From an uncultured delta proteobacterium (GTDB lineage: Bacteria; Desulfobacterota; Desulfobacteria; Desulfobacterales; SG8-13): a stretch of DNA of 64,000 nt. The stretch is taken from positions 18,649 through 82,648 of the forward strand of contig CAWAAN010000017.1 in assembly GCA_963779885.1 (NCBI GenBank), read 5' to 3'. The notes under the pieces were generated by a model, which worked only from the letters and a program-made list of their open reading frames with translations, did no database searches and was not told where the DNA came from. Shown here one piece after another: positions 1 to 64,000 of the stretch (position 1 is its first letter; the number at the start of each line of letters is the position of its first letter). Made by a program: the position numbers and the translations under genes.

Positions 1-158
1 GCCGTGCGGCCGACCAGGGCCGGTGCGCAACCGAGTTGGCGAGCGATATTGAAGGCCACCGCACAAGCCAGCCCATCTTTTTTGAGCCGCAGCGTGATGT
101 CGTGGGCGATGACCGGATCCGGTCGGGCAGCGTTTTCATCTTTGTCGGCTAAACTCAT
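1..158 (-). CDS. Partial (5' end) conserved hypothetical protein, runs off the window start
   Basis: Manual translation from ATG at 158: MSLADKDENAARPDPVIAHDITLRLKKDGLACAVAFNIARQLGCAPALVGRT. The CAVAFxIAxxLG..VG motif resembles a small deltaproteobacterial Cys-containing protein family. Not in the ORF track. Confidence 0.65.
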   Translation of the reverse strand, partial: MSLADKDENAARPDPVIAHDITLRLKKDGLACAVAFNIARQLGCAPALVGRT

Positions 159-196
159 TTTTCCCCCGCTTTTTCTTAATGTTCCGCTCTTTGTTT

Positions 197-225
197 GTGA
201 CAATGCACTGAATGCTTCATATAAT
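197..225 (+). promoter_or_regulatory. Sigma70-like promoter upstream of ispG
   Basis: GTGACA-N17-TATAAT in the AT-rich divergent intergenic region. Confidence 0.55.
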
Positions 226-342
226 TTATTCATGGGCTCGGCACAATTCCAAAAAAGGGCCTCGAATCAATTTTTCTTGAACTCGTCTGGCGCCTTTGTT
301 AGGTTGCTTACGGTCAACATATCATCGATCTGGTGGCAGTAT

Positions 343-1434
343 ATGGGAGTTACGATTAAACGCAGAGAAACCCGGCGGATCACCGTGGGCGGTGTGGCAA
401 TCGGTGGCGACGCACCCATTTCCGTCCAGTCCATGACCAATACCTCGACCACCGATGTGGCGGCGACGGTGGCCCAGATAAAAGCGCTCGAGGCCGCCGG
501 CTGCGACATCGTGCGGGTGGCGGTTCCGGACGATGCGGCGGCCGAGGCTATCGCTGCCATAAAGGCGCAGATCACCGTACCGCTGATTGCCGACATTCAC
601 TTCGATCACCGGTTGGCGATTGCGGCGATTCGCGCGGGTGCCGATGCACTGCGAATCAACCCCGGCAACATCGGCAGCCGCAAAAACGTCAAGACGGTGG
701 TGGCCTGCGCCGCAGAATTCGGCGTGCCGATCCGGATCGGCGTCAATGCCGGTTCGCTCGAAAAAGACCTTTTGAAGAAGTACAAGGGGGTCACGGCCGA
801 GGCGATGGTCGAAAGCGCCCTGCGTCACATCGAGAATATGGCGGCGCTGGGATTCGACCGCTTGAAAATTTCCATAAAGGCCTCCGATGTTCACCGGACG
901 GTGCAGGCCTATCGCCTGCTGTCCGAGCGGACCGATTTCCCGCTGCACGTCGGCGTCACCGAGGCCGGCGGGCTTTATTCGGGGATCGTCAAATCGAGCC
1001 TCGGCATCGGAATGCTGCTGGCCGAAGGGATCGGCGACACCATCCGCGTGTCGCTGACGCGCGATCCGGTCGAAGAGGTGCGGGTCGGCTACGAGATCCT
1101 GAAGGCGCTCGATATCCGCCGCCACGGACCCGATATCATCTCCTGCCCGACCTGCGGACGGTGCCGGATCGACCTTTTCGGCCTCAGTGAAAAAATCGAA
1201 AAAGCGGTTTTGCTCAAATCGGTCCCGGTCAAGGTGGCCATCATGGGCTGCGTGGTCAACGGTCCGGGCGAAGCACGGGAAGCCGATATCGGTATCGCCG
1301 GCGGCAACGGCGTGGGAATCCTTTTTAAAAAAGGAAAAATCGTCAGGAAGTTCCCCGAAGGACAACTGGCCGAGGTCCTGCTGGCTGAACTGGATAAATT
1401 CGAACGCCGGTGGCGGTCGGATACGCGAAAATAA
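343..1434 (+). CDS. ispG: (E)-4-hydroxy-3-methylbut-2-enyl-diphosphate synthase
   Basis: ISVQSMTNT, ADIHFD, RINPGNIG, IRIGVNAGSLE, SCPTCGR and MGCVVNGPGE motifs; start moved to the ATG at 343. Confidence 0.97.
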   Translation: MGVTIKRRETRRITVGGVAIGGDAPISVQSMTNTSTTDVAATVAQIKALEAAGCDIVRVAVPDDAAAEAIAAIKAQITVPLIADIHFDHRLAIAAIRAGADALRINPGNIGSRKNVKTVVACAAEFGVPIRIGVNAGSLEKDLLKKYKGVTAEAMVESALRHIENMAALGFDRLKISIKASDVHRTVQAYRLLSERTDFPLHVGVTEAGGLYSGIVKSSLGIGMLLAEGIGDTIRVSLTRDPVEEVRVGYEILKALDIRRHGPDIISCPTCGRCRIDLFGLSEKIEKAVLLKSVPVKVAIMGCVVNGPGEAREADIGIAGGNGVGILFKKGKIVRKFPEGQLAEVLLAELDKFERRWRSDTRK

Positions 1435-1501
1435 TGCGACTATGAACATAGCGCCGCGCAAGTGGCGATAAACGATTGCCGACAGGCGCGAGAGGATCAG
1501 A

Positions 1502-3040
1502 ATGGGTAAACAGAAACAGCCGAAAACAGGCATCAGTCCTACCCGCGAAGAAGATTATCCGGAGTGGTACCAGCAAGTTGTCAAAGCCTCCGATCTGGCC
1601 GAAAAATCTCCGGTACGCGGGTGCATGGTGATCAAACCCTGGGGGTACAGCCTCTGGGAAAACATCGTCGAGGATCTGAATGCCTTGTTCAAGGCCACCG
1701 GAGTGAAAAACGCCTATTTTCCACTTTTCATCCCGCTGAGCTTTCTCGAAAAGGAAGCCGAACACGTCGAGGGCTTTGCCAAGGAATGTGCCGTGGTGAC
1801 CCACCACCGCCTCGAGAAGGGGCCTTCCGGCGGCCTGGTCCCGGCCGGCCCCCTGGCCGAGCCGCTGGTCGTCCGGCCGACATCGGAGACGATCATCGGC
1901 GACTCGTTTTCAAAATGGATCAACAGCTACCGGGACTTGCCGGTTCTCATCAACCAATGGGCCAATGTCGTTCGCTGGGAAATGCGGACACGCGTGTTTC
2001 TGAGAACCAGTGAATTCCTGTGGCAGGAGGGCCACACCGCGCACGCCTCCGAAAAAGAAGCCCTGGACAGGACCCGCCTGATGCTCGACGTGTATGCCGA
2101 ACTCGCCGAAAAGCAGCTGGCCATCCCGGTCATCAAGGGCCGCAAGACACCGGCGGAACGGTTTCCGGGGGCCGTTGACACGCTGTGCGTCGAAGCGATG
2201 ATGCAGGATCGCCGCGCCCTGCAGGCCGGCACCTCGCACTTCCTCGGTCAGAATTTCGCCCGGGCTTCGGGCATCCGCTACCAGGATGCCAACGAGCAGG
2301 AGCAGTATGCCTGGACAACCTCCTGGGGGGCCTCGACACGATTGATCGGCGGCCTGATCATGACCCACGGCGATGACAATGGCCTGCTCCTGCCGCCGCG
2401 GGTCGCGCCGGCCCAGGTCGTTTTGCTGCCGATCGCGCGCAATCCGGAGGAACACGCCCTGGTGATGCCCTATGTCGAGACTCTGGCTGCGGCCCTGCAA
2501 AAAAAATCGTATGGCCGGCGACCGATCGGCGTCGAAATCGACACGCGCGATATCGGCGGTGCCAGAGGCTGGGACTGGATCAAGAAGGGCATTCCGCTGC
2601 GGGTCGAAATCGGTCCGCGGGACATCGCCGCCGAATCGGTTTTCGTGGGGCGCCGCGACCGGGATCACCGCGAAAAAGTCTCTTTCAAGCGCGACCGGTT
2701 CGTCGCCGAAATCACCGATATTCTCGATGACATTCAACACACGCTCTTTGATCGTGCCCTGGCTTTCCAGCGGACGCATTCGACCGTCATCGATGAAAAA
2801 AAATCTTTTGATGACTATTTTACGCCGTCAGACAAAGAAAAACCCGAAATTCACGGCGGCTTCGCCTACTCGCACTGGTGTGGCGCGACGGCCTGTGAAG
2901 CCGTCATCAAAGAGGAACTCGGCGTGACCATTCGCTGTATCCCCTTTCCCGGCACCCGGCACGAAGACGCCGGCCCGGGGAGATGCATCGCCTGCGGCAA
3001 GCCGTCGCCGCAACGGGTCGTCTTTGCCAAAGCCTATTGA
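1502..3040 (+). CDS. proS: Proline--tRNA ligase, archaeal/eukaryotic type (no editing insertion)
   Basis: RPTSET, QWANVVRWEMRTRVFLRTSEFLWQEGHT, ALQAGTSHFLGQNF, C-terminal Cys-rich domain ending FAKAY. Confidence 0.97.
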   Translation: MGKQKQPKTGISPTREEDYPEWYQQVVKASDLAEKSPVRGCMVIKPWGYSLWENIVEDLNALFKATGVKNAYFPLFIPLSFLEKEAEHVEGFAKECAVVTHHRLEKGPSGGLVPAGPLAEPLVVRPTSETIIGDSFSKWINSYRDLPVLINQWANVVRWEMRTRVFLRTSEFLWQEGHTAHASEKEALDRTRLMLDVYAELAEKQLAIPVIKGRKTPAERFPGAVDTLCVEAMMQDRRALQAGTSHFLGQNFARASGIRYQDANEQEQYAWTTSWGASTRLIGGLIMTHGDDNGLLLPPRVAPAQVVLLPIARNPEEHALVMPYVETLAAALQKKSYGRRPIGVEIDTRDIGGARGWDWIKKGIPLRVEIGPRDIAAESVFVGRRDRDHREKVSFKRDRFVAEITDILDDIQHTLFDRALAFQRTHSTVIDEKKSFDDYFTPSDKEKPEIHGGFAYSHWCGATACEAVIKEELGVTIRCIPFPGTRHEDAGPGRCIACGKPSPQRVVFAKAY

Positions 3041-3079
3041 AGCGCATCGTAACATGATACATATCTATTTTTGGTGCCT

Positions 3080-5224
3080 ATGATCCGCATTACCGACATC
3101 CTCGACAGGGTGGCCGAGTACTCTCCCGAGGCCGACCTCAGCCTGATCGAACGGGCGTATATTTACTCGGCGCGAGTCCACGAAGGCCAGGTGCGCCTGT
3201 CGGGAGAGCCCTACCTGTCCCACCCGCTGGAGGTGGCCGGCATCCTGGCCGACATGAACCTGGATGAGGTCAGCGTCACCTCCGGTCTGCTGCACGATGT
3301 CCTGGAAGATACCGCGGCCACGACCGAAGAAATCGAGGACATTTTCGGCCCCGGTGTCCTGCATATCGTCTCCGGCGTAACGAAGCTGAGCAAATTGCGC
3401 CTGAGCAGCTCCGAAGCCCGGCAGGCCGAGAGCATCCGCAAGATGCTGCTGGCCATGGCCGACGACATCCGCGTCATCCTGATCAAGCTGGCCGACCGCC
3501 TGCACAACATGCGGACCCTTCAATTTCACCGCAGCGAGAAGAAAAAAGTCAGTATCGCCCGCGAAACCATGGATATTTATGCGCCGATATCCGCCCGCCT
3601 GGGCATCTACTGGATCAAGAAAGAACTCGAAGACGCCTCTTTCAAGTACATGCTGCCCGATGAGTACGAACGGATCAGAAGCCTGGTGGCCAAGGATCAG
3701 GCCGAGCGTGAAAAATATATCGGAACGGTCAAGGAATTCATCTTAAAAAAAATGGCCGAGGCCGACCTGACGTGCGAGGTGCTGGGCCGCAACAAGAATT
3801 ACTACAGCATCTACCACAAAATGATGACGCAAAATCTGGCGTTTGAAGACGTTTACGATATTATCGCCTTCAGGATCATCATCGACACCATACCGCACTG
3901 TTACGAAACGCTCGGTTTGATTCATTCGCTCTGGAAACCGATCGACATCAAGTTCAAGGACTATATCAGCCGCCCGAAACCCAACATGTACCAGTCGCTT
4001 CACACGACGGTCTTTGGCCCCTACGGCGAGCGCATGGAGGTTCAGATCCGCACCTGGGAAATGGACCGCGTGGCCAAGTCGGGCATTGCCGCCCACTGGG
4101 GCTATAAGGAGGGTCAGCAGGTCGATGAACGCGTAAGCCGCATGTACACCTGGATTCAAGAACTGGTCGAAAACCAGGAGAATTTCAGGGACCCGGGTGA
4201 ATTCATGGAAAACGTGCGCATCGACCTTTTCCCTGACGAGGTGTATGTGTTCACGCCGCGCGGGGAAATAAAAACCTTACCCAAAGGCGCGATTCCGGTC
4301 GATTTCGCCTACATGATCCACACGGAGGTGGGCGATCAGTGTATCGGTGCCAAGGTCAACGACCGCATGGTCCCGTTGCAGTACGAGCTTCAGACCGGCG
4401 ACGTCGTTGAAATCGTCACCCAGAAAAACCACCAGCCGAGCAAGGACTGGCTGAAATACGTCAAAACGGTCAAGGCCCGTTCGAAAATCCGCCAATGGAT
4501 CAAGACCCAGGAAAAAGACCGCAGCATCTCCCTGGGACGGGAGATGTGCGACAAAGCCTTTCGCAAGGAAAAGCTGAATTTTTCGGCGTTGCTTAAAACC
4601 GATGATATGAACCGGGTGGTAGAGCACTTCGGGCTCAAGACGGCCGATGACCTGATTGCCAGCGTGGGCTACGGCAAGATCACACCGCTTCAGGTCGTGC
4701 GGCGCTTTACGGCCAAATCCGAGGGCGATGAAAAGCGGGAATCGGTTTTTAACAAACTCATCGGACGGGTGCGCAAGAAAAAGGCCAAGGGCGGAGTGGT
4801 GGTCAAGGGCGTGGACGATATCTTGATCCGGTTCGGCAAGTGCTGCCAGCCGGTGCCGGGCGATTCGATCACCGGCTATATTACCCAGGGCTACGGCGTG
4901 ACCGTGCACCGCAGGGGCTGCGTCAACGCCCTGAAAATGAGTCCCGACCGGCAAATCGACGTGGAATGGAATATCGAGAATTCAGAAACGTATCCCGTAA
5001 GACTCTACATCCGTTCCCTGGACCGGGTCGGGCTGCTGGCCGACGTCGTCAGCAACATCAGCAAAAATGACGCCAACATCCTGAACGCGAAAACCGAAAC
5101 CCAGGAAAACAAGGTCGTCAACAGCGTGTTCACTATCGACGTGGAGGATACGCAACACCTGGCGCGGATCATGTCATCGCTCAAGAAGGTCAAGCAGGTC
5201 ATGGAAGTCAAACGCATCAACTGA
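3080..5224 (+). CDS. relA: Bifunctional (p)ppGpp synthetase/hydrolase (long RSH: HD-SYNTH-TGS-ZFD-ACT)
   Basis: RLSGEPYLSHP, LHDVLED (intact HD), KLADRLHNMRT, YQSLHTT, EVQIRT, TGS domain, KCCQPVPGD, ACT domain. Confidence 0.95.
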   Translation: MIRITDILDRVAEYSPEADLSLIERAYIYSARVHEGQVRLSGEPYLSHPLEVAGILADMNLDEVSVTSGLLHDVLEDTAATTEEIEDIFGPGVLHIVSGVTKLSKLRLSSSEARQAESIRKMLLAMADDIRVILIKLADRLHNMRTLQFHRSEKKKVSIARETMDIYAPISARLGIYWIKKELEDASFKYMLPDEYERIRSLVAKDQAEREKYIGTVKEFILKKMAEADLTCEVLGRNKNYYSIYHKMMTQNLAFEDVYDIIAFRIIIDTIPHCYETLGLIHSLWKPIDIKFKDYISRPKPNMYQSLHTTVFGPYGERMEVQIRTWEMDRVAKSGIAAHWGYKEGQQVDERVSRMYTWIQELVENQENFRDPGEFMENVRIDLFPDEVYVFTPRGEIKTLPKGAIPVDFAYMIHTEVGDQCIGAKVNDRMVPLQYELQTGDVVEIVTQKNHQPSKDWLKYVKTVKARSKIRQWIKTQEKDRSISLGREMCDKAFRKEKLNFSALLKTDDMNRVVEHFGLKTADDLIASVGYGKITPLQVVRRFTAKSEGDEKRESVFNKLIGRVRKKKAKGGVVVKGVDDILIRFGKCCQPVPGDSITGYITQGYGVTVHRRGCVNALKMSPDRQIDVEWNIENSETYPVRLYIRSLDRVGLLADVVSNISKNDANILNAKTETQENKVVNSVFTIDVEDTQHLARIMSSLKKVKQVMEVKRIN

Positions 5225-5661
5225 TATAGGCTTCGAGATAAAGAGTTTGGCTGTGTTATCGGTCGGCGGCGTATGCCGTATACAGCCGGCCTCCCTCTGG
5301 CCTTGCCAAACTCTTTATCTCGAAGCCTATATGGCGCCGGGGGATACCACGATTTGGCCGGGTTATCGGTCGGCGGCGTATGCCGTATACAGCCGGCCTC
5401 CCTCTGGCCTTGCCAAACTCTTTATCTCGAAGCCTATATGGCGCCGGGGGATACCACGATTTGGCCGGGTTATCGGTCGGCGGCGTATGCCGTATACAGC
5501 CGGCCTCCCTCTGGCCTTGCCAAACTCTTTATCTCGAAGCCTATATGGCGCCGGGGGATACCACGATTTGGCCGGGTTATCGGTCGGCGGCGTATGCCGT
5601 ATACAGCCGGCCTCCCTCTGGCCTTGCCAAACTCTTTATCTCGAAGCCTATATGGCGCCGG
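5224..5661. repeat. MITE/REP-like palindromic element followed by a tandem array of identical 107-bp units (about 3.8 copies)
   Basis: Units start at 5255, 5362, 5469 and 5576. Perfect 28-bp inverted repeat at 5224-5251 / 5305-5332 (ATATAGGCTTCGAGATAAAGAGTTTGGC). Confidence 0.95.
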
Positions 5662-5669
5662 AGAGGATT

Positions 5670-5861
5670 TTAGGGGGCCTTGACGACGCAGCCGGATTTG
5701 ATGCAACTAGTGCAGACCGTCATCTTTTTAACCCTTCCGTTGACCGTCGCCCTGACCTGCTGAAGGTTCGGATTGAAGCGGCGTTTGTTCACATTGTGAG
5801 CGTGGCTCACGTTGCTGCCCACCATCGGTTTCTTACCGCATATTTCGCATGCTTTGGACAT
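5670..5861 (-). CDS. rpmB: 50S ribosomal protein L28
   Basis: [34 protein letters not shown]...VCTSCIKSG. Confidence 0.97.
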
Positions 5862-5978
5862 GGTCCCTCTCCTTTGACGGTATGCGGGACGTCACGCCCG
5901 GCCCGCACATGAATACGGAAAAATCAATCCAGAAAAAAGGGATGTTTACCGCAAGGGCCGGAATCTGTAAAGCCTTTT

Positions 5979-6662
5979 TTAATTGGGCTGCGCCTGTTTT
6001 GCCAGGGAAGATTCGCACTTGGTGATGTACTGAAGGGCGACGCGATGAACACCGGCATCCGGATAATTGGTGACGAGCGACCTGAAGCGGTGCAGGGCGG
6101 CATCGTAATTTTTGTTTTTATAGTAAAACATCGCGATGTAAAACTCGTTTCCGGCAAGGTTCTTCAGACATTTGTCGATGTGGTCGGTCGCCTTTTCGGC
6201 GTATATCGAATTGGGGTATTGCTTCTGAAGCTGCCTGAAATTCTCCAGGGCCTCGCGCGTGACATTCTGGTCACGGTCGATCGTATCCAGTTGGTCAAAA
6301 TAACTCCGGCCAACTTGGTAAAGCACGTAGGGGATCGCCTCGTTGTTGGGGTGAAGGTCGGCAAAATCCCGATACGCGGATATGGCCTCGGCATACTCGT
6401 CGAGGTGATAGTGCGCGTCGGCTATTTTCAGCTCCGCCAGCGTGACGTATTTGCTGAAGGGATACCAGTCCTTGATTTTCTGAAAATAATCGAGGGCCGA
6501 TTTGTAATCCCCACCCTCATACTCATCCATGCCTTTTTGAACCAGGGTCTCTACCGGTTCCACATCTTCGGCCTTGAATAAAAAACCGTGGACGGAGTTG
6601 TAAAGAGAACAGCCCGCCAAGGTGAAAAGGAAGCACAGACACAGGGCAACGCCCGCTTTCAT
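5979..6662 (-). CDS. bamD: Outer membrane protein assembly lipoprotein BamD
   Basis: Lipobox LAGC, TPR repeats, YPFSKY, DRDQ, EFYIAMFY motifs; start at MKAGVAL. Confidence 0.9.
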   Translation of the reverse strand: MKAGVALCLCFLFTLAGCSLYNSVHGFLFKAEDVEPVETLVQKGMDEYEGGDYKSALDYFQKIKDWYPFSKYVTLAELKIADAHYHLDEYAEAISAYRDFADLHPNNEAIPYVLYQVGRSYFDQLDTIDRDQNVTREALENFRQLQKQYPNSIYAEKATDHIDKCLKNLAGNEFYIAMFYYKNKNYDAALHRFRSLVTNYPDAGVHRVALQYITKCESSLAKQAQPN

Positions 6663-6895
6663 TAACAGACCCTTGTCATTTTTTAAGAAAGGGAAAATAG
6701 TCCACCCCCCTTGAATCAGTCGGCACGGCCGACGTCGCCGGCTTGATCCCAAACCTATCGTCACTCGGAAGACTTGCTGTCAGCGACCCGAAAAACCGTT
6801 CTTACCGCTCCTGCTCGCCATCCACCGCCGGCAGGATTCATCTGCGGTGGCCGCCGGAGGGTCGGCGCTCTTGTCCCTCCCACGGCACCAAAGGG

Positions 6896-7222
6896 CTAAA
6901 GGGCTTTTTTGATGACATCTTCGAGTTTTGACTTGGCAACCATGCCGGTAATCTGGTCGACCACGTCGCCACCCTTGAACAAAATGAGGGTCGGGATGGC
7001 TTTGATTCCATATTTTCCCGGTGTCATCGGGCTGTTGTCAACATTGCACTTCATAAACTTTATCTTGCCGTCGTAGTCCTTGGAAAGCTCCTCGACGACC
7101 GGCCCGATGGCTTTGCAAGGCCCGCACCACGGCGCCCAGAAATCCACCAGCACCGGCATGTCCGCCTGCAACACCTCGTTCTCAAAATTTCCGTCTTCTA
7201 TTTCCATGATACCTTCAGCCAT
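6896..7222 (-). CDS. trxA: Thioredoxin
   Basis: VDFWAPWCGPCK active site, 108 aa. Confidence 0.97.
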   Translation of the reverse strand: MAEGIMEIEDGNFENEVLQADMPVLVDFWAPWCGPCKAIGPVVEELSKDYDGKIKFMKCNVDNSPMTPGKYGIKAIPTLILFKGGDVVDQITGMVAKSKLEDVIKKAL

Positions 7223-7463
7223 GTGATATTATCCTTTCCTTTCTGAAATAATTGACGCAATGATAGTGATGACCCCCAAGGTTGTCAACTTTTACAAAAG
7301 AAGTCAATATAGGATATTATTGCGCTGGCGATGACGATTTGAAAAGGACCCGGTGTCATTGACCGTAGGTCAATAGGCCGCCAGGGGTTGCATGACAAGC
7401 CGGCCCGGGCATCCGCGGTCGAAAAATTCGGCGGTACGCGGGGGAACGGCAGAAAGAACGCAG

Positions 7464-8285
7464 ATGACGAACACGATCAAGATCGGGGCCCTGATATCGG
7501 GCACCGGCACAAATTTGCGGGCCATCATAGACGCGTGCGCCAACGGCAAGACGGACGGTCAGGTGGTTTTTGTCGGTTCGGACAATCCGCAGGCGGCCGG
7601 GCTGGACTTGGGCCGCCGCCACCATATCCCCACTTTCGCGGTCGACTACCGGGCCGTCATCCGGTCCTGCCGCAGCCCAACCGCGGATGCCGCGCTGCCG
7701 GCCGACGTCGAGATGGGCGCGCTGCTTGAAAAACAAACCCTTTTTCCGCCCTGGGCCGACCCGCAACGGGTGACCTCCTTTTTGACATCGCGGGTCATGG
7801 CCGAACAGCGGTTGCTCCAGGCCATGGCGCCCTACGAGTTCGATCTGCTCGTTCTGGCCGGCTACATGCGCACCCTGACGCCCTTTTTCATCGACCGTGT
7901 CAACGCCGATGCGCGCCCGCCCCGCATCATGAACATACACCCCGCCCTGCTGCCGGCCTTTCCGGGAACCGACGGTTACGGCGACGCGTTTCGCTTCGGC
8001 TGCAAGGTGGCCGGCTGCACGGTGCATTTTGTCGACTACGGCGAAGACACGGGGCCCATCATCGGCCAGCGGGCCTTTGCCATCGAAGACAACGACTCCC
8101 TGGAGGCGGTCCGTGAGAAGGGGTTGACACTGGAATGGTCCCTTTATCCGGAATGCATCGGCTTGTTTGCGCAAAAACGGTTGACACTCGTCGAGACGAC
8201 CTGCGAGCGGCCGGGCCTTGGCCGGAAAACCAAGCGGACGACGGTGAAGATCTCGCCGCCGAGTCCGTCAGCAGCGTTATATTAA
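7464..8285 (+). CDS. purN: Phosphoribosylglycinamide formyltransferase with internal insertion
   Basis: LISGTGTNLRAI, LAGYMR, NIHPALLPAFPG, GCTVHFVDYGEDTGPII. Confidence 0.92.
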   Translation: MTNTIKIGALISGTGTNLRAIIDACANGKTDGQVVFVGSDNPQAAGLDLGRRHHIPTFAVDYRAVIRSCRSPTADAALPADVEMGALLEKQTLFPPWADPQRVTSFLTSRVMAEQRLLQAMAPYEFDLLVLAGYMRTLTPFFIDRVNADARPPRIMNIHPALLPAFPGTDGYGDAFRFGCKVAGCTVHFVDYGEDTGPIIGQRAFAIEDNDSLEAVREKGLTLEWSLYPECIGLFAQKRLTLVETTCERPGLGRKTKRTTVKISPPSPSAALY

Positions 8286-8341
8286 TACGGCTTTTGTCTC
8301 TTTGCGACTCGGGCCGCACGGATGGTTGTTCGACTGGACCA

Positions 8342-9322
8342 TCAGTCCGGCGGGCCCGCCCGGCGGCCCTCGTCCCGCAGCCACTTCACGTACTGCTCCA
8401 TGCCCTGCTCCAAACTGAGCGCGCCGCATTTGAAGCCGGTGGCCGCCAGCTTGGCCGTGTCCGCTTCGGTAAAATACTGGTAGCTGGCCCTCAGAGTTTC
8501 CGGCATGTCGAAGTAATCGATTTTTTCCGGCAGCTTCAGGCTTTTAAAGATGGCGCGCGCCAGATCGTTGAAACTCCGGCTCCTTCCCGTTCCGCCGTTG
8601 TAGAGGCCGCTGGGGGCGGAGGCCTCCAGGAAATAGAGGATCAGGTCGACAATGTCCCCGACGAAAATGAAATCTCTTTTCTGTCCACCATCCACCCAAC
8701 CCTGCCGGTGGGATTTGAAGAGACGGATGCGGCTGCTTCGCAGCGCCTGCGGAATGGCGAAACTCGCCACGCTGGCCATCCGGCCCTTGTAGCTTTCACC
8801 GGGTCCATACACATTGAAAAACTTCAACCCGTACCAGCGCGGCGGGGTTTTCGACTGTTTGAGCGCCCACAAATCGAAAAGATGCTTTGAATAGCCGTAG
8901 GCGTTGATCGGTTCATAGGCGGCCGTCTGGTCATGGTCGTCGGAAAATCCACGCCGGCCATCGCCGTAGGTGGCGGCGCTGCTGGCATAGACCAGGGGAA
9001 TGCGGTTTTCTGTGCAGAAGCGCCACAATTTTTGCGAATAGGCGACGTTGTTCTCGACCAGATAATCGAAATCGTTTTCCATCGTGTCCGTGCAGGCCCC
9101 CAGATGGATGACTGCCTCGACGGTGACGGCCTCGCTTTGTTCCAACCACGACCACAGGTGCGATTTGTGAACGTAGTGTCGAAACGGCTTGCCGACCAGG
9201 TTTTTCCATTTGCCGGTGGCGGCGATGTTGTCCACGACCAGAATGTCGTCGCCGTACCCGCGGTTCAGGGCCGCAAGGGTGTTGCTGCCGATAAACCCCG
9301 CTCCTCCCGTGAGAATGACCAT
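8342..9322 (-). CDS. hldD: ADP-L-glycero-D-manno-heptose 6-epimerase
   Basis: TGGAGFIGSN, YASSAATYG, YGYSK, FFNVYGPGE..KGRMAS; adjacent to hldE. Confidence 0.93.
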   Translation of the reverse strand: MVILTGGAGFIGSNTLAALNRGYGDDILVVDNIAATGKWKNLVGKPFRHYVHKSHLWSWLEQSEAVTVEAVIHLGACTDTMENDFDYLVENNVAYSQKLWRFCTENRIPLVYASSAATYGDGRRGFSDDHDQTAAYEPINAYGYSKHLFDLWALKQSKTPPRWYGLKFFNVYGPGESYKGRMASVASFAIPQALRSSRIRLFKSHRQGWVDGGQKRDFIFVGDIVDLILYFLEASAPSGLYNGGTGRSRSFNDLARAIFKSLKLPEKIDYFDMPETLRASYQYFTEADTAKLAATGFKCGALSLEQGMEQYVKWLRDEGRRAGPPD

Positions 9323-9446
9323 GTCGCTGCTCCTCGGAAGCCGCTTAAAAAAAACGGTGGTAGAGCGGTTTCCCGATAGAGGCGGGATTCAGCGCTCCGG
9401 GGTTGAAAACCCTTATACCGCTCACATCTGAATGATTTAAGTTTAT

Positions 9447-10946
9447 TTATTTGCGAACGCTGTCGGAATTGTGTTTGGCGTGTTTTTCCGATACCTTTTC
9501 AGCCAGGCGGGTCGTGCTGTATCCGTCGACGACGGGCACCAGGTGCACCCTGCCGCCATGGGATTCCACGAACTCCTTTCCGACCACGCTCTCGGGCCGG
9601 TAATCCGCGCCCTTCACCAGGACATCCGGTTCCAGGGTTTCGATGAGCATTATCGGGGTATCCTCTTCGAAAATGATCACCAGATCGACACAGTCCAGCG
9701 CGCCTAAAATGGCGGCGCGGTCCGTTTCGCCCAAGATCGGCCGCCGGTCCCCCTTGAGCCGCCCGACCGACGCGTCGGAATTCAGCCCGACGATCAACTT
9801 GTCCCCGCAGCCTTTCGCCGCGTTTAACAAGTGGATGTGTCCCGGGTGAAGCAAGTCGAAGCAGCCGTTGGTGAACACGATCTTCAGGTCCAGCGCCTTC
9901 CAGGCCTGCACCTGAAGCGTGGCGGCCGCCAGCGAGCGGGCTTTCTGATTGATTCGTGCATTTTGCGGCTCACCGCCGGCCGCCATCGCCGCCTTCAGTT
10001 CGAGAGCGTGAATCGGCTGCGTTCCCAGCTTGGCGACGACAATGCCGGCGGCGACGTTGGCCAGGCGGGCGGCATCCAGGTAACTCTGTCCGGCGCCGAT
10101 GCCGACCGCCAGGGTCGCGATAACGGTGTCGCCGGCCCCCGACACGTCGTAGACTTCCCGCGCAATCGACGGAATATATCGCGGATTCCCGTCTTCGCCC
10201 ATGAGGCACATCCCCAGCGCACCGCGCGTGACCAGCAGGTTCGACAGTCCGAATCGGTCCCGCACGTCCCGCATGGCGCCGGCCAGGGCGGCATCGTCCG
10301 CCAGGGGCGCTCCGAAGACCTGCTCGAACTCGGCGGTGTTCGGCGTCAGGCAGGCGGCCCCCGCGTAGCGGTCCCAGTTTTTGCCCTTGGGATCGACGAT
10401 AACCGGAAGGTCATTGTCTCTGGCCGCCGCGATGATGGCCTCGGTCAGGCCCCGGGTATCGAAAACGCCTTTTCCATAATCCGACAGAATGACGGCCGCA
10501 GCATTTCGGATTTCGCGGGCCGCCAGTTCCATCATTTTCGCTTTCAGAGCCTCGTCGAGGACCATGGCGTCCTCGTCGTCAATCCTGAGCAATTGCTGCC
10601 CCCTGGACACGACGCGCGTTTTGGTGATGGTCGGCCGGCGGGCATCTTCGAGCAGGATCGCGCCGATTCTGCGGTCCGCGAGCAGCCGTTTGAGCGTGCG
10701 TCCGTTTTCGTCCCGACCGATCAGGCCCAGCAAGGTGACCGATGCGCCCAGACCGATCACGTTCAGCACCACGCTGCCGGCACCGCCCGGGACCTCCGAT
10801 CGCCGCTTGATGTGACATACCGGCACCGGCGCCTCGGGCGAAATCCGGTTCACGTCGCCCCAGAGATAGCGGTCGAGCATGACATCGCCGATAACGAGAA
10901 TATGGCCGCCGCTGAAGTCGAGCCCGCTATTGGAATTGGCCGTCAT
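9447..10946 (-). CDS. hldE: Bifunctional heptose 7-phosphate kinase / heptose 1-phosphate adenylyltransferase
   Basis: GDVMLDRY..RISPEAPVP, DVSGAGDTV, FTNGCFDLLHPGH, LVKGADY. Confidence 0.96.
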   Translation of the reverse strand: MTANSNSGLDFSGGHILVIGDVMLDRYLWGDVNRISPEAPVPVCHIKRRSEVPGGAGSVVLNVIGLGASVTLLGLIGRDENGRTLKRLLADRRIGAILLEDARRPTITKTRVVSRGQQLLRIDDEDAMVLDEALKAKMMELAAREIRNAAAVILSDYGKGVFDTRGLTEAIIAAARDNDLPVIVDPKGKNWDRYAGAACLTPNTAEFEQVFGAPLADDAALAGAMRDVRDRFGLSNLLVTRGALGMCLMGEDGNPRYIPSIAREVYDVSGAGDTVIATLAVGIGAGQSYLDAARLANVAAGIVVAKLGTQPIHALELKAAMAAGGEPQNARINQKARSLAAATLQVQAWKALDLKIVFTNGCFDLLHPGHIHLLNAAKGCGDKLIVGLNSDASVGRLKGDRRPILGETDRAAILGALDCVDLVIIFEEDTPIMLIETLEPDVLVKGADYRPESVVGKEFVESHGGRVHLVPVVDGYSTTRLAEKVSEKHAKHNSDSVRK

Positions 10947-11027
10947 GGATGATTTCCGTTGGGGACCTTTTAAGAAGAAAGGATGTCATGTTGCCGGAAG
11001 TCCGGCGCTTGCTGCCAACACTGTCCG

Positions 11028-11789
11028 CTAAAGATAGCGTCGCGCACCCACGAAACTGTCGCGGTAATAACTTTTCGTCAGGGATGAGAACCGGATGCGC
11101 TTGCCCCTGCCGGGGGCGTGGATGAACTGGTTGTCGCCGGCGTAAATTCCCACATGGGTGACCCGGCGGCCCCCCGCGGTGGCGAAGAAGACCAGGTCGC
11201 CCCGCAACAACTCATCGCGGTCGACGGCCGTGCCGGTGGCCCATTGTTGGCGGGAGGATCGCGGCAGATCCAGCCCGTTGAGCTGGTAGACGGTCATCGT
11301 CAATCCGCTGCAGTCAAACCCCTCATCCCTCGACTCTCCACCCCATTTATACGAAACACCGATGTACTCCATCGCCGTCCGGACGATCCGCTCCCGCGCG
11401 CCGGGATCATCATAGGCGGCCGGCGGGCTGACGATATAATACTCGGTGATCAAGCCGCGGGCCCGATAGCGTTCCGCTTCCCGCAGCGCCAGATCGCGGG
11501 TGGCATAATTGCCGAATCTGACCTTGTAGAAGCCGGAAGGGTCGCCGAAGTGATAGGCGTTCACCCCGGCCCGCTGCAGGGTCTCGCTCAGGCGCACGGC
11601 ATTGTCCATATCGGTGAAGGCCCCCAGTTGAATGGTGAAATGCACCGGCTCGATCCGCCCGGACCACGGCGGGGCGCCGTTGTCGGCCGGCGGTGACGGC
11701 TCGAGGCCGCCGCAGCCCGCCAGCAGCAGGAGGATGCCGAAAACAGACGGCAGGCGATGCCGGCCGCCATCTTTTCTCTTGAGGGACAT
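11028..11789 (-). CDS. SPOR-domain + NlpC/P60 cell-wall peptidase lipoprotein
   Basis: Lipobox LAGC; SPOR-like TIQLGAF...YKVRFG; NlpC/P60 YKWGG..GFDCSG, HVGIY, FIHA. Confidence 0.9.
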   Translation of the reverse strand: MSLKRKDGGRHRLPSVFGILLLLAGCGGLEPSPPADNGAPPWSGRIEPVHFTIQLGAFTDMDNAVRLSETLQRAGVNAYHFGDPSGFYKVRFGNYATRDLALREAERYRARGLITEYYIVSPPAAYDDPGARERIVRTAMEYIGVSYKWGGESRDEGFDCSGLTMTVYQLNGLDLPRSSRQQWATGTAVDRDELLRGDLVFFATAGGRRVTHVGIYAGDNQFIHAPGRGKRIRFSSLTKSYYRDSFVGARRYL

Positions 11790-11799
11790 GTCGGTCGTA

Positions 11800-12945
11800 T
11801 CAGAGCGCCTTTAGCATCAGCGGAATGGCAACGAAAGTGCCGATGGAACTGCCCAGGTTGGTAAACACCACGACCAGCAGAACACGGGTGACCTTGTTTT
11901 TCCAGAACCCCCGCAGCGAATGAATGTCTTCCTGAAGATTCTCGAAGTCGATGACCCGCGGCTTGCGGGAGAAGGCCTCGACCAGGCCCGATACCCAGCC
12001 GGCGGCAACCATCGGGTTGAGCGAGGTCAGCGGCGCGGCCAGAACCGAAGAAACGATCGTCAACGGATGCGCCAGGGCCGCCAGGGCTCCGAGGCCGGCC
12101 AGGATGCCGTTGGCCAGCAGCCACCAGATGACCATGTCTTTACCGGCGGTGGCGCCGCCGACGAAAAACCCGGTGACGATCAAGGCCACGATGCCGAGCG
12201 GCAGGCCCCATTTAAGGAGCGCGCAGAGCCGGCTTTTGGGCGGCAGATGTTCCAGGGGGGCGATGTCGATTTCGGTATCCCAGTTTTTAATGATGCCGGG
12301 TACGTGGCCGGCGCCCACGACCGCCACGATTTTTTGGCCGGGGGCCTGGCGTATCTTGTGGGCCAGGTAGCGGTCGCGTTCGTCGATCAAAATGGCCTTG
12401 ACGATGGGCAGGGACTTGCCCACATCGGCCAGGACGGTCTCGAGCACATCCTGCTCCTTCATCTTCTCCACATCCTCGGCGCTGATGTCGTCCACCTGCC
12501 CCAGTGAAAAAATCAGCTGAGCCAGCAATTTGACCTTGTCCCTGAATCGCATCAGGCGCCAGGTGCGGGAGAGAGTGATGCGGATGTCGCGGTCGGCCAG
12601 GCAGACGGCGGCCCCGAGCGTCTCGGCCGACTCGATGGCCTGAATCATTTCCTGGCCGGGGCGCACGTTGAGTTTCCGGGCAATTTTTTTCTGCAGCGAC
12701 GCCAGGAGCAGATTGGACAGCAGCAGGAAAGTCTTTTTTTCCCTGATGACCTTGACGATGTCCATATTCTGCCACTGGTCTTTTTGCCGGATCGACTGAT
12801 AGCGCGATGCGCACAGCTCGACGCAAACCGTGTCCGGCTTTTCATCGGCGATGACCTCGGCCACCAGCCGGGCGCTTTCTTCCGAAACATGGGCGGTGCC
12901 CACGAGCAAAACTTTCTTGCCGTCAAATTCAAGGAGTTGGGTCAT
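11800..12945 (-). CDS. TraB/PrgY/GumN family (pheromone-shutdown-like) membrane protein
   Basis: LVGTAHVS, VCVELC..R, PGQEM, LIDERD, VVGAGHVPGI, C-terminal TM helices. Confidence 0.9.
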   Translation of the reverse strand: MTQLLEFDGKKVLLVGTAHVSEESARLVAEVIADEKPDTVCVELCASRYQSIRQKDQWQNMDIVKVIREKKTFLLLSNLLLASLQKKIARKLNVRPGQEMIQAIESAETLGAAVCLADRDIRITLSRTWRLMRFRDKVKLLAQLIFSLGQVDDISAEDVEKMKEQDVLETVLADVGKSLPIVKAILIDERDRYLAHKIRQAPGQKIVAVVGAGHVPGIIKNWDTEIDIAPLEHLPPKSRLCALLKWGLPLGIVALIVTGFFVGGATAGKDMVIWWLLANGILAGLGALAALAHPLTIVSSVLAAPLTSLNPMVAAGWVSGLVEAFSRKPRVIDFENLQEDIHSLRGFWKNKVTRVLLVVVFTNLGSSIGTFVAIPLMLKAL

Positions 12946-13099
12946 GTGACTTGTGTCTAATCCTTTTCCATTATATATCAGTATCCATCCATAATCGGTT
13001 ATTATATTGGCCTCGGAAACGAAAAGTCAATTCATTGATGCCCAACCGGATCCCGCTGGCCGTTATTGATTTCGGTGGGCAAGTGGGCTGAAGCATGCT

Positions 13100-13969
13100 A
13101 TGGACCGACAAGAAAACGTGAAAAAGTCCCGGCCGCCGGAACCAGGCCGACCGCTGAACCCGCCACCCAACGCCCCCATGACGGACGAGTGCGTCGCGGA
13201 AGAACCGTATTATCTCCCGTCCGGCGGTGAGGTAGACCTGTTTGCGGCCGCACTCGATGCGCGGCTGCCGGTGATGTTGAAAGGCCCGACCGGATGCGGC
13301 AAAACCCGTTTCGTCGAATATGTGGCCTTTCGTTGCCGCCGCCCCCTGATCACGGTGGCCTGCCACGAGGACCTGTTCGCCTCGGATCTGATCGGGCGCT
13401 ACCTGCTCAAAAACGATGAGACCATCTGGATAGACGGCCCCTTGACCCAGGCGGTGCGCATCGGGGCGATCTGCTACCTCGATGAAATCGTCGAAGCCCG
13501 CAAGGACACCACGGTGGTCATCCATCCCTTGAGCGACGATCGTCGCCGGCTGACCATCGATAAAAAAGGCGAGACCCTCGCGGCCCATCCGGATTTCTTA
13601 CTGGTGATCTCGTATAATCCCGGCTATCAGTCCGTATTGAAAGATCTGAAACAAAGCACCCGCCAGCGATTCGTCACGATCGATATCGACTATCCGAACG
13701 CGCAGAAGGAAACCGAAATCGTCAGCCACGAGGGCCGGATCGTACCGGAAACCGCCCGCCGGCTGGTGAGCCTGGCGCATAAAATCCGACGGATCAGGGA
13801 GCAGGGTTTGACCGAAGGCGCCAGCACCCGGCTCCTGATTTACGCCGCCCAGCTGATCGGACGCGGCGTCCCCGCGCGCAACGCCTGTCGGGCGGCCATC
13901 TGCGGAGCCTTGACCGACGACAAGCACCTCCAGGAAACCATGAACGATCTCATCGACGATCTGTTTTAG
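13100..13969 (+). CDS. CbbQ/NirQ/NorQ family MoxR AAA+ ATPase
   Basis: Walker [15 protein letters not shown], Walker [30 protein letters not shown]. Confidence 0.93.
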
Positions 13970-13977
13970 CGGCGCCG

Positions 13978-16779
13978 ATGGTCTCAGACATGTCACCTGA
14001 CCAGGACCATAGGGAACCGATCGAGGCGCTGCGCCTCCTGGACCCGGAGCTTGCCGCGGCCGTGCAACGGCAGCTGCAGCGGTTCGATCCGGCGTCCTCA
14101 GCGACCGTGACCGAGCTGCTGGTCGAAGATACCCTGTGGGGTCTGGGCCGGGAAATATCGTTCGGAGAGGCGATTGCGGCCGGATACCTGCGGCTGATGT
14201 CCCGGGGCGCGGCCGCGGTGCTGGCGACCTACCACCGCCGGGTGCGGGCGGCCGGCGGCCGGGGAGCGACCATCGGTCGGCTGACGGCCATTCATCTGGT
14301 GCCGGTTTTACTTGACGGGGATCGCGACCTGCTGCGGCTTTTCAGTGACGCCGTCAGGGTCATGGAGGCCAAGGGCACCTACAGCCTGCCGGCGCCGCTC
14401 GCCGCCCTCTCGAAACTGCTCGATGACAACGACCGCTCTGCCGCCACCGTTTATCTCGAGCTGCTGATAGCGGCCTTCGGTCCGGATCTGACCTACAATC
14501 AGGGCCTGCACCTGTCCAGTGACCTGCCGCGCGCCGCGCTGGCATTTGAAGCTGCCAAACGCGTCCGGCAGCTGGAGCAGCTCTTGCGGGTGGTGCGGGC
14601 CGACGTGCGCCTCGTTGACGCTTTCCTGGAAGGGATGCAAAAAGGCTTGCAGCGATTGACGCCGGCGGCCATGTATCGCTTTGTCACCATGGCTCTTGAC
14701 CGGACCGGCCGGGAACCGGAATGGTCCGACAGGTTCCTGACACTGGCCTCGCGGCAGGGCCGCGACGCCTTCGACGAACTGGAGGTGGCCGTTTGCCTGC
14801 GTGAGATGGAAGCGGGGCTCAATCGCTATCTTGGCGCCCGGACCGGTCTCAAAATCGCCGTCCGCCCCCTGTCGGCCATGGACGGCCGCTTGCCGCCGCT
14901 GTCATCGGCAGCCGTGACCGCCTGCACGGATGGCCGGTTTATCTACCTGCCGGAAGAGATCGTCTTGTTCGACTGTAAAAAGGCCAACGCCGACCTCTAC
15001 CGGTGTTTGGCAAGATTCGAATCCGGCCATCTCGAGTTCGGCACTTTCGATTTCGATTTGGAACGCTGGCGCGACCGCTGCCGGGCCGCGCCCGAGGCTC
15101 ACGCGGCGTGCGAGAGCCTCGGGCTGCCGCCAACCGTGGATCAGCCGAGCGGGGCCGCAGCGGACCTCGAGCGGCTCTTCGCTCTGTTTCCAATGCCGTC
15201 ACTGGCCGCCGATCTTTTCACGGTGTTCGAGCACGGCCGGATCCGGCGAATGCTCGCTCAGGCATACCCGGGCCTGGTCCGGGCTTTTCTGCCGTTTCTG
15301 CAAAATGCGGCCGGCCCTCGAATCGGTTTGATGGCAAACCTCTATGCCGTCATTGCCCTGGGGCTGCCCGCCGGCACAAAAAGCGGAGACAACGACCGCC
15401 GCGGGCGGCTCATCCGTGACCTCCGGGACCGGTTTGTCGAGCGCACCGAACCCCCGAACGGCAGCGTCGAGGCCAGCGCCGAGCTGGTCATTCTGTCCTA
15501 TCGGACAGTCGCCGACGCCCTCGATTGGCTGCCGGACGGGATGTATCGTCCGCTGCCCACTCCTTTCGGCCGGCATCTGCGGCCGGACCTGGCCTGTGCG
15601 GCCGGTCAGGCCCTGGACCAAAAGGCCCTGGTGCTCAAAAAGAGGTTGGCCGATAAAGGGATTCACATCTACCGCGCCGATCTGCGCAAGCACCTCGAAA
15701 TCCATCAGGCCACGCCGTGTCCCGCCGCACTCGCGGCCATGCTGGAAAGCGCCTGTCAGGCCGGCGTTACCGGAAATTGCGGGCCGCCCCTGCCGGCCGA
15801 AGAACTCTGCACGCTGCTGACCCAAGCGCTGCCGGAGCTGCGCGGTCCGTTGCCGGCCGACGACCAGACCGCGGCCGGGGCGGTGACATGGCATCGTGAA
15901 TGGGATTGCCGCCTGAGCGATTACCTGAACGAGCATACGCGCGTGCGGGATTGCGCTCTCGCAGAGAAGCAAAGCCGGTTTTACCGCCGGGTCATGGAAC
16001 AACACACCGGCCTCGTCAAACGGATCCGCGCGGCTTTCGAGCTGCTCAAACCGCAAGGTCTCAAGCTCTACCGGCAGTGGATCGACGGCGATGAGTTCGA
16101 CTACCGGGCCCTGATCGATTACATCCTGGACAAAAAAGCCGGCCTGGCGCCTTCGGAGCGGCTGTACATCAAACGCCTCAAGGTCGTCAGGGATGTGGCG
16201 GTGCTGCTTCTGGTGGACGTGTCGCGCTCCACCGCCACGCCGGTCACCGGGTCGAGTGCCCGCGTGCTGGATGTGGCCAAGGAAGCGATCGTTCTTTTCA
16301 GCGAGGCCCTGGAAGTCGTCGGAGACGCCTATGCCATCGCCGGCTTTTCCGGCAGCGGCCGCCTGGGGGTGGAGTATTTTCACGTCAAGGATTTCACCGA
16401 ACCGATGACCGATGTGATCCGCAACCGCATCGACGGCCTGCACCCCCGGCAAAACACCCGCATGGGGGCGGCCGTCCGGCATGCGGCCGGTCAGTTCGCC
16501 GCCGTATCCTCACGGGTGCGGCTGCTGATCCTTTTGGGAGACGGCTTTCCAAATGACCTGGATTACAAGCGGCGCTACGCCATCGAGGACACGCGCCGGG
16601 CCATCTCCGAGTTGCGGGCGCAGCACATCCACGTGCATGCCATTACGATCGACATCGCCGCGGCCGACGGCGGCCGGCTGGATGATCTATATGGAGAAAT
16701 TCACCACAACCTGATCGCCGATGTCGCCGACCTGCCGGAAAAGCTCTGGCGGATCTACGGCACCCTGACGCGCCGATGA
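13978..16779 (+). CDS. NorD/CbbO-like VWA-domain activation protein with long N-terminal extension
   Basis: TDGRFIYLP, EWD..DY, MIDAS motif LVDVSRST, NTRMGAAVRHA, LGDGFPND; directly follows the AAA+ gene. Confidence 0.88.
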   Translation: MVSDMSPDQDHREPIEALRLLDPELAAAVQRQLQRFDPASSATVTELLVEDTLWGLGREISFGEAIAAGYLRLMSRGAAAVLATYHRRVRAAGGRGATIGRLTAIHLVPVLLDGDRDLLRLFSDAVRVMEAKGTYSLPAPLAALSKLLDDNDRSAATVYLELLIAAFGPDLTYNQGLHLSSDLPRAALAFEAAKRVRQLEQLLRVVRADVRLVDAFLEGMQKGLQRLTPAAMYRFVTMALDRTGREPEWSDRFLTLASRQGRDAFDELEVAVCLREMEAGLNRYLGARTGLKIAVRPLSAMDGRLPPLSSAAVTACTDGRFIYLPEEIVLFDCKKANADLYRCLARFESGHLEFGTFDFDLERWRDRCRAAPEAHAACESLGLPPTVDQPSGAAADLERLFALFPMPSLAADLFTVFEHGRIRRMLAQAYPGLVRAFLPFLQNAAGPRIGLMANLYAVIALGLPAGTKSGDNDRRGRLIRDLRDRFVERTEPPNGSVEASAELVILSYRTVADALDWLPDGMYRPLPTPFGRHLRPDLACAAGQALDQKALVLKKRLADKGIHIYRADLRKHLEIHQATPCPAALAAMLESACQAGVTGNCGPPLPAEELCTLLTQALPELRGPLPADDQTAAGAVTWHREWDCRLSDYLNEHTRVRDCALAEKQSRFYRRVMEQHTGLVKRIRAAFELLKPQGLKLYRQWIDGDEFDYRALIDYILDKKAGLAPSERLYIKRLKVVRDVAVLLLVDVSRSTATPVTGSSARVLDVAKEAIVLFSEALEVVGDAYAIAGFSGSGRLGVEYFHVKDFTEPMTDVIRNRIDGLHPRQNTRMGAAVRHAAGQFAAVSSRVRLLILLGDGFPNDLDYKRRYAIEDTRRAISELRAQHIHVHAITIDIAAADGGRLDDLYGEIHHNLIADVADLPEKLWRIYGTLTRR

Positions 16780-16800
16780 CCGCTCCGGAGGACAATCACC

Positions 16801-17214
16801 ATGCTCATCCATGACGACATCTTCGCCTGGGAAGGCTTTGGCGGGTTGCTGCGCCTGGGCAGCGGCAAGTGCCGGTTGAGGATTTTAGACCTCCAGCAGG
16901 CGGGCCACAAGGGCCTGGCGCACCTGCGGCCGTATATCGTGGTGGCCTCCGATATTCCCGAAAGCCGCATGTCGGTTCGCAGCTGTGTCGGCCACATCGC
17001 CAGCAGCGTGGCCAAAGCCTTTGCCATCAGCCCGAACCGCATGGTGTTTGTAGAGTATTATCCGCAATCCACCTACGGGGTAAGCGGTGAAAACCTGATC
17101 CCGGAACACTACGATGCGGTTGAATTCAGCTGGCACGGCGAGAAGGCCCTGCACCCTAAATGGCGGGAGCTACCGCAGCCCCTGCTGGATATCGTCCGTC
17201 AGGCGTTAAGATAA
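16801..17214 (+). CDS. Hypothetical protein, third gene of the norQ/norD-like operon
   Basis: GGAGG RBS, 137-aa ORF 21 bp after the VWA gene, plausible codon usage. Confidence 0.75.
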   Translation: MLIHDDIFAWEGFGGLLRLGSGKCRLRILDLQQAGHKGLAHLRPYIVVASDIPESRMSVRSCVGHIASSVAKAFAISPNRMVFVEYYPQSTYGVSGENLIPEHYDAVEFSWHGEKALHPKWRELPQPLLDIVRQALR

Positions 17215-17227
17215 GGGTTTTGGACGG

Positions 17228-17408
17228 CGTTATCGGGCGGCGGCGTCATGAACCCTATACAGCCGCCTCTCCCGACAACTCCGCCGAAGCGGCGCCCGAA
17301 TGTCAGCGTTCACAGGGTGCCGCAGCTGCAAGGCGTCGGGCGCGCCGGCGTACTGGTGTACGTCAAGTGCCCGACAACGCAGCCGATGCGGGCCCTGTGA
17401 ATGCTGAC
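17228..17408. repeat. Degenerate copy of the core of the 5255 repeat, followed by a 107-bp palindromic MITE/REP-like element (17302-17408)
   Basis: CGTTATCGGGCGGCGGCGT..TATACAGCCGCCTC resembles the 5255 unit; imperfect terminal inverted repeats GTCAGCGTTCACAGGG / CCCTGTGAATGCTGAC; lies between convergent genes. Confidence 0.65.
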
Positions 17409-17412
17409 GCGC

Positions 17413-18561
17413 TCAGCGCGGCGGTTGGGCGCTGGCGGCGCACTCGTTTTTCCCCAGATCGAGCGTATCCTGCTCTTCCGCATCCGCTTCCCGCAGGCCG
17501 GCATTTATTTCGCGGATTTTGGCGTATTCCTCCGGCTGGGTGCGCATGTTTACCTTGATGAACTCGAAAAAATCCTTTTCGTTGTCGATACCGTAAATAT
17601 TGGCATTGTCGGTTTTAATCTTTCCCATGGACGCCGCAAAGACCAGCCTCTTATCGGCCTCTTTCCACTCCATGTAATGGCCGGGCAGAGCGATGATCCC
17701 ATCATCGAGCGTGCGGATCTTTTCGGTCATGGTGTGAAACAGCATCTTGGACCACTCCTCGGCCATGCCGCCCAAATCCGGCCGGCCGATGGAAAGGATG
17801 AAGACGGTGTCGCCGGAGATGAGAAATTTTTCGTCGACAAGGTAGGAGGTGCTGCCCGGCGTGTGGCCGGGCGTGTGCAACACCTTTACTTCCGGACCGC
17901 CGTCGGTGAACGTGTAGACCTCACCGTCGACCGCCGGCGTGAAATGAAACCGCGCTTCCTTGAAATCCGGTTCGGGAGCCGTCAGTTGCGCACCGGTGGC
18001 TTTGACCAGCATCGGGCTGCCCGAAATATAGTCCGCCTGGCGATGGGTTTCAAACGTCCGGACGATGGCACACCCGCGCTCATCGGCAAACTCCTGATAG
18101 GCACTAACGCTTTTGGCCGGGTCGAACAACATCATCTCCTTGCCGAAAACCAGGCCGTAGCTGCAGGAGGCTTTGCCCGGCCGCCGGAACTGGTAGAGGT
18201 CGTAACCGTTGCCGTCGTTCACCCGGATCGGCGCCAGCAGGTTTCCCCAGGCCTTGATGCCCAACTCCAGCGCGGCGACGTCCTTGAATCCATGATTCAG
18301 CAGTATGTCACCGACATATTTCGCCGAGCCTTCCTTGGCGCAAACGATGCGGATCCTGCGCCCCCGCGGCACACGGTCCACGCTTTGCTGCTCGTGTTCG
18401 ACAAATTCCATGTACGGCACATTCATCATATCGATCGGATAGGGCCCCTCGACCTTGAACCGTCCGAATTCGACGTCGTTGCGCACATCCAGTAAAAGAA
18501 AATCTTCTTTCGCCGTCAACCAGTCAAACAGTTCAGCTGCCGTAAAGGTCTTAACTTCCAT
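17413..18561 (-). CDS. Rhodanese + metallo-beta-lactamase fusion (YrkH / persulfide dioxygenase-like)
   Basis: LLDVRN...VCAKEGSA rhodanese loop; MBL motifs ETHRQADY, TPGHTPGS, SGDT, GRPDL, PGH; C-terminal GKNECAA. Confidence 0.88.
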   Translation of the reverse strand: MEVKTFTAAELFDWLTAKEDFLLLDVRNDVEFGRFKVEGPYPIDMMNVPYMEFVEHEQQSVDRVPRGRRIRIVCAKEGSAKYVGDILLNHGFKDVAALELGIKAWGNLLAPIRVNDGNGYDLYQFRRPGKASCSYGLVFGKEMMLFDPAKSVSAYQEFADERGCAIVRTFETHRQADYISGSPMLVKATGAQLTAPEPDFKEARFHFTPAVDGEVYTFTDGGPEVKVLHTPGHTPGSTSYLVDEKFLISGDTVFILSIGRPDLGGMAEEWSKMLFHTMTEKIRTLDDGIIALPGHYMEWKEADKRLVFAASMGKIKTDNANIYGIDNEKDFFEFIKVNMRTQPEEYAKIREINAGLREADAEEQDTLDLGKNECAASAQPPR

Positions 18562-18867
18562 CGTATATCTCCTTGCATCGTAAAGTGGGGCCGCTTCGCG
18601 TCGAAGAAGGCCGTTCTCATCGCGTCAAGTGTCGCCCGAGATTAGGAAAAAGGCCCGGCCGCGTCAAGGATGTTTTTCCCTTGTCTAATTCGCCGACACG
18701 GTATAAGGCTCTCGGCAGTGCGCCTTCCGAGGCCGGCACCAAAGCCCATGACATCATGGCCGCGCATCGTCGCCGCGGGCAAACCCTTTCCACTTCCGTC
18801 GTCAAAGGCCCGGTGATGCCGGCCTTCAGGCCGCAGGCGTGCCGACGGTAAAATAAAGGAGAACCTC

Positions 18868-19254
18868 ATGCCACTCAAACCCATCCAGACCGATCAGGCG
18901 CCGGCCGCCATCGGTCCCTATGTTCAGGCCATTGCCGCCGGTCCGCTGCGGTTTGTCAGCGGACAACTCGGCCTGAATCCGAAAACCGGTGAAATGGCCG
19001 GTCCCGATCTGGCCTCCCAGGCCCGACAGGCACTGCAAAACCTCAAAGAAATCGTGGCCGCCGCCGGCTGCGGGCTCGACCAGGTGACGGCCGTGGATGT
19101 CTTTTTGACCGACATGGGCGGCTTTGCCGAATTCAACCGGGTATACGAAGAATTCTTCACCCGTCACCGTCCGGCCCGGGCCGTTGTCGAGGTCGGCGCA
19201 CTGCCCAAGGGGGGGCTGGTGGAGGTGAAGTGCGTGGCCTATGCCGACGCCTGA
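18868..19254 (+). CDS. ridA: RidA/YjgF family reactive intermediate (imine) deaminase
   Basis: APAAIGPYVQA, SGQLG, FAEFNRVY, PARAVVEV..LPKGGLVEV. Confidence 0.92.
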   Translation: MPLKPIQTDQAPAAIGPYVQAIAAGPLRFVSGQLGLNPKTGEMAGPDLASQARQALQNLKEIVAAAGCGLDQVTAVDVFLTDMGGFAEFNRVYEEFFTRHRPARAVVEVGALPKGGLVEVKCVAYADA

Positions 19255-19261
19255 ACGAACG

Positions 19262-20422
19262 ATGTTTGACGTGGTCATCATCGGCGGCGGGATCATGGGC
19301 AGCGCGGCCGCCTTCAACCTGCTGAAAATGGACAACGGGTTGTCGGTCGCGGTGGTCGAACGGGACCCGGCGTATACCCGCGCCTCGACCACCCTTTCCC
19401 TGAGCAATGCCCGCATCCAGTTCAGCCTCCGGGAAAATATCGAAATATCCCAATACGCCCTGGCGATGCTGGAGCGTTTCGCGGCGGAGATGGCCGTGGG
19501 CGACAGCGTCCCGCAGGTGGCATTGCGGCGCGAAGGCAACCTTTTCCTGGTATCTGCGGACGGACGCGCGGCGGCCGAGGCGGCTTTTGACCTGCAGCGG
19601 TCGCTGGGCGGCCGGGTCGACTGGCTTTCCGCGCCGGAAATAAGCGGGCGCTATCCGCTTTACGATACCGCCGGCCTGGCCGGTGCGACCTTGAGTCCGG
19701 ACGACGGCCACTTCGATGCCTACGCCTTCTTGATGGGCTACAGGTCCAAGGCCCGTTCTATGGGGGCCGCGTATCTGCATGACGAGGTGGTGGCCATCGA
19801 GACATCCCACCGGCGCGTCTCCGGCATTCGATTGAAGTCCGGGCAGAACTTGCAGGCTAATTACGTGATCAACTGCGCCGGCGCCTGGGCGGCCGAGGTG
19901 GTTCGCGGTCTGGACATCGATTTGCCGGTCCGGCCGATCAAGCGCCAGGTGTTCGCCGTAGACACCAAGGTCAAGACCGCCGGGCCGCTGCCGCTGACGG
20001 TGCTGCCCTCCGGTCTTTATTTCCGCAGCGAAACCGGAGGATTGATCCTGGTCGGCAAGTCGCTGGCAGAGGATCCGACCGGCTTCGATTTCTCCTGGGA
20101 CGACAAGCGCTTCACCGAGATTCTGTGGCCCGAGCTGGCTGAGTTCGTCCCGGCCTTCGACACCCTGAAGCTGGTCCGCGGCTGGGCCGGGCTGTACGCG
20201 GTCAATACCCTCGACGGCAATGCCATTCTGGGAGAGTGGCCCGAGATAAAGGGTCTTTTTCTGGCCAACGGTTTTTCCGGTCACGGCCTCCAGCAGGGAC
20301 CCGCCGTCGGCCGCTACCTGGCCGAACTGATCACCGGCCGGCCGCCGAGCCTCGATCTGTCCCGATTGGGTCCCGAGCGCATTCTGGAACGGCGGCCGAT
20401 CAGTGAGAACGGTTTGGTGTAG
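19262..20422 (+). CDS. FAD-dependent oxidoreductase, DAO / sarcosine oxidase beta / FOXRED1-like
   Basis: IIGGGIMG FAD motif, INCAGAWA, WAGLY, GFSGHGLQQGPAVG. Confidence 0.88.
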   Translation: MFDVVIIGGGIMGSAAAFNLLKMDNGLSVAVVERDPAYTRASTTLSLSNARIQFSLRENIEISQYALAMLERFAAEMAVGDSVPQVALRREGNLFLVSADGRAAAEAAFDLQRSLGGRVDWLSAPEISGRYPLYDTAGLAGATLSPDDGHFDAYAFLMGYRSKARSMGAAYLHDEVVAIETSHRRVSGIRLKSGQNLQANYVINCAGAWAAEVVRGLDIDLPVRPIKRQVFAVDTKVKTAGPLPLTVLPSGLYFRSETGGLILVGKSLAEDPTGFDFSWDDKRFTEILWPELAEFVPAFDTLKLVRGWAGLYAVNTLDGNAILGEWPEIKGLFLANGFSGHGLQQGPAVGRYLAELITGRPPSLDLSRLGPERILERRPISENGLV

Positions 20423-20445
20423 GGCGCAAGAATTTTCGCCCCTGC
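20419..20445. repeat. Degenerate GTAG-type REP palindrome overlapping the oxidoreductase stop codon
   Basis: GTAGGGCGCAAGAATTTTCGCCCCTGC resembles 23742-23769. Confidence 0.5.
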
Positions 20446-20502
20446 GGGGCCTAAACTGGTGCGATAAAGAGCATCCCGACAGATGACGTCCGACCGCAAA
20501 TT

Positions 20503-21402
20503 TTGAGTTCCAAAAATTCCGAAACATCCGGCGCGCTGATGGTGTCGGCCGGTGCCGTACTGATCAGTTTTTCGGCCGTGTTCGTCAAGTTGGCCCACGT
20601 CAGCCCCACCATGGCCGGGTTCTACCGGACCTTCTTCGGCGGCATCATCCTGCTGGTCATCCTGGTCATCAGAAGAGAAGCGCTCTGGAAAGGGGCTTTT
20701 TTTCTGACTCTCGGCGTCTTCTGCGGCGTCGTTTTCGCGCTCGATCTGTTTTTCTGGCACCTGTCCATCCACTTTGTCGGACCCGGCCTGGCCACCATTC
20801 TGGCCAACTTTCAGGTATTTCTGCTGGCCCTTTACGGGGTTTTGGTCCTGAAAGAACCGGTCAATTGGCGCACCGTGCTGGCGATACCCCTCGCGGTTTT
20901 CGGCCTTTTTCTCCTGGCCGGCGTTCACTGGCGCCAGCTGGGGGAAATTTACCGGCTGGGGGTGGTGTCGGGACTGGCGACCGCCGGTTGTTATGCCGTT
21001 TACATCCTGGCGCTGCGCCGGCTGCAGTCCGAAAAAAACGCCCCCTCCGCCATGGCGAACCTGGCGGTCATCTCACTGGTTTCCGCCCTTATCCTGGGCG
21101 CGGCAGCCTGGCTGCGAGCCGATCGATTTACCATTCCGGACACCCAGAGCCTCTTGTCGCTGGCCGGCTATGGCCTCTTCAGCCAGGTCATCGGCTGGGT
21201 CCTGATCACAAGGGGCCTGACCCGCCTCCGGTCTTCCCTCGTCGGCCTGCTGATCCTCCTGCAGCCGGCCCTTTCATTCACGTGGGACATCCTTTTTTTT
21301 CATAGAGAAACCGACCTTTACGGGGCCTGCGGTGCGATGCTCGCCCTGACCGCCATCTACCTGGGAACCACGGCCGGGGCCCGCAAAAAGACCGCTTCCT
21401 AA
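20503..21402 (+). CDS. DMT/EamA family transporter
   Basis: About 10 hydrophobic segments in two EamA-like halves. Confidence 0.88.
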   Translation: MSSKNSETSGALMVSAGAVLISFSAVFVKLAHVSPTMAGFYRTFFGGIILLVILVIRREALWKGAFFLTLGVFCGVVFALDLFFWHLSIHFVGPGLATILANFQVFLLALYGVLVLKEPVNWRTVLAIPLAVFGLFLLAGVHWRQLGEIYRLGVVSGLATAGCYAVYILALRRLQSEKNAPSAMANLAVISLVSALILGAAAWLRADRFTIPDTQSLLSLAGYGLFSQVIGWVLITRGLTRLRSSLVGLLILLQPALSFTWDILFFHRETDLYGACGAMLALTAIYLGTTAGARKKTAS

Positions 21403-21412
21403 ATGAATCGAA

Positions 21413-21490
21413 TTTAGATTCTTAACATTTTTGGCGGGATTGACAACCGACTAAATCGGTTGACAGCATTCAGAATCTAATTGTATATGA
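21413..21490 (+). promoter_or_regulatory. Putative promoter/operator region of the livGKHMF-putA block
   Basis: CAACCGA-N5-TCGGTTG palindrome (21444-21462) overlapping two TTGACA hexamers, flanked by the TTAGATTCT / AGAATCTAA inverted repeat. Confidence 0.45.
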
Positions 21491-21587
21491 ATTAATTACA
21501 GGCAAACAGTATGAGGTGATTCTTTTTTCCGGTCTATTTCAAGACCGTGCTTCCCGGGGGTATTTCCCGGCCGGATCAGATGGCTTA

Positions 21588-22355
21588 ATGAGTGAATTGG
21601 TACTTGAAAACGTGGCCAAGAATTTCGGCGGCCTGAAAGCCGTCGATCGTCTGGACCTGACGTTGGAAAAGGGAGAGATTCTGGGTCTCATCGGGCCTAA
21701 CGGCGCCGGGAAAACCACCGTTTTCAACCTGATAACAGGAGTGTATACACCCAATAGCGGTAAGGTGCTGTACCGGAACCGGAGAATCAGCGGCCTCAAA
21801 CCTCACGCCATCGTGGCGGCCGGTATTGCGCGCACCTTTCAGAATATCCGCCTCTTCAAAGCCATGACGGTGCTCGAAAACGTGCTGGCCGGCTTGCACT
21901 GCCGCACCAAGGCCAATATCGTCGATGCCATCTTTCAGACGCGGGCCCAGGCGGCGGAAGAACGGTCAAGCCGCGATAAAGCCGCGGACATCCTCGATTT
22001 CCTGAAGCTGTACGAATGGCGCTACGAAATGGCGGCCAATCTTTCCTACGGCTCTCAGCGCCGGCTTGAAATCGCCCGCGCGCTCGCGACCGACCCGGGC
22101 ACGATTCTTCTCGACGAACCGGCGGCCGGCATGAATCCGAACGAGTCCGTTGTATTGATGCGCCTGATCGAATCGATCCTCGCGCGCGGCATCAATATTT
22201 TGCTGGTGGAGCACGACATGCGCGTCATCATGGGCATATGCCACCGCATCGTCGTGCTCGATTACGGCCGTAAGATCGCCGAGGGCACGCCGGCCGAAAT
22301 CCGCCGGGACCCGCAAGTCATCGAAGCCTATCTGGGCAAGCAGGCCGGGGCCTGA
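21588..22355 (+). CDS. livG: HAAT-family ABC transporter ATP-binding protein (LivG-like)
   Basis: GPNGAGKT, ARTFQNIRLF, LSYGSQRRLEIARAL, LLDEPAAG. Confidence 0.92.
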   Translation: MSELVLENVAKNFGGLKAVDRLDLTLEKGEILGLIGPNGAGKTTVFNLITGVYTPNSGKVLYRNRRISGLKPHAIVAAGIARTFQNIRLFKAMTVLENVLAGLHCRTKANIVDAIFQTRAQAAEERSSRDKAADILDFLKLYEWRYEMAANLSYGSQRRLEIARALATDPGTILLDEPAAGMNPNESVVLMRLIESILARGINILLVEHDMRVIMGICHRIVVLDYGRKIAEGTPAEIRRDPQVIEAYLGKQAGA

Positions 22356-22437
22356 GCCCGGGGGCCTTACGGGGCGTTGAGGATATTTCAACTCCCCCAC
22401 TTTCATGGGTTTCAACTCACCATCAAGGAGGTAGAAA

Positions 22438-23550
22438 ATGAGATCGGTTAAAATTTTACTGGTACTGATGCTGGCCGTCGGGTTGATGTTATCGCCATGT
22501 GTGGCCATGGCCAAAACGCTTAAGATCGGATCCTTGAGCCCGCTGACGGGTCAATATGCCGCCGACGGAAACGATATCCGCCAGGGGGTCGAGACGGCCA
22601 TCGCCATGTGGGAAGCCAAGGGTGGCGTGCCGGGATTCGACAAAATCGAATACCTTCCCCAGGATTCGGCCTGCGACGGCAAACAGGCCGTTTCGGCCGC
22701 CAACAAACTGGCCAACCTGGACGTCGCGGGCGTTGTCGGCGCCTATTGTTCTTCGGCCACCATTCCGGCCTCCGATGTTCTCAATGATGCCAAGATCGTC
22801 ATGCTCACCCCGGCCTCCACCAACGAAAAGGTCACCGAGCGCGGGTACAAGTACATGTTCAGGGTCTGCGGCCGGGACGACGACCAGTCGGAAGCCGCCG
22901 CCCGGTTCCTGATCGACGACCTGAAGATCAAGACCATCGCCATCGTGGACGACAAAACCACCTACACCCAGGGCCTGGCCGACAATCTGGAAAAGGCGTT
23001 GGGCGACAAGGTGAAAGTGGTGGCCCGCGAACACATCAATCAGGGTGACAAGGATTTTTCGGGCATTTTGACCAAGATCAAGGCCGCCAACCCGGATGTG
23101 CTCTACATGAGCCTTTACAATCCGGAAGGCAACTTGATGGCCATCCAGGCCAAACGCCTGGGACTGGACGCCACGCTGATGTCCGAAGATGCGGTCTATC
23201 ACCCGAACTACCTCGAGATCGCCAAGGAAGCCGGCGAGGGAACTTACTTCACCTTCGGCCAGCCGCCTTCAGGCGACATCCCCGAGGTCACGGCCTTCAT
23301 GGACGCCTACACCAAGAAATACGGTCAACCGGGCTCCTATTCATCCTATGCCTACGATGCGGCCAACATCCTGCTGGGGGCCATCGCCAAGGTCGGCACC
23401 GGCGATCCGGACAAACTGGCCGCTGCCATCCGGGCGACCCAGATGCAGGGCGCTTCCAAGAAAATCAGTTTCGATGACAAGGGCGACAGCGGCTCCACCT
23501 ATCAGGTCCTGGTCGTCAAGGACGGTAAATTCGTTCCGTACGACAAATAA
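22438..23550 (+). CDS. HAAT-family ABC transporter substrate-binding protein (LivJ/LivK-like)
   Basis: Signal peptide, DSACD..AVSAANKL, GAYCSSAT, FRVCGRDD, YAYDA; AGGAGG RBS. Confidence 0.92.
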   Translation: MRSVKILLVLMLAVGLMLSPCVAMAKTLKIGSLSPLTGQYAADGNDIRQGVETAIAMWEAKGGVPGFDKIEYLPQDSACDGKQAVSAANKLANLDVAGVVGAYCSSATIPASDVLNDAKIVMLTPASTNEKVTERGYKYMFRVCGRDDDQSEAAARFLIDDLKIKTIAIVDDKTTYTQGLADNLEKALGDKVKVVAREHINQGDKDFSGILTKIKAANPDVLYMSLYNPEGNLMAIQAKRLGLDATLMSEDAVYHPNYLEIAKEAGEGTYFTFGQPPSGDIPEVTAFMDAYTKKYGQPGSYSSYAYDAANILLGAIAKVGTGDPDKLAAAIRATQMQGASKKISFDDKGDSGSTYQVLVVKDGKFVPYDK

Positions 23551-23559
23551 ACCCATTGA

Positions 23560-24110
23560 TCCGGCAAAACCGCTGAGGTTAACACTTAACCACCGCGACG
23601 ATTAAAATTCTATTCGTGGGGTAAACGGTTGAGTCAGTTAGGTCGGTTTGGTCAGTTTGGTCGGTTTTATTGGTTTAACGTCAAAGCGCCACACTACCAT
23701 AAGATGACGCTCCGGAGCCTGGATGAGCGGGTGATTGTCTCGTAGGGGCGAAAAATCTTTCGCCTTTACCGGAATCTTGGACCGCACCCGATGCAAATGC
23801 CGCTTTAGTAGGGGCACGGCGTGCCGTGCCCCTCCGGAACCATTGATTTCGCAGGTTGAGGTGAGTGGAAACAACTCCCGAGAATGATGCGGTGTGATGG
23901 AACGATGGAACGTTGGACTCATTTTCCCACACAATTTTCATCGTTCCATCCTTCCAAATTTCCATCATTCGATCGGGATTTAAGGAGTTCTTAACGATGT
24001 GGGGTTTCGCTGCGCTCAACCCAACGAGTTAAACCCCTTTTGAATCCGCAACCTTCTCTCTGTTTCATAATTAAAGGCTTAATTCGACCGCCATCCGGCC
24101 GATAGGCCTG
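23560..24110. repeat. Intergenic mosaic of several REP-like repeats
   Basis: GTAGGGGCGAAAAATCTTTCGCCTTTAC (23742-23769), GTAGGGGCACGGCGTGCCGTGCCCCTCC (23808-23835), TGGAACGATGGAA / TTCCATC tracts (about 23897-23970), GGGTTTCGCTGCGCTCAACCCAAC (about 24002-24025), TTGGTC tract (about 23640-23677). Confidence 0.75.
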
Positions 24111-24132
24111 TATCGCTTTTCGGGAGACGCTC

Positions 24133-25044
24133 GTGGAGGTTTTCTTCCAGCAGGTCATCAACGGACTCACCCTGGGGTCGATATATGCTCTGATCGCCCT
24201 CGGGTACACGATGGTTTACGGTATCATCCAGTTGATCAACTTCGCGCACGGGGAAATCTTCGCTGCCGGGGGCTACATCGGCGTCATTGTGCTCTCCTTC
24301 ATGCAGGCCCGTGGCGTTCTGGACAGCCACCCCTTCCTCGGGCTGTTGTTGGCCTTCGTTTTGGCGATGATATATTGCGCCTTCCTGGCGGTGGCGGTCG
24401 AAACCCTCGCCTACCGTCCCCTGCGACGGGCCAGCCGGCTTTCCCTGCTGCTCTCGGCGCTGGGGATGTCGATTTTTTTATCCAACGGCATGATGCTCTC
24501 GCAGGGCGTCTACGACAAGGCCTACCCTCTTTTTTTCACCTCCGGCGGATTTGAAGTCGGCGGGGTCATCGTCACCAGCATGCAGATCTTTATCATCATC
24601 GGCTCGGTGCTGCTCATGGTCGGCTTGAACCTGTTCGTCAACCGGACCCGGTTGGGCAAAGCCATGCGGTCAACGGCTCAGGATCGGGTCATGAGCGCGA
24701 TTCTCGGCATCAACGCCAACAAGACCATCGTGACCACATTTATCATCGGGGCCGTGCTGGCGGCGGCGGCCGGGGTCATGGTCGGTCTCTATTACGGATC
24801 GGTCCGTTACGACATGGGGTTCATCCCGGGCATCAAGGCTTTTTCGGCGGCCGTGCTCGGCGGCATCGGCAACCTCACCGGCGCCATGCTGGGCGGGATG
24901 ATCATCGGCATGGTCGAAATCTTTGCCGCCGGGTACCTGGCCAGCGAATACAAGGACGTTTTCGCCTTTATCATCCTGATTCTGGTGCTGTATTTCAGAC
25001 CCACCGGCATCATGGGTGAACAGGTGGATGATACCAGGGTGTAG
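24133..25044 (+). CDS. livH: HAAT-family ABC transporter permease (LivH-like)
   Basis: QQVINGLTLGSIYALIALGYTMVYGIIQLINFAHGE, KAFSAAVLGGIG. Confidence 0.93.
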   Translation: MEVFFQQVINGLTLGSIYALIALGYTMVYGIIQLINFAHGEIFAAGGYIGVIVLSFMQARGVLDSHPFLGLLLAFVLAMIYCAFLAVAVETLAYRPLRRASRLSLLLSALGMSIFLSNGMMLSQGVYDKAYPLFFTSGGFEVGGVIVTSMQIFIIIGSVLLMVGLNLFVNRTRLGKAMRSTAQDRVMSAILGINANKTIVTTFIIGAVLAAAAGVMVGLYYGSVRYDMGFIPGIKAFSAAVLGGIGNLTGAMLGGMIIGMVEIFAAGYLASEYKDVFAFIILILVLYFRPTGIMGEQVDDTRV

Positions 25045-25045
25045 T

Positions 25046-26254
25046 ATGTCACCGAGGCCACTGCTGAAATATGTGATTGTCTTAGTCTGGGCGTTTATTC
25101 TTCTGTTTCCGATGCTGGGCATCGAGGAGGGTCGGTTCGTCTGGGAGCGGGTGCTCAAAGTAATGGCGGTCATTGCCGCGGTCGGGATTTTGGTGCTGAT
25201 CTACCACTATTTCCTGAAAGGGCTCTCGCTCGCCCCCCGCCGGTTCGAGGCGGTCGCCCGCTACCGGCCCCCGCCGAAGCTGCTGACCGGCCTGGTGGCG
25301 GTGGGCGTGCTGGTTCTGCCCTGGATCGCCGATAATTACGGACGCGATATCGCCATCAATGTGCTGATTTACGTCTCCTTGGGCCTGGGCTTGAACATCG
25401 TCGTCGGCCTGGCCGGCCTGCTCGATCTGGGGTACATCGCTTTTTACGCCGTCGGGGCCTATACCTACGCCCTGCTGAACACCAATTTCGGGGTTCCCTT
25501 CTGGTTGGCACTGCCGGCCGGATCGGTTATCAGCGCGGGGGTCGGCGCCTTCATCGGCTATCCCACCCTGAAAATGCGCGGCGATTACCTGGCCATCGTC
25601 ACGCTCGGCTTCGGTGAAATCATCCGCATCGTGCTGAACAACTGGGACTCGCTGACCAACGGGCCCAATGGGATCCTCGGCATCAAGGCGCCGGGGCTGT
25701 TCTACCCCGTCGTTCAAAACGGCAGCCTCGAATTCGCCCACATTTACCTGAAAAACCTCGTCTGGCTGTATTACCTGATTTTGGCCATTGCACTGCTGAT
25801 CATGCTGGCCGTCCACCGGCTGAACCATTCCCGCATCGGGCGAGCCTGGATGGCGGTCAGGGAGGATGAAACCGCGGCCGAGTTGACCGGCATCCACACG
25901 ACCCGCATGAAACTCTACGCCTACATGCTGGGCGCCATCTTCGCCGGTTTTGCCGGTGCATTTTTCGCCGCCAAGGTGCGCTACGTCAACCCGAGTTCGT
26001 TTATTTTCCTGGAGTCCGCGCTGGTGCTCTGCATTGTGGTCCTGGGCGGTATGGGATCGATTCCCGGAATCATTATCGGTGCGGTGGCGATCATCGTCCT
26101 GCCGGAATTGTTCAGGGGGCTGGCACTTTACCGCATGGCGGCCTTCGGCGGCGCCATGACCGCGATGATGGTGTTTCGCCCCGAGGGGCTTCTGCCGGCC
26201 AAGCGGAAAGTGCACGAGGTCGAAGTCGAACGAGAAATCGCGGACGTACCGTGA
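25046..26254 (+). CDS. livM: HAAT-family ABC transporter permease (LivM-like)
   Basis: GLGLNIVVGLAGLLDLGY, RGDYLAIVTLGFGEI, VVLGGMGS. Confidence 0.93.
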   Translation: MSPRPLLKYVIVLVWAFILLFPMLGIEEGRFVWERVLKVMAVIAAVGILVLIYHYFLKGLSLAPRRFEAVARYRPPPKLLTGLVAVGVLVLPWIADNYGRDIAINVLIYVSLGLGLNIVVGLAGLLDLGYIAFYAVGAYTYALLNTNFGVPFWLALPAGSVISAGVGAFIGYPTLKMRGDYLAIVTLGFGEIIRIVLNNWDSLTNGPNGILGIKAPGLFYPVVQNGSLEFAHIYLKNLVWLYYLILAIALLIMLAVHRLNHSRIGRAWMAVREDETAAELTGIHTTRMKLYAYMLGAIFAGFAGAFFAAKVRYVNPSSFIFLESALVLCIVVLGGMGSIPGIIIGAVAIIVLPELFRGLALYRMAAFGGAMTAMMVFRPEGLLPAKRKVHEVEVEREIADVP

Positions 26255-26270
26255 GGCGAGGACCGCAGAC

Positions 26271-26978
26271 ATGCTGAGCATCGAAAATATCCACACCTAT
26301 TACGGGCACATACACGCCTTGAAGGGCATCAGCCTCGAGGTCAGGGAAAAGGAAATCGTCTGCCTGATCGGCTCCAACGGCGCCGGCAAATCGACGACGC
26401 TGATGACTGTCAACGGCATTCTGCACCCCGCCGAGGGGCGCATTCTTTTCCTCGGTCAGGACATCACGATGCTGCCGGCCGATAAGATCGCCGGTTTGGG
26501 GATCACCCAGGTCCCGGAGGGCCGCCGGATATTGCCACGCCTCAGCGTGCAGGACAATCTCGAGATGGGGGCTTTTTTGATCCGGGACAAGAAAGCGATC
26601 CGGCAAAACCGCGACGAGGTCTATGACATGTTTCCGCTGCTCGCGAAACGCTGCAAGCAGCAGGGCGGCACCCTTTCGGGCGGCGAACAGCAGATGCTGG
26701 CCATCGGCCGGGCCCTGATGTCCAAACCCAAGCTGCTGCTGCTGGACGAACCCTCGCTCGGCCTGGCACCGCTGATCGTGGAAAAAATCTTCGCTATCAT
26801 CCGGCAGATCAATACCTCAGGCACAACCATCTTTTTGGTCGAGCAGAATGCCAACATGGCCCTGAGTATTTCCGGAAACGCCTATGTCATGGAATCGGGT
26901 CTGATCACCCTCAAGGGCGCCGCAAAAGATTTGGCGCAGGACGAGGCCATCCGCAAAGCCTATCTCGGGGAGGACTGA
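26271..26978 (+). CDS. livF: HAAT-family ABC transporter ATP-binding protein (LivF-like)
   Basis: GSNGAGKST, VPEGRR, LSGGEQQMLAIGRAL, LDEPSLGLAP. Confidence 0.93.
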   Translation: MLSIENIHTYYGHIHALKGISLEVREKEIVCLIGSNGAGKSTTLMTVNGILHPAEGRILFLGQDITMLPADKIAGLGITQVPEGRRILPRLSVQDNLEMGAFLIRDKKAIRQNRDEVYDMFPLLAKRCKQQGGTLSGGEQQMLAIGRALMSKPKLLLLDEPSLGLAPLIVEKIFAIIRQINTSGTTIFLVEQNANMALSISGNAYVMESGLITLKGAAKDLAQDEAIRKAYLGED

Positions 26979-29900
26979 ATGGATCGAGAGCATTTGTCCT
27001 TACTCGGCGCACAGGCCGTTACGACCGCCGAGAGGTGGCAAAATCGCGCCAACGAGCTGCTGACCGAAGAGGAAAAAGGCATTCAGGAGCAGATGCAGCG
27101 GCTGCTGTCGCATCCGATGGACAAAGTCGCTCTGACCCGGATGATCGATCAGAGTTTCCGGTCCCACAACCCGGCGCGGGTGGCGGATCAGATCAACAGC
27201 CTCCTGCGCCGCTACGGCGTTCCGGACTTTTTCCCGAAATTCGACCGACTGCTGGTGCAGATGTTTCTGGGCCTCGGCCGGCACTTCCCGGCGCTGACCA
27301 TCCCGAAGATGATCGAAAAGATGCGTCATAACAGCAGTCGCGCGATCATCGCCGGGGAACCCGAAGCACTGCATGCGCACCTGCGCAAACGCAAGCGCCA
27401 GGGCGTGCGCATGAACGTCAACCATCTGGGTGAAGCCGTGCTGGGTGAGGGCGAGGCCCGCCGCCGCCTGGAAACCTACAGCGCCGATCTCGAAGACCCC
27501 GACATCGAGTACATTTCCGTTAAAATCTCGACGATTTATTCTCAGATCCAATCCCTGGCCTTCGAGCACAGCGTTGCGGTGCTGGTCGAGCGGCTGTCGC
27601 GGCTTTACCGGTCAGCAGCCGGCCACTTCTTCGAACGCGCCGACGGCACCCGCATCCCCAAGTTCGTCAACCTGGACATGGAAGAATACCGCGACATGGA
27701 GATTACCGTCGCGGCGTTCAAGCGGTCACTCGAACAGCCTGAATTTAAGACCCATTCGGCCGGCATCGTCCTGCAGGCCTACATACCGGACGCCTACGCC
27801 ATTCAGCGCGACCTTACCGCCTGGGCCCGTGATCGCGTGGCGGCCGGCGGCGCTCCGATCAAGATCAGGATCGTCAAGGGCGCCAACATGGAGATGGAGC
27901 AGCTGGAGTCCGCCATCTTCAATTGGCCCCTGGCGCCCTACGACAACAAACTCGATGTCGATGCCAACTACAAGCGCATGATCGCCTACGGCATGCAACC
28001 GGAAAACATCCGGGCGGTCAAGCTCGGTATCGCCTCGCACAATCTGTTCGAGCTGGCCTTTGCCCATGCGCTGGGGCAGCATTACCGGATCGGCGAGGAT
28101 TTTTATTTCGAGATGCTCGAAGGCATGGCGGATCACGTGCGCCGGGCACTGTGCGAAACCGCCGGGGATGTGCTGCTGTATGCGCCCGTTGCGACCAAAG
28201 ACGAATTTATCAATGCCATCGCCTACCTCATCCGGCGACTGGACGAAAACACCGCGCCGGAGAATTTTCTGCGCTATGCCCCCAACCTGTCGCCCACCTC
28301 GGAAGCCTGGGTGTTTCTGCGGGATCACTTCCGGGCATCGATAGAGCGCATGGCGTCGGTCGGCAGCACCCCGCACCGCACCCAGGACCGCAACCGGGAA
28401 AAATTTCCGGAAAAAATGGGGACGTATGACACCGACGAGTTCACCAACGAACCGGACACGGACTGGTCCCAGGCGGCCAACCGCCAGTGGGCCGGCGCGA
28501 TTCGGGACCGATGGCGCGCTAAAACCGCCAACGGGCCGCTGCAGATTCCGCTGGTCATCGACGGTCAGGAGGTTTACGCGGACCGCACGACGCGCGAGAT
28601 CACCGATATTTCCCGTTTCGGCGACAGCCCGGTCCTTGCCCGTTTCGCCCTGGCCACCGCGGCGGACGTCAAAAACGCGGTCGCCGCAGCCAAGGCCGAC
28701 CCGGACCAGTGGCGCCAAAAATCCCTGCCGCAGCGCCACGAGGTCCTCTCGGCGGTGGCCATGGCCCTTCGGCAGGCACGCGGGGATTTGATCGGCGCGG
28801 CCGCTGTCAATACCGGCAAAGTTTTTACGGAGGCCGACGTCGAGGTATCCGAAGCCGTCGATTTCGCCGAATATTATCCGTTTTCGGCCAAAATTTTCAG
28901 TGAACGGCCCAATGTCATCGCCCGCGGCAAGGGGGTCGGGTGCATCATCTCGCCCTGGAATTTTCCGATCGCGATTCCCTGCGGCGGGGTGGCAGCCGCC
29001 CTGGCCGCCGGCAACACGGTCATCTTCAAGCCCTCATCCGATGCGGTCCTGGTGGCCTGGCACCTGTGCCAGTGCTTCTGGCAGGCTGGCGTCTCGCGCC
29101 GGAGCCTGCAGTTTTTACCCTGTTCCGGCGGCAGCACCGGCGTGAAACTGATCAGCCACCCGGATGTGGATTTCGTCATTCTCACGGGCGGAACGCAAAC
29201 GGGCCTCGACATGCTCGCGGCCCGGCCGGATCTATACCTGTCGGCCGAAACCGGCGGCAAGAATGCCACGATCGTCACGGCCATGTCCGATCGTGATCAG
29301 GCGATCAAAAACGTGCTTCATTCAGCCTTCAGCAACTGCGGGCAGAAATGTTCCGCGACCTCCCTGCTGATTCTCGAAAAAGAGGTCTACCTCGACCCTA
29401 ATTTCAAGCGGCAGCTGGTGGATGCCGCCGCGAGCCTCCCGGTGGGATCGGCGTGGGATTTCCAAAACAAAATGGGGCCCCTGATCCGACCCCCGACGGG
29501 CGCTCTGAAACGCGGTCTCGAAAGCCTCGAGCCCGGCGAAAGCTGGGCCCTGAAACCGCGCCCCATCGACGGCAACCCCGCCTTGTGGACCCCCGGGATC
29601 AAATGGAATGTCCAGCCAGGATCGTTTACGCACACGACCGAGCTTTTCGGGCCGGTCCTGGGCGTGATGTGCGCCGAAAACCTGGATCAAGCCATCGACC
29701 TCGTCAACGCGACCGGCTACGGCCTGACTTCCGGGCTGGAAAGCCTCGACCGGCGTGAACAGGAAACATGGAAAGAGCGCGTCCGGGCCGGCAACCTGTA
29801 TGTCAATCGCGGAACGACCGGCGCCGTCACCCTGCGCCAGCCCTTCGGCGGAATGGGCCAATCGGCCCTGGGAGCCGCCATCAAGGCCGGGTCACCGAAT

Positions 29901-30584
29901 TACGTCTCCCAGTTCATGACCTACGAGGAGATAAGATATCCCCGCATAAACGCCATCAGGCAGGATCACGGCCTGCTGCGCCTGGCCCGGCAGTGGCAGC
30001 GCAAGGCCAACTGGGGCGAGTTTGGTGAAAAGACGGTTGACATCCTCAAGACCGTGCGGGCGATCAAGAGTTATCTCTATCGCTTCGAGCGCGAATTTGC
30101 GCGCGACAATGACTACTTCCATCTCCGGGGCCAGGACAACATCCTGCGCTATCGGCCGATCGGCCGTGTGCTGGTGCGCATCCATCCCGACGACAGCCTG
30201 TTCGATGTTCTGGCCCGCGTCGCCGCGGCCAGGATCACCGGCTGTCATCTGCTGATCGGCAGCCCACCGGACGGCCATCATCCGGCAACCGCCTTTCTGG
30301 AATCCGACGAAGGCCGGAAACTGCTCGGCGCCCTCGTCGTCGAACCCTTGAGCGATTCGGAGGTCATTCGCCGTCTGCCGGATATCGAGCGTATCCGCTA
30401 TGCCGATCCCCGGCGGGTACCGGCCACGGTATTCGAAGCGGCGGCCCGCAGCGGATTTTACATCGCCCGGGCACCGGTCATGATGGAGGGCCGTCTCGAA
30501 CTGCTCCACTATGTGATCAATCAGAGCATTTGTGACGCCTACCACCGTTACGGCAACTTAGGTGAAAGATCGTTGATGGCATGA
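26979..30584 (+). CDS. putA: Bifunctional proline dehydrogenase / L-glutamate gamma-semialdehyde dehydrogenase (no N-terminal RHH domain)
   Basis: NVNHLGE, SVKIS, NLDMEEY, RIVKGAN, IASHN, YLIRRLDEN; ALDH motifs ISPWNFP, AETGGKN, GQKCSA, ELFGP. Confidence 0.95.
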   Translation: MDREHLSLLGAQAVTTAERWQNRANELLTEEEKGIQEQMQRLLSHPMDKVALTRMIDQSFRSHNPARVADQINSLLRRYGVPDFFPKFDRLLVQMFLGLGRHFPALTIPKMIEKMRHNSSRAIIAGEPEALHAHLRKRKRQGVRMNVNHLGEAVLGEGEARRRLETYSADLEDPDIEYISVKISTIYSQIQSLAFEHSVAVLVERLSRLYRSAAGHFFERADGTRIPKFVNLDMEEYRDMEITVAAFKRSLEQPEFKTHSAGIVLQAYIPDAYAIQRDLTAWARDRVAAGGAPIKIRIVKGANMEMEQLESAIFNWPLAPYDNKLDVDANYKRMIAYGMQPENIRAVKLGIASHNLFELAFAHALGQHYRIGEDFYFEMLEGMADHVRRALCETAGDVLLYAPVATKDEFINAIAYLIRRLDENTAPENFLRYAPNLSPTSEAWVFLRDHFRASIERMASVGSTPHRTQDRNREKFPEKMGTYDTDEFTNEPDTDWSQAANRQWAGAIRDRWRAKTANGPLQIPLVIDGQEVYADRTTREITDISRFGDSPVLARFALATAADVKNAVAAAKADPDQWRQKSLPQRHEVLSAVAMALRQARGDLIGAAAVNTGKVFTEADVEVSEAVDFAEYYPFSAKIFSERPNVIARGKGVGCIISPWNFPIAIPCGGVAAALAAGNTVIFKPSSDAVLVAWHLCQCFWQAGVSRRSLQFLPCSGGSTGVKLISHPDVDFVILTGGTQTGLDMLAARPDLYLSAETGGKNATIVTAMSDRDQAIKNVLHSAFSNCGQKCSATSLLILEKEVYLDPNFKRQLVDAAASLPVGSAWDFQNKMGPLIRPPTGALKRGLESLEPGESWALKPRPIDGNPALWTPGIKWNVQPGSFTHTTELFGPVLGVMCAENLDQAIDLVNATGYGLTSGLESLDRREQETWKERVRAGNLYVNRGTTGAVTLRQPFGGMGQSALGAAIKAGSPNYVSQFMTYEEIRYPRINAIRQDHGLLRLARQWQRKANWGEFGEKTVDILKTVRAIKSYLYRFEREFARDNDYFHLRGQDNILRYRPIGRVLVRIHPDDSLFDVLARVAAARITGCHLLIGSPPDGHHPATAFLESDEGRKLLGALVVEPLSDSEVIRRLPDIERIRYADPRRVPATVFEAAARSGFYIARAPVMMEGRLELLHYVINQSICDAYHRYGNLGERSLMA

Positions 30585-31912
30585 GCGTCAATCACCTCCT
30601 TGGCCCGCTATTCACCGATTTTTACGAACTGACCATGGCGGCCGGTTATTTCAACCGCCGGTATTTCGTTCCAGCCACGTTTTCCCTGTTCATCAGAAAT
30701 TATCCTCCCCGCCGCAATTATTTCGTCGCCGCGGGCCTGCAGGAGGCCCTGGCCGAGCTTCAATCGTACCGGTTCGCGCGTGAAGATCTGGACTATCTGA
30801 AAGAAACAGGGGATTTTACGGCCGATTTTTTGGTGTTTCTCGAACGCTTGCGTTTCACCGGCCAGGTCATGGCCCTGCCCGAGGGAACCATTTTTTTTGC
30901 GGATGAGCCCATTCTGGAGGTAACCGCGCCCCTGGTGGAAGCCCAGATTCTGGAAACGTTTTTGATCAACACCATTGGCTTTCAAACCATGATCGGCACC
31001 AAGGCCGCCCGCTGTGTGCAAGTGGCCGCCGCCCGCCCGCTGATCGATTTCTCCCTGCGGCGAACCCAGGGCCACGATGCCGGCCTGAAGGTGGCCCGCA
31101 GCACCTATCTGGCCGGATTTGCCGGCACCAGCAATGTCATCGCCGGCCGTGAGTACGGCATCCCAACCTCCGGCACCATGGCCCACTCCTTTGTACAGGC
31201 CTTCGGCAGCGAGGTCGAGGCGTTCACGGCTTTTGCCGAAGCCTTCCCCGATGACGCGGTTTTCCTGATCGATACCTACGACACCCTGGCCGGAGCGCAT
31301 GCGGCCGCCCGGGTCGCCCTGAATATGAAAAAAAACGGCCATGACCTGGTGGGCGTACGCCTGGACAGCGGCGACATGGTACTCCTGAGCCGCGCGGTGC
31401 GCCGTATTCTGGATGCGGATGGACTGCCGGAGGTCAAGATATTTGCCAGCGGCGGTTTCGATGAATACAAAATACAGGCGGTCATCGCCCAGGGGGCCCC
31501 GATCGATGCGTTTGGCGTCGGCACCGGGGTCGGCGTATCGGCCGATGCACCGTCTATCGATATCGTGTACAAGATGGTTCGCTGCGATAATCGTGACGTG
31601 CGCAAGCTGAGCCCCGGTAAAAAGACCCTGGCCGGCGAGAAACAGGTATTTCGGGGCTTCGATGATGAGGGGTCCTGTCGCGCGGATACGATCGGGTTGC
31701 GGGACGAATCGCTGATGGACCGGGTGCCGTTGCTGGCGCCGGTGATGAAAAACAGACGCCTTCTACAGCCGCCCGCGACACTAAAAGAGATTCGCGACCG
31801 GTTTGCCCGGAATCTGGCCGCCCTGCCGGACGAATACAAAGACCTGGACGCCGCGGCAACCTACCCGGTGGACGTCAGCATGGCCCTGCAGAAATTGCAG
31901 GAAGACCTCTGA
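30581..31912 (+). CDS. pncB: Nicotinate phosphoribosyltransferase
   Basis: LFTDFYELTM, DFSLRR, GTMAHSF, LIDTYD, GVRLDSGD, FGVGT. Confidence 0.94.
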   Translation: MSVNHLLGPLFTDFYELTMAAGYFNRRYFVPATFSLFIRNYPPRRNYFVAAGLQEALAELQSYRFAREDLDYLKETGDFTADFLVFLERLRFTGQVMALPEGTIFFADEPILEVTAPLVEAQILETFLINTIGFQTMIGTKAARCVQVAAARPLIDFSLRRTQGHDAGLKVARSTYLAGFAGTSNVIAGREYGIPTSGTMAHSFVQAFGSEVEAFTAFAEAFPDDAVFLIDTYDTLAGAHAAARVALNMKKNGHDLVGVRLDSGDMVLLSRAVRRILDADGLPEVKIFASGGFDEYKIQAVIAQGAPIDAFGVGTGVGVSADAPSIDIVYKMVRCDNRDVRKLSPGKKTLAGEKQVFRGFDDEGSCRADTIGLRDESLMDRVPLLAPVMKNRRLLQPPATLKEIRDRFARNLAALPDEYKDLDAAATYPVDVSMALQKLQEDL

Positions 31913-31987
31913 TTCGATGAGGGGTCTGCAGCAAGCTCGATGGCGGCTGGGCCTGGATATCCCCGGCACAGAGGGGGTCTTTGTCCT

Positions 31988-32452
31988 TCAGGCATCGAAA
32001 CGGGGACGAGCGGTGCGCCGTTTGAGGTCGTTGGCACGCAACAGTCGCAGAAGCCTTTCGGCAATGTCAGTCTCGCGGGGGCTTAAAATGCCGGCTCCCA
32101 CCCACCTTTCGATGGTTTCGGCCGGTACGGTCAGGTTTTCCGCACAGGTTTCCAGGTCGCCGATACCCACCAGGTCGATGTCAAAGCCGTTATCCGGCGA
32201 TGGAAGCGGTGAGGGGCCTCTTGAAACCGGATGCCGGTAGGCGGACGGATACCCATCAACCGACCACTTCGCTTGAACATCGTCGGGCGCCGCCGCCCGG
32301 GAGCCGAGGCGTTCCGGCATGCCCGCCGGCGCAAGCGCCTTGTCGGCCCGGGCCTCTTCGGCCAGGGTTCTGACCAGACGGTGCGCCTTGCCGGGTCTAA
32401 AGCGCTTGATAAAATTTTTCAGCACGTTAACAAAACGAGCGGCGTAGAGCAT
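31988..32452 (-). CDS. Hypothetical protein (C-terminus possibly HTH-like)
   Basis: ORF from MLYAARF with purine-rich upstream sequence; CAENLTVPAETIERWVGAGIL segment. Confidence 0.5.
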   Translation of the reverse strand: MLYAARFVNVLKNFIKRFRPGKAHRLVRTLAEEARADKALAPAGMPERLGSRAAAPDDVQAKWSVDGYPSAYRHPVSRGPSPLPSPDNGFDIDLVGIGDLETCAENLTVPAETIERWVGAGILSPRETDIAERLLRLLRANDLKRRTARPRFDA

Positions 32453-32721
32453 TGACGTTCCCTTCCCTATTGTCACTTCAGTTGACTCCCCCGCAGTCCG
32501 TTCGACCGTCCTTATTAAATGAGGCGACACCGTCCGCAAGCGGCCGCGGGGATGGCCTTCTGTGCGCCCGCCGCCTCGCATCTCCAGCACCCTATAAACG
32601 CTGCTTATCACCTGGTTTGAAGCGTATCGGACTGTGCAACACCCAGAACGGTTTTGCATCTCTTATCTTTATCATAAGACGGGTTCATGGGTTTGGCTCT
32701 AATGATTACACGGTATTTTGA

Positions 32722-32730
32722 TGGTATAAT
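32722..32730 (+). promoter_or_regulatory. Extended -10 element upstream of motA
   Basis: TGGTATAAT. Confidence 0.4.
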
Positions 32731-32864
32731 CGACCTTATTCAGAGGACGTCCATGTCCTGCCCATTTTTTCAAGTTTTAACCTGAATGGCCGATAGTGGT
32801 TAGTGAGCGTCCATCCACCAAGTATACTGAACTTATTTCCGAACGGGATGAACAGGGGAGTGCT

Positions 32865-33647
32865 ATGGATTTAGCGACCGTTATCGGACTTTTCGGGGGC
32901 ACGGTCCTGATTGTCGGCTCGGTTATCATCGGCGGATCAGCGCTTGTTTTCGTCAATATCCCCGGCGTCTTGATTGTCCTGGGCGGGACACTATCGACGT
33001 GTTTCATCAAGTTTTCAATGCGCGAGGTCATTAATTCGGTCGCGGTAGTGATGAAAGCTTTCATGATCAAGCTGGACTCGCCCGAGGATCTCATAAAGAA
33101 ATTGGTCGAATTATCCAAAATCGCCAAGAAAGAGGGCCTGATCGCCCTTGAAAATCAGAAGGCCGGTGACGCTTTTTCGGCCAAGGCCATTCGCTACCTT
33201 TCGGACGGTTTGGATGAGCAGCTGATTTCCGAAATGCTCGACAAGGATATCCGCCAGACACTGCAAAGACACACCGTCGGCCAAAGCGTCTTTCGCGGCA
33301 TGGGGGCTTCGGCACCGGCTTTCGGCATGATCGGGACCCTGATCGGACTGGTCCAGATGCTGGCCAGTATGTCCGACCCGTCCAGCATCGGGCCGGCCAT
33401 GGCCATTGCCCTCCTCACCACTCTCTATGGCGCCCTGGTTGCCAATCTCGTCTGCCTGCCGATCGCCGATAAGCTGGCCCTGCGGAGTCAGCAGGAACAA
33501 GAAAACCGGCGGATTATCCGTGAAGGCACCCTCGGCATCGCCCAGGGAATGTCCCCCATGGTCCTGGAAGAGGCGTTGAAAATCTACCTGGCCCCCAAAG
33601 ACCGCCAGAAAAACACGGCGGCGAAGAATCCGAAAAAAGCCCGCTGA
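32865..33647 (+). CDS. motA: Flagellar stator subunit A (MotA/PomA-like)
   Basis: MDLATVIG, IVLGGT, KEGLIALE, APAFGMIGTLIGLVQML, AIALLTTLYG. Confidence 0.92.
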   Translation: MDLATVIGLFGGTVLIVGSVIIGGSALVFVNIPGVLIVLGGTLSTCFIKFSMREVINSVAVVMKAFMIKLDSPEDLIKKLVELSKIAKKEGLIALENQKAGDAFSAKAIRYLSDGLDEQLISEMLDKDIRQTLQRHTVGQSVFRGMGASAPAFGMIGTLIGLVQMLASMSDPSSIGPAMAIALLTTLYGALVANLVCLPIADKLALRSQQEQENRRIIREGTLGIAQGMSPMVLEEALKIYLAPKDRQKNTAAKNPKKAR

Positions 33648-34474
33648 TGAGCCAGCCCGACGATATTCAGTACCCCGCCCTGGAAGAAGGGGCGCCGGCC
33701 TGGGTGGTCACTTTCGGCGACCTCATGAGCCTGCTGCTCTGCTTCTTCGTTTTGTTGCTCTCTTTTTCCGAAATGGACAAGGCCAAATACAAGGAGGTTT
33801 CCGGGTCGCTGGCCAAGGCTTTCGGCGTTCAGCGCAAGATCAAGGCCTTTGAAGCCCCCAAGGGCATCAAGATGATCTCACGCGACTTCGATCAGGAGTT
33901 GATTCCGGCCAGACCGAGGGAGGAGTTCATCGCCATGCAGCAGCGGGAGCAGATCGGCCTGGCACTGAAAAAAGAAGTCGCCACCGGTTTTCAGGAAATG
34001 CAGGATCTGATCCGGGTTGACGTGGGTGAAAAAGAAGTGACCATCCGCCTGATGGGCGAAACGGCTTTCGACTCCGGCAAAGCGGAAATCAAGGCGCAGA
34101 TGATCCCGCTCCTGCTGAAAATCGGAAGTGTTCTGGCACAGGGTGACGGAGATGTCATCATCGCCGGGCACACTGACGATGTCCCGGTCAGCGGCGGGCC
34201 TTACGGTTCCAACTTGAAACTGTCGATCGCCCGTTCCGCCACGGTGGCTGAATTTCTGCTGTCGAAATCCGCCATTCCAGCGAGCCGCGTGGCGACCATG
34301 GGGTTCGGCAAATACCGGCCGATCGAGTCCAACGATACGGCCGAGGGCCGCAAACACAACCGGCGGGTGGAGATTATCTTAAAAGCGCCCGAGTCTGCCG
34401 CCGCCGCTGAAACCGCCGGTCCCGAACCTGTCCGTAAAAAATCGCCGATCCTGAAAAAACTTTTTCCCCAATGA
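33647..34474 (+). CDS. motB: Flagellar stator subunit B (MotB/PomB-like) with OmpA peptidoglycan-binding domain
   Basis: WVVTFGDLMSLLLCFFVLL, GHTDD, LSIARS, NRRVEI. Confidence 0.92.
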   Translation: MSQPDDIQYPALEEGAPAWVVTFGDLMSLLLCFFVLLLSFSEMDKAKYKEVSGSLAKAFGVQRKIKAFEAPKGIKMISRDFDQELIPARPREEFIAMQQREQIGLALKKEVATGFQEMQDLIRVDVGEKEVTIRLMGETAFDSGKAEIKAQMIPLLLKIGSVLAQGDGDVIIAGHTDDVPVSGGPYGSNLKLSIARSATVAEFLLSKSAIPASRVATMGFGKYRPIESNDTAEGRKHNRRVEIILKAPESAAAAETAGPEPVRKKSPILKKLFPQ

Positions 34475-34640
34475 GACATTCGGCTCGCCGCTGCGTGAAT
34501 TATCGTAAAAAAGCCGGACAGCCTCGCCGGCAAAGCCTTTGCCCGGCCGGCGCTACGGTCCCATCGGGGACCCGTAACCGGCGGAACCCTGTCGCCCCTT
34601 GGGGCGCGAGGACCCTGCTGGGGACCTGCGGATTGAGCGC

Positions 34641-34670
34641 GATGGGGAAGGACCCCCGCCTTTCCCCATC
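34641..34670. terminator. Hairpin between convergent motB and the fadL-like gene
   Basis: GATGGGGAAGG...CCTTTCCCCATC. Confidence 0.5.
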
Positions 34671-34675
34671 ATGAT

Positions 34676-35947
34676 CTAAAAGTACCAGCTGAGCCCGACG
34701 GTGGTGGACCACTCGCTCAGCTTTGATTCCAGCGTCACGGCGTTAAAGGCCGAGGTCTCCTGGATGGTCTTTTCCGGAGCATACATAAACGCCAGATTCA
34801 GGGCGAGGGCATCGGTCAGCCGGTAACCGACACCACCGGTGAAATGGTGTTCGACGATGGCCGGAAAACCGATGATGCGCAAGGTTTCGTAACCGACCCG
34901 GTTGACAGGGGTGCCCTGGACATCGACCACGTTGGTCGGGTCGAAAGGGTTGGGATTCCAGCCGTTGTGTTCATTGACCGGACTCTTGCCGTAATTGTAG
35001 CCCAGGCGCAGAGACCATTTCTCGGCCGGTTTCCACTGGGCGCCGAGGCCGAAGACCCACTGGTTGTCCCAGTCGAATTCCTTGTAGCCGGCCGCATCGG
35101 CCCAGTTGAACCAACGGGTGTAAAATTCGAAAAGCCACTGGTTGTTAGGCTCGAAGGAGACCCCGCCCTGAAGGCGCCAGGGGGCTTCCAGTTCCAGGTC
35201 CCGGTAGGGACCGGCGGGGTTCCCGAACTTGGAGACATTCTTGTGGTTGACCTTTTCGGGCGTGGTGACGGAAAAGCCGATGTTGAACTTGTCCAGATGA
35301 TAGAGGGCCCCCAGCTGCAATCCGACCGTGTAACCCGGAGCGGCCCCTTCTCCGAGATCCAGGCTCTGCCAGACGACTTCGAACGAGGCGCCGAGGCTGA
35401 AGTTCGGGGTGACCAGGTAGGCCAGGTTCGGTGCGAGTTTCAAGACCTGCAGCTGGGTGTAAACAACCGGAAGTGACGCCCCGGCCGGTGCCGGCGGCGA
35501 GGGCAGCGGCAGCCGCGAAAAGTCGATATTGGTATTCTTGTAATCCGTGCCCAGGCCCGAGACACCGTACATGCCGGCGCCGAAGCGCCATTTGTCGTTT
35601 ATGGGCGAGGTAACGGCAATGGCCGGAATGACCGAGGGCGGCGTTTCACTGTCAGCGCTGCCCGAAAAACCGGGCAGACCGTAATTCACGTTACCGGTGA
35701 CCGACGGCACGAAGACCGTGCCTGCGAAATCCACGGACGAGCCCGGGCAGAAGGGGCCGAAGCACATGGCGGCCGGGTTGGCGAAGATGGCGCTGATGCC
35801 ATCCTGCGGAGCGGCCACACCGGCACCGCCCATGGCGCGCGAGATTGGCCCGACACCGATCAGGGCATCGCCATTTGTGGCCCGGGCCGCCGGCACCAGG
35901 GTTAAGACTGCCGCAAACAGCGCCAACACAATCATTGTCTTTTTCAT
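34676..35947 (-). CDS. OmpP1/FadL/TodX family outer-membrane transporter
   Basis: Signal peptide, TNG..IGVGPISRAMGGAGVA, NPAAM hatch motif, amphipathic beta strands, C-terminal YF. Confidence 0.9.
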   Translation of the reverse strand: MKKTMIVLALFAAVLTLVPAARATNGDALIGVGPISRAMGGAGVAAPQDGISAIFANPAAMCFGPFCPGSSVDFAGTVFVPSVTGNVNYGLPGFSGSADSETPPSVIPAIAVTSPINDKWRFGAGMYGVSGLGTDYKNTNIDFSRLPLPSPPAPAGASLPVVYTQLQVLKLAPNLAYLVTPNFSLGASFEVVWQSLDLGEGAAPGYTVGLQLGALYHLDKFNIGFSVTTPEKVNHKNVSKFGNPAGPYRDLELEAPWRLQGGVSFEPNNQWLFEFYTRWFNWADAAGYKEFDWDNQWVFGLGAQWKPAEKWSLRLGYNYGKSPVNEHNGWNPNPFDPTNVVDVQGTPVNRVGYETLRIIGFPAIVEHHFTGGVGYRLTDALALNLAFMYAPEKTIQETSAFNAVTLESKLSEWSTTVGLSWYF

Positions 35948-36148
35948 CGTTTCCTCCCTTTGTGCAATTGATGATCAGCCATTATAATCCACGGTGTTTC
36001 AAACGTCGTCTCACCTCCTTTGCGCCAACAAAACAGTCCCACTTCGACAAGTGAACACATTTGGATACGAAGAATTGCCGGCGTTATGCGTCGGTCGCGG
36101 CAGAGCGCCTCGGAACCGGAAACCGCCAGTTTGAGACCGCAAAAAACC

Positions 36149-37426
36149 CTAAGCGGCGGCCTTTTTCGCCGGCACCAGGGCGTCGGCCACCATCGAAGAG
36201 AGGAACTGAACCTCCAATCCCATCTTGTAGTGGTCGTTCAGGTTGCTGAGCTGGGTGTGGCAGTTTTCACAGGCGGTGGACAATATTTTTGCGCCGGTGG
36301 CCTTGACCTGGTCGACTTTCACCTTGGCCGATTTCATCCGAAAATCGAGCGTGTCCTCTCCAAGGGCCACCAGGCCGCCCCCGCCGCCGCAGCACCAGTT
36401 GTAACGCGGATCGTCGGTCATCTCGCGAAAATTGTTGGACAGGTGGCCCAGGATGTAGCGGGCCTCGTCGATCACCCCGCCATTGCGGGCGATCTGGCAG
36501 GGGTCGTGATAGGTGACCGGTTCGGTGAAGCGGGTCTTATCGAGTGTGATGCGGCCATCGCGCAGGTAACGGGCGTGAACCTCGGTGATGGAAGAAACCG
36601 TGAACGGCTGGCGCCCCGAAAGCTGCTTCATCACCCGAAAAGCGGTGCCGCATTCGCAGATGCAGACTTCCTTGACTTTCAGGCGCAGGGCTTCGCTGAT
36701 GATGCGATCCAGGATCAGTTTGGTCTTGGCGGGGTCGCCCACGAAGGCCCCGAAGTTAACGGCCTCGAAAAAACTCAGGGTCCAGTTTTCGCCGGCGGCA
36801 TTGAAAATGGCGGCCGCCGGGATAATGGAATGGGCGCCGGCCAATGCCACATAGAGCAGGTCGGCGCCGGCCGTATCGACCGGAATGGCCGCGTGCCCGG
36901 CTTCGGTGCGCCATTTCTTGACCACCTCTTCCTCCAGCTGGCTGATCCCGGTCAGAAAGCCCTCCTTGAAAAATTCCAGCGATTTTCCTTTTTCGACGGA
37001 CGTGTCGGCCAGCATGCTCAGGATTTCCGGCTCGGCGCTGGCGCCGATCAGCAGCAGCTTGGCAATCGACATGAGCAGCTGGGTGTCGATGCCGAACGGG
37101 CAGTAGACCATGCAGCGGCGGCACCCCGTGCAGGAATAGGCGGCCTCGTAGAGTTGCTCGACGGCCAAGTCGTCGAGTTCTCTGGCTTCACCGAGCGAGG
37201 GCCAGAGCCGGCCGCGGACCTTGAAATATTTTTTATAGAGGCGCCGGATCAGCTCGTGCCGGTAGGCCGAGATGTACTTGGTATGGCCCATGGAGGCGTA
37301 GACGTGGCAGGCTTCCACGCACGTGCCGCAGCGGGTGCAGGTTTCAAGGTAGTATTTTATCGCGTGGGTGAACTTGCTGCGGAAAAGCCGCAACAGTTCC
37401 GCTTTGGTTTTGGTGTCCATGGTCAT
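36149..37426 (-). CDS. Fe-S oxidoreductase with CCG domain (DsrK/HdrD/HmcF/TmcB-like)
   Basis: CTRCGTCVEAC and CTGCRRCMVYCP [4Fe-4S] motifs; CECG; YHDPC...WCCGGGGG...TACENC. Confidence 0.9.
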   Translation of the reverse strand: MTMDTKTKAELLRLFRSKFTHAIKYYLETCTRCGTCVEACHVYASMGHTKYISAYRHELIRRLYKKYFKVRGRLWPSLGEARELDDLAVEQLYEAAYSCTGCRRCMVYCPFGIDTQLLMSIAKLLLIGASAEPEILSMLADTSVEKGKSLEFFKEGFLTGISQLEEEVVKKWRTEAGHAAIPVDTAGADLLYVALAGAHSIIPAAAIFNAAGENWTLSFFEAVNFGAFVGDPAKTKLILDRIISEALRLKVKEVCICECGTAFRVMKQLSGRQPFTVSSITEVHARYLRDGRITLDKTRFTEPVTYHDPCQIARNGGVIDEARYILGHLSNNFREMTDDPRYNWCCGGGGGLVALGEDTLDFRMKSAKVKVDQVKATGAKILSTACENCHTQLSNLNDHYKMGLEVQFLSSMVADALVPAKKAAA

Positions 37427-38136
37427 TAACCTCTTCTCAATTTATTCATGGGAAGCGACAGGAAAGCGTGCATCAGCTGGCTGAAGGGGAAAAACATCAG
37501 AAAAAGATTGGCGAAGAACACGTGCAGCACCAGCATGAAGGAGTGGCCGGAAAATGTCGTGGCATAGGGCAGATCGGGCTTTAACAACAGCAGGCTGTAA
37601 AGGTAGCCGCGGTAGTCCTCGACCGTCATCTCGCCGTAGCCATACCACCTCCTGGCCCAGTCCATCTCGCTGCCGAAGATAACGATCAAAAACAGCAGGA
37701 TCAGCAGGTAGTAGTCTTCGGGTACCGATAAATCCTTGACCGGTGAAATCAGGCGCCGGAAGAGAAAAAAGAGCAGGCAGACCGCCAGGATCAAGCCGAC
37801 GAAGCCGTTGCCGATAAAGACCTCGTGGGGAACGATCTGAAAGATGCCCATTTCGGCGATCAGCTCCAGGTGACCGATCAGCAGCAGCACCAGGCCGATG
37901 TGAAAGGCCATCAAAAAAACCCACAGCAGCGGCTTGTGTCTGAGAACGGTCGGAAACATGAACGAATCGTAGAGCGCCCACAACCAGTGGGGTTTTTTCT
38001 CGGGAAAGATCTGCAGCGTGGTGGGGTGCCGGGGGTATTGCCAGATCCTGACGATCCTCCAAACGGTTCCCACCAGGAATATCGCGCAGGCGATGTAGAC
38101 CATCGGTACCAGAATAAAATAGACGACGGATTGCAC
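37426..38136 (-). CDS. NarI-family cytochrome b membrane subunit (DsrM/HmcE/HdrE-like)
   Basis: About 5 TM segments; His pairs FHIG..IGHL and LHV..LMH; 1-bp overlap with the Fe-S gene. Confidence 0.88.
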   Translation of the reverse strand: MQSVVYFILVPMVYIACAIFLVGTVWRIVRIWQYPRHPTTLQIFPEKKPHWLWALYDSFMFPTVLRHKPLLWVFLMAFHIGLVLLLIGHLELIAEMGIFQIVPHEVFIGNGFVGLILAVCLLFFLFRRLISPVKDLSVPEDYYLLILLFLIVIFGSEMDWARRWYGYGEMTVEDYRGYLYSLLLLKPDLPYATTFSGHSFMLVLHVFFANLFLMFFPFSQLMHAFLSLPMNKLRRG

Positions 38137-38160
38137 GGCACAGTCTCCTTTTAAAAACCA

Positions 38161-38192
38161 GGTGGGGGGGCGCCGGTTGAACGCCCCCCGCC
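38161..38192 (-). terminator. GC-rich hairpin between tusA and the narI-like gene
   Basis: Minus strand GGCGGGGGGCG-loop-CGCCCCCCCACC followed by TGGTTTTT. Confidence 0.5.
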
Positions 38193-38197
38193 GGCCA

Positions 38198-38354
38198 AGG
38201 GCTCACTCAACAAAAACGTCACAATTTAGACGCCGATACATCCCGTCCGGCCGCTTTGCGAAAACTCGGAATATCCCGATATTCATGCGTCTTCGCGCCT
38301 TGCCGGCCGGGTGTCTCAACGCCAAAAATTGTGAATTTATCTTTCGTGAACCCT
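38198..38354 (-). repeat. About 155-bp MITE-like element, copy A
   Basis: Imperfect terminal inverted repeats AGGGCTCAC / GTGAACCCT; its reverse complement aligns end to end with 40194-40348. Confidence 0.8.
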
Positions 38355-38595
38355 AAACGTTGCGTTTGATGAAAAACTTTATGGTTTTGCCGTCCTGTTC
38401 GGTTTTAAGGATCTCGTTGCCGCTGGTGCGTGCCCAGGCCGGAAAATCCGTCAGCGACCCGGGGTCGGTTGAATGGGCTTCGATGACCTGACCGATTTCA
38501 ACTTCCTTGATGCCCTTGCTGACTTTCACCACCGGCATCGGGCAGGGCATACCTTTTAAATCCATGACTTTTTGAACCTTGATGTCTTCACTCAT
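38353..38595 (-). CDS. tusA: TusA/SirA family sulfur carrier protein
   Basis: DLKGMPCPMPV (CPxP), STDPGS..DFPAW, 80 aa; AGGAGG RBS. Confidence 0.92.
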   Translation of the reverse strand: MSEDIKVQKVMDLKGMPCPMPVVKVSKGIKEVEIGQVIEAHSTDPGSLTDFPAWARTSGNEILKTEQDGKTIKFFIKRNV

Positions 38596-38633
38596 GCTTT
38601 ACCTCCTGATTGAAATGAAATAGGTGAATAGGA

Positions 38634-39221
38634 TCATATGAACATGGTAATCCGACTGTTGTTCGCTTCTTCGAGGAACTTGGCTACGCCGCAAAATGTC
38701 AGGTCTTTGTAATCGATCATTTCCTCGCGCTTGAACCCCATCAGGTCCATGGACATTTCGCAGACGTAGATTTTGACACCCAGCTCCTCGGCCATCTCCA
38801 GCATCTGTTCGAGCGTGGCGACATTTTTTTTCTTCATCAGGGACCTCATCATGGCCGTGCCCATGCCGCCCATGTTCATTTTCGAGAGCTTCACCTCGCT
38901 GGTTCCCTTGGGCAGCATGGTCGCGAACATTTTGGCCATGGTATCCTTGCCGCCGACCCTCTTTTTCTTGTCCCTCAAGACCGGTGTACCCCAAAAAGTA
39001 AAGAACATCACGGCTTCCATCCCCATGGCGACGGCTCCGGTGGCGATGACAAAAGCGGCCAGGACCTTGTCCAGGTCACCGCTGAAGACGATGGTGGCGA
39101 CCTTGGGTTCGGTCGCCTTTTTGTCCAGTACATCGATTCGGCCCTTCAGGGCCGCCAGTTGTTCTTCGATCTGTTGCAAACTGACATCTGGCTGTTGAAT
39201 GGCACTCTCGGCTTGTGGCAT
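38634..39221 (-). CDS. DsrE/DsrF/DrsH-like (DsrE2/YrkE-type) sulfurtransferase with N-terminal coiled coil
   Basis: IVFSGDLDK..AFVIATGA, MFFTFWG, LSKMNMGGMG, VCEMSMDLMG, GVAKFL. Confidence 0.9.
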   Translation of the reverse strand: MPQAESAIQQPDVSLQQIEEQLAALKGRIDVLDKKATEPKVATIVFSGDLDKVLAAFVIATGAVAMGMEAVMFFTFWGTPVLRDKKKRVGGKDTMAKMFATMLPKGTSEVKLSKMNMGGMGTAMMRSLMKKKNVATLEQMLEMAEELGVKIYVCEMSMDLMGFKREEMIDYKDLTFCGVAKFLEEANNSRITMFI

Positions 39222-39378
39222 GGCTTCCTCCGCTGCGTTAAAATGGTTTGCAGAAAAATAACAATCGTGCTGATATTTTCGTCAATGGGCGCGTTCGTCT
39301 ATAGGGTGAACTATTTATTTGACTGATTTTCACCCCACAGTCTCCAGCGCGATCCGCCGCAATGGTGCCGAAAACGGG

Positions 39379-39858
39379 TCAGTCCATCATGTCTTTGACC
39401 GCTTCCATCGATGATTTGAGCAGTTCGAGATCAATCAGCATGAGCTTTCTTTGCTCCGGTGAAATCCGCAACAGAACCTGGTGGTGAACCTCGTCCATAA
39501 ACGCTTTGATGTCGGTCAACTTTTTATGCCCCTCGGACGAGAGACTCAACAGGTGTACCCGCGAATCCTCCGGGTCCTTGATGCGCTGAACGTAACCCTT
39601 TCGGGTGAGGCCATCGATGATTTTGGAGATGCGGCTCTTGACGACATTCATCTTCTGGGCGATGCCCTTGGGCGTGAGGTAGCGCTCCTCGCCGAAAAGC
39701 AGCAGACAACGCAACTCGGCGTCCGGCAGATCGAACCGATCGCTCTGGTACTGCATCCGTTCCTGACAGCACTGGTACAACCGATTCACCAGGCGCTGGA
39801 ACTGTTCCAGTTGATATGACGATATGTCACTGGCGTGGGCATCGGCTTGATGATTCAT
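39379..39858 (-). CDS. MarR family transcriptional regulator with three cysteines
   Basis: Winged HTH IAQKMNVVKSRISKIIDGL..KGYVQR..DPEDSR; CCQER and LRCLL. Confidence 0.9.
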   Translation of the reverse strand: MNHQADAHASDISSYQLEQFQRLVNRLYQCCQERMQYQSDRFDLPDAELRCLLLFGEERYLTPKGIAQKMNVVKSRISKIIDGLTRKGYVQRIKDPEDSRVHLLSLSSEGHKKLTDIKAFMDEVHHQVLLRISPEQRKLMLIDLELLKSSMEAVKDMMD

Positions 39859-39901
39859 GGCATGAACAATATGCCTCCTTATGGCGTCTGTCAAGCTTTT
39901 A

Positions 39902-39922
39902 TTCAATAATACCATTATTAAA
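39902..39922. promoter_or_regulatory. Candidate MarR operator palindrome
   Basis: TTCAATAAT-ACC-ATTATTAAA, immediately upstream of a minus-strand TTGACA-N17-TATTGT. Confidence 0.45.
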
Positions 39923-40193
39923 TTTTATCCCATTAATACAAGTTCTTAAGATTAAAAATCCGATTTATAACAATGATTTAATTTAATTTCCCATGTAAAC
40001 CTTTTAAGCGGCGTCGAAAGGAAATTATTTGCTTGGGATCGATCGCTAGCCGACAGGCCGAGTGTGGCGCCTGCCGGCAAACAGATGTTCAGTGGCCTTG
40101 TGGTGGGTTCCGGCAATCGAAAGAAATGCCTCTACGCCATAAAGTAGTGGTTTTGACGACTGTTTTTCCAGACCAATGTTCGGCGCGGGTTTA

Positions 40194-40348
40194 AGGGCTC
40201 ACGAAAGAATAAAATCACCATTTTCGGCATTGAGACGCCCGGCCGTCAAGGGCAAAAATTTAGTAAAATTGGGATATTAAAGAGCTTTCGAAACGCAGGA
40301 GGGTGGGATGTATCGGCGTTTAAAATAGGAAGTTATTTGAGCGAGCCC
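40194..40348 (+). repeat. About 155-bp MITE-like element, copy B (inverted relative to copy A)
   Basis: AGGGCTCACGAAAG..TTGAGACGCCCGGCCG..GGGATATT..GGGATGTATCGGCGT..TTGAGCGAGCCC. Confidence 0.8.
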
Positions 40349-40433
40349 CAAGAATACGGCGAGGCGGGCAGGGGTGAAATAAACGCCCGTCGACAATACT
40401 GCAACGTTGAGAAGATGAGGGAATACGCGAAGC

Positions 40434-41207
40434 TTAAAAAGACAGGCCGGCTTCGAGGAATGGTCCGTTTATCACGGCGTCAATGGCTTGGCCGTCGTAC
40501 TCGATTTCATACTTGTTGAACCGGTAGCCGCCGGCGGCATAAACCGGACCGAAGGCGCCCCACCGCAAGAGGCCGGTCAGGCCGTAAGATGTATTGCCGC
40601 CCATGGAAATCCCCCGGCCTTCCGCCTCCAGGGAAACCGCCGCCAGGGGATGGAACTTCAGCGTGGCAAAAATCATCGGCAGCGCTATGGCAGAGTCGGT
40701 CGATGTCCGTTCGACCGCTTCCCGCTTGAGATCCGCTTCGACATCGATGGCCCGCAGCTTGACGCCCACATCGAGGTTGAGCCGGTCGCGGGAGAGGGCG
40801 TTGACAAAAGGAATTGCATAATAGAGGGCCACATTGAAATCACTCAGACTGACACCGGAATCCAGGGCGACATTTTCTCCGAGGCCGCTGGCGCCAAAAT
40901 CGAGGCGCAGGTTATTCAGATTCGTGCCCTCGTATCTAACGGGCGTGACTGTCACACAGATATTCGGCAGATAGGCCGATACATCCACGACTAACTGTCC
41001 GAAAATATTTTCGTTATCACCAATACCCCTTTTTCCGGCGGCAGCCCCCGACTTAACCGGCCCAATGGTCGCGGCGGCCCATTCCCCGGCGGTGGACCGG
41101 CTCGAGGTGCTCCATGGGGCGGTATCCGGCGTCAGGTCACCGCCCATGGCGGGCAGGGCGGTCACCAGCAGGAGGGCCGCGGCAATACCCATGATAATAT
41201 TTTTCAT
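40434..41207 (-). CDS. Outer-membrane beta-barrel protein (TIGR04219-like)
   Basis: Signal peptide MKNIIMGIAAALL, amphipathic strands, C-terminal GPFLEAGLSF. Confidence 0.7.
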   Translation of the reverse strand: MKNIIMGIAAALLLVTALPAMGGDLTPDTAPWSTSSRSTAGEWAAATIGPVKSGAAAGKRGIGDNENIFGQLVVDVSAYLPNICVTVTPVRYEGTNLNNLRLDFGASGLGENVALDSGVSLSDFNVALYYAIPFVNALSRDRLNLDVGVKLRAIDVEADLKREAVERTSTDSAIALPMIFATLKFHPLAAVSLEAEGRGISMGGNTSYGLTGLLRWGAFGPVYAAGGYRFNKYEIEYDGQAIDAVINGPFLEAGLSF

Positions 41208-41418
41208 CGTCTTTTTGTCCCTGCTAAAACGCTGAACCGGATAGCGCACCGCAAAAAAACACCAAGACACTACTTAACATCCTATCAGCATGTCACCTGG
41301 ATGTCAATTCTCCGCGCCTTTTAATGTATAGCATTGTATTATATTAGATTTCTTTTAATTACATTGGCCGACGCACACTGCACCCCTGACGATGGCGACG
41401 CTTGGAATTTCAGTAGAC

Positions 41419-42126
41419 TCAAATGCCCAGATAAGCGCGGCGCACATCATCGTTGGCAAGCAGTTTGCCGGCCGAATCCGCGAGCGTGATTTTTCCGGTT
41501 TCCATGACGTAGCCGCGGTGGGCCACCTTCAAGGCGAGATTGGCATTTTGCTCGACTAAAAAAATGGTCGTGTTGCTCTCGGCATTTATTTTTTTAATGA
41601 TATCGAAAATCTGGCGCACGATGATCGGGGCCAGACCCAGCGACGGCTCGTCCATCAGCAACAGTCGCGGCCGGGCCATCAGGGCGCGCGAAATCGCCAG
41701 CATCTGCTGTTCCCCGCCGCTGAGCGTGCCGCCCGCCTGTCCCCGGCGCTCGGCCAGGATAGGAAACAGCGAAAAAATATAGTCGATGTCCTTTTTCACA
41801 TCGTCCTTGTCGGAACGCAGAAAGGCCCCCATGTCCAGATTCTCCATCACGGAAAGATGGGGAAAAATTCGCCGTCCTTCAGGCACCTGGCTGATGCCCA
41901 GGGCCACGATCTTGTTGGGGCTGAGGTCGTGAATGGAGTGGCCCATGAAATGAATTTCACCGGAGCGCGGGGGAACAATGCCGCAGATCGACATCAGGGT
42001 CGTGCTTTTGCCGGCGCCGTTGGCACCGATAAGGGTGATGATTTCGCCTTGCGAAATCTTGATGCTGATCCCCTTCAAGGCCTGGATGTTGCCGTAAAAA
42101 GTTTCGACGTTCCTCAGCTCAAGCAT
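41419..42126 (-). CDS. livF: Branched-chain amino acid ABC transporter ATP-binding protein
   Basis: GANGAGKST, VPEGRRIF, LSGGEQQML. Confidence 0.93.
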   Translation of the reverse strand: MLELRNVETFYGNIQALKGISIKISQGEIITLIGANGAGKSTTLMSICGIVPPRSGEIHFMGHSIHDLSPNKIVALGISQVPEGRRIFPHLSVMENLDMGAFLRSDKDDVKKDIDYIFSLFPILAERRGQAGGTLSGGEQQMLAISRALMARPRLLLMDEPSLGLAPIIVRQIFDIIKKINAESNTTIFLVEQNANLALKVAHRGYVMETGKITLADSAGKLLANDDVRRAYLGI

Positions 42127-42907
42127 CGATATCTTCCCCGAGGTAAGCCTTGATGACAACCGGGTTGTTTTTGATGTCCGCGGGTGTCCCCTGCGCGATT
42201 TTTTTCCCGTAATCGACCACGAAGATGCGGTCGGAAAGGCTCATCACCAGCTTCATGTCGTGCTCGATGAGCAGGATGGTCACCTCTTCCTGGTCGCGCA
42301 GCCTGAGGATCAATTCGTCGAGTTCATCCGTCTCGCGCGGGTTCAGCCCGGCGGCCGGTTCGTCGAGCAGCAGGATGAACGGATCGGTGGCCAGAGCCCG
42401 CGCGATTTCAAGCCGCCGCTGGGCACCGTAGGGCAGATTCTTGGCAAACTCGTTGACGAACCGTTCCAGGCCGATCTTCTCCAGAATGCGGTAACTGTCA
42501 TCCACCACCCGCCGCTCTTCCTGGCGGGTCGCCGGCGGCCGGAAAATCGCCCCGGCAATGCTGGATTTCAGGCGGCAGTGGCGGCCCACCATGATATTTT
42601 CGAGCACCGTCATGTTGGGAAAAAGCCGGATGTTCTGAAATGTGCGCGCCAGGCCGACTTCGGTCACCTTGTTGGGTTTGAGCCCGTTGAGCTTTACTGG
42701 CCGGCCGCGGGGGGTGCGGGCGGTCATGTCCCCTTTCGTGGGCGGATAAATTCCGGTGATGCAGTTGAAGAAGGTGGTCTTGCCGGCACCGTTGGGACCG
42801 ATCAAGGCGACGATCTCGCCCCTGCGCATGTCAAGATCGACGCCATCCAGGGCGCGCAGGCCACCGAAGTCCATGGTGAGATTTTTAACTTCCAGAATCG
42901 GCTCCAT
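42119..42907 (-). CDS. livG: Branched-chain amino acid ABC transporter ATP-binding protein
   Basis: GPNGAGKTT, ARTFQNIRLF, LPYGAQRRLEIARAL. Confidence 0.93.
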   Translation of the reverse strand: MEPILEVKNLTMDFGGLRALDGVDLDMRRGEIVALIGPNGAGKTTFFNCITGIYPPTKGDMTARTPRGRPVKLNGLKPNKVTEVGLARTFQNIRLFPNMTVLENIMVGRHCRLKSSIAGAIFRPPATRQEERRVVDDSYRILEKIGLERFVNEFAKNLPYGAQRRLEIARALATDPFILLLDEPAAGLNPRETDELDELILRLRDQEEVTILLIEHDMKLVMSLSDRIFVVDYGKKIAQGTPADIKNNPVVIKAYLGEDIDA

Positions 42908-42921
42908 AGATCGTTTGCCCG

Positions 42922-44181
42922 TCACACCTCGATGAATGATGCCTTCTCGCGTTTGGGAGGAATTTTAAATTCGTAGGATCGCCGCACGTTGCTGATGATG
43001 CCGCCGGGTCGAAACACCATCATCGTCACCAGAAGGGCCCCGAAAATGAGCATGCGGTATTCGGAAAAAGCCCGCAGGTATTCCGGCAGCAGAATCAGGA
43101 CCAGGGCCCCGAATATCACCCCCACGATCGAACCCATCCCGCCCAGAACAACGATGCACAGAATGATGACCGACTCCCAGATGGTGAAACTGGCCGGGTT
43201 GATGAAGGTGGTCTTGGCCGCGAAAACCACCCCGGCCATGCCGGCCCAGGTGGCCCCCAGGGCAAAGGCGGTCAGCTTGGTCTTGGTGCGGTCGATGCCC
43301 ATGGCCTGGCAGGCAACTTCATCCTCCCTGAGGGCGATCCAGGCGCGTCCGATACGTGAATCCTGAAGCCGATTGACCACGAAGATGGTAAAAATAACCA
43401 GACCGATCATGAGGAAATAGATGAAGGTGGTCGATTGTTCCAGGGACATCTCGATGCCGAACACGCCGGGTCGCGGAATATTGGCGATGCCGCTCGGCCC
43501 GAAGGAAAAATCGTTCCAGTTTTCGAGCACCAGGCGAATGATTTCGCCGAATCCCAGCGTGACGATCGCCAGATAGTCGCCCCTTAACCGCAGCACCGGG
43601 TAGCCGAGGAGAATCCCGAAGGTGGCTCCCACGCCGGCGCCGATCGGCAGGGCAAACCAGAAGTTGAGCCCGAAGTGATAGTTCAAGAGAGCGTAGGAAT
43701 AGGCCCCGACCGCATAAAACGCCACATAGCCCAGGTCGAGCAGGCCGGCGAGTCCCACCACGATGTTGATGCCCAAACCGAGCATCACGTAAATCAGGGC
43801 GTTGACCATGATATTGGTCTGATAAAGCGAAAAGACGAACGGCAAGGCAATGGCAAAAGCGGTTATGGCGGCCAGCAGCGGCAGATAGATCCGGCGATCG
43901 GACAATACTCGCCGCTGGAAGGACAAGCGCGTTTCGATTTGACCGTCCAGTGCTCGCTTTTGGCCCAACTCCTTGCGCCGCAGCAGATAGCGCCAGATAT
44001 GGGACAGCACGAAGCTGCCGATGCCCACCAGCAGCATGTTCTCCCAGCGCCACTCCACCCGCTTGTAGATGGTGTTGACCCGGATGACCATGATCGGAAA
44101 GGTCAGAAACATAAACCACAGGGAAACCAGCAGCGATTTCTTGAGTTCTTCGAGACGAATCAATTTTTTTGGTCCTGCCAC
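42922..44181 (-). CDS. livM: Branched-chain amino acid ABC transporter permease
   Basis: NIVVGLAGLLDLGY, LRGDYLAIVTLGFGEI. Confidence 0.92.
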   Translation of the reverse strand: MAGPKKLIRLEELKKSLLVSLWFMFLTFPIMVIRVNTIYKRVEWRWENMLLVGIGSFVLSHIWRYLLRRKELGQKRALDGQIETRLSFQRRVLSDRRIYLPLLAAITAFAIALPFVFSLYQTNIMVNALIYVMLGLGINIVVGLAGLLDLGYVAFYAVGAYSYALLNYHFGLNFWFALPIGAGVGATFGILLGYPVLRLRGDYLAIVTLGFGEIIRLVLENWNDFSFGPSGIANIPRPGVFGIEMSLEQSTTFIYFLMIGLVIFTIFVVNRLQDSRIGRAWIALREDEVACQAMGIDRTKTKLTAFALGATWAGMAGVVFAAKTTFINPASFTIWESVIILCIVVLGGMGSIVGVIFGALVLILLPEYLRAFSEYRMLIFGALLVTMMVFRPGGIISNVRRSYEFKIPPKREKASFIEV

Positions 44182-44244
44182 GCCGGCCGGACGCCGTCGG
44201 CGGCGCGGTCATCCGTTGCGGTTGGTTTGCAGTACGCCCGCCGG

Positions 44245-45160
44245 TTACACTTTCTGCGATTCCGAACGCCCCAGAATGCCCGACGGCCTGAAAATCAGAA
44301 TAAATACCAGAAACAGAAAAGCAAAGACATCTTCGTAGTCACTGGAAATATAGCCGGTGAAAAAGCTTTCGGTCCAGCCCAGCACCAGGCTGCCGAGCAC
44401 CGCCCCCGGGATGCTGCCGATCCCGCCCAGCACGGCGGCGACAAAGGCTTTGATGCCGGCTGAGAAAACCGATATAAAAATTGATCTGTCCGATGTGGGA
44501 GGCGATCAGCACGCCGCCGATGGCGGCCGTGGCCGAGCCGACGATGAAGGTCACCGAGATGACGCGGTCGACGTCCACCCCCACCAGCATGGCCATCTGC
44601 TTGTCCTGCGAAACCGCCCGCATGGCCTTGCCGATCCGGGTGAATTTGATCAAAATAGTCAGCAGGATCATGACGATGGCGGTGGTGACGTAAATGACGA
44701 TTTGCGAGGAGCGGACCAGGTGTTCCCAGGGCTTGAGCCACTCGAATTCGGGGATGAGGGCCGGAAAGGGCAGAAAATCCGAGGTCTGCGCCAGCAGCAC
44801 GTAATTCTGAAGAAAAAGCGACATGCCGATGGCGCTGATCAGGGCCGAGAGACGCGGCGCGTTGCGCAGCGGTCTGTAAGCGATCTTCTCGACCGTGTAG
44901 CCGTAGGCCGAGGAATACACCACCGCCACCGCGGCGGCGATAAAGAGAATGGCAACCGAATTCCAGCCCATCATCGTCAGGACACCGGTGACGATCAGGG
45001 CTGTGAAGGCGCCGATCATGTAAATCTCGCCGTGGGCGAAGTTGATGAGTTCGATGATTCCGTAAACCATGGTATAGCCCAGGGCGATCAGGGCATAGAT
45101 GCTTCCGCGGGTCAGACCCGCCAGAAACAGCTCCATGAAGTAGTCGAAATCCCAGTACAT
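44245..45160 (-). pseudogene. livH: LivH permease split by a +1 frameshift (genuine or sequencing error)
   Basis: Minus strand GGT TTT CTC A GCC GGC ATC AAA; removing base 44461 restores FYIGFLAGIKAFVAAVLGGIGS. Confidence 0.85.
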
Positions 45161-45184
45161 GGTTGTCTCCGTGAAAAGCAATCA

Positions 45185-45211
45185 GGGAAAAGGCGCAGAG
45201 CGCCTTTTCCC
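45185..45211. terminator. Perfect 12-bp hairpin downstream of the binding-protein gene
   Basis: GGGAAAAGGCGC-AGA-GCGCCTTTTCCC. Confidence 0.65.
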
Positions 45212-45230
45212 CTTTTTTTCGCCCGGATGC

Positions 45231-46355
45231 CTACTTCACCTCGACGAATTTGCCGTTTTTCACCTGGTAGACCGAGAACCCGACCCCGGTGGCATCGCCC
45301 CTCTCGTCAAAACGGATCGATCCCAGCGGGGTGTCCACATCACTGGTCTGCAAGGCCTTGCGCAAAGCGTCGTAGTCGGTGGAGCCGGCTTTTTCGATGG
45401 CATTGAGCAGTGCCAGGGTGGCGGCATAGGCCTGGGGATAGAAGGCGCCGGGGTCCTCGCCGTAGGTCTTGCGGTGTTCTTCGACCGCCTGGTTATACAT
45501 GGCATTGCTGGAAAGGTCCCTGGGACCGGTGGCAAAAACGCCCTCGGCATACTGGCCGGCAACCTTGATAAAGGTGTCATCTTTGACGCCGTCATCGGAA
45601 ACAAAGGGTGTCTTCATCTTTTTCTTGCGCATCTGGGTCACGATCTTCGAGGCTTCGGGATGATAGCCGCCGAAGATGACCGCATCGGCACCGGACTGTT
45701 TGATCTTCTGCACCACGGCCGAGTAATCGACCGCCCCCGGCGTCACCCCTTCGTAGAGCACCACCTGGGCGCGGGGATCTTTTTCAAGAAAGCTTTTGAC
45801 GAATTCAGCCAGCCCCTTGCCGTAGTCGCCCTTGTCGTGCAGCACGGCGATTTTCTTGGCTTTCAAGGTGTCGAGGGCGAAGTCGACCTGCAATCTGGCC
45901 TGCGCGTCGTCCGAGGCGATGGTCCGAAAAAAGTTCGGATAATCTCCGCTCTGGGTCAGGGCCGGGTTGGTGGCCGAGGGCGACATGGCGATTTTATTGG
46001 CATCCTTGTAGATGCCGAGCGCGGCCTTGGTGGCCCCGCTGCAGATGTGGCCCAGCACCACATCGACATTTTCGGAGATCAGCTTGGTGGCGGTGTTTGT
46101 GGCGATTTCGGGCTTGCAGACATCGTCTTCCACCAGCAGCTCCACCTGTTTGCCCATCACGCCGCCCTTGGCGTTGACCTTTTTGACGATGATTTCAGCC
46201 GCCCGGACGGTCGGGATGCCGTAGGACGCCAGATCGCCGCTGTGGGGGCCGGCGACGCCCAATTTTATGGTGTCGGCCGCAGCGCCGATTCCCACCAGCG
46301 AAAATACCAAAAACATTCCGACAATGGCGGTCACAACTGTTTTTCTCATGTTCAT
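45231..46355 (-). CDS. livK: Branched-chain amino acid ABC transporter substrate-binding protein
   Basis: Signal peptide, EDDVCKP, GHICSGAT, SPSATNP, FFRTIASDDAQ; GAGGAG RBS. Confidence 0.9.
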   Translation of the reverse strand: MNMRKTVVTAIVGMFLVFSLVGIGAAADTIKLGVAGPHSGDLASYGIPTVRAAEIIVKKVNAKGGVMGKQVELLVEDDVCKPEIATNTATKLISENVDVVLGHICSGATKAALGIYKDANKIAMSPSATNPALTQSGDYPNFFRTIASDDAQARLQVDFALDTLKAKKIAVLHDKGDYGKGLAEFVKSFLEKDPRAQVVLYEGVTPGAVDYSAVVQKIKQSGADAVIFGGYHPEASKIVTQMRKKKMKTPFVSDDGVKDDTFIKVAGQYAEGVFATGPRDLSSNAMYNQAVEEHRKTYGEDPGAFYPQAYAATLALLNAIEKAGSTDYDALRKALQTSDVDTPLGSIRFDERGDATGVGFSVYQVKNGKFVEVK

Positions 46356-46564
46356 CTTGCTCCTCCTCTTGGGGTGTTCTTGTTGTTGAAACCCATATCT
46401 CCCACTCGAATCCATTGTTTATAGAGCGGATGGACGGATCGAGTCAAGTCGAATTTATTTGGCGCCGCGCTAAAAAAATATTGCCGTTATGGCTACTTGC
46501 CTGTATGACTTCAACCGGATTCCGCACGTGAAATGCACTGCAATTTGGAGGAGAAGGTCATATC

Positions 46565-47419
46565 GTGAAAACGATCGGCATCGTCGTCAAGGCTGATCCG
46601 ATGGTCGGCCGTAAAGCGGACGAACTCGAAGGCTGGCTGGCCGAAAAAGGGGTGAAAACGCTGCGCAAGGAAAGCCGGCTGCCGCGGATGGGGCCTTCGG
46701 CGGATAAGACGGAGCAGGCGCCGGCGGATCTCTTCTGCATCCTGGTCCTGGGCGGCGATGGCACTTTTTTAAGCGCCGTGCGCTGGATCGGCGATTATCC
46801 CATCCCGATTCTGGGGATCAAGTTCGGCGAGGTCGGCTTTCTGGCCGAGATCACCGAAGACCGCCTCTTTGCGGTCGCGGAAACCATTTTGAGCGGCACC
46901 TTCGCCACGCAGCCCCGCATGCGCCTTTTGGTCAGGGTGTTGCGGGAAGGCCGTGAACGCGCCGTGGAAACGGTGCTCAACGACGTGGTGATCAACAAGG
47001 GCGCCCTGGCGCGCCTGGCCCATATCGAAACCTACATCGACGATCGCTACCTGACGGTCTATCGCGCCGACGGGCTCATCGTGGCCACCCCGACCGGCTC
47101 GACCGCCTACTCCCTGGCCGCCGGCGGACCGGTGATCCACCCGGCGGTGCCGGCCATGGTCATGACGCCGATCTGCCCGTTTACCCTCACCAACCGCCCC
47201 CTGATCATCCCCGACGCCGCCACCGTCACCATCAAACTGGAAAAAAGGTCGGCGGACATCATGCTCACCTTCGACGGCCAGCAGGGGCTCGCCATCGATG
47301 ATCGCGACACGATAGAGATCTGCAAGTCTCCGCACCCGATCCACATGGTCGCGGAGCCGAACCAGCCCTACTACGACGTCCTCAAGGCCAAGCTCAGATG
47401 GAGCGGCGGCCGCACCTGA
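46565..47419 (+). CDS. nadK: NAD kinase
   Basis: [35 protein letters not shown]. Confidence 0.95.
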
Positions 47420-47420
47420 T

Positions 47421-47841
47421 TTGAAACTTGAAATTCGATGTCATCAACTTAAAAAATCCCTTTGGAGGTCCCCCTTTGATAAAGGGGGATTCAGGGGGAT
47501 TTTAAGTGGTCATAAGAAATCCCCCCTGGCCCCCCTTTTTCAAAGGGGGGAAGATCAAGCCGTAAGGCAATGGCATGGACTTGAAACTCGGAACCTTAAA
47601 TCGGGTGTGACATTTCCCGCCTTCGCAACTAAACCGCCATGGTCCTGCGGGCCGCCACGGGGCAGGAAGAGGGGGTGAAGCAGAGACCTGGCGGTTAGAG
47701 CAGGTCAGGGGTCATGTTTGCAGACCTGCGGTGGATGCCGTTTTGGGTAGGGGCACGGCGCGCCGTGCCCCTACTGCGGCTTGGTTATCATTGAACCTTT
47801 TTTCAGCGCTCGTCGCGCTCGAGTTTCAAATTTCCAGTTTC
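47421..47841. repeat. Intergenic mosaic of REP-like repeats between convergent nadK and ahcY
   Basis: CCCCCTTTGATAAAGGGGGA and CCCCCCTTTTTCAAAGGGGGG hairpins (about 47470-47550); perfect 28-bp palindrome GTAGGGGCACGGCGCGCCGTGCCCCTAC (47747-47774); TTGAAACT / AGTTTCAA motifs at the ends. Confidence 0.8.
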
Positions 47842-47844
47842 CTC

Positions 47845-50290
<2,446 letters not shown>

Positions 50291-50362
50291 GTTCAGTCCT
50301 TTCCGACTGCAAGGGTTTTGTTGTTTGCGCCAGTGGCATTGGAATTACGCCGGCATGTCGTC

Positions 50363-51235
50363 TCAGAAGAGCTGGTCCCCGGAAGCGGCAGCCGCCAGGA
50401 TCGTATTGTCAATCAACCGGGTCTTTCCCACCTTCACGGCCAGGGCCATCAACACCGGCCGGTCGATGTGCTCGACCTGGATCAGGGTCTCTGGATCGCA
50501 GATGGTCAAATAGTCGATATCGTTTTCGGGGTGGGCGGCAATCAGATCCCGTGCTTCTTTTAATATGCGCGCGGCATCCCGCTCACCGGCCTCGACCCGC
50601 TGGCCCGCCTGCCCGAGCGCGTGGCTGAGGGTCAGAGCCGCCGGCCGCTGGTCAGGCGTCAAGTAGGCATTGCGGGAACTCATCGCCAAACCGTCATTTT
50701 CCCTGACGATGGGAGCGCCGATGATCTCGATGTTGAAATTGAGATCTTTGACCAGGCGTCGGATGACCAGCAGCTGCTGGTAGTCTTTCTCACCGAAAAC
50801 GGCGGTGTGGGGGCGGATGATATTGAAAAGTTTTCCGACGACCGTGGCCACCCCGGTGAAAAAAACCGGGCGCGACAAACCGCAGAGGTGATGCGGCAGG
50901 TGCTTCAGGGTCACATAGCTCTGGTAGCCGTCGGGGTAGAGATCGGCCGTGGCGGGTGTAAAAACGATGTCAACTTTTTCCGCGGCGCACAGCTCGATGT
51001 CCCGTTTTGGATTGCGGGGATACGTTTCGAAATCCTCTCCGGGGCCGAACTGGGCCGGATTGACGAAAATGGTCACCACCAGGACAGCGGCCCTTCTGCG
51101 GGCGATTCGCATCAGCGACAAGTGCCCGTCGTGGAAAAATCCCATGGTCGGAACACAGGCGATCCGCCGACCGGCCTGTCGCAGCTCTTCGGCGCGCCGC
51201 TGCATTTCCTCAACCGTTGTAATGACCTCGACCAT
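50363..51235 (-). CDS. panC: Pantoate--beta-alanine ligase
   Basis: VPTMG..HDGH, FVNPAQF, FGEKDYQQ, GLAMSSRN, TRLIDN. Confidence 0.96.
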   Translation of the reverse strand: MVEVITTVEEMQRRAEELRQAGRRIACVPTMGFFHDGHLSLMRIARRRAAVLVVTIFVNPAQFGPGEDFETYPRNPKRDIELCAAEKVDIVFTPATADLYPDGYQSYVTLKHLPHHLCGLSRPVFFTGVATVVGKLFNIIRPHTAVFGEKDYQQLLVIRRLVKDLNFNIEIIGAPIVRENDGLAMSSRNAYLTPDQRPAALTLSHALGQAGQRVEAGERDAARILKEARDLIAAHPENDIDYLTICDPETLIQVEHIDRPVLMALAVKVGKTRLIDNTILAAAASGDQLF

Positions 51236-51522
51236 TGATCCTCTGGCGCTGCAATTTTAAACGTTAAAATTTAGTGTAACAAGCGTTTTCTGTCAACAAA
51301 AAGCTTTTGTTATTCCCTATTTACTTGACATATGGCCGCGAATCTGGTGAATCAGTAAGGCTCACGGCGGCTGCGGATCGCGGATCGGTTTCAACGCCAT
51401 CAACCGGCTAAGGCCGCCGGCCGCGAAGGTGACAGGCGGCACTTAATTTTTCAAATCCTGACACGCAAACAGAATCGCTGCCCACCAAGAGCGGTCGCCA
51501 GAAGTTGGAAAGGCGCGGACAC

Positions 51523-53088
51523 ATGAAATGGGTTATTCTGTCACTGGTCGCCAGCCTGATGGTTGTCCCGATGGCCGCGGCGGCCGCCTGGGCATCGGCG
51601 TCACAAACCGGGCCGGCCGCGGCGGCCGGTTCAATCGACACAATTCATCCCCAAGCAAAAAACACGGCCGCAGGCGATCTTCCCACCACCACCCCTGAAG
51701 TGCCGGCCGCGCATGCCCCCCCCGCGGTCGACGCCGGGCACGGCCACCGCAATCTCGGCGAGGTGCTGCCCCTCTGGAGCTGCATCCCCTTTGCCGGCAT
51801 GCTGCTCTCCATCGCCCTTTTCCCGCTCCTGGCCCCTGATTTCTGGCACCATCATTTCGGCAAGGTCTCCGCCTTCTGGGCCGCAGCGCTCTCCATTCCG
51901 TTCCTGCTGGCCTTCAAAGGCCTCGCGCTGTATGAGATCCTGCACATCATCATCGTGGATTACATCCCGTTCATCATTCTTCTCTGGTCGCTTTACACCG
52001 TTTCGGGCGGCATCCTGCTGCGCGGGAGCCTGCGCGGGACGCCACTCGTCAACGTCCTGATGCTGCTGATCGGCACGGCCCTGGCCTCCTGGATGGGCAC
52101 GACCGGTGCGGCCATGTTGATGATTCGCCCATTTTTACGGGCCAATGCCCATCGCAAGAACCGCACCTTCATGGTGGTCTTCTTCATCTTTCTGGTAGCC
52201 AACGCCGGCGGGTCGCTGACGCCCCTGGGCGATCCGCCGCTGTTTCTCGGCTTCCTGCACGGCGTTTCCTTTTTCTGGACCATGAAGATCCTGCCCCACA
52301 TGCTCACGGTGGCGGGCGTTCTGCTGACGGTCTACTTCTTTCTCGACCTGCGGGCTTTCCGCACGGAGGAGGCCGCGGCTCCCGATGACGGCGTCAAGGA
52401 GCCCCTCAAACTGGATGGCGTGCACAACTTCATCTTCCTGGCCGGCATCGTTGGATCGGTTTTGATGAGCGGAGTGGTGGAGTGGGGCCACTTCCAGATT
52501 TTCGGCATCCACCTGGCGTATCAGGATTTGGCGCGTGACGGCCTGCTGGTGGCCATGGGCATCCTTTCATTGGTGACCACCTCGATAAAGGTCCGCGAGG
52601 ACAATGATTTCACCTGGTTTCCGATTCTCGAGGTCGCCTATCTCTTCATCGGCATCTTTATCACGATGATCCCGTGCCTGCTGATCCTCAAGGCCGGCCT
52701 CAAGGGTGACCTGGCGTTTCTGATACGCAGCGTCAGCCGGCCGGCCCACTATTTCTGGGTGACCGGCACGTTGTCCAGCTTCCTGGACAATGCCCCCACG
52801 TACCTCACCTTTTTTAACACCGCCCTGGGCAGCTTCTTCGCGGGGGCTTCGGAAGCCCAGGCCGTTCCGCTGCTCATGACCGAAAAAGTATTGTACCTCG
52901 AGGCCATTTCGGCCGGAGCGGTATTCTTCGGAGCGGTCAGCTACATCGGCAACGCGCCCAACTTCATGGTACGCTCCATCGCGGAAGAAGCCGGCACGCC
53001 GATGCCGAGCTTTTTCGGGTACATTCTCCGGTATTCCCTGGTGTTTTTAATTCCCACCTTTTTACTCGTCACGTTTATTTTCTTTTAA
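51523..53088 (+). CDS. Putative sodium:proton antiporter (ion transporter superfamily)
   Basis: Multiple TM segments, GTTGAAM, ANAGGSLTPLGDPPLFLG, SSFLDNAPTY, YIGNAPN. Confidence 0.82.
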   Translation: MKWVILSLVASLMVVPMAAAAAWASASQTGPAAAAGSIDTIHPQAKNTAAGDLPTTTPEVPAAHAPPAVDAGHGHRNLGEVLPLWSCIPFAGMLLSIALFPLLAPDFWHHHFGKVSAFWAAALSIPFLLAFKGLALYEILHIIIVDYIPFIILLWSLYTVSGGILLRGSLRGTPLVNVLMLLIGTALASWMGTTGAAMLMIRPFLRANAHRKNRTFMVVFFIFLVANAGGSLTPLGDPPLFLGFLHGVSFFWTMKILPHMLTVAGVLLTVYFFLDLRAFRTEEAAAPDDGVKEPLKLDGVHNFIFLAGIVGSVLMSGVVEWGHFQIFGIHLAYQDLARDGLLVAMGILSLVTTSIKVREDNDFTWFPILEVAYLFIGIFITMIPCLLILKAGLKGDLAFLIRSVSRPAHYFWVTGTLSSFLDNAPTYLTFFNTALGSFFAGASEAQAVPLLMTEKVLYLEAISAGAVFFGAVSYIGNAPNFMVRSIAEEAGTPMPSFFGYILRYSLVFLIPTFLLVTFIFF

Positions 53089-53105
53089 CCACAGGGGCGG
53101 GCGCC

Positions 53106-56100
53106 ATGATCGAAAATCTGCTGGATTCCAACATCGCCATTATCGGCGGGGGCCGTTTCTGTAAAATTTTTCTCGAATACCTGTTCGATAAGAATTTCCT
53201 GGACCGCAGTCCCAATATTCTGGGTGTCGCCGACATCAATTCCCAGGCCGAGGGGCTCCTTTTAGCCGAAAGCCTGGGACTCTTCACGACCCGCGATTAC
53301 CACGAGCTTTACCGGTTGGAAGGCCTGCAGGTCCTGATCGAAATGACCGATGATGCGTCTCTCGGCGAAACGATCCATAAAACCAAACCCGTCGGTGTCG
53401 AAATCATCGATCACATCGAGGCCCGGGCCATCTGGAGTTCGCTGCAGCTCGAACGGGAAAAGCACCAGGCCTTGAAAGAGCTGAAACACCATCAGGCTGA
53501 CTGCCCGTCGATTCTGCCGGTTTTCGAACAATTCGCCGAGCGCCTGGCCAAGGTGATCAAGAAGCGCAATGAACGCTACCTGGAAATCGAAAAAGGGTTG
53601 ATCGAAGGCGAACGCACGCTGGCCCAGATCATTCAGGGCAGCACGATGCCCACCTTTGTCATCGACCGCGATCACACCGTCACCCACTGGAACAAGGCCA
53701 TGGAACGGCTGTCAGGAACCCCGGCCAAAGAAATCGTCGGCACCAACCGGCAGTGGGCCCCCTTCTGGGAAAAGGAACGTCCCACCATGGCGGATGTGAT
53801 CCTGGACCAGGCCGACGAGCAGGCCATCAAGAATCTCTACGGAACATCCTGGCGCCGGTCCGTGCTGATCGAGGATGCTTACGAAGCCGAATATTTTTTC
53901 CCCCGGCTCGGTCCGGACGGAAAGTGGTGCTGGTTCACCGCCGCCCCGATCAAGGCGCCCGACGGAACGATCATCGGAGCGATCGAGACTCTGTGGGACA
54001 AGACCGAAGACAAAAACGCCGAGCAGGATCGCGATCGTCACAACCGGCTGCTGACCGACACGGCCCGCGCCCTGGCCGAAAGCGAAAGAACGATGACGCA
54101 GATTATCCAGGGCAGCACGATCCCGACTTTCGTCATCGACGACAATCACTTCGTGACCCATTGGAACCGGGCCCTGGAAAGACTGACCGGTTTCAGCGCC
54201 GATGATATGGTCGGCACCCGCCGGCAGTGGAAACCCTTTTACCACAACGAGCGCTCGACCATGGCCGATGCCATCCTGGACCAGGTCGACGAGACCCAGA
54301 TCAAAAAGCTCTACGGGAACAAGTGGCGCCAATCGAGCCTGATCGAAGGGGCCTACGAGGCCGAGGTTTTCTTTCCGCATTTCGGACAGAGCGGCAAATG
54401 GATCTGGTTCACCGCATCGCCGATCAAGGGCCCCAACGGCAAGGTCGCCGGGGCCATCGAAACCCTATGGGATAAAACCGAAGACAAGAAGGCCGAGGAG
54501 GAAAGGGAGCAGCGCACGCGGGAGCTGAGCACGCTGTGCTCGATCTACACGTCCCTGAACACCGCCGAAAGATTCGACGAGGGCATCTACAAGGCGATTC
54601 AGATCGTCATGGATTTCCTGGGCGCCGACGGCATCTGCATCTACATGCTGGAAAACGACGGCAAGTTCCACCTGCGCTACGGATACGGATTTTCCGAGAA
54701 GGCCTGCTTCAAAATCCGCGTGCTCGACGACAGCAGCCTCATCCACCAGGTGGCCCAGAGCGACCGGTTTACGGTGTTCGAAAACCTGCCCGAGGGCTGT
54801 TCGGACGAGATCTGCTTCCTGGAGGAGAACAAGCTCGCCTCGCTGGCCTACATCCCCATTCGCGCGGAGGAGAGAAAATCCTTTGGCGTAATCCGGATCG
54901 GCAGTCACAAACCGGGCCACTTCACCTACGCCCAGCAGGACGTTCTGGAACTGATCGGAAACCGGATCGGCGTGGCCATCGAAAACGCGATGCTGCAGGA
55001 GCAGTACATCAAATCCGAAGAGAAATACCGCACCCTGTTCAACAGCGACCCCCACCCGATTTTTATCCTGGACGCCCGGACCCACCGGATCCGCGATGTC
55101 AACCAAAGGGCCCTGGACAGCTACGGCTACTCACGCGCAGAGATGCGCGGACGTCACTTCCTTGAACTCGGAGACAGCGATGAGGAGCTGGCCCAGGCGC
55201 TGCAGAATCTCGCGCTCGACAAGTCCCTGCTCTTCGCCAAGCGCAAGCACTACCGCAGGGGTCATCGCCCGTTTTATGTCAATGTCAATATCAGCCGCGC
55301 CCGCTATGGTGAGAGCGAGGTGGTCATCGCCTCCACGACCGATATCACCGAGAGCGTCGAAAAGGAAACCCAGCTGATCCAGGCCAGCAAAATGACCACC
55401 CTGGGGCAGATGGCGGCCGGTATCGCCCATGAAATCAACCAGCCGCTAAATGTCATTCAGGTGTGCGCCGATTTTTTCCTCAAGATGATCGATCGGGGCC
55501 AGCCCATCGGCGAGGGCGACCTGCACTCGATGGCGGCCGACATCGGTAAAAACGTCCAGCGCGCGGCGTCCATCATCCAGCATATGCGCGATTTTGCGCG
55601 GCAGTCGGGTGCGACCCGCAACAAGGTCGATATCAACGATCCGATCCGCGACGTGTTCAAGGTTCTCGGTCACCAACTGCGCGTTCATCAGGTCGAACTC
55701 GTCCTCGACCTCGATGCGCACATTCCACCCATCATGGCCGATCACAACCGGTTGGAACAGGTTTTCATCAACCTGGTGACCAACGCCGTTGATGCCTTGG
55801 ACGAAAAACAGGGCCGGCCGGAGCACGCCGATTCGCCGAAGCGGCTCACGATAAAGTCCTTTGCCGAAAACGGCCTGGTGTCGGTTACCGTGGCGGATAC
55901 CGGCATCGGCATGAGCCAGGAGGTCATGGCCAAATTGTTCGAACCCTTTTTCACGACCAAGGATGTCGGCAAGGGAACCGGCCTGGGCGTGAGCATCAGC
56001 TACGGCATTGTCAGGGACTACGACGGCGACATCGAGATCGACAGCAAAATTGGAGAGGGCACCACGTTCAAACTGACTTTTCCAGCAGCGAGACAGGCTG

Positions 56101-56111
56101 AAGAGAAATGA
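53106..56111 (+). CDS. Soluble sensor histidine kinase: Rossmann-like N-domain, 2 duplicated PAS, GAF, PAS, HisKA, HATPase
   Basis: IAIIGGG; two THWN...GAIETLWDKTEDK repeats; AHEINQPL; QVFINLVTNA; DTGIGM; FFTTK..GKGTGLG. Confidence 0.92.
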   Translation: MIENLLDSNIAIIGGGRFCKIFLEYLFDKNFLDRSPNILGVADINSQAEGLLLAESLGLFTTRDYHELYRLEGLQVLIEMTDDASLGETIHKTKPVGVEIIDHIEARAIWSSLQLEREKHQALKELKHHQADCPSILPVFEQFAERLAKVIKKRNERYLEIEKGLIEGERTLAQIIQGSTMPTFVIDRDHTVTHWNKAMERLSGTPAKEIVGTNRQWAPFWEKERPTMADVILDQADEQAIKNLYGTSWRRSVLIEDAYEAEYFFPRLGPDGKWCWFTAAPIKAPDGTIIGAIETLWDKTEDKNAEQDRDRHNRLLTDTARALAESERTMTQIIQGSTIPTFVIDDNHFVTHWNRALERLTGFSADDMVGTRRQWKPFYHNERSTMADAILDQVDETQIKKLYGNKWRQSSLIEGAYEAEVFFPHFGQSGKWIWFTASPIKGPNGKVAGAIETLWDKTEDKKAEEEREQRTRELSTLCSIYTSLNTAERFDEGIYKAIQIVMDFLGADGICIYMLENDGKFHLRYGYGFSEKACFKIRVLDDSSLIHQVAQSDRFTVFENLPEGCSDEICFLEENKLASLAYIPIRAEERKSFGVIRIGSHKPGHFTYAQQDVLELIGNRIGVAIENAMLQEQYIKSEEKYRTLFNSDPHPIFILDARTHRIRDVNQRALDSYGYSRAEMRGRHFLELGDSDEELAQALQNLALDKSLLFAKRKHYRRGHRPFYVNVNISRARYGESEVVIASTTDITESVEKETQLIQASKMTTLGQMAAGIAHEINQPLNVIQVCADFFLKMIDRGQPIGEGDLHSMAADIGKNVQRAASIIQHMRDFARQSGATRNKVDINDPIRDVFKVLGHQLRVHQVELVLDLDAHIPPIMADHNRLEQVFINLVTNAVDALDEKQGRPEHADSPKRLTIKSFAENGLVSVTVADTGIGMSQEVMAKLFEPFFTTKDVGKGTGLGVSISYGIVRDYDGDIEIDSKIGEGTTFKLTFPAARQAEEK

Positions 56112-57646
56112 ACCGGATACTGCTCGTCGATGACGAGCCCGATATACTGCGGGTGCTCGGCATTTCACTGAGGGCCGACGGCTACGACGTGCAGACTGCG
56201 TCGAGCGGCGAAGAAGCCCTGGCCATTTTCACCCGCGAAACGCCCGAACTCGTCCTGACGGATATCAAAATGCCGGGCATGAACGGGATCGAGGTCTTGC
56301 GGGAAGTCAAGAAACTCAGTGACGAAACCGAGGTCATCATCATCACCGGTCACGGCGACATCGATTCGGCCGTTGAAGCCCTGCACTACGGCGCATCGGA
56401 CTTCATCAACAAACCGGTAAGGGACAAGCAGCTCGCGATCGCCCTCAAGCGCGCCCGTGAAAAAATCCGCATCAAACGGCAGCTGCGTGAGTACACCACC
56501 ACCCTCGAACACAAGATCGAGGCGGCAACGCGCGAGATACGGCGGCGTTCGAACTTCCAGGCCAAGTTGATCCGCAGCTCCAATGACGGCATCGTAGCCA
56601 CCGACGAAAAATTGAAAATCGTCATTTACAATCCCGGCGCGGAGAAGATCTTCGGCTATCCCCATCAGCACGTTCTCGACCGGATGCAGATTCAGGAACT
56701 CTACACGCCGGAAATCGCCGATCTGTTCGTGAGCGGTGTGACGAAAGAAAATGCGGCGCGTGACTTTTCCTGGCAGGAAACCTCGATCCTGTCCGCCACC
56801 GGCGACACCATTCCCGTGCGGTTTTCGGGATCGATCCTGCATGAAAAGGACCGTGAGATGGGCAGTGTCGCCTTCTTCCAGGACCTGCGCGAGATCAAGC
56901 GCCTCGAACGCGAACTTCTTAAAGCCGAGCGGCTGGCGGCCGTCGGCCAGACCGTGGCGGGCCTGGCCCATGGTCTGAAAAACATTTTGCACGGGCTCAA
57001 GGGTGGCAGCTACCTGGTTGACTTGGGAATCAAAAAAGACGATACTGCGAAGCTCAAGAGCGGCTGGGACATGATCAAGCGCAACATCGGGCGCACATCG
57101 GAACTGGTGCTCGACCTATTGACTTACTCCAAGGAAAGGGAGCCCGAATTCCAGGACTGCTACCCGAACGACGTGGCCGGGGAGGTGGCCGATCTTCTGT
57201 CTGAAAAGGCGCGGGAAGGGCGGGTCGCCATCAAGCGCTTGTTCGATCCCTCGATCTCGCGCGTGTCGATGGATCCGCGCATCATTCACAGCGCGCTGCT
57301 CAACCTCATGACAAACGCCATCGATGCCTGCCTGTTCGATGAAGACACCCATAAAAAGTGGCAGGTCGCCATCGCCTCGCGTCTCGAAGGCGGCAACACG
57401 ATCGGGTTCGAGGTCTCGGACAACGGCGCCGGCATGAGCCAAGAGGTCCAGGATCGGCTGTTTACCTCTTTTTTCAGCACGAAGGGCCATCGCGGCACGG
57501 GCCTGGGCCTGATGGTGACCCGCAAGCTTGTCGAGGAGCACGGCGGCTGGATCGAGGTGGCATCCACGCTGGGCGAGGGCACGTCCTTTACCGTCCATCT
57601 GCCCTTCGAGGCCGCCGGGGAAACCCAGGCGAACGCCGGGCGTTAA
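56108..57646 (+). CDS. Hybrid REC-PAS-histidine kinase
   Basis: LLVDDE, TDIKMPG, DFINKP; AHGLKN; DNGAGM; GTGLGL; ATGA overlap with the upstream kinase. Confidence 0.92.
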   Translation: MNRILLVDDEPDILRVLGISLRADGYDVQTASSGEEALAIFTRETPELVLTDIKMPGMNGIEVLREVKKLSDETEVIIITGHGDIDSAVEALHYGASDFINKPVRDKQLAIALKRAREKIRIKRQLREYTTTLEHKIEAATREIRRRSNFQAKLIRSSNDGIVATDEKLKIVIYNPGAEKIFGYPHQHVLDRMQIQELYTPEIADLFVSGVTKENAARDFSWQETSILSATGDTIPVRFSGSILHEKDREMGSVAFFQDLREIKRLERELLKAERLAAVGQTVAGLAHGLKNILHGLKGGSYLVDLGIKKDDTAKLKSGWDMIKRNIGRTSELVLDLLTYSKEREPEFQDCYPNDVAGEVADLLSEKAREGRVAIKRLFDPSISRVSMDPRIIHSALLNLMTNAIDACLFDEDTHKKWQVAIASRLEGGNTIGFEVSDNGAGMSQEVQDRLFTSFFSTKGHRGTGLGLMVTRKLVEEHGGWIEVASTLGEGTSFTVHLPFEAAGETQANAGR

Positions 57647-57803
57647 GCCAGCCGCGTGCCGACGCCGTTTTACCGGGAGTGTCCATCCGCTTTTTCACAA
57701 TGGGCACCGATCGGTTGGCGGTGCGGCAATGGGTCATTTTTTCACGTTCGAAAAGGGCCGTTCAAGGACGGAAAATAAAATTTTATAGACAAGGAGGATC
57801 ACC

Positions 57804-58196
57804 ATGGGTAAAAAAGTTCTGGTCGTCGATGATGACCCGGATGTCCGCCTGTTTAACGTGACGGTGCTCGAAGAACACGGGTATGCGCCGCTGGTGGCCA
57901 CCAACGGCGAGGAGGGCAAGAATCTGGCCCGGCAGGAAAAACCGGACCTGGTCCTACTCGATGTGCTCATGCCCCGCGAAAGCGGCATCCGGCTGTACCG
58001 TGAGCTTAAAACGGACAAGAATCTGAAACACATCCCCATCATCATATTGTCCGGCATCGCCGAAAAATCCTTTCTGCGCTCTCAAAAGGTACTGGCTGAG
58101 TTCGGTGACGCCACGGTCCCCGAGCCCGAAGCCTACCTCGAAAAACCGGTGGAAGCCGAAGATCTGGCTGCGACCATCAAAAAAATTCTCGGTTGA
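57804..58196 (+). CDS. Single-domain response regulator
   Basis: VLVVDDD, LLDVLMP, YLEKP; AGGAGG RBS. Confidence 0.92.
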   Translation: MGKKVLVVDDDPDVRLFNVTVLEEHGYAPLVATNGEEGKNLARQEKPDLVLLDVLMPRESGIRLYRELKTDKNLKHIPIIILSGIAEKSFLRSQKVLAEFGDATVPEPEAYLEKPVEAEDLAATIKKILG

Positions 58197-58236
58197 TGCC
58201 GTGGGCGCGGATAAAACGAGCAACGACACCCATGCC

Positions 58237-59112
58237 ATGAAAATAAAAAAGCTGCTGTTTGTCACCAAATTCGAAGAGCTGGGCCTTGACGCGCTCCAAT
58301 CGCTGCTGAGTCTGCGCAAAGCCGATCTCGAGCATGTGGTTTTTGTCAACGTCATCGAAAGAGAGCGGGTGGCCATGCGCCGCGGCACCGGATACAACAA
58401 GGCGGCGGAGGTCCGGCTGCGCGAAACCGCCAATATCCGCTTTATCGACTGGGCCGAGAACCTGTTCGAGCAGGGCATGGAGGTCGGGGTCTACATCGTG
58501 GTCGGCAGCCTGGTGGGCGAGGTCATCAAGGCCGCCCAGAAGGAGGAGGCCGACCTGATCGTCATCGGGCGGTCCCAAAAAGGAGTGATTGAACAGTTGT
58601 ATGCCGGCTCGGACGTCACCGAACTTCTGCACCGGACGGCCCGGCCCGTGCTGGTCTACAAGTATCTGTCGGAAACCTCCTTCGCCCTGGAAATGCCTTT
58701 CGAGCGGCCCGTGCTGGCAACCGACTGGTCCCCCGCCAGCCTGAAGGCCGTCGAGGTCCTGAGGGAACTCAAAGAAGTCATCAGGGAAATTCATGTCGTG
58801 CATGTCGCCGATCCCAAAGATCTCAGCGGTACGGCGATGGCGATTCAGAAGACGCGCAAGAAAATGCGCGCCCGGCTCGATGAGATCTGCGAAACATTCG
58901 AAGCCAAGGGCATATCCGCGCGTTCGCACGTCTATGTCGGCAACCCGGAACAGGAGATCGAGAAGGCGGCGCGGGAATGCCAGGCGAGCCTGATCGTCAT
59001 GGGATCGTCCGGAAAAGCCAGTTTGGTGGAACGATGGCTCGGCAGCATACCGCGCAACATCGCCGAAAAGTCGGCCTTTCCGACGCTGCTCATTCCGCCG
59101 GAAAAATTATAA
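58237..59112 (+). CDS. Tandem-domain universal stress protein
   Basis: Two USP domains: DLIVIG..GSDV, ATDWS, LIVMG..LGS. Confidence 0.9.
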   Translation: MKIKKLLFVTKFEELGLDALQSLLSLRKADLEHVVFVNVIERERVAMRRGTGYNKAAEVRLRETANIRFIDWAENLFEQGMEVGVYIVVGSLVGEVIKAAQKEEADLIVIGRSQKGVIEQLYAGSDVTELLHRTARPVLVYKYLSETSFALEMPFERPVLATDWSPASLKAVEVLRELKEVIREIHVVHVADPKDLSGTAMAIQKTRKKMRARLDEICETFEAKGISARSHVYVGNPEQEIEKAARECQASLIVMGSSGKASLVERWLGSIPRNIAEKSAFPTLLIPPEKL

Positions 59113-59129
59113 CACCACAGGAGGAATTA

Positions 59130-59885
59130 ATGGCGGTTATTACCATTTCGAGGCAATTCGGCGCGGGCGGCAAGACCGTCGGAAAAATGATCGCCGACAA
59201 ATTGGGCTACACGTTCGCCGATGACGACATCATTCAGATGGTGGCCGAAGCAGCCAACGTGTCGCCGCACTGGGTGGAGTCGATTGAAAAGGAGGCCGGC
59301 GGCAAGCTGTCGCGGGTCGTTTCCAGCATGGTTTCCAAACGCCTGGTGGACCGCATTCTCAAAGAAGAGCGCGGGTATCTGGACGAAAGGCTCTATCTGG
59401 ACTACCTGGTGGTCATCATCGCCCAGATCGCGGAGGAAGGCAACGTCGTCATTTTGGGCCGCGGCAGCCAGTACATTTTAAACGACCACCCCGACGCCTA
59501 CCACATTCTCTTGCTCAACAGCTTCGAAAACCGCACCCGGTTCATGATGGAACACTACGATTTTTCCGAAAGCCGCGCCGCCCAAATCGTCACCCGTGAA
59601 GACAAGCGCCGGCTCAATCTCTATCGAAAAATCGGCAAGACCGATTATGACGATCCGGCCCTCTACAACCTGGTGTTGAACATGGCCAGGGTCCCCGTAC
59701 CGACTGCGGTCAAGCTCATTGTGGACCTGGTGACGAACGTCGTAAGAAAACCGTCACCGGAGGGCGGAAAATGCGCCATGGCGCCGACTGGCGCACCCCT
59801 GGTCGGCGCGATGTTGTTTATGAGGGTTGAACCAGTTTGCAGACCAGCTTTTCGGCCGCATCCAGACCGACGCGGCTCATGTTGA
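59130..59885 (+). CDS. Cytidylate kinase-like family protein (true 3' end probably near 59745)
   Basis: MAVITISRQFGAGG, GNVVILGRGSQYIL, EDKRR, YNLVLN; GGAGG RBS; C-terminal tail looks like read-through. Confidence 0.85.
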   Translation: MAVITISRQFGAGGKTVGKMIADKLGYTFADDDIIQMVAEAANVSPHWVESIEKEAGGKLSRVVSSMVSKRLVDRILKEERGYLDERLYLDYLVVIIAQIAEEGNVVILGRGSQYILNDHPDAYHILLLNSFENRTRFMMEHYDFSESRAAQIVTREDKRRLNLYRKIGKTDYDDPALYNLVLNMARVPVPTAVKLIVDLVTNVVRKPSPEGGKCAMAPTGAPLVGAMLFMRVEPVCRPAFRPHPDRRGSC

Positions 59886-60433
59886 GAACCAGGTGATAAT
59901 GGACCCAGTTGTCGTAATCCTCTTTTCCGAATTTGCGATATAAGCTGGTCCTTCTTTTATCTTCGCTGTTGATCGTCTGAACGGCATGTTTGGTAAACAG
60001 CTCGTATTTTTCTTCGATGAACTTGATGCGGTATTCCCTGTCCGCCACCAGCAGGATATGAAAGGCATCCGGCGCCTCTTTGAGGATAAACTGGCTGCCG
60101 CGCCCGAGAATGACGGCATTGCCCTCCTCGGCTATTTTCGTGATGATCTTGTGCAGCAGATCGACATATATTTCTTCATCGATGTAGCCGTGCCGATCGT
60201 CTAAGAGGCGATCGAAAAAACTTTTTGATACCAGGCCCGAAATCAGCCGCTCGATTTTTCCCCCGGCTTCCTTTTCCATCGACTCAACCCACTGGGCGGA
60301 AACATTGGCCTTTTTGGCGACCATCCGGATGATTTCATCATCGTAGAAAGTCATACCCCAGTCTCTTGGCAACTCTTTTCCCCAAGGTAATGCCGCCTGC
60401 CCCGAATTGCCTGGAGATCGTCAGCACGGCCAT
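59818..60433 (-). pseudogene. Second cytidylate kinase-like family gene with a +1 frameshift near 60352
   Basis: Manual translation MAVLTISRQFGAGGITLGKRVAKRLGY then a shift to TFYDDEIIRMVAKK; span is 616 bp (3n+1). Confidence 0.85.
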
Positions 60434-60753
60434 GGTGACCTCCCTCCGAACCGTTGTGTGATTGATCCAATTTCCGCAGAAACTGCCTGAAGAACCATCC
60501 TAACCGTATTGCTTATTAAATATCAATAATTTTCACTGCCGGAAAGAAGTCCTGCACTAATACACGACAGGCGAAGTAATAAATTTTCAGCACGTTCATG
60601 GGTTGAACAGATGGCAGAAAATGAACTGAATTCTTTATTTAATAAGCACTTTAGACACAAATAACGGTTGCTTTTTTTTTCTTTTGTGGTATCAGCTGAT
60701 GACTCTCAATGCAAGTGATCGGCAATACCCCGCTCCGCAAGAGGAGCATATCA

Positions 60754-61019
60754 ATGGGACTCAATTATAAGAAAAATCGCTCATGGGCCGAAAATCTGAC
60801 CATTGTAATGCAATTGGGTTGACAATGGCGGGTTGCATCGCGTTTTGTTTTTTTATCGGCCTTAAGCTCGACAGTGGTTGGGTACCAAGGGTGTCTTCAT
60901 CACCATATTCATTATATTAGGCGTTATCGGCGGTGCTAACGTCGTCTACCGCCAGGTCATGGAGATCATCCGTGACAAGGAGATCGAGACAAACAGGGCG
61001 GCAAAATGGAATCGATTAG
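60754..61019 (+). CDS. AtpZ/AtpI-family F-ATPase accessory protein (frameshifted as read; end approximate)
   Basis: MGLNYKKNRSWAENLTIVMQLG / TMAGCIAFCFFIGLKLD / WLGTKGVFITIFIILGVIGG pieced across frames. Confidence 0.7.
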
Positions 61020-61410
61020 GAGTACCCAGAAAAAGTACGGTTCCAGGGCCTTGGCCATGGCCGTCATCGTGGGTTTCGGTGCTGTGCTTATCGGTCAGAA
61101 CTCGCTTGGGAAAGGTCTGATATTGGGGACATTTTTCAGTGTGGTCAATTTCGTCCTCATGGGTGAAACACTGCCTTTCAAACTGGGGCGGTCCGGCAAA
61201 TGAACTTTCTCGATCTCCTTGTTTTCCATCACATCCTGCGGTATCTTTTGTTGGCCGTACCCTTGGTTATGGCCGTCAAGATATGAACAATTCCACATTG
61301 ATATCGGCAATCATCGGTATCTTCATGGTACAGGTCGTTATCGTCGCAGATCACGTTGGCAAACAAATTCCGGATGACACCGAAAAAAAACATCCTGAGA
61401 GTAAACAACA
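61006..61410 (+). CDS. atpI: ATP synthase subunit I-like protein (in-frame TGA at 61201 and frameshifts as read; end approximate)
   Basis: GKGLILGTFFSVVNFVLMG; position before atpB; hydrophobic continuation in other frames. Confidence 0.65.
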
Positions 61411-61411
61411 A

Positions 61412-62077
61412 ATGGAAGAACTCGGTCAAGTCCACCAGCTGATCATAACGGTCTTCGGCTACCCAATCACCTTGAATCTCGAAGTGATCGTCATGACATG
61501 GATCGTGGTCACGTGCTTCTCGCATTTTCGGTCTAGCGGCCGGCAGGAAAAAGTCGTATCGTTCCCGGCCGTTCAGGTCATAGGGGAATTGTTCGATCGA
61601 ACAATTCTACATACTGACCGAAGATGCATTCGACAAGGAAAAAGCCAGGATTTACGCCCCCTCATCTTGCGCCCTTTATGTTCCTGCTGTTGAGAACTGG
61701 ATTGGGATCATCCCGCACCTGGAAGAGCCGACCAAGGACCTGAATACGCCATTGAGCCTCGGCCTCATGGGATTTGTTCTCGCCCACTATGCCGCAATCA
61801 AGTCAAAGGGGTTCAAGGCTTACTCAAGGAGTATTTTCAGCCCATGTTCTTCATGATGCCGTTAAACGTCATCGGTGAACTGGCAAAGATAGTTTCCATT
61901 TCTTTCCGTCTCTTCGGCAATATCATGGGAGGTTCCATCATCATACTGGTGGTGTCATACCTGTCATACAACATGATTTTACCGCCTTTTCTCAACGCGT
62001 TTTTCGGCCTTTTTGTCGGTACTGTCCAGGCGTTCGTCTTCACGATGCTGACGTCGTCTATATTTCCGTACAGGTGA
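61412..62077 (+). CDS. atpB: F0 subunit a (multiple frameshifts as read)
   Basis: VIVMTWIV, EEPTKDLNTPL, PLNVIGELAKIVSISFRLFGNIMGG (essential Arg), TVQAFVFTML. Confidence 0.88.
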
Positions 62078-62084
62078 AATACCT

Positions 62085-63064
62085 ATGGAAGATTTCCAGA
62101 TATCTGGGTTAAGTGGCGGCGTTTCGGGCGGCGGCATCGCCATCGGCTTCGGCGCCATCGGGGCGGCCATCGGGGAGGGCTACACGGCCGGCAGGCCATT
62201 GGCCGCGATATCCCGCAATCCCCAAATTTCCGGCGATATTTTCAAGACCATGCTGGTGGGCCAGGCGATGGCGGAATCGGCATCCATATTTCGCGCTGGT
62301 CGTCGCCATGATCTTGCTGTTCTCGAATACTTCCATGCGCGAGCTTATGTGACGGTCGCGGCATTGCTTGCCGCTGGACTGTCGATGGGTTTCGGCGCTA
62401 TCGGTGCAGGCGTCGGGTCCGGGATGCCCGGCGGCGCGGCCTGCATCGGTATGGCCCGCCAACCCGCCATGCAGGGCCGCCTGACCACCAACATGCTGAT
62501 CGGATCGGCGGTGTGCCAGACGCCCGCGATCTTTGCCCTGGTGGTCTCGTTTATGCTTTTGTTTTGGATTTTTCGGCCCGAACCGGTGAACCCGACCTGG
62601 GCGGCCGTACATGGGCGCGGGCCTGGCCGCCGGGCTTTCGGCGATCGGCTCGGGCATCGGGGGCGGCGTCGTCGCCCGGGCAAGCTGTGAGGGTATCGCC
62701 CGGCAGCCGCGACGGTCGCACCGGTCACCAACGTCATGCTGCTCGGCCAGGCCGTCACCCAGACACCGGCCATTTTCGGGCTTCTCGTCAGTTTTATCCT
62801 GATCTTCAAGAAGTTCGATCCCATCCCAGGCCCTGGCGCCGCTGCAATCGCCCTGCTGGCATCCGGTATCTGCACGGGCCTTGGCGGCATCGGCCCAGGA
62901 ATAGGCGAGGGCATCGCCGCCAGCGGTGGCGTGAAATGGGTCGCGCAGGAAACGTCTCGTATGCCGGACCGATCTCACCCGCACGATGCTGGTCGGCAGG
63001 CGGTCGCCGAATCCACTGCGATTTATTCCATGGTGATTGCCTGGTTCTGATATTCGTCGTCTAA
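62085..63064 (+). CDS. atpE: Long F0 c-like subunit with four tandem c hairpins (frameshifted as read)
   Basis: Four GxGxxGxxxG helix-1 / MLxGxAxx[EQ] helix-2 units: QAMAESASIF, SAVCQTPAIF, QAVTQTPAIF, QAVAESTAIY. Confidence 0.8.
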
Positions 63065-63184
63065 TGCGCAAAGCCAGGACGGCGTTCATAAAAACCACCT
63101 ATAATTCAGTGTTCCAGGCAGACGGATGATATCCGGGACTTTTCTCTAACCCGAAGTACAAATCGATTCAATCAGGAGGATAAC

Positions 63185-63433
63185 ATGGCCATCGAAGGTG
63201 CAGATCTCGTCAAGGCAGCGGCGTTTTTAGGTGCAGGAATTGCAATGGGGCTCGGTGCGATCGGCCCCGGTGTCGGCGAAGGCATCACAGCGGCAAAAGC
63301 CTGTGAGGCGATCGGCCACAATCCGAAAGAGGCCGGCCTGCTGACCCGGACCATGCTCGTCGGACAGGCCGTGGCCGAGTCGACCGGCATTTACTCTCTG
63401 GTTATCGCGTTGTTGCTTCTCTTTGTGGTTTAG
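63185..63433 (+). CDS. atpE: F0 subunit c, Na+-binding type
   Basis: GPGVGEG and QAVAESTGIY; AGGAGG RBS; intact 82-aa ORF. Confidence 0.95.
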   Translation: MAIEGADLVKAAAFLGAGIAMGLGAIGPGVGEGITAAKACEAIGHNPKEAGLLTRTMLVGQAVAESTGIYSLVIALLLLFVV

Positions 63434-63659
63434 GTAATCGTTTTAAGTTGCCGGTTTTAAGTTTTAAGTAAAAAAGACCCGATCGCAACCTAAAACCAAT
63501 CGCGACTGCGGTTCCGCCGTGGCAGGTGTTGCGTTACATCGTGCCGCAGTGGGAGACCTCCGCTGCCCGGCAATTTACCGGAGCGGGTGAGATTGTTTTT
63601 CACTTCGTCGCGGTCATTTCACGCGCAGTGATCACGTCAACAGCATTCGGACGGAAACC

Positions 63660-64000
63660 ATGGAGATCATCAGCAATATTGCCTTAATCAGCGATCAATG
63701 AAACCCTGTTCATCCAGTTGATTACTTTCTTGATCTTTCTCTTTATCATCAACCGGATCATGATCCAGCCGTTGCGCGATGTCACGCATGAACGCGAAGC
63801 CCACATCCAGAAAATCCAACTGGATTCAACGGCAGCCGGACAGAAAGTGGACCAGTTGCTGAAACAGATCGCGAAGCAGGAAACGAAAGTCATAAATACG
63901 GCCAATGACATCCGGGAAAAAATCGAGGGGTCCGGCAAACACGAGGCGGACGAAATCGTGCAAGAAGCTCACCGCGAAGTCGAGAAGCTGTCACAGGCAA
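63660..64000 (+). CDS. atpF: F0 subunit b/b' (partial; extra G at about 63693)
   Basis: MEIISNIALIS / INETLFIQLITFLIFLFIINRIMIQPLRDVTHERE followed by a coiled coil. Confidence 0.8.

What the first reader, a model, noticed from the sequence alone, without database searches (positions are those of the whole stretch)
34676..39922. Candidate undescribed sulfane-sulfur uptake/relay/reduction module: marR-dsrE2-tusA-dsrM-like-dsrK-like-fadL
Seen: six co-directional genes encoding a Cys-bearing MarR, a DsrE2-type protein (CEMS Cys), TusA (CPMP), a di-heme NarI-type membrane anchor overlapping a 2x[4Fe-4S]+CCG protein, and a FadL-type channel. No dsrJOP, dsrC or multiheme cytochrome is adjacent. Established: DsrE/TusA relay persulfides; DsrMK/HdrED couple the quinone pool to disulfide or trisulfide reduction; FadL channels pass hydrophobic solutes. 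Inference: a minimal system importing S0, polysulfide or an organosulfur compound and reducing (or oxidising) TusA/DsrE-bound persulfide at the membrane. It could be relevant to sulfur respiration, disproportionation or detoxification. Novelty was not verified against databases.
Basis: partly seen in the sequence, partly recalled or inferred. Interest (0 to 1): 0.8.

Follow-up and report, generated by a model that had tools for sequence, protein, structure and literature searches.

The report
Sulfur-carrier operon with DsrMK-like enzyme
A sulfate-reducing bacterium carries a conserved gene set, also found in relatives that lack the sulfate-respiration genes, which joins two predicted sulfur-carrier proteins, a membrane iron-sulfur enzyme related to the last enzyme of sulfate respiration and, in about half of cases, an outer-membrane channel of the type that passes oily molecules; it likely takes up and reduces elemental-type sulfur by a route I found no description of.

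Summary
All six minus-strand genes are real; marR starts at 39858, not 39915. The core marR-dsrE2-tusA-M-K is nearly invariant beside the K gene in 99 loci (M 90/90, tusA 80/83, dsrE2 73/76, marR 66/73); fadL follows in 39/82. K forms its own clade apart from DsrK, TmcB and HmcF, fails all three NCBIfam cut-offs, and has CECGT in place of (G/T)ECGH. The host has separate dsrA, dsrC, dsrMKJOP and tmcABCD. Five genomes with the operon had no dsrA, dsrC, canonical dsrK or aprA, so DsrC is probably not the partner. A palindrome (GTTCA-N5-TGAAC) covers the marR promoter and start codon and recurs before dsrE2. The 38161 hairpin does not break gene order; the long gap is a repeat insertion. The FadL clade has an invariant cysteine pair and also sits beside dsrE2-family genes without MK. 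Best reading: an inducible menaquinol:TusA-persulfide reductase with optional sulfur import. Substrate, direction and TusA-K binding are untested. Nine literature searches found no description, though published 'DsrMK-only' clades may contain these sequences. This scan has noted the same operon on other DNA at least nine times.

The parts
39866..39894 (-). sigma70-type promoter (-35 TTGACA 39894-39889, -10 TATTGT 39871-39866); likely gives a leaderless marR mRNA
   Evidence: best site, 10 of 12 matches; same geometry with ATG 7 or 9 nt after the -10 in 53 of 73 relatives
39853..39867 (-). predicted MarR operator 1, GTTCA-N5-TGAAC palindrome overlapping the -10 box and the marR start codon
   Evidence: at most 1 mismatch in 68 of 73 relatives against 0.2 expected from shuffles; top-scoring site in the host genome
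39379..39858 (-). MarR-family repressor, 159 aa, with a Cys-Cys pair and a third conserved Cys; predicted thiol/sulfane-sulfur sensor
   Evidence: Pfam MarR; CC in 73/73, third Cys 68/73
39297..39311 (-). predicted MarR operator 2 in the marR-dsrE2 spacer (2 mismatches in the window)
   Evidence: at most 2 mismatches in 55 of 76 relatives against 5.3 expected
38634..39221 (-). DsrE2-family protein (195 aa), active-site-type Cys154 in CEMS; predicted sulfur carrier/transferase
   Evidence: Pfam DrsE_2 175 bits; below the NCBIfam DsrE2 cut-off, 82.7 vs 210; PDB 3pnx E 4.6e-29, 2qs7 E 1.3e-17; C154 85/85
38353..38595 (-). TusA-family sulfur carrier (80 aa), CPMP with Cys18
   Evidence: Pfam TusA; C18 85/85; mean column identity 79% over 64 rows
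38198..38354 (.). ~155-bp MITE-like repeat with terminal inverted repeats, inserted at the tusA stop codon; not part of the ancestral operon
   Evidence: 27 BLASTN hits in the host genome, 21 of at least 120 bp; absent from 17 aligned relatives
38161..38192 (-). GC-rich hairpin in the ancestral tusA-M spacer; predicted mRNA stabiliser or partial terminator
   Evidence: fold; not listed by the terminator scan; z below -2 in 41 of 80 related spacers
37426..38136 (-). NarI/DsrM/TmcC-type membrane subunit 'M' (236 aa), predicted di-haem b quinol-interacting anchor
   Evidence: Pfam Nitrate_red_gam; NCBIfam TmcC 52/240, DsrM 34/300, below cut-offs; 5 hydrophobic segments; four invariant His
36149..37426 (-). 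DsrK/TmcB/HmcF-related catalytic subunit 'K' (423-425 aa): 2x[4Fe-4S] motifs, one complete CCG motif, CICECGT in place of (G/T)ECGH
   Evidence: NCBIfam DsrK 260/400, TmcB 221/735, HmcF 204/750; alignment; own clade, SH-aLRT 100; model pLDDT 88.7 matching EtfD and HdrB
36011..36021 (-). stand-alone perfect Shine-Dalgarno-like sequence AAAGGAGGTGA about 70 nt before the fadL start; possible mRNA stabiliser
   Evidence: sequence; present 68-102 nt before fadL in 16 of 39 loci, background 0.025 per kb
34676..35947 (-). FadL/TodX-type outer-membrane channel (423 aa, N-terminal hydrophobic signal-like segment) with a CxxxxC pair right after the NPA motif; optional member
   Evidence: Pfam Toluene_X; model pLDDT 84.9, Foldseek TodX E 2.4e-23, FadL E 2.1e-22; CxxxxC in 120/120 top homologues; follows K in 39/82 loci
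34641..34670 (-). hairpin just after fadL, facing the convergent motB gene; possible operon end
   Evidence: fold (whole-segment z -0.31, no U-run): weak

Best explanation
This is a conserved operon, likely self-repressed by its cysteine-bearing MarR, whose membrane M-K pair is predicted to pass electrons from menaquinol to zero-valent sulfur likely carried as a persulfide on TusA, releasing sulfide without needing DsrC. Steps: (1, inferred) polysulfide or S8 modifies the MarR Cys pair and frees the two operators. (2, inferred) Where fadL is present, hydrophobic sulfur (S8, H2Sn or organic polysulfanes) crosses the outer membrane through it and diffuses across the inner membrane; no inner-membrane transporter is encoded. 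(3, inferred from family knowledge) DsrE2 Cys154 and TusA Cys18 capture and relay the sulfur. (4, inferred from DsrMK) Haems in M, two cubanes and the non-cubane CCG cluster in K reduce it. The extra Cys of CxCECGT would give a one-cysteine carrier the second thiol that DsrC supplies itself. Shown: genes, motifs, order, separate clade, operators, occurrence without Dsr genes. Not shown: binding, substrate, direction, expression.
For: Fixed order of carriers and M-K in 80/83 (tusA) and 73/76 (dsrE2) loci, and again in divergent metagenome loci. All predicted catalytic Cys and His are invariant. K is its own clade with a changed active-site motif, ECGT in 98 of 99 genome loci and 20 of 20 readable metagenome loci, while 19 of 19 DsrK/TmcB/HmcF/other paralog rows keep CGH. 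The host has its own DsrMKJOP and Tmc. 14 of 73 K-bearing genomes had no dsrA, 7 of these no DsrC match; G332, G384, G455, G468 and G482 also had no canonical DsrK and no aprA. Three unrelated Cys-bearing regulator families fill the regulator slot: MarR; ArsR (5 loci checked); CsoR/RcnR (1 fadL-dsrE2 locus). 13 of 16 FadL-clade hits in the phylum sample adjoin K or a dsrE2-family gene, 4 of them without K. DsrMKJOP is a proven menadiol:DsrC-trisulfide reductase (PMC10861901, passages and section 9 read).
Against: No binding, activity or expression data. Reducing a persulfide with menaquinol may be uphill: PMC10861901 gives about -70 mV for menaquinol, -346 mV for small trisulfides, and says the DsrC-trisulfide potential is unknown. 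The closest tested DsrE2 relative (Metallosphaera DsrE2B; 2qs7 is its Sulfolobus counterpart) reacted with none of six sulfur compounds and did not bind TusA, and that TusA reacted only with tetrathionate (PMC4175335, passages). fadL is absent from 43 of 82 loci and from 0-of-22-positive metagenome loci (none had it). The second Cys (C257) is Val in 4 of 20 metagenome K proteins, so it is not essential everywhere. Two adjacent FadL genes in relatives (L165, L171) lack the Cys pair. In G033 a dsrC lies 1.2 kb from K in a genome with no dsrA or canonical DsrK match. Most carriers of the operon are sulfate reducers (59 of 73 with dsrA), and kin are not independent.
Confidence: 0.55

Rival explanations
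1. Same parts, opposite direction: MK oxidises carrier-bound sulfur or sulfide and reduces the quinone pool, as rDsrMK does in sulfur oxidisers, serving sulfur disproportionation or oxidation; TusA may also hand sulfur to DsrC directly or through DsrEFH type II.
For: Electron flow from sulfide or persulfide to menaquinone is thermodynamically easier (established potentials; PMC10861901 section 9). DsrE2 and TusA were first described in sulfur oxidisers (PMC4175335, PMC8477390, passages). TusA-DsrC transfer works in vitro in cable bacteria (PMC13293266, passages). In 8 loci small DsrE/F/H-like genes follow K or fadL (one has a weak Pfam DsrE hit, E 8e-4).
Against: Genomes without dsrA, dsrC and aprA have no evident sink for an oxidised product. 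A one-Cys carrier cannot form the internal trisulfide that rDsrMK makes on DsrC. No yeeE gene lies in the operon.
Confidence: 0.18
2. The substrate is not inorganic sulfur but a hydrophobic organic disulfide/polysulfide (such as dimethyl disulfide or trisulfide) or a selenium species, which the module imports or meets and reduces for detoxification.
For: FadL/TodX channels are known for organic hydrophobic solutes (fold matches). CCG enzymes of the Hdr type cleave organic disulfides (PMC10861901). The best NCBIfam match of the TusA is YedF, named a selenium-metabolism protein (52 bits, below its cut-off of 79).
Against: Protein sulfur carriers are not needed for a small organic disulfide. No selenium genes and no catabolic genes recur beside the operon among the 45 largest neighbour clusters.
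Confidence: 0.14
3. M-K is a spare DsrMK that reduces DsrC-trisulfide under stress, and the carrier genes are merely co-regulated neighbours.
For: The best NCBIfam match is DsrK. A basal 'dsrMK-only' clade in Deltaproteobacteria that also have DsrMKJOP is published (PMC10504309, passages). 59 of 73 K-bearing genomes have dsrA. dsrC lies 1.2 kb away in G033.
Against: An intact operon occurs in genomes with no dsrA, dsrC, canonical dsrK or aprA match (G384, G455, G468, G482). The His of GECGH is lost. tusA is adjacent in 80 of 83 loci and no dsrC cluster recurs among the neighbours.
Confidence: 0.08

Closest known systems
DsrMK core of DsrMKJOP (menaquinol:DsrC-trisulfide oxidoreductase; PMC10861901)
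   Same: Di-haem NarI-type anchor plus 2x[4Fe-4S] subunit with a single complete CCG motif and the extra ECG cysteine; M-K gene order.
   Different: Below DsrM and DsrK cut-offs; 28-29% identical to the host's own DsrK; K is about 120 aa shorter and M about 120 aa shorter; CECGT for GECGH; no dsrT/J/O/P; tied to tusA and dsrE2; occurs without dsrAB and dsrC.
TmcBC / HmcEF membrane modules
   Same: Similar subunit sizes; single CCG motif ending in Cys; M scores best on TmcC.
   Different: Far below cut-offs; separate clade; no TmcA/TmcD or Hmc cytochrome partner; the host's tmcABCD is elsewhere.
rhd-tusA-dsrE2 (Allochromatium) and dsrE3A-dsrE2B-tusA beside hdr-like genes (Metallosphaera; PMC4175335)
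   Same: Adjacent dsrE2-family and tusA genes linked to a CCG-type enzyme system.
   Different: Those serve sulfur oxidation through DsrEFH/DsrC or soluble sHdr with lipoate proteins. Here the partner is a two-subunit membrane MK with no HdrA, rhodanese or lipoate genes, and the DsrE2 has one hydrophobic segment and fails the NCBIfam DsrE2 cut-off.
YTD cluster / DsrEFH type II of Desulfobacterota (PMC13293266, PMC12998232)
   Same: TusA plus a DsrE-type protein in sulfate reducers and disproportionators.
   Different: YTD has an inner-membrane YeeE/YedE transporter and DsrEFH type II and no redox enzyme; this operon has a DsrE2-family protein, its own membrane oxidoreductase, an outer-membrane channel and no YeeE.
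FadL/TodX/TbuX channels; Chlorobaculum tepidum CT2230 (bioRxiv 10.1101/172254)
   Same: Same fold and NPA motif; CT2230 is a FadL-family protein proposed to carry hydrophobic sulfur chains.
   Different: Distinct clade (15-20% identity to solved FadL/TodX) with an invariant CxxxxC after NPA; relation to CT2230 not tested.

Membership tests
DsrMK / DsrMKJOP | Scores above the curated DsrK and DsrM model cut-offs | tested here: not met
   K 260 vs 400, M 33.6 vs 300; the host's C24 copies score 712 and 503
DsrMK / DsrMKJOP | Two cubane motifs, one complete CCG motif and the extra ECG cysteine in K; four haem-b His in M | tested here: met
DsrMK / DsrMKJOP | Conserved GECGH motif (PMC10861901) | tested here: not met
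   CECGT in 98 of 99 loci; His kept in all 19 paralog rows
DsrMK / DsrMKJOP | Clusters with bona fide DsrK in a tree | tested here: not met
   20 operon K rows form their own clade (SH-aLRT 100, quick IQ-TREE search) apart from 5 DsrK rows; archaeal and clostridial DsrK were not in the tree
DsrMK / DsrMKJOP | Co-occurs with DsrAB and DsrC | tested here: not met
   not obligatory: 14 of 73 without dsrA, 7 of these without DsrC
DsrMK / DsrMKJOP | Reduces DsrC-trisulfide with quinol | not testable with these tools
   needs an enzyme assay
Published basal/'alternative' DsrMK-only clade (PMC10504309, PMC8477390) | Sequences listed as DsrM/DsrK in that clade | tested here: inconclusive
   Desulfacinum infernum accessions were not found in Supplementary Table 1, but its cells are cut at 400 characters and the PDF with the trees could not be read
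TmcABCD / HmcABCDEF | Model cut-offs and adjacent cytochrome c / TmcD partners | tested here: not met
   TmcB 221/735, HmcF 204/750, TmcC 52/240; no such neighbours; host tmcABCD on C13
YTD cluster | yeeE/yedE + tusA + dsrEFH type II in one cluster | tested here: not met
   no yeeE in the operon; the host's YeeE/YedE matches are on C10
TusA sulfur carriers | CPxP motif with the active Cys | tested here: met
   CPMP, C18 85/85; below the NCBIfam TusA equivalog cut-off, 43.5 vs 78
DsrE2 (Allochromatium type) | NCBIfam DsrE2 cut-off; two transmembrane helices (PMC12998232) | tested here: not met
   82.7 vs 210; one hydrophobic segment; Pfam DrsE_2 family is met
FadL/TodX outer-membrane channels | Pfam Toluene_X, NPA motif, beta-barrel fold like FadL/TodX | tested here: met
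   fails the FadL equivalog cut-off, 24.9 vs 585
FadL/TodX outer-membrane channels | Transport of a hydrophobic solute (which one) | not testable with these tools
   needs an uptake assay

The most novel reading that the evidence does not exclude
A DsrC-independent, TusA-based S0 respiration or disproportionation module: a dedicated cysteine-gated FadL channel brings S8/polysulfide across the outer membrane, DsrE2 and TusA carry it, and a distinct DsrMK lineage with a rebuilt CxCECGT active site couples it to the quinone pool. It would give many uncultured Desulfobacterota and non-sulfate-reducing anaerobes a so far unrecognised way to use elemental sulfur, and name the first outer-membrane S0 channel in anaerobic respirers.
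Probability: 0.3. Interest if true: 0.85.

Novelty: new variant of a known kind. Interest (0 to 1): 0.62.

Why it matters
How sulfate reducers and disproportionators take in and activate insoluble S0 or polysulfide is open: two 2026 papers state that the outer-membrane step is unidentified (PMC13490349, PMC13510729, passages), and no marker gene for disproportionation is unambiguous (PMC12998232, passages). This operon offers a complete, testable candidate: sensor with operator sequence, carriers, membrane enzyme and channel. It is present in cultured strains (Desulfacinum infernum DSM 9756, full six genes; a K orthologue in Desulfoferula mesophila). It would also show a DsrK-type enzyme working with a carrier other than DsrC, and it warns that these M-K genes can be miscounted as dsrMK markers of sulfite reduction in genomes that have no dsrAB.

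Tried and rejected
Search of the 50%-identity representative library: never ran, so breadth outside Desulfobacterota rests only. RNA runs: no RNA holder listed; no evidence either way. Fused longer forms of K: none at E 1e-60 among 7993 candidates of 745-2125 aa, weak evidence. Rfam on 33000-41500: no match at gathering score. PDB sequence search: K gave one weak hit (9ojn), M none. Operator before fadL: 3 of 39 at two mismatches against 3.1 expected, so no separate MarR site. Genome-wide operator scan: no other site near the marR-promoter score (next 19.4 vs 25.7 bits), so no wider regulon is claimed. Context of the Geomonas/Geobacter FadL homologues: two searches with P0233 found no informative genome. 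Literature on S0 use by the cultured carriers: listings only, nothing usable. Rejected: window hairpin as an operon end (spacer conserved and short in relatives); K as the host's missing DsrK or TmcB (both present elsewhere); 178-aa MarR (upstream ATG lies before the conserved promoter). The careful tree did not finish; the quick tree is reported.

Full report
Observation. Six co-directional minus-strand ORFs occupy 34676-39915. Pfam assigns MarR, DrsE_2, TusA, Nitrate_red_gam, Fer4_8 plus CCG, and Toluene_X. NCBIfam gives no hit above a curated cut-off for any of the six. K scores DsrK 260/400, TmcB 221/735, HmcF 204/750; M scores TmcC 52/240, DsrM 34/300; DsrE2 83/210; FadL 25/585. AlphaFold2 models agree with these families: K (pLDDT 88.7) matches EtfD (E 1.8e-13) and HdrB chains (E 2e-5 to 8e-4), and the channel (pLDDT 84.9) matches TodX and FadL (E 2e-23, 2e-22). 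The neighbours are motA/motB and an outer-membrane barrel gene; no dsrJOP, dsrC or cytochrome c is adjacent.

Host. The 4.67-Mb genome (88% complete) has dsrA on C19, one two-Cys dsrC on C13, dsrM-K-J-P above cut-off on C24 with intervening and upstream ORFs I read as dsrO and dsrT (labels recalled), and tmcABCD above cut-off on C13. It is therefore a sulfate-reducer-type genome; closest named records are Desulfobacterales MAGs. The window's M-K is an additional paralogue, 28-29% identical to the host's DsrK and TmcB.

Conservation. K orthologues (68-97% identity, next best match 36%) occur in 22 of 60 relatives across 11 families of the order and at E 1e-90 in 22 of 400 genomes of the phylum. 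A scan of GTDB contigs confirmed 226 relatives, of which the best 80 were returned; titles include Desulfobacterales, Desulfatiglandales, Syntrophobacteraceae, Desulfacinum infernum DSM 9756 and one NC10 MAG. In these 80 plus 20 phylum loci (99 after dropping one duplicate), counting only loci long enough to show each gene: M 90/90, tusA 80/83, dsrE2 73/76, marR 66/73, fadL 39/82. These loci are best hits and kin, not independent draws. 22 more divergent metagenome loci (55-67% to the window K) repeat dsrE2-tusA-M-K wherever upstream DNA is held (tusA not detected in one); none showed fadL. No other family recurs as a same-strand member except small DsrE/F/H-like genes in 8 loci.

Residues. 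MarR Cys-Cys 73/73 and third Cys 68/73; DsrE2 C154 85/85; TusA C18 85/85; M H79, H89, H205, H223 invariant; K all 13 cluster Cys invariant; FadL C62 and C67 34/34. PMC10861901 (passages and section 9 read) states that DsrK, TmcB and HmcF share a (T/G)ECGH motif whose Cys is probably catalytic. Here it reads CECGT in 98 of 99 loci, with a further Cys two places earlier in 91. In metagenome loci ECGT holds in 20 of 20 readable proteins, but the preceding Cys is Val in 4. All 19 DsrK, TmcB, HmcF and unassigned paralog rows keep the His. A quick IQ-TREE tree of 43 proteins (the careful search did not finish) places 20 operon K proteins in one clade, SH-aLRT 100, apart from DsrK (5 rows), TmcB-like (8), HmcF-like (4) and another unassigned pair; its relation to them is unresolved and no archaeal or clostridial DsrK was included.

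Independence from the Dsr pathway. I searched 74 genomes, 73 of them carrying K. dsrA was found in 60 of 74; 14 K-bearing genomes had none. Seven of the 14 had no DsrC match, two only weak stop-containing matches, one DsrC-like matches at E 1e-24, and four a canonical DsrC. Ten of the 14 were searched with the host's DsrK and none gave a match above 32% identity. Five were searched for aprA, none above cut-off. G384 (94% complete), G455 (91%), G468 (record titled chromosome, 3.18 Mb) and G482 carry an intact operon; in G332 (93%) K runs off the contig; in G195 and G342 K looks broken or partial. Missing genes in MAGs are not proof of absence, but four genes at different loci missing together makes chance loss unlikely. 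Against this reading, G033 has tusA-M-K with a dsrC 1.2 kb downstream, no dsrA and no canonical DsrK.

Regulation. Upstream of marR, 53 of 73 relatives show TTGAC, 16-18 nt, TANNNT and then the ATG 7 or 9 nt later; a palindrome GTTCA-N5-TGAAC overlaps the -10 box and the ATG, with at most one mismatch in 68 of 73 (0.2 expected from 20 dinucleotide-block shuffles each). A second copy lies before dsrE2 (at most two mismatches in 55 of 76, 5.3 expected) and none before fadL (3 of 39, 3.1 expected). A matrix built from relatives ranks the window's marR site first in the host genome and the dsrE2 site seventh. This fixes the marR start at 39858, predicts a leaderless mRNA and autorepression (inference). 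Where MarR is missing, an ArsR-family gene takes its place (5 loci confirmed by Pfam, each with one Cys near the N-terminus and a C-terminal CxxxC), and one fadL-dsrE2 locus has a two-Cys CsoR/RcnR-family gene. That ArsR (SqrR/BigR) and CsoR (CstR) families include persulfide sensors is recalled, not from a call.

The tusA-M gap. Bases 38198-38354 are a repeat with terminal inverted repeats and 27 hits in the genome, one of them upstream of marR; 17 aligned relatives lack it. The hairpin at 38161-38192 sits in the ancestral spacer. It was not listed by the terminator scan. Unrelated stable hairpins occupy the first 70 nt of this spacer in 41 of 80 loci (z below -2 against mononucleotide shuffles; one duplicate locus included), mostly without a U-run. 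I read it as a stabiliser or partial terminator that favours the small carriers over the membrane enzyme (inference).

The channel. All 120 best homologues have CxxxxC directly after NPA; the host's two other FadL-family proteins do not. In the 400-genome sample 16 genomes have this clade: 9 beside K, 4 beside a dsrE2-family gene with no K (one as marR-dsrE2-fadL), 2 at contig edges, 1 elsewhere. One database protein has a TusA domain in frame with this FadL and another a DsrE2-like N-terminus; both may be gene-calling or assembly artefacts but show adjacency. Two relatives have a different, Cys-pair-free FadL beside the operon (25-28% identity). A FadL-family protein of Chlorobaculum tepidum, CT2230, was proposed to carry hydrophobic sulfur chains (bioRxiv 10.1101/172254, passages; supplements closed); I did not compare sequences.

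Mechanism. By analogy to DsrMK, which reduces DsrC-trisulfide with menadiol (PMC10861901), electrons would run from quinol through two haems and two cubanes to the non-cubane cluster. The carrier always encoded beside it is TusA, which has one Cys; the extra Cys next to the catalytic one could accept the sulfane sulfur or resolve the mixed disulfide. A Cys-bearing repressor implies induction by reactive sulfur or oxidants, and the lack of an inner-membrane transporter fits a membrane-soluble substrate. I put 0.55 on reduction of TusA-bound sulfane sulfur (detoxification or respiration), 0.18 on the oxidative direction, 0.14 on organic disulfides or selenium, and 0.08 on a spare DsrMK. The main cautions are thermodynamic and the inertness of the tested DsrE2B (PMC4175335, passages).

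Literature and novelty. Nine full-text searches returned no title or abstract on this arrangement; no paper held all of DsrMK, TusA, DsrE and FadL among the 30 of 37 listed. Read as passages: PMC8528874, PMC13490349, PMC10504309 (plus searches in its Supplementary Table 1), PMC13047784, PMC5947623, PMC8477390, PMC13510729, PMC13293266, PMC12998232, PMC4175335, bioRxiv 10.1101/172254; PMC10861901 as passages and section 9. They describe YTD/DsrEFH type II, rhd-tusA-dsrE2 and dsrE-tusA-hdr, not this operon. PMC10504309 reports a basal dsrMK-only clade of 74 bacterial assemblies, 7 without DsrAB, including Deltaproteobacteria that also have DsrMKJOP; these sequences may be in it. I could not settle this because table cells are cut and the PDF was unreadable. 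Most subscription papers are not in the library. Public annotations are generic ('Fe-S-binding protein', 'nitrate reductase gamma subunit'). Earlier notes of this scan describe the same operon in other genomes; they are unchecked AI notes and not independent support.

Verdict. A real, conserved, apparently undescribed variant of the DsrMK type of system: it works like DsrMK by anatomy but fails membership tests, and its likely partner is TusA. Interest 0.62.

Noticed in passing
window 38198-38354 and about 40196-40348; 27 hits genome-wide: A ~155-bp MITE-like repeat family with terminal inverted repeats, 70-87% identical between copies, mostly intergenic-looking; no Rfam match.
   Followed up: partly
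L054:4627-13505 (G000:C1:138600-147500): A second sulfur-carrier cluster in the host: tusA-like, MvhD-like, two HdrA-like, small HTH protein, QmoC-like (188/300), DsrE, unknown 262 aa, DsrE2 paralogue (51% to the window's), DsrE. Looks like a Qmo/Hdr-type counterpart of this operon.
   Followed up: partly
window 36011-36021 (-): A stand-alone perfect Shine-Dalgarno-like sequence 68-102 nt before fadL recurs in 16 of 39 loci with no conserved ORF behind it; resembles a STAB-SD mRNA stabiliser (label recalled).
   Followed up: partly
L056:7616-8971, L057:4466-5851: Another unassigned DsrK/TmcB/HmcF-like clade (about 256-264 bits on all three models, motif PCGH instead of ECGH) in two genomes of the same family.
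   Followed up: no
L073:9521-10435, L114:11012-11976 and six more loci: Two small DsrE/F/H-like ORFs follow K or fadL on the same strand in 8 loci; possibly DsrEFH type II.
   Followed up: partly
L125, L131 (288-5149): In two Syntrophobacteraceae-type loci the operon lies directly downstream of QmoA/B/C-like genes on the same strand (labels from sequence recall).
   Followed up: no
L045:6100-9950 (G033): Reduced form tusA-M-K with dsrC 1.2 kb downstream in a 98%-complete genome with no dsrA or canonical DsrK match; its DsrC ends in CCI rather than CV.
   Followed up: partly
window 44245-45181 (-): The branched-chain amino-acid ABC permease (livH-like) appears split by a frameshift near 44400; may be a sequencing error.
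   Followed up: no
L053:7231-8457 (G000:C6): A CCG-family gene with an in-frame TGA; the same single-TGA pattern occurs in many relatives, suggesting selenocysteine or a conserved two-gene split.
   Followed up: no
window 31988-32659 (-): A 223-aa ORF with no Pfam or NCBIfam match between the nicotinate phosphoribosyltransferase gene and motA; may be spurious.
   Followed up: no

What the first reader, a model, noticed from the sequence alone, without database searches (positions are those of the whole stretch)
62085..63433. Four-hairpin F0 c subunit (E/Q/Q/E) next to a single Na+-type c subunit: candidate hybrid rotor
Seen: about 980 bp encode four consecutive c-like hairpins with no evident intergenic gaps. 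The ion-binding Glu is kept in hairpins 1 (ESASIF) and 4 (ESTAIY) and replaced by Gln in 2 and 3 (QTPAIF). The following 82-aa c has E in helix 1 and ESTGIY. Established: that motif matches Na+ c-rings (Ilyobacter/Fusobacterium type), and Acetobacterium woodii builds a heteromeric ring with a two-hairpin c1 lacking one site. Inference: an 8-TM subunit with two silent positions would lower the ion/ATP ratio and could tune the enzyme between synthesis and pumping.
Basis: partly seen in the sequence, partly recalled or inferred. Interest (0 to 1): 0.75.

Follow-up and report, generated by a model that had tools for sequence, protein, structure and literature searches.

The report
Four-hairpin rotor subunit, spare sodium motor
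This sulfate-reducer relative carries, in a second membrane-motor operon that has no catalytic head of its own, a conserved ATP-synthase rotor gene made of four fused units, two of them ion-blind, which likely forms a mixed ring with the normal rotor subunit and would lower the number of ions moved per ATP.

Summary
Real, though the window's copy is garbled. Four c-subunit hairpins (62085-63064) precede an intact 82-aa Na+-type c. Twelve indels break the frame; they lie in a local error patch, and short-read contigs of four runs (one study) lack those they cover. Intact 321-326-aa homologues are common in Desulfobacterales, including cultured Desulfosarcina; dN/dS is about 0.05; the model has 8 helices (pLDDT 96), closest to A. 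woodii c1. The operon (atpZ-I-B-E_long-E-F'-F) has no F1. The genome also has an H+-type F0 and one F1; subunit a outnumbers beta in 21 of 21 carriers, and equals gamma in 13 of 13 non-carriers. Ligand-donor residues follow ring geometry: hairpin 4 keeps STxxY in 211 of 211. Correction: E/Q/Q/E is not two Na+ sites here. In this subtype hairpin 3 lacks the Thr/Tyr donors, so site 4 is likely H+-type or weak. Best reading: a hybrid c-ring with a two-hairpin blind arc, docking on the shared F1, likely biased to pumping. Ring membership, stoichiometry and expression are untested. This scan found the family before on other genomes. I found no published description of the long subunit, but the key 2015 survey was not available.

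The parts
60754..61006 (+). atpZ/atpQ-like small membrane gene (gene 1), broken by indels in this assembly
   Evidence: tblastn of the relative's 85-aa protein in three pieces; Pfam ATPase_gene1, weak, below cut-off
61006..61400 (+). atpI (ring assembly factor), broken by indels; end approximate
   Evidence: tblastn pieces 61006-61357; Pfam ATP-synt_I, E 0.001, below cut-off
61412..62080 (+). atpB, subunit a (224 aa in relatives), broken by indels; end approximate
   Evidence: tblastn; Pfam ATP-synt_A; the conserved Arg is kept in 76 of 76 linked a subunits aligned
62085..63064 (+). four-hairpin c subunit gene (323 aa in relatives), frame broken by 12 indels in this assembly
   Evidence: intact homologues
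62085..62330 (+). hairpin 1: Glu in helix 1 (62175-62177) and Glu in ESASIF (62274-62276); predicted complete Na+ site using donors from the preceding subunit; its own donor positions are Ala and Phe
   Evidence: helix-2 E 211/211, A 208/211, F 211/211
62331..62575 (+). hairpin 2, ion-blind: QTPAIF (Gln 62517-62519), RQP loop
   Evidence: Q 211/211; loop Arg 206/211
62576..62820 (+). hairpin 3, ion-blind: QTPAI(F/L) (Gln 62760-62762); lacks the Thr and Tyr donors for site 4
62821..63064 (+). hairpin 4: Glu in helix 1 (62907-62909), Met at E-4, Glu in ESTAIY (63009-63011); atypical two-carboxylate site; donates S-T-Y to the next subunit
   Evidence: S, T, Y each 211/211
63185..63433 (+). single-hairpin c subunit, 82 aa, intact, E32 / E65-S66-T67 / Y70 (two-carboxylate Na+ motif)
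   Evidence: motif identical in 75 of 75 distinct linked small c sequences; site chemistry from PMC3692424
63660..64000 (+). atpF' (b'), runs off the window; atpF (b) follows outside it; no F1 genes downstream
   Evidence: Pfam ATP-synt_B; contig continuation (L043); tblastn

Best explanation
The gene encodes a conserved four-hairpin c subunit in a second, F1-less F0 operon; it likely co-assembles with the single-hairpin Na+-type c into a hybrid rotor ring that is predicted to dock, through the operon's own a, b' and b, on the cell's one standard F1. Shown: the fused gene, its conservation, the operon, the surplus of F0 over F1. Inferred: hairpin 1 forms a full Na+ site with the subunit before it; hairpins 2 and 3 are ion-blind spacers; hairpin 4 hands S-T-Y ligands to the next subunit, and its own two-glutamate site, lacking Thr/Tyr donors in this subtype, is likely H+-preferring or weak. 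With one long subunit in an assumed 11-hairpin ring, 8-9 sites remain instead of 11 (2.7-3.0 ions per ATP instead of 3.7). The two adjacent blind hairpins leave an arc of about 98 degrees without an ion-driven step, which F1 can drive through when it hydrolyses ATP but which must be crossed thermally against load in synthesis. The module would therefore mainly act as an ATP-driven Na+ pump able to build a steeper gradient, while the H+-type F0 makes ATP.
For: Intact 316-347-aa homologues: 119 of the best 120 hits, the other being the window's own fragment. 108 of 109 loci hold an unbroken 4-hairpin ORF and 102 of 109 hold the small c in the same locus. dN/dS 0.04-0.06 among three same-subtype relatives. 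AF2 model of a close relative: 8 long helices, pLDDT 95.9; best fold and sequence match A. woodii c1, 4BEM_J. Donor residues follow ring direction: in 211 distinct sequences hairpin 4 keeps S-T-x-x-Y in all, though 107 lack its own Glu, and hairpin 1, which precedes a blind hairpin, has Phe in all. In 23 phylum-wide ORFs with 3-5 hairpins an internal hairpin has the Tyr in 13 of 14 cases before a live site and 1 of 50 before a dead one. Direction of donation from PMC2359735 and the 2026 preprint. Loop Arg kept in 202-211 of 211 per hairpin. One F1 and a separate H+-type F0 in this genome; a outnumbers beta in 21 of 21 carrier genomes; a equals gamma in 13 of 13 same-order genomes without the long gene. 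Work across two blind hairpins 11-18 kT against 4-6 kT for a normal step (rough estimate). The genome has rnfD.
Against: The donor pattern fits a ring of long subunits alone as well as a mixed ring. In the 50%-identity representatives the Tyr rule fails (2 of 15 before a live site), mostly in a more distant family. Enzymes with fewer sites do make ATP, at low driving force (E. callanderi 87 mV, A. woodii 90 mV; PMC9171764), though with single blind gaps only. All 5 single-contig genomes checked already have a third, complete ATPase cluster with its own gamma, probably N-type, so a further Na+ pump looks redundant there. Sequence-based ion calls failed for the B. pseudomallei N-type ring (PMC5376962). 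Carrier genomes are related, so the counts are not independent. The ring size of 11 is assumed.
Confidence: 0.55

Rival explanations
1. Same hybrid ring on the shared F1, but working as a Na+-driven ATP synthase that spends fewer ions per ATP, fed by Rnf, as argued for acetogens.
For: A. woodii and C. aceticum hybrid rotors are read this way (PMC7911925); reduced-site enzymes synthesise ATP at 87-90 mV (PMC9171764); a Na+-pumping Rnf2 is abundant in Desulfobacteraceae (PMC11887813); closed genomes already have another probable Na+ pump.
Against: Two or three consecutive blind hairpins (98-131 degrees) have no precedent among the tested synthases I read about; estimated barrier 11-24 kT; the thermodynamic threshold rises from about 127 to 155-175 mV at 45 kJ/mol.
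Confidence: 0.25
2. The long subunit is mainly structural: it nucleates ring assembly or gives the gamma/epsilon stalk of the shared F1 a fixed docking surface, and the lost ion sites are a side effect.
For: Loop Arg is near-invariant in all four hairpins (202, 206, 211, 208 of 211) but present in only 21 of 75 small c (Lys in 47); blind hairpins are about as conserved as live ones.
Against: Hairpin number (3-5) and number of live sites vary across the phylum with matched changes in donor residues, which points to selection on site count. Lys may replace Arg. Not exclusive with the best reading.
Confidence: 0.1
3. The long subunit forms its own ring (for example three copies, 12 hairpins, 3-6 sites), an alternative rotor exchanged with a ring of small c.
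For: Hairpin 4 could donate to hairpin 1 of the next long copy; two loci hold a long gene without any neighbouring atp gene (L050, L052).
Against: The small c lies in the same locus in 102 of 109 loci and 25 of 26 phylum loci; the precedent with this gene order is a mixed ring; a one-site type would give 1 ion per ATP.
Confidence: 0.06
4. In this particular genome atpZ-I-B-E_long is a decayed pseudogene block, so the frameshifts are real.
For: The indels are confined to these genes; no run held half of the sampled words and no contig spans the gene, so the contigs may come from other strains.
Against: The patch also covers intergenic DNA on both sides; contigs nearly identical to the window nearby lack the indels; all key residues are still readable.
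Confidence: 0.04

Closest known systems
Acetobacterium woodii (and Clostridium aceticum) c1 subunit, F/V-hybrid Na+ c-ring, PDB 4BEM
   Same: Fused c gene between atpB and a single-hairpin atpE; first hairpin live, Glu-to-Gln blind hairpin; best structural and sequence match; ring of 9 small + 1 fused subunit as cited in PMC9171764.
   Different: Four hairpins instead of two; two or three blind positions in a row; operon without F1 genes; a second, H+-type F0 in the same cell; subtype with an atypical fourth site.
Fusobacterium nucleatum c11 ring, two-carboxylate Na+ site (PDB 3ZK1)
   Same: The small c and hairpin 1 carry E32 and E65; the small c also S66, T67, Y70 (for the chemistry, for the residues).
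   Different: That ring is homomeric, with 11 live sites.
N-ATPase
   Same: An additional, likely Na+-coupled rotary module beside the main ATP synthase.
   Different: N-ATPases bring their own alpha, beta, gamma, epsilon and a long b; this operon has none of the F1 genes, scores far below the alternate-ATPase a and b cut-offs, and coexists with a probable N-type cluster in 5 of 5 single-contig genomes.
Burkholderia pseudomallei N-type c17 ring
   Same: Two glutamates with Thr at +1 and a non-polar residue at +2, measured as H+-selective (PMC5376962): a precedent for site 4 of the window's subtype.
   Different: It keeps the Tyr, is homomeric, and has Met where this site has Pro.
Archaeal multi-hairpin A-type K subunits (M. 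jannaschii 3 hairpins, M. kandleri 13)
   Same: Gene fusion of hairpins, with loss of sites in some (PMC2359735).
   Different: A/V-type enzymes with a single K gene; here F-type hairpins beside a single c.
Ectopic second F0 set of Desulfococcus oleovorans (PMC4154653)
   Same: A duplicated a-c-b'-b set with no duplicated F1 in a Desulfobacterales genome is already in print.
   Different: The passages seen treat it as a species-level duplication or transfer and do not mention a long c; whether it is this module was not checked.

Membership tests
F-type c subunit (ATP-synt_C) | Helical hairpins matching PF00137 / TIGR01260 with Gly-rich helix 1 and polar loop | tested here: met
   (four stretches; F-type models far above V-type K)
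Na+-binding c site (Ilyobacter/Fusobacterium type), small c and site 1 | E/Q32 and E65 on one hairpin; S66, T67, Y70 on the preceding hairpin | tested here: met
   small c 75 of 75; hairpin 1 helix-1 Glu 210 of 211 (one gap), helix-2 Glu 211 of 211; donors from small c or hairpin 4. Sequence test only.
Na+-binding c site, site 4 of the window's subtype | Preceding hairpin supplies S/T, S/T and Tyr | tested here: not met
   hairpin 3 is T-P-x-x-L in 35 of 211 sequences incl. the closest relatives, and T-P-x-x-F in the window; met in 66 sequences of the sister subtype
Na+-binding c site | Na+ protects against DCCD/NCD-4; Na+-dependent activity | not testable with these tools
   needs protein
F/V-hybrid rotor (A. 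woodii type) | Fused c gene with lost site(s) and single-hairpin c gene in one F-type operon | tested here: met
F/V-hybrid rotor (A. woodii type) | Fused subunit has two hairpins (four helices), one site | tested here: not met
   four hairpins, eight helices
F/V-hybrid rotor (A. woodii type) | Operon also encodes F1 (delta, alpha, gamma, beta, epsilon) | tested here: not met
   no F1 genes beside the operon; one F1 elsewhere
F/V-hybrid rotor (A. woodii type) | Both subunits in one physical ring | not tested
N-ATPase | atpD-C-Q-R-B-E-F-A-G order with own F1, no delta | tested here: not met

The most novel reading that the evidence does not exclude
Desulfobacterales swap one F1 head between an H+ motor and a Na+ motor. 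The Na+ motor's rotor holds a built-in blind arc of two or three hairpins that acts as a kinetic one-way valve, and in the window's subtype (also Desulfosarcina alkanivorans) the same ring carries one proton-selective site among sodium sites: a mixed-ion rotor.
Probability: 0.2. Interest if true: 0.85.

Novelty: new variant of a known kind. Interest (0 to 1): 0.6.

Why it matters
The ion/ATP ratio of the c-ring sets the energy budget of cells that live near the thermodynamic limit. The one structurally solved hybrid F-type ring has a single blind position. Here a widespread group of sediment sulfate reducers appears to carry rotor cassettes with 3-5 fused hairpins and 1-3 glutamate-bearing positions, in a motor without its own F1. 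Natural variants in cultured strains (D. widdelii one site, D. variabilis two full sites, D. alkanivorans one full and one atypical site) make it directly testable how large a gap an F0 motor can cross, whether one F1 serves two F0 types, and whether one ring can mix ion specificities. Energy models of these bacteria that assume a uniform ring would need revision.

Tried and rejected
Separate genes: rejected, since relatives have one open frame. N-ATPase: rejected on gene content. V-type K subunit: rejected, F-type models score far higher. Plasmid carriage: no match at E 1e-20. Expression: no RNA holder listed, which is no evidence either way; the proteome supplements of PMC11887813 were too large to read; the D. 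multivorans supplement lists only the 93-aa c, the 229-aa a and F1 as its ATP synthase, and I did not check whether that genome has the long gene. Complex prediction of long c with small c: not available, nothing was folded. Co-variation of subunit a with c subtype: only two weak positions. Conserved functional neighbours: none beyond the operon; the commonest are heme-synthesis and housekeeping-like genes in 25-40 of 80 loci (named by eye, not by family scan). One origin of the window's subtype: neither shown nor rejected (2 changes on the careful tree, AU p 0.39). Names for the distant 317-321-aa family: none on record for 9 of 10 proteins looked up. Literature: ten full-text searches turned up no description of a four-hairpin F-type c in what I read; Brandt and Muller 2015 and Matthies 2014 are not held.

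Full report
Observation. The window holds four c-like hairpins from 62085 to the stop at 63062-63064, spread over all three frames, then an intact 82-aa c at 63185-63433. Pfam ATP-synt_C matches each piece. Against two same-genus genomes with an unbroken 972-bp gene (88% and 87% identity) the window has 12 indel events, net +8 bases. Gap openings cluster at 60500-63250 (1-12 per 250 bases) and break atpZ, atpI and atpB too, while most flanking bins have 0-3. Contigs from four short-read runs of one study lack the window's indels at 62288, 62329, 62611, 62823 and 62998 wherever they cover them. They may be other strains and none spans the gene, so an assembly error patch is very likely but not proven.

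Family. The first ORF finds 2076 proteins; 119 of the best 120 are 316-347 aa, the other is the window's own fragment. Of 109 loci, 108 hold one 4-hairpin ORF and 102 the small c in the same locus; of the other seven, four end at the locus edge, one is frameshifted, two are orphans. In an even draw from the phylum, 26 of 250 other genomes match at E 1e-25; their loci give 23 ORFs with 3-5 detected hairpins (one hairpin of L150 was missed by my profile), two 2-hairpin ORFs and one cut ORF. dN/dS among three same-subtype genes is 0.04-0.06. AlphaFold on a close relative (P0002) gives eight long helices, pLDDT 95.9; the best PDB match by fold and by sequence is A. woodii c1.

Sites. In c-rings the ion sits between neighbours: E32 and E65 from one hairpin, V63 and S66 from the adjacent one, with T67 and Y70 completing the site (PMC3692424, passages). 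In fused subunits the donors come from the preceding hairpin (PMC2359735, passages; bioRxiv 10.64898/2026.10.01.756066, passages; its supplements are closed). I aligned 211 distinct 4-hairpin sequences (226 before removing duplicates; the five-unit-like P0007 was left out; the set is biased towards the query). Hairpin 1 has the helix-2 Glu in 211, hairpin 2 Gln in 211, hairpin 3 Gln in 210. Hairpin 4 keeps S, T and Y in all 211 although 107 lack its Glu. Hairpin 1, which precedes a blind hairpin, has Ala (208) and Phe (211) at the donor positions. Three subtypes appear: 106 with one site (hairpin 4 N/Q); 66 with two complete sites (hairpin 3 T-T-x-x-Y; one of them has a third Glu); 38 with Glu in hairpin 4 but Pro at the Thr position, 35 of them T-P-x-x-L with E/M/E; one further sequence fits none. 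The window belongs to the last group. In the phylum loci an internal hairpin has Tyr in 13 of 14 cases before a live site and 1 of 50 before a dead one; in the 50%-identity representatives the same rule fails (2 of 15), mostly in a distant family. So the donor pattern is what selection for ring packing predicts, and the window's site 4 is the exception. A two-glutamate site with a non-polar residue at +2 was measured as H+-selective in the B. pseudomallei ring (PMC5376962, passages), which suggests, but does not show, that site 4 is a proton site. On trees built without the trait columns the one-site subtype is one clade (100/100); the window's subtype is clustered, and a single origin is neither shown nor rejected.

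Context. The operon is atpZ-atpI-atpB-E_long-E-b'-b with no F1 genes. The genome (88% complete) has a second F0 on contig C22 whose c reads IESLCIY with Leu and no helix-1 acid, read as H+-type, and one F1 operon with its own b'b. The two a subunits are 34% identical, the b pairs 23-24%. Among 23 handles chosen as carriers I dropped one duplicate genome and one without an atpD above cut-off; in the other 21 each has one standard beta (five have a second, lower-scoring one beside a third a), and a outnumbers beta in all 21. In 13 of 13 same-order genomes without the long gene a equals gamma. Five single-contig genomes show at least three c loci and two gamma genes each. A second F0 set without F1 was noted in print for Desulfococcus oleovorans (PMC4154653, passages and one supplementary row), and two to four atpE copies for Desulfatiglans relatives (PMC13343851, passages); neither passage mentions a fused subunit.

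Mechanism. Inferred: long and small c co-assemble, as in A. woodii (9+1 ring cited in PMC9171764; C. aceticum in PMC7911925), and the module binds the shared F1. With an assumed 11-hairpin ring and one long copy, 8-9 sites remain; the synthesis threshold at 45 kJ/mol rises from 127 to 155-175 mV. The step across two blind hairpins spans about 98 degrees and costs 11-18 kT against mean load, against 4-6 kT for a normal step; three blind hairpins cost 15-24 kT (a rough estimate that ignores the ion's own contribution and elastic detail). Hydrolysis crosses such an arc freely, so I lean to an ATP-driven Na+ pump feeding Rnf and Na+ symporters (rnfD present; PMC11887813 and PMC5109826, passages). 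Against this: enzymes with fewer sites synthesise ATP at low force, and closed genomes already carry another probable pump. Architecture I put near 0.8, the pump bias near 0.55 overall.

Novelty. It works like the A. woodii hybrid rotor but fails two of its defining features (two hairpins; F1 in the operon). Ten library searches gave no description of the long subunit in the passages I read; for most listed papers I saw only the search listing. PMC3543383 and PMC2702500 (passages) say nothing on it. Brandt and Muller 2015 is not held; as I recall its abstract, it lists twelve anaerobes with one F-type and one V-type c gene, and I cannot tell whether four-hairpin forms are among them. Matthies 2014 is not held either. 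This scan reported the family before: eight notes by sequence and two by words, one marked as partly fallen without detail; I had reached the same reading before the look-up and tested it here. What this window adds is the atypical fourth site, the non-carrier control and the blind-arc argument.

Verdict. A real, conserved, widespread and testable variant of the hybrid rotor, seen here through a sequencing error patch. Interest 0.6.

Noticed in passing
window 60500-63250, with a further indel near 63690: A local patch of dense indels and substitutions breaks atpZ, atpI, atpB and the long c, and one more breaks the start of b'; annotation of this assembly will show these as fragments.
   Followed up: yes
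L050:9995-10972 and L052:9995-10972: Orphan copies of the four-hairpin gene with no atp neighbours; the genome of L050 also has the full operon (L061).
   Followed up: partly
L041:9131-12213 (G034:C64): Rearranged operon a, c, b', b, long c; this long c has three glutamate-bearing hairpins (E/Q/E/E), and the F1 genes lie about 12 kb away on the other strand.
   Followed up: partly
L092 and L119 long ORFs: Independent drift of site 4 to Ile in helix 1 and Pro at the Thr position with Glu kept, an H+-like pattern, inside the two-site subtype.
   Followed up: partly
G022:C184 and C236 (L024): One genome with two long-c loci and three a subunits but one standard beta.
   Followed up: no
proteins P0191, P0201, P0204-P0270: A second, distant family of about 320-aa four-hairpin proteins with pattern E/Q/E/(E or D) and no names on record; taxon unknown.
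   Followed up: partly
protein P0124 (434 aa): Five fused hairpins, all with Glu, Ile or Leu in helix 1 and Met at E-4: an all-live, H+-like fusion.
   Followed up: no
window 59130-60372: Two similar genes (about 63-69% identical DNA) face each other on opposite strands upstream of the operon; by eye cytidylate-kinase-like; the arrangement recurs in same-genus genomes.
   Followed up: no
window 53106-59112: Two PAS histidine kinases, a response regulator and a universal-stress-like protein (named by eye) upstream; kept in same-genus genomes but not in most of the 80 other loci.
   Followed up: partly
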